This document shows positions 1 to 9,870 of a stretch of DNA of 9,870 nt, in pieces. Source of the DNA: Puniceicoccales bacterium. Its GTDB lineage: Bacteria; Verrucomicrobiota; Verrucomicrobiia; Opitutales; JAIRLG01. The translations under genes and the position numbers were made by a program. The DNA lies in the NCBI GenBank assembly GCA_031288595.1, contig JAITRB010000014.1, positions 1 to 9,870 of the forward strand, given 5' to 3'. The stretch's first letter is position 1. Each line of letters starts with the position of its first letter. The notes under the pieces are model-generated. The model had not been told where the DNA came from. It made no database searches and saw only the letters and a program-made list of their open reading frames with translations.

Positions 1-3
1 AAG

Positions 4-630
4 ATGAGATATCCTCTTGTTAATGGAGGTTTGACGAGGTATTCGCGAAAGAATGGCGGGGTTGTGCTTAATGATAAGGTGGGGAGTGACTGGAATGAGC
101 GCAACGGACCCGTGTGCCAAATTCTCCCTGTTAAGGATAAAGAATTGGTGGTTTATTGGGATAAGAAGAAGTTTTGTGAGAAGAGCCTGGATCCTTGGAG
201 GGATCCTTTTGAGGAGGGGTGGCAGTGGCGAGCTGAAGTGATGAAAGTGGATGGATGGCGAGACCGTATTGAGGCGAAGCGGCGCTTGTGTGAACGCGTC
301 ACGATTCAAGGCTGGGATGGCAAGTCTGAAAATGTGGGTTGTTCGGTGCTTCGATATTCTGGGAGGGGTTGCACCGATGTGTCTATTGCGATCTTTTTGT
401 GTGAGAAGTCGCTGGCGAAGTTCAATGAGGCCAATAGAGTGTGTGAGAGTGTGAGAGCTGCGCGAGCTTTGAGGGTTGGTCTAGCGGATAGTGAGGAAGC
501 TGAATTGAGAGCGGGATTAAAAGGGATGGGATCATGTTTGGGTCGCTTCTTGAATGGAACGGTCGAAGGTGTATTGGGTGATGGTTGGGATATCTTACGT
601 AGATATTGGAAGGGCGGCAGGAGGGCATGA
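4..630 (+). CDS. Hypothetical protein, orphan, rich in Trp/Gly/Cys/Arg/Glu. The frame is open back to base 1, so the gene may be 5'-partial with its true start upstream of the window.
   Basis: 208-codon ORF in a G/T/A-rich, C-poor stretch where stop trinucleotides are common. My hand scan of 1-627 found about 34 TGA/TAA/TAG: 0 in frame 1, about 10 in frame 2 and about 24 in frame 3 (pattern NNT|GAN, NNT|AAN). That is a strong codon-periodicity signal for frame 1. I recognise no family motif. Third codon positions avoid C, unlike every other gene in the window. Confidence 0.6.
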   Translation: MRYPLVNGGLTRYSRKNGGVVLNDKVGSDWNERNGPVCQILPVKDKELVVYWDKKKFCEKSLDPWRDPFEEGWQWRAEVMKVDGWRDRIEAKRRLCERVTIQGWDGKSENVGCSVLRYSGRGCTDVSIAIFLCEKSLAKFNEANRVCESVRAARALRVGLADSEEAELRAGLKGMGSCLGRFLNGTVEGVLGDGWDILRRYWKGGRRA

Positions 631-1130
631 GTGAGGAGGATTTGGGCGTGTGGGGGACTGTTTAATCTTGATTATGGAGATGAGGCTAGTGATGATCCTA
701 TAGAGGATGACTCGAATGCGCCTATGTCGGAAGAGGAAAAGAAGGAGGGAACTTGGAACTGATGCAGAGAGGCTGAACCTGAAAAGGAGTACGCAGGGTG
801 ATTTCGGTGAGACGCTGGTGCTCTTTCTTCAATGAATGAATGTTGTCTTTTTGATGGCTTGGAGGCATTCTTGGGTTCAGGCTATTGGATGGAAGTGCTT
901 CTTTTAAAATGCGTTGCCGATGGGAGGGGAGGGCCTGTGGTCTTGGAGATAGATGAGTGTTTTGAGGGTACAGGACCTTTGACGATGGCTTAGAGTGGGT
1001 GTCATTGGGGAGCATAGCAAAATAACATGAGGAGATGCAGAAGATTGCTGAGCTGGCGAGATCGGGCAGCGCTGAGTCTGAGGAGGATGGGGATGCGGGG
1101 TGACGTTTCTCCGGATGTTCTTGCAATATC

Positions 1131-1409
1131 TTGAAGAGAGGGCTAAGAGAGTGTGCTGATCCTGGAGCTTCTTTTGAGACGAGATCTCTTTCTCTTTGGG
1201 GAAGTGTTCTGGGATCTTCTGTTGCGAGAGGAAGGAGCTTGGTTTCTGAACAGCGGCGTGATTGCCAACGGAGGAAGATGCGGGACGCGTTTTCTCAGTC
1301 GAAGAGGGAAGGATTCGGAAGGAGAGGGCTGTCTCCTGATCCGGATTCTGTGTCCAGGGAAAATTTTCACCGGAAATCTGGGCCTGAGAGTCTGCCTGCG
1401 GGCGAGTGA
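1131..1409 (+). CDS. Possible small basic Arg/Ser-rich protein (92 codons, TTG start). Weakly supported.
   Basis: The six stop trinucleotides I found between 1147 and 1406 all fall in frame 2. That is the frame just before this ORF's frame, the same relationship seen for ORF 4-630. C is also avoided at third positions. The stop at 1407-1409 lies 12 nt before the obg GTG and overlaps its Shine-Dalgarno. The sequence looks low-complexity and disordered, has no recognisable motif, and the exact antisense frame is also open. Confidence 0.25.
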   Translation: MKRGLRECADPGASFETRSLSLWGSVLGSSVARGRSLVSEQRRDCQRRKMRDAFSQSKREGFGRRGLSPDPDSVSRENFHRKSGPESLPAGE

Positions 1410-1412
1410 GGA
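1408..1412 (+). promoter_or_regulatory. Shine-Dalgarno (GAGGA) for obg
   Basis: GAGGA sits 9 nt upstream of the GTG at 1422, which opens the conserved Obg N-terminus (M)FIDEARV. Confidence 0.5.
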
Positions 1413-1421
1413 TGATTTCAC

Positions 1422-2408
1422 GTGTTCATCGATGAAGCCAGGGTGTGTCTGCGAGCCGGTCGTGGCGGCGATGGCTGCCTGAGCTTCCGGCGGGAGAAAT
1501 TCATCCCCAAGGGAGGCCCCGACGGGGGCGACGGTGGGGATGGCGGCAGCATCGTCCTCCTCTGCGATCGGAATGTGGATGAGCTCTCGGCCTATCACTT
1601 TCAACCTCAGGCCGAAGCCGCTTCCGGTGGCCCAGGTCAGGGCAATCGAAGGCATGGGGCGAGGGGGGAATCCTGCCGCCTTCGGGTGCCGATAGGCACT
1701 CTGGTCTACAGCCGACTGAACCATGAACTGGTGGCGGAGCTGACGCAGCCCGGCCAGGAACTCATTCTCCTGCGAGGCGGAAAGGGCGGTTGGGGGAATG
1801 TGCATTTCAAATCCGCCACGCACCAAACGCCCCGGGAGACGACATCCGGCGCCTGGGGGGAAGAGGGGGAATTTCTCTTCGTCCTCAAGACCATGGCCGA
1901 CGTCGGCCTGCTGGGCTTCCCCAATGCTGGTAAATCCAGCCTGCTGTCCCGCCTGACGGCTGCCCAGGCCAAATCGGCCCCCTATCCCTTCACCACCCTC
2001 CAGCCCCAGGTGGGCGTGCTGGAGAGCCCCAAGAGTCGGCGCCGCCTCACGCTGGCCGATATCCCGGGCATCGTGGCCGGAGCCCACGAGAATCGTGGCC
2101 TGGGCCTGCGTTTCCTGCGCCACATCGAGCGCTGTTCCCTCCTGCTCTTCGTCCTGGACATGGCCAGCAGCGACGGGCGTAAGCCCTGGGATGACTATTC
2201 CCAGCTCCTGGAAGAACTGGGCCACTACGACCCGCAGCTGCTCCGAAAAAAACGCTTCGTCCTCGCCAACAAGATGGACCGGCCCGAAGCTCAGCAAAAT
2301 CTTCGGTCTTTTCAGGAGAAAATGGCCCTAAGTCCTTTAGCCATTTCCTGCCATACAGGGGAGGGACTGGAACTTTTGCAGAGACATCTCTTGGATGCCA
2401 TTCCCTAG
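1422..2408 (+). CDS. obg: GTPase Obg/CgtA (short form, 328 aa, no extended C-terminal domain)
   Basis: N-terminal Obg fold signature MFIDEA...GGxGGxGG (GGDGGDGGS), Gly-rich repeats, G1 GFPNAGKSSLL, G3 DIPGI, G4 NKMD. GTG start with an SD upstream; TAG stop at 2406-2408. Confidence 0.95.
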   Translation: MFIDEARVCLRAGRGGDGCLSFRREKFIPKGGPDGGDGGDGGSIVLLCDRNVDELSAYHFQPQAEAASGGPGQGNRRHGARGESCRLRVPIGTLVYSRLNHELVAELTQPGQELILLRGGKGGWGNVHFKSATHQTPRETTSGAWGEEGEFLFVLKTMADVGLLGFPNAGKSSLLSRLTAAQAKSAPYPFTTLQPQVGVLESPKSRRRLTLADIPGIVAGAHENRGLGLRFLRHIERCSLLLFVLDMASSDGRKPWDDYSQLLEELGHYDPQLLRKKRFVLANKMDRPEAQQNLRSFQEKMALSPLAISCHTGEGLELLQRHLLDAIP

Positions 2409-2460
2409 GCATTTTATGGTGGGGATAGTGGTGGAAGTCTTGTGGCCATGGATAAGCTGG

Positions 2461-2559
2461 GAGCGCCTTCAAGCCCAGAGGGCTTGCCCGCTGCGCGGGC
2501 TAGCGGCTGAGGAAAACACCAAGCGTGAGCTTTTGTTTTCCTCAGCCGCGAAGGCGCTC
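2461..2559 (+). ncRNA. Candidate structured RNA or DNA element: a 99-nt four-way junction built from perfect helices. Function unknown; could be an obg 3' structure/terminator, an sRNA or a REP-like element.
   Basis: Closing helix 2461-2470/2550-2559 (10 bp). Hairpin 2471-2476/2480-2485 (6 bp, AGA loop). Hairpin 2486-2491/2495-2500 (6 bp, UGC loop). Long hairpin 2503-2518/2534-2549 (16 bp), extended by 2521-2524/2529-2532 (4 bp) and capped by GUGA. All pairs are Watson-Crick. The GNRA loop exists only on the + strand, which is the basis for the strand call. Confidence 0.4.
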
Positions 2560-2579
2560 AGCTGAGATGAAGCTCGGGA

Positions 2580-2608
2580 TTGATTTCCTCTAGAGCGCCA
2601 TAAATATT
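2580..2608 (+). promoter_or_regulatory. Weak candidate sigma-70-type promoter for valS-proS (TTGATT-N17-AATATT)
   Basis: TTGATT at 2580-2585 and AATATT at 2603-2608 with 17-nt spacing, about 95 nt upstream of the valS ATG. Hexamer match only; the promoter consensus for this organism is unknown. Confidence 0.2.
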
Positions 2609-2703
2609 CGCCTGTTTCCTCGATCGATTCCAGATCCTGGCGATATTTTCATCGCTCAACATTCTGGACAGGGGGGCGAATTTCTTTCTCCTGAAAAGCA
2701 TTG

Positions 2704-5637
2704 ATGGAAGGTTCGGCTAAAGATTCGGCCTCGGAGCCCTTGGCGAAGACCTACGATCCTCGGGCGCTTGAGGAAAAATGGTACCGGCACTACCTAGAAA
2801 GAGAGTCCTTCGAGCCCGATGGGGACAGGGCGAAGGAGCCGTTTACGCTGATGATGCCCCCCCCCAACGTGACCGGAGTCCTGCACATGGGCCACCTGTT
2901 AAACAATACGATTCAGGACATCCTCGTCCGGCGCGCGCGGCAGGAGGGACAGCGGGTGCTCTGGATACCTGGAACCGACCATGCCGGCATTGCCACCCAG
3001 ACGAAAGTGGAAAAAATTCTCACCGCCGAAGGCAGTTCCCGCCAGAGCATCGGCCGCGATGCCTTCGTCCAGAGGGCCAGCGAGTGGCGTGACCAACATC
3101 GGGACATCATCCTGAACCAGCTCCGAAAATTGGGGGTATCGCCCTCCTGGGGACATAAGAAACACACTTTGGATGCGGACTACAGCCGTAGCGTACTCCA
3201 TGGTTTCGTCGAGCTCTATCGGCGGGGCTACATCTACCGCGGCCGGCGCATGGTCCACTGGTGTCCGGTGAGCCAGACCGCACTCAGCGACGAGGAGGTC
3301 CTCATGAAGCCGCAGTCCGGTTTTTTCTACTACGTGCGCTACCGAGACCTCGGTTCGGGAGAATTGCTCACCGTCGCCACGACGCGACCGGAAACGATCA
3401 TGGGCGATGTGGCCCTCGCCGTCCATCCCGGTGACGAGCGTTATCGATCCTGGATCGGGAGAAAAGTCCTTTCGCCGCTGGCGGGGTGCCTTCCTCATGA
3501 TGAGCCCGAGCGACTTTTCCCTCCTGAGATAGATCCTGCGTCAGGCAGGGAGGAGACAGGAGAGATAAGGGATAGAAGTAGCTATGCGGCGAAGTGGGTT
3601 CTGCCCGTCATCGCCGACGAGGCGGTCGATCCCAAGTTCGGCACAGGGGTTCTCAAAATCACACCGGCCCACGACGCCACCGACTTCGAAATCGTCCAGA
3701 GATACAATGGCCGGAACGAGGGCGAAAAATTGCCCTTTCGGGATATTTTCAATCCGGATGCTACGCTGAACGCCAATGCAGGAAAGGAATTCGAAGGTCT
3801 CGACCGCTTCACGGCGCGTGAAAAGCTCGTCCAAATCCTGGAACAAGGGGGGAGCTTGGAGAAAAAGATTCCCCATGAGCATCATGTGGGCTTTTCCGAA
3901 CGAGCCGATGTCCCCATCGAACCGCGACTATCCGAGCAATGGTTCCTGCGCTTTCCCCAGGGAACGGTGGAGGCGGCCAAAAAAGTCGTCCGGGATGACC
4001 TGATTCGCTTCCGTCCGGCGCACTGGAAGAAGACCTACCTGCATTGGCTGGAACATATCCAGGACTGGTGTATCAGCCGCCAGCTCTGGTGGGGACATCG
4101 CATCCCGGTCTGGTATCCCAAGGGAGCTGATCGGAACGATTTGGCCAAAATGCACGTATCCGTCGATGGCCCACCAGATCCCGAGAACTGGGAACAGGAC
4201 GAAGATGTTCTCGATACCTGGTTTTCCTCAGCCTTTTGGTGCCTGGGAACTCTGGGCTGGCCCGATAAAGAGTTCGATGTCTACCGCGATTTCTACCCAA
4301 CGAATGAGCTCGTTACGGGGCCGGACATCATCTTCTTCTGGGTCGCCCGCATGATCCTCATGGGCCTCGAATTCAGGCCTAAAACGGAAAGAGGAGGAGG
4401 GCAGGATGGATCCAAGCTTCCGGCCGAAGAAGCAGGAGAGAGGGACATTCTTCAGAAAAATATCCCCTTCAGGAACGTCTATTTCACCGGCATCATCCGC
4501 GATGCTCAGGGAAGGAAGATGTCTAAGAGTCTCGGAAATTCACCGGAACCGTTGGAGTTGATCGAAAAATATGGCGCCGATGGCCTGCGCCTCGGCCTGA
4601 TCTCCATCGCCCCCCAGGGCCAGGACATTCTCTTCAACGAAGACCAGATCGCCCAGGGGAAATTTTTCTGCAACAAACTCTGGAATGCCTTCCGCCTGCG
4701 CCAGATGCATCGGAACGGGAATGAAAATACTCTTTCTCTGGAGGAAATTATCCGGCGTATCGACGTCGGACGGATGGGAGCGGCGGAACATTTTATCCTC
4801 GCGCAATTCCTATCGCTCAATCGAGTGACCGAAGTGAAGGTGAAGGGCCATGACTTCCAGCGCGCGCTGTGGGAGTGGATATCTTTCTTTCGCCATTCCT
4901 ACTGTGATCAGTACCTTGAGCTTTTCAAGGCCTCGGAGCCGGATGAAAACTGCCGCGCGAGCGCGTTGGCCGTGCAGGACTTCATCCTACGACAGCTCCT
5001 TCTCTGGTTTCATGCCTTCATTCCCTTCGTCACCGAGGAAATCTGGGGTCTGAGCCATTATGGACCGGATGGGGTTTGCCTCATGAACACCCCTCTGCCG
5101 ACCGCAGAGGAACTTGATCGGCGACTTTTGGAGCAGCACGGAGAGTTCCTGGACCTGAAAAGGATCGATGAGGTGCATTCCTATTTCCGCTACCTCGAAA
5201 CCCTGCGCGTCCTCAAGACGAGCTGTGGCCAGGAATCGATGAGAAATGTCTGTATTTATTACAGAACCGATGAGGAAACGGCCGCTGCCATCATCGAGAA
5301 ATTCCGAAGCGCTTTGATGAAAATGGCGGGGCTACAGGATTGTCAACGAGTGTCCCATGACGCGTATTTATCCTATTCACCCTCTAGGACGACCGGAGAG
5401 GTCAGTTTTTTCCTAAATGTGGCTGCCCGTGATGTCGAGGCTGAGCGCCAGCGTATCATCGATGAACTCGCCCAAGCGGGAAAGCTCGCCCAGCTCAATC
5501 TCCAGAAACTCCAGAGCTCGGATTTCAGAACGCGGGCACCTCAACACATCGTCGCGGGGGCCATAGAATCTTTGGAACTGCAGCTTTGCAAGGGGATGGA
5601 ACTCTGTAAGCTCCTTCGAGCTCATCCTCAGCAATAG
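2704..5637 (+). CDS. valS: Valine--tRNA ligase (ValRS, class I)
   Basis: PPPNVTGVLHMGH (HIGH), KMSKS at FTGIIRDAQGRKMSKSLGNS, TTRPETIMGD, KITPAHD, QDWCISRQLWWGHRIP, DVLDTWFSS, and a C-terminal coiled-coil. ATG at 2704; an in-frame TTG at 2701 is the alternative start. TAG stop at 5635-5637. Confidence 0.97.
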   Translation: MEGSAKDSASEPLAKTYDPRALEEKWYRHYLERESFEPDGDRAKEPFTLMMPPPNVTGVLHMGHLLNNTIQDILVRRARQEGQRVLWIPGTDHAGIATQTKVEKILTAEGSSRQSIGRDAFVQRASEWRDQHRDIILNQLRKLGVSPSWGHKKHTLDADYSRSVLHGFVELYRRGYIYRGRRMVHWCPVSQTALSDEEVLMKPQSGFFYYVRYRDLGSGELLTVATTRPETIMGDVALAVHPGDERYRSWIGRKVLSPLAGCLPHDEPERLFPPEIDPASGREETGEIRDRSSYAAKWVLPVIADEAVDPKFGTGVLKITPAHDATDFEIVQRYNGRNEGEKLPFRDIFNPDATLNANAGKEFEGLDRFTAREKLVQILEQGGSLEKKIPHEHHVGFSERADVPIEPRLSEQWFLRFPQGTVEAAKKVVRDDLIRFRPAHWKKTYLHWLEHIQDWCISRQLWWGHRIPVWYPKGADRNDLAKMHVSVDGPPDPENWEQDEDVLDTWFSSAFWCLGTLGWPDKEFDVYRDFYPTNELVTGPDIIFFWVARMILMGLEFRPKTERGGGQDGSKLPAEEAGERDILQKNIPFRNVYFTGIIRDAQGRKMSKSLGNSPEPLELIEKYGADGLRLGLISIAPQGQDILFNEDQIAQGKFFCNKLWNAFRLRQMHRNGNENTLSLEEIIRRIDVGRMGAAEHFILAQFLSLNRVTEVKVKGHDFQRALWEWISFFRHSYCDQYLELFKASEPDENCRASALAVQDFILRQLLLWFHAFIPFVTEEIWGLSHYGPDGVCLMNTPLPTAEELDRRLLEQHGEFLDLKRIDEVHSYFRYLETLRVLKTSCGQESMRNVCIYYRTDEETAAAIIEKFRSALMKMAGLQDCQRVSHDAYLSYSPSRTTGEVSFFLNVAARDVEAERQRIIDELAQAGKLAQLNLQKLQSSDFRTRAPQHIVAGAIESLELQLCKGMELCKLLRAHPQQ

Positions 5638-5645
5638 CCTTCATC

Positions 5646-7184
5646 ATGAGCGATTCTTCCTCAAAGCCCCGCCATGCCATCGCGCCGACACGGGCGGAGG
5701 ACTATCCGGAGTGGTACCAGCAGGTCATTCGGGCGGCAGATTTGGCCGAGCTGAGTCCGGTGCGTGGCTGCATGGTCATCAAGCCCTGGGGCTATGCCAT
5801 TTGGGAACGGATGCAGGCAATTCTTGACGGGAAGTTCAAGGCAATGGGGCATAAGAATGCCTATTTCCCGCTCTTCATCCCATTGCGCTACTTTCAAAAG
5901 GAGGCGGAGCACATCAGCGGTTTCGCCAAGGAGTGCGCCGTCGTGACCCACAGCCGCCTCGAGGCAGGAGAGCAGGGACAGCTGCAGCCAGCCTCGCCAC
6001 TCGAGGAACCCCTCATCGTACGTCCGACCTCGGAGACGATTATCGGCGAGATGTTTGCCCAGTGGATCCATTCCTACCGTGACCTACCGCTGAAGATCAA
6101 CCAATGGGCCAATATCGTGCGCTGGGAAATGCGTACGCGGCTCTTTCTCCGGACAAGCGAATTCCTTTGGCAGGAAGGCCACACGGCACACCGCACGGCG
6201 GCGGAGGCGCAGGAGGAAACCGCCCGTATGCTGGAGGTCTATCGACAGTTTGCCGAGGAGGACATGGCGATGCCGGTCATCTGCGGAGAGAAATCTCCTC
6301 GCGAACGCTTCCCAGGTGCGGTGCAGACCTTTTGCATCGAGGCGATGATGCAGGATCGCAAGGCCTTACAGGCTGGCACCTCGCACTTTTTAGGTCAGAA
6401 TTTCGCCCGTTCGAGCCACATCGCCTTCACCGATGAGAGTGGACAGACAAAGCTGGCCTGGACTACTTCTTGGGGTGTCAGCACGCGGCTCATCGGCGCG
6501 CTCATCATGGCGCACTCTGACGACGACGGCCTCGTCCTGCCACCGCAGCTGGCACCGACACAGGTCATCATTTTGCCGGTAATTCATAGCGATGCTTCCC
6601 GTGCGCCGATACTCGAGTATGCCGAAAGATTGCAGCAGGACTTGCAGCAGAAGCATTTTCGTTCCTCGCCCCTGCGCGTCGAAGTCGATAAGCGGGAACT
6701 GCGCGGCGGGGAGAAAAACTGGGAATGGATCAAAAAGGGCGTCCCCCTGCGCGTCGAAGTTGGAGCACGGGATAGGAGCAATGAGGAGCTCACCTTTTAT
6801 CGCCGCGACCGGGAGACGAAGGCCCGTCAATCGCTGAAACGGGAGATCTTTATTCCCAAAGCAGCGGAAGAATTGGAAGAAATTCAAGATCAGCTCTTGC
6901 GTCGGGCCCAGATTTTTCGTGACCAGCATCTGCTTAAAATCGACAGTCGCGAGACTTTTTACGAGTTCTTCGCTCCCCAGAACCGCGAGAAACCGGAAAT
7001 TCATGGTGGGTTCGCCTGCACCCACTGGAATGGCTCTTCTGCGCTGGAAGAACAGTTACAGCGGGATTTGGGTGTGACCCTCCGCTGCATTCCATTGGGG
7101 GAATCAGGCGAAGAGGAGAAAGGTATCTGTCCTTTTTCCGGAGAGCCGAGTCCTCGCCGTGTCATCTTCGCCAAGGCCTACTGA
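5646..7184 (+). CDS. proS: Proline--tRNA ligase, archaeal/eukaryote-like (T. thermophilus-type) class II form
   Basis: N-terminus ...EDYPEWYQQVIRAADLAE, class II motifs (RPTSET, FLRTSEFLWQEGHT, GTSHFLGQNF), no bacterial-type INS editing domain, and a C-terminal Cys-containing extension ending in the characteristic terminal Tyr (...FAKAY). Starts 8 nt after the valS stop. Confidence 0.96.
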   Translation: MSDSSSKPRHAIAPTRAEDYPEWYQQVIRAADLAELSPVRGCMVIKPWGYAIWERMQAILDGKFKAMGHKNAYFPLFIPLRYFQKEAEHISGFAKECAVVTHSRLEAGEQGQLQPASPLEEPLIVRPTSETIIGEMFAQWIHSYRDLPLKINQWANIVRWEMRTRLFLRTSEFLWQEGHTAHRTAAEAQEETARMLEVYRQFAEEDMAMPVICGEKSPRERFPGAVQTFCIEAMMQDRKALQAGTSHFLGQNFARSSHIAFTDESGQTKLAWTTSWGVSTRLIGALIMAHSDDDGLVLPPQLAPTQVIILPVIHSDASRAPILEYAERLQQDLQQKHFRSSPLRVEVDKRELRGGEKNWEWIKKGVPLRVEVGARDRSNEELTFYRRDRETKARQSLKREIFIPKAAEELEEIQDQLLRRAQIFRDQHLLKIDSRETFYEFFAPQNREKPEIHGGFACTHWNGSSALEEQLQRDLGVTLRCIPLGESGEEEKGICPFSGEPSPRRVIFAKAY

Positions 7185-7287
7185 GCCCCCTTTCTCCCAT
7201 TGTTGCGGGAGAGCATCCTCCGGAATTTGAGGGAAATTTGCTATCGCCTGGGATTGCTGAACGAGACGTGCAGCGCGTGGAATGTCC

Positions 7288-8349
7288 TCAGGCAGAGGGG
7301 ATGGGCGAGGTGCGGATACGAATAATTTCTCTTCGAGAAGATACCTCTAGATCGAGATTGTCTCCCACGTGGGCGAGAAAAATGGCGATGGCCAGGTCTT
7401 CCATGCTGGAGAGGATTTTGTCATTAATGCGCAAAAGCTCATCGCCTACTTGTAGACCGGCCTTTTCCGCTGGGGAATCCTTGTTGACCTGAATGACGCT
7501 CAGCCGATAGCTCCCATTGGGCCGAAGTTCCTGGCTGGCCGAGAATCCGAGGCTAACATGGGAAACGCTACCAGTCCGAAGGAGTTCGTCGACAACCCTG
7601 CGAACGGCGAATGCTGGCAGGATGAAGCTGGAGTGGATGTCCGGCAGAGCGGCGATCAGGATACCGATAAAATTTCCCTGGATGTCGAATACGGGCGAGC
7701 CGCTCTCGCCACCGTCCATCGCCAGGCTGGAACGCCAATAGGGAACGATGAACTTGTGCTCACCGTAGAGGAGATGCCGGCCGCTAATCAGTCCCTGATT
7801 GGGACCTGGGGCCATCCCCAGTTTGCTGCCGATGGAGATGAGGGCCGAACCGATGCGCACTTCCTTTTCCGTAGCATTCTTGAGGGGAATAGAGGTGAAT
7901 CGTTCCGGTCGCTTCAACAGGTGGAGCAGGGCGAGATTGGTCTCAGGGTCGCTCCCTATCTTTTCGGCGGCGAAGGACTCGTCTCCTCTCTCGACCCATA
8001 TTTTTTCCGCCGAGGCTACGACACTGGCCGCGACCACCACATGGGCTTGCTCATCGATAAAAAAACCACTTCCCTCTAAGATCTGAGCACTGTCAGACTT
8101 GGTGTCGGTCCATCCAAGCACCTGCACGACGGCGGAGCGGTTGTTTTCAAAAATGGCCACAGCCGGCTCTTCCTGTTGTGTGATGGAAATCTTCGGAGGG
8201 ACTCCTTCCGATGCACCGGATGAGAGCGCTGTGGGCAATGCCTTCTCTTCCGCCGAGGAACAGCAAACCCCCAGGATAAAAGCCCCTAGAACGCGGAGCC
8301 TTCGGAGGAAATCGTGCGGGGAGAAACTATGAGGCGTAAGGGCAAGCAC
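7288..8349 (-). CDS. HtrA/DegS-like trypsin-fold protein with one C-terminal PDZ domain and an N-terminal signal/anchor. The catalytic triad appears degenerate.
   Basis: Matches to HtrA motifs: GSGFFID, DPETNLALLHL (vs DxxxDLAVLKI), GESGSPVF (vs GNSGGPL). PDZ block: SVIQVNKDSPAEKAGLQVGDELLRINDKIL. Hydrophobic N-terminus LRVLGAFILGVCCSS. GTG start 3 nt after the upstream stop; TGA stop at 7288-7290. Confidence 0.85.
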   Translation of the reverse strand: MLALTPHSFSPHDFLRRLRVLGAFILGVCCSSAEEKALPTALSSGASEGVPPKISITQQEEPAVAIFENNRSAVVQVLGWTDTKSDSAQILEGSGFFIDEQAHVVVAASVVASAEKIWVERGDESFAAEKIGSDPETNLALLHLLKRPERFTSIPLKNATEKEVRIGSALISIGSKLGMAPGPNQGLISGRHLLYGEHKFIVPYWRSSLAMDGGESGSPVFDIQGNFIGILIAALPDIHSSFILPAFAVRRVVDELLRTGSVSHVSLGFSASQELRPNGSYRLSVIQVNKDSPAEKAGLQVGDELLRINDKILSSMEDLAIAIFLAHVGDNLDLEVSSRREIIRIRTSPIPSA

Positions 8350-8352
8350 GCA

Positions 8353-8847
8353 CTAGAAACAGGTGACCGAAGAGGTAGGTCTGAGACCAAGGCTTGGCGA
8401 GTGGCCGGGTAGGCAGTCACAGACGAAGCGCGAAGACCGCCTGTTCGGACTCAGGATGTCCCTCCTGAGCGAACGCAGGGGCGGCATGGGGTCCCGAACA
8501 TACTCTCGGGACAGACAATGGGCCGGCCTATCCCCTCTGGAAGAGGGGCTAAAGGAGCCCTGAATCAGTGGCGAGTTGGAAGAAAAATTGAAGACGACGA
8601 GGGCCAATCCTAGCGCCGCGAGCGAGAGGACGGCAAGCCCTTGTTTCCAGTGATAAAACTTCTCCCGCAACGTCTGCACCGGAGCGGGCCGGGCGCAGAG
8701 CTCCTGCACGCATTTTCGCTCCAGGCTCGCCTCGAAGCGATTCCAGAAGTCCTGCGATGGCTTTTCGGCAGCTTTCAGTTTTAACAATTGCGACAGGCGC
8801 TCATCGGTCATGGGCCTCGTTCGTCGTTGGCACTGATTCTCTCTCAT
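8353..8847 (-). CDS. Putative single-pass anti-sigma factor cognate to the upstream ECF sigma factor
   Basis: Lies between the ECF sigma and the HtrA-like gene with 3-nt gaps on both sides. Short N-terminal cytoplasmic segment, one predicted TM helix (GLAVLSLAALGLALVVF), and a ~75-aa extracytoplasmic tail. No HxxxCxxC zinc motif. An alternative start at Met13 (8811) is preceded by GAGG. The function is inferred from context only. Confidence 0.6.
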   Translation of the reverse strand: MRENQCQRRTRPMTDERLSQLLKLKAAEKPSQDFWNRFEASLERKCVQELCARPAPVQTLREKFYHWKQGLAVLSLAALGLALVVFNFSSNSPLIQGSFSPSSRGDRPAHCLSREYVRDPMPPLRSLRRDILSPNRRSSRFVCDCLPGHSPSLGLRPTSSVTCF

Positions 8848-8850
8848 TTT

Positions 8851-9480
8851 CTAGGCGTATTCCTTTAAAAATTCCTTCAACTGTTCCTTGGCGTAGTGCA
8901 GGCGAGAGCGAACGGTTCCTTCGGAACATTTCAGCACCGCCGCGATTTCCGCGTGGCTCAGGTTCTCGATTTCGTAGAGAACAACGACCATTCGGTGCTT
9001 GTCGGAAAGACGCTGCAGTGCCTCATTGAGCTTTTCCTGAAGTTCTCCGAGATAGGCACTTTTGTCCGAAGTATCCGCCGTCGAGACGGTGCGCCAGAAG
9101 CTTCCCCCGATGCCCTGTTCATCGATGGCCTGAACGCTGAAGAACTGCCGGCGCTTGTTCCTGCGGACGTGCTCCAGAGTTTTGTTGACCCCGATGCGGT
9201 AAAGCCAGCTGAAGAAGCTGGATTTCCCCTTGAAAGAGTGGATGCAGCGGAAGGCCTGGATGAAAATGTCCTGCGTCAGGTCAGCTGCGTCGGCCGCATG
9301 GGAGATCATGTGATAGACTAGGCCGTAGAGGCGCTCGCGGTAGCGGCGGACCAGGAGGTCGAACGCGCAGCGATCCCCTTCCCGTACCCGGACGACCAGA
9401 GCCCACTCCTCATCCCGAAGAGCCTCTCTTTCCCCTAGCCCTTCTTGGGGAATGCCGATGGACTTCGATGCGAAGGACAT
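8851..9480 (-). CDS. ECF (group 4, RpoE-like) RNA polymerase sigma-70 family factor
   Basis: Region 2: FDLLVRRYRERLYGLVYHM...DAADLTQDIFIQAF...FFSWLYRIGVN. Region 4 helix-turn-helix: VVVLYEIENLSHAEIAAVLKCSEGTVRSRLHYAKEQL. Length (209 aa) is typical for the family. Confidence 0.93.
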   Translation of the reverse strand: MSFASKSIGIPQEGLGEREALRDEEWALVVRVREGDRCAFDLLVRRYRERLYGLVYHMISHAADAADLTQDIFIQAFRCIHSFKGKSSFFSWLYRIGVNKTLEHVRRNKRRQFFSVQAIDEQGIGGSFWRTVSTADTSDKSAYLGELQEKLNEALQRLSDKHRMVVVLYEIENLSHAEIAAVLKCSEGTVRSRLHYAKEQLKEFLKEYA

Positions 9481-9544
9481 GGGGAAAACCCTAGTGGCCT
9501 TTCGCCGGCATTCAAGTTTAAAACGGAAGTCATCCGCTGCTGGA

Positions 9545-9573
9545 TTGACAGGAGCTTGCCGGGTATTTAGCGT
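9545..9573 (+). promoter_or_regulatory. Candidate sigma-70-type promoter for gpsA (TTGACA-N17-TAGCGT)
   Basis: Perfect -35 TTGACA at 9545-9550, 17-nt spacer, then a TAnnnT hexamer at 9568-9573. The gpsA ATG follows only 14 nt later with no SD, implying a very short leader. Sequence match only. Confidence 0.3.
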
Positions 9574-9587
9574 TGCCTCCCGCTTTT

Positions 9588-9870
9588 ATGAAGATTGCCA
9601 TCGTCGGAGCCGGGGCCTGGGGAACTGCGGTGGGGATTTTGTGCGCCAGGGCGAAGCACAGGGTCACCTTTATCACGCAGTTCGCGGAGCAGGCCGTTAT
9701 GCTGAAGAAGCTGGGGGAGAATGCGGAATTTTTAGCCGGTGTTCCCGTTCCACCGGAAATTGAAGCCACGGCCGATTACAGCGCACTGTCGGAGCAGGAA
9801 TGTATCTTTTTTGCCTGCCCGTCTAAGGTACTGCCAGAGGTCTGTCAGCGAGTCAGCGCCTGTTCCTTGG
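9588..9870 (+). CDS. gpsA: NAD(P)H-dependent glycerol-3-phosphate dehydrogenase, 5' part (runs off the right window edge)
   Basis: My translation of frame 3 from the ATG at 9588 gives MKIAIVGAGAWGTAVGILCARAKHRVTFITQFAEQAVMLKKLGENAEFLAGVPVPPEIEAT... This shows the Rossmann GxGxxG and the GpsA-typical ENxxFLxGxxLP block. It is absent from the ORF track because it has no stop inside the window. Confidence 0.88.
   Translation, partial: MKIAIVGAGAWGTAVGILCARAKHRVTFITQFAEQAVMLKKLGENAEFLAGVPVPPEIEATADYSALSEQECIFFACPSKVLPEVCQRVSACSL

Follow-up and report, generated by a model that had tools for sequence, protein, structure and literature searches.

A cytosine-poor, strand-asymmetric block beside obg in an uncultured Puniceicoccales bacterium, possibly the edge of an accessory gene island

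The known effects of transcription on base ratios amount to a few percent across genes. In vertebrate mitochondria, the strand that is left single-stranded during replication becomes G+T-rich, and the sense strand of ND6 is C-poor. In E. coli, studies by Beletskii & Bhagwat in 1996 and by Francino & Ochman in 2001 reportedly described transcription-associated, strand-asymmetric deamination of cytosine on the non-template strand. Vertebrate mitochondrial strand asymmetry is also treated in PMC4182315. The "extreme GC skew" of GTA clusters refers to 10-kb windows in which cumulative values deviate by only about +/-0.03, an order of magnitude less than the deviation described here.

We analyzed a window of 9,870 nt (contig JAITRB010000014.1, assembly GCA_031288595.1), a segment of a bacterial chromosome of 50-57% GC from an uncultured member of the Puniceicoccales (Verrucomicrobiota). 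Upstream of obg, real genes and spacers form a C-depleted block, and its left edge lies outside our view because the window is the entire contig. As in the E. coli case, the sense strand carries T in place of C with no matching G-to-A change, and the effect is seen at synonymous sites; however, the C:T odds change here by about 7-fold, only one putative island is affected, and the co-oriented obg gene is not. Mitochondrial asymmetry is of comparable size, is strongest at four-fold sites and is attributed to deamination of the single-stranded strand, but it extends over a whole replicon and is tied to the mode of replication, whereas the block is a local chromosomal segment without A-to-G enrichment at neutral sites. 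A local skew of 0.45-0.65 over kilobases exceeds the described range of replication- or transcription-linked asymmetry, and literature searches found no description of comparable local skew in bacterial chromosomes.

Composition and gene content of the block

Base counts showed that bases 1-1140 contain 147 C (12.9%), with 36.8% G, 26.5% T and 23.9% A, which exactly reproduces the C count given in a preliminary description of this DNA. The proportion of C was 18.5% in bases 1141-1421, and bases 1422-9870 contained 27.9% C and 29.4% G, bearing out the G/C balance claimed from obg onward. GC skew, measured in 300-nt windows, was 0.43-0.59 across 1-1200, followed by 0.36, 0.31 and 0.13, and was about 0 beyond; for the rest of the contig it was about 0.03. 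The C deficit of 1-1140 relative to the remaining contig corresponded to z = -11.3, and the GC content of the block was 50% vs 57-63% in the flanks and 56-63% in host core genes. The block contained no G-quadruplex motifs. Its right edge is a ramp that begins at about 1141, with no step at 1421; the maximum-likelihood change point for C content is 1328, and 1374-1421 are the obg leader. The boundary previously placed at the obg start is thus more gradual than described. A comparable fade was seen in the last ~400 nt upstream of obg in the closest relative, contig L162.

Table 1. Features of the block and its junction with obg
Feature	Coordinates	Strand	Basis or remarks
ORF1 family gene, 3' part, 209 codons	1..630	+	Stop TGA at 628-630; gene continues beyond the left contig end
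C-depleted stretch, C about 13%	631..1330	+	Without significant coding signal
Transition zone	1141..1373	+	C climbs from ~13% to ~22%; per-60-nt counts, change-point analysis, skew profile
obg leader, 48 nt	1374..1421	+	Common to the window and its closest relative, L162 (alignments)
obg, GTPase Obg/CgtA, 328 aa	1422..2408	+	Pfam GTP1_OBG 1.6e-53, MMR_HSR1; full-length relatives; codon statistics

To assess how rare such skew is, we used 161 obg loci, which together comprise 2 Mb and gave 38,880 background windows of 800 nt. A skew of at least 0.45 was reached only in L147, a single contig of 26% GC, and in L001, a second assembly of the sequence studied here; no 800-nt window with a GC content of at least 45% in the 2 Mb of comparison loci came near the skew of the block. 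Similarly, the sense-strand skew of 3,242 ORFs of at least 200 codons had a mean of 0.005 (sd 0.079), and that of ORF1 was 0.49.

Bases 1-630 are part of a real protein-coding gene, because the frame is open beyond chance (1 stop in 210 codons, whereas dinucleotide shuffles had a mean minimum of 9.3; P<0.0005) and has a homologue at the protein level. The ATG at position 4 had been taken as the start of this gene, but the ORF is open to base 1 and the homology continues upstream in the relative; the NCBI record (MDR3143752.1, in a Puniceicoccales MAG) is labeled "partial". The sole ORF1 homologue among 1.84 billion representatives is gene A of contig L172 (P0123; E = 2e-23, HMMER), with 40% identity over 124 aa from ORF1 residue 29, a pairwise E of 1e-29 and the top tblastx score on the + strand. 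The contigs of this homologue, L166 and L172, have 10.5-11.6% C and a skew of 0.55-0.65 across three co-oriented ORFs and their spacers. Since the only homologue sits on DNA that is still poorer in C, C-poverty appears to be a family trait rather than a recent burst, and the earlier wording "recently acquired" is not supported, given a homologue that shares the composition at only 40% identity.

No match to ORF1, to any other ORF of the block or to their relatives was found in Pfam, NCBIfam, PADLOC or PHROGs, and a PDB profile search was likewise without a match. In a word-indexed search of 5.8 billion proteins, ORF1 and the L162 ORF each matched only themselves, and exact look-ups of P0001 and P0004 gave no record. 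AlphaFold2 models were unusable (pLDDT 33 for ORF1 with a 2-sequence alignment, and 31 for P0122). ORF1 and the L162 ORF are rich in Gly and Trp (11.5% and 4.3% in ORF1; 13.8% and 7.1% in the L162 ORF).

The stretch 631-1330 has the same composition as ORF1 and contains an acidic stretch that continues ORF1 in frame (631-762) and an ORF of 53 aa predicted by JGI (832-993). Its three-base periodicity is weak, and frame +1 has 7 stops vs 14 and 15 in the other frames (P = 0.13 vs shuffles). A long decayed frame +1 ORF through 631-1419 was considered and rejected, its 7 stops vs 16 and 17 being no more than suggestive (P = 0.07-0.13). The stretch probably consists of gene remnants or untranslated spacer of the putative island. 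It showed no significant similarity to L162 or L166, and searches of the block for tandem, direct and inverted repeats and by self-BLAST returned only chance-level short matches. An earlier suggestion of a decayed multi-copy family thus finds partial support: the window has no internal repeats, but ORF1 is a member of a small family, and decay of 631-1330 is possible.

The obg locus in relatives

The composition of obg is normal (skew -0.01, four-fold C 0.49, T 0.11), and the gene marks the host side of the boundary. The closest relative found, L162, has an Obg that is 87% identical, and in it the skew upstream of obg is 0.31-0.40 over 1.8 kb. This region of L162 is occupied by an orphan ORF of at least 589 codons, composed of 846-bp tandem units without similarity to the window block. 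The divergence among the units is mostly non-synonymous (dN/dS about 1.9); adenine mutagenesis of the kind produced by diversity-generating retroelements was rejected for these units, as the differences run both ways (G>A 16, A>G 10) and are not adenine-specific. A retroelement of this type was rejected for the window as well, since it lacks an RT domain and its block contains no pair of repeats.

At about 70% Obg identity, relatives have the arrangement ruvA-obg(-valS-proS), a skew within +/-0.25 and a common motif upstream of obg. Contigs L163 and L164 (Obg 70-71%) carry ruvA-obg, and L165 (Obg 68%) carries RDD-obg, all with normal skew. The window and L162 lack the common motif, which spans ~60 nt in the more distant relatives; the 48-nt leader stands in its place. 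A genome scan retrieved only relatives at 59% identity or less, and a metagenome scan with Obg gave generic G-domain peptides, with no close relatives and no left extension of the contig. No sigma-70-like promoter was found on the + strand of 1-2800, where the promoter and terminator scan stayed at shuffle level.

Because L162 has an unrelated, skewed orphan gene at the same site and relatives at ~70% identity have a normal ruvA-obg, we tentatively read 1 to about 1330 as the obg-proximal edge of a lineage-specific accessory gene island whose asymmetry would stem from C-to-T deamination of the sense strand, a combined reading that we put at somewhat under an even chance. The island would have displaced an ancestral ruvA-promoter-obg arrangement and would bear co-oriented orphan genes, here the 3' end of the ORF1 family gene followed by about 700 nt that are probably decayed or untranslated. 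Two properties expected of an island were found, namely an uninterrupted ancestral arrangement in relatives and a deviating composition (lower GC, with four-fold C of 0.17 vs 0.39-0.49). Like described genomic islands, the block is missing from the same site in relatives, has lower GC and unusual codon usage, and carries orphan genes. However, typical islands differ symmetrically in GC and codon usage, and islands have not been described as having an extreme C deficit on a single strand. Furthermore, no integrase, tRNA target or flanking direct repeat was seen in the visible part of the block, which the contig end cuts, and the window contains no tRNA or tmRNA.

Substitution signature and proposed cause

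At four-fold sites, C:T was 102:217 in the putative island vs 647:196 in the host (OR 0.14, P = 8e-45), and G:A was 234:58 vs 452:164 (OR 1.46, P = 0.03). For the window alone, the C:T odds ratio was 0.18 (P = 7e-8) and the G:A comparison was not significant. Such a pattern is characteristic of C-to-T change confined to the sense strand. In two-fold NNY codons, C/(C+T) was 0.18-0.29 vs 0.53-0.73; a preference for T in NNY boxes runs counter to translational selection. Codon choice differed accordingly between island and host, with AGR making up 48% vs 16% of Arg codons and TTR 61% vs 17% of Leu codons, and GAT reaching 85% vs 55%. Altogether, the genes are real, though otherwise unknown, and more than half of the cytosines of their coding strand are gone, most of them replaced by thymine. 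As the preliminary description had maintained, the skew is a property of the DNA segment that goes beyond the amino acid usage of one gene, because synonymous sites, each of the three codon positions and the 700 nt that lack a coding signal all show it.

The asymmetry can be divided into two layers. In the first, synonymous C has given way to T on the sense strand only, with the purine ratio left untouched. In the second, non-synonymous layer, amino acids with C-containing codons (Pro, Thr, Ala, His and Gln) are halved in favor of those whose codons are purine-rich and lack C (Gly, Trp, Cys, AGR-Arg, Val, Asp, Glu and Lys), and we attribute the G excess to this replacement. The most likely cause would be that C-to-U(T) deamination acted over a long time and in excess on one strand, the sense strand. 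This strand may have been exposed as single-stranded DNA in one of two ways: through displacement, as the non-template strand, in a unit that is heavily transcribed or prone to R-loops, or through an ssDNA phase of a mobile element. Deamination would have acted on fast-evolving, weakly constrained genes until these were near a C-poor equilibrium. The known skewed fragments are only three or four, from one group of samples; in these 1.3-1.8 kb pieces no mobility, replication or deaminase genes were visible, and neither a deaminase-like di- or trinucleotide context of C loss nor a missing RNase motif was found.

If the cause is mutational, the block would be a natural record of extraordinarily strong strand-specific deamination, brought about by an enzyme, by R-loops or by exposure of ssDNA. 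The limits to which proteins can go toward a C-free codon alphabet would also become visible: Gly, Trp, Cys, Arg and Val are abundant in such proteins, whereas Pro, Thr, His and Gln are scarce. Whatever the cause, the composition could serve as a marker for finding more such islands in metagenomes, and it may explain assembly breaks and orphan proteins in such regions.

Some observations run against deamination. The skew of the block is far above known transcription-associated asymmetry. In ORF1, synonymous sites are no poorer in C than the first and second codon positions (0.12-0.13 throughout), and C at codon position 2 is replaced by G, not T. A pure C-to-T drive predicts neither the even loss of C nor the G at position 2, and selection against C fits these observations equally well. 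In addition, the adjacent downstream obg, which apparently lacks its ancestral promoter, has a normal four-fold composition; if transcription is the cause, the unit must therefore end, or the process stop, upstream of obg.

Alternative explanations

We considered that selection might instead favor a G-rich, C-poor sense transcript, its untranslated 700-nt tail included, that evades Rho or a C-dependent endoribonuclease and allows read-through into the essential obg gene, an explanation that we regard as fairly unlikely. Rho loads on C-rich, G-poor, unstructured RNA, for which the antisense RNA would automatically qualify as an ideal substrate. Such selection would accord with a C content that is equally low at all codon positions and in noncoding DNA, with the shift of amino acid usage to C-free codons, and with the gain of G rather than T at position 2. 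Because obg lacks the ancestral upstream motif and the + strand yielded no promoter, its expression may depend on transcription from upstream. The antisense of 631-1421 is C-rich and G-poor and folds weakly (-137 kcal/mol vs -262 kcal/mol for the sense strand), again in agreement with avoidance of Rho on the sense side. Nevertheless, T takes the place of nearly all C lost at four-fold sites, where the host prefers G over T, as expected from mutation (transitions are also the easiest changes under selection), L166 and L172 share the property with no obg in view, and no motif containing C has been selectively removed. A selective cause would mean that whole operons have been shaped to avoid C-dependent RNA surveillance such as Rho.

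The antisense strand has 36% C and 13-14% G, with an MFE of -137 kcal/mol per 791 nt (z = +1.3). Its G-poor, weakly folding character, which had been pointed out previously, thus holds and follows from composition; by composition only, the strand also has the properties of a rut region (C-rich, G-poor and unstructured over at least 80 nt). Genuine rut sites are about 80 nt long and function on the transcribed strand. The antisense of the block resembles rut regions in being C-rich, G-poor and weakly structured over more than 1 kb, but the property sits opposite genes and is probably a by-product.

A rather improbable source is an integrated ssDNA element, such as an inovirus-like prophage or rolling-circle element, in which the sense strand is the one that is packaged or displaced and that gathers C-to-T deamination. 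The visible ORFs are all co-oriented orphans, several of them small, one with a signal peptide and one with Gly-rich and acidic tails, traits that filamentous phages typically have; in comparison with the ruvA-obg relatives, the block is an insertion; and contigs break within such blocks, as they do with tandem or multi-copy elements. The direction of the skew is that of Propionibacterium phage B5 (38% G, 26% C, T>A; GC skew +0.18, AT skew -0.28), and ssDNA phages (Inoviridae, Paulinoviridae, Microviridae) likewise have a G+T-rich sense (packaged) strand and small, co-oriented, poorly conserved genes. However, reference ssDNA phages are much less skewed: in the four that were checked, whole-genome skew was at most 0.18 and the highest 800-nt window reached 0.29. 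Compared with the ssDNA phages, the skew here is 2.5-3.5 times stronger. The block is also chromosomal, beside obg, and no phage hallmark gene was found in it; a Zot/pI ATPase, an HUH replication initiator and an integrase were not seen in the fragments. The 1.3-1.8 kb fragments (window block, L162, L166 and L172) gave no Pfam or PHROG match, and no viral or plasmid relative was found among 50,697 phage records (INPHARED) and 72,556 plasmids, at the protein and DNA levels, or in IMG/VR. The tandem-repeat gene of L162 is, moreover, out of keeping with an inovirus. Of the explanations offered previously, foreign DNA with a strand-specific C-to-T history remains the best supported, through the normal ruvA-obg of relatives and the four-fold C-to-T change, but its recent acquisition lacks support, and the search for an ssDNA-element hallmark gave none.

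There is a slim chance that locus-restricted, strand-specific C-to-U hypermutation continuously remodels an island in Puniceicoccales whose orphan proteins are secreted or exposed at the surface. The sense strand, displaced in a G-rich transcription unit that forms R-loops, could be the substrate of a deaminase, or an edited RNA or cDNA intermediate could rewrite the locus. This would explain the extreme loss of C on the sense strand, the unalignable sequence that the two closest relatives have at this site and the high dN/dS of the L162 units, and, if true, would constitute a bacterial analogue of targeted somatic hypermutation.

It is very improbable that we are dealing with an ordinary gene whose protein composition, rich in Gly, Trp and acidic residues, produces the skew by itself; ORF1 and the L162 ORF do have such a bias toward Gly and Trp, but synonymous sites are shifted just as strongly, and the 700-nt noncoding stretch and the L166 spacers are compositionally alike. 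The long structured G/U-rich non-coding RNA that had been suggested previously, for which the far more stable folding of the sense strand would speak, has still less to recommend it: no Rfam match reached the gathering threshold, the fold z was -1.66 (20 shuffles), 1-630 is coding, with its homologue at the protein level, and the spacer shows no significant conservation.

Finally, an assembly or sequencing artefact (a chimera or G-overcalling) is scarcely credible, for although contigs end within skewed blocks and the two assemblies may come from related or identical read sets, the same junction occurs in the JGI/NCBI contig and in Logan contig L001 (window 386-4091, 99.9% identity), the ORF is intact and statistically significant, its 40%-identity homologue from another sample has the same composition, and a skewed block is found at the corresponding site of L162. 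Within the block, the two assemblies differ just once, by C vs T at position 977, which speaks for the proposed C-to-T change.

Extent of the cytosine deficit

Bases 1-1140 of the window contain 147 C (12.9%), exactly the count in the preliminary description, together with 36.8% G, 26.5% T and 23.9% A. C amounts to 18.5% in bases 1141-1421, and the rest of the contig after 1421 has 27.9% C and 29.4% G (z = -11.3 for the C deficit of 1-1140 versus the rest of the contig). GC skew, measured in 300-nt windows, was 0.43-0.59 to ~1200, then 0.36, 0.31 and 0.13, and near zero beyond. A sharp right boundary at 1421 had been proposed; an edge does exist, but it is a ramp from ~1141, and the change point is best placed at 1328. 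Bases 1374-1421, the leader of obg, are common to the window and its nearest relative (L162). The left edge lies outside the view, as the window takes up the whole of a 9,870-bp contig from an NCBI/JGI MAG.

The yardstick was a 2-Mb set of 161 loci that contain obg, drawn from genomes and metagenomes, which gave 38,880 windows of 800 nt. Among these, only one 26%-GC contig and L001, the Logan assembly of the window sequence, reached a skew of at least 0.45. The sense-strand skew of 3,242 ORFs of at least 200 codons averaged 0.005 (sd 0.079), versus 0.49 for ORF1, the frame at the left end of the window.

The Logan assembly (run SRR14710895) matches window 386-4091 at 99.9% identity, obg junction included. 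Because this second contig has the same block/obg junction, a chimeric assembly is an unlikely source of the block; an assembly artefact as the cause of the asymmetry is essentially excluded. The sole in-block difference between the assemblies is window position 977 (C in the JGI/NCBI contig, T in L001), an anecdotal sense-strand C/T polymorphism in the expected direction.

Gene content of the block and of related loci

Coordinates of features in the window and in related contigs
Feature	Location	Strand	Remarks
ORF1, 3' part	window 1-630	+	coding; one stop in 210 codons
HtrA-like protease	window 7288-8349	-	Trypsin_2+PDZ
164-aa protein	window 8353-8847	-	faint anti-sigma match
ECF sigma factor	window 8851-9480	-	part of 7288-9480 cluster
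Signal-peptide protein, start	L166 1100-1309; L172 1588-1797		clear signal peptide MKKYFLVAAIAWVAGVSVWA/EG, then 'LPFLWKWDAESG'
Conserved obg upstream motif	L163 7540-7614; L164 1620-1695; L165 5780-5851		

The clear ORF reported at the left end is indeed coding, as judged from stop-codon statistics (mean minimum of 9.3 stops in dinucleotide shuffles, P<0.0005) and the usual G1/A2 codon-position pattern. Rather than starting at the ATG at position 4, its frame continues off the contig. The protein is recorded at NCBI as MDR3143752.1 ('partial', Puniceicoccales bacterium MAG). Among 5.8 billion proteins, a word-indexed search returned only the protein itself, and a complete HMMER search of 1.84 billion representatives yielded one homologue (P0123, E = 2e-23). 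Because the homologue's gene reaches at least 456 codons on L172, a longer Logan contig, and aligns from ORF1 residue 29 (40% identity, 124 residues, E = 1e-29), ORF1 is the C-terminal portion of a longer protein. No relatives were found in Pfam, NCBIfam, PADLOC, PHROG or PDB, and AlphaFold2 models were unusable.

The stretch 631-1330 equals the coding part in composition. Its low C persists with no significant coding signal (7 stops in frame +1 versus 14 and 15 elsewhere, P = 0.13; weak periodicity), which sustains the earlier view that the skew belongs to the DNA segment. It showed no repeats, no Rfam match, no unusual fold (z = -1.7 sense, +1.3 antisense) and no significant similarity to relatives' spacers; we read it as decayed genes or untranslated spacer. 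The suggested decayed multi-copy gene family is thus marginal, since the repeats are absent although decayed genes are one reading of this stretch.

Obg places the organism in Puniceicoccales/Opitutia. Among relatives with 68-71% identical Obg, gene order is ruvA-obg-valS-proS (L164), enolase-ruvA-obg (L163) or RDD-obg-valS-proS (L165), and skew is ordinary in all. Directly upstream of obg these relatives have a ~60-nt motif (GGCTTTGCRCTTGCCAAGyCTAAGGyGACCCTGATGTTG), which is probably a promoter or leader. This motif is missing from the window and from L162, the closest relative (Obg 87% aa, 86% nt), which have their own common ~50-nt obg leader in its place; upstream of obg, the window's + strand yielded no sigma-70-like promoter. 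JGI calls obg in the window as a product of 240 aa (P0004); the 328-aa frame from GTG 1422 aligns at full length with all relatives, and the JGI start probably lies too far downstream. An ORF of 109 codons at window 1153-1482 overlaps the true obg start.

G>C skew is 0.31-0.40 across the 1.8 kb immediately upstream of obg in L162, where the content is unrelated to the window block. L162 1-1771 (JGI 3300042618 Ga0466723_124170) is occupied by a single orphan ORF, which has at least 589 codons, is still open where the contig ends, and contains at least three tandem units of 846 bp (282 codons; 91% identical, gap-free). The 63 differences between units fall 22/33/8 at codon positions 1/2/3 (dN/dS ~1.9), which suggests diversifying selection or relaxed constraint on this Trp/Gly-rich repeat protein; they show no adenine-specific (DGR-like) bias.

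The contigs carrying the ORF1 homologue (L166/L172) have 10.5-11.6% C and skew of 0.55-0.65. They hold three co-oriented ORFs: the homologue (gene A), an ORF of 68 aa, and the beginning of a protein with a signal peptide. Its 'LPFLWKWDAESG' weakly resembles 'LLPGGPALWKWRKDDGG' of the L162 repeat protein, to which its 'LWKWDA' motif bears a weak likeness, hinting that the island encodes secreted Trp-rich proteins. Because these contigs and L162 are also skewed, C-poverty is a shared, long-maintained trait of a small, lineage-specific island of several genes; in the window/L162 clade this island adjoins obg. Each contig holding the island ends within it. On a few fragments (window/L001, L162, L166/L172) from one group of samples, we rate the block as an accessory island of atypical composition, marked by extreme depletion of cytosine on one strand. 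It shows two of the three defining features of genomic islands; for the third, mobility signatures, none is seen in the visible part of the block, which is cut by the contig end.

Nature of the asymmetry

At four-fold sites, C:T was 102:217 in island genes versus 647:196 in host genes (odds ratio 0.14, P = 8e-45), and G:A was 234:58 versus 452:164 (OR 1.46, P = 0.03); in the window alone, the C:T OR was 0.18 (P = 7e-8) with G:A unchanged. Since four-fold sites are shifted, amino-acid usage does not account for the asymmetry, and pure amino-acid bias as the cause is essentially excluded. Since C:T moves and G:A barely does, the change is sense-strand C to T at neutral sites without complementary G to A, the textbook mark of single-strand cytosine deamination. 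C/(C+T) in two-fold NNY codons was 0.18-0.29 versus 0.53-0.73, and the shares of AGR in Arg (48% versus 16%), TTR in Leu (61% versus 17%) and GAT in Asp (85% versus 55%) rose. Translational selection disfavours a preference for U-ending NNY codons.

The G excess originates at codon positions 1 and 2. Pro+Thr+Ala+His+Gln fall from ~25% to 11%, and Gly, Trp, Cys, Val, Arg and Lys increase; in effect, island proteins have shifted to codons that contain no C. No sequence context, missing motif or G-quadruplexes linked to C loss were found. Pfam-less orphan genes in the more distant relatives (L164 7485-10103; L163 8708-10552 (-)) have slightly elevated sense-strand skew (+0.09 to +0.20) and low four-fold C (0.16-0.25); there A rises too, an ordinary AT-rich foreign-gene pattern, unlike the pure C-to-T shift of the island.

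Candidate causes

With island status, coding status, family-wide trait and synonymous-site signature established, we tentatively infer, as the leading candidate cause, that a strand-specific C-to-U(T) mutational drive has acted over a long time on the sense strand of an accessory island that evolves fast. The sense strand would become single-stranded in one of two ways: as the displaced non-template strand under heavy transcription or in R-loops (favoured by G-rich non-template strands), or in the ssDNA phase of a mobile element. The signature resembles transcription-associated or ssDNA deamination, and also mitochondrial strand asymmetry. Of the causes first proposed, foreign strand-biased DNA comes closest, except that its 'recent' acquisition is not supported.

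Against a mutational drive, the effect size is unprecedented: whole-genome skew in the reference ssDNA phages is only -0.02 to +0.18. The nearest in direction among four checked, the filamentous Propionibacterium phage B5 of a high-GC host (NC_003460; G 38%, C 26%, T 23%, A 13%), has GC skew +0.18 and AT skew -0.28. No described bacterial chromosomal segment with comparable local skew was found in the literature; the 'extreme GC skew' of GTA clusters refers to 10-kb windows with a cumulative deviation of only ~+/-0.03. Also against it, C is equally low at every codon position, position 2 gains G, not T, and co-oriented obg is unaffected, though its ancestral promoter is apparently lost. These same facts sustain a rival reading, selection for a C-poor transcript that would escape Rho or a C-dependent RNase and read into obg; the antisense strand is automatically rut-like in composition, and we consider such selection unlikely overall. 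Somewhat less likely again is an integrated inovirus-like element, which fits the small co-oriented orphan ORFs, signal peptide and assembly breaks but shows neither a hallmark gene nor a database relative in the 1.3-1.8 kb fragments. Strand-specific hypermutation by a system targeted to genes for secreted proteins is a further, though improbable, candidate. The structured G/U-rich RNA proposed earlier is essentially excluded, given the lack of Rfam match and unusual fold and the coding of 1-630.

Elsewhere in the window, the minus-strand cluster at 7288-9480 looks like an envelope-stress module.
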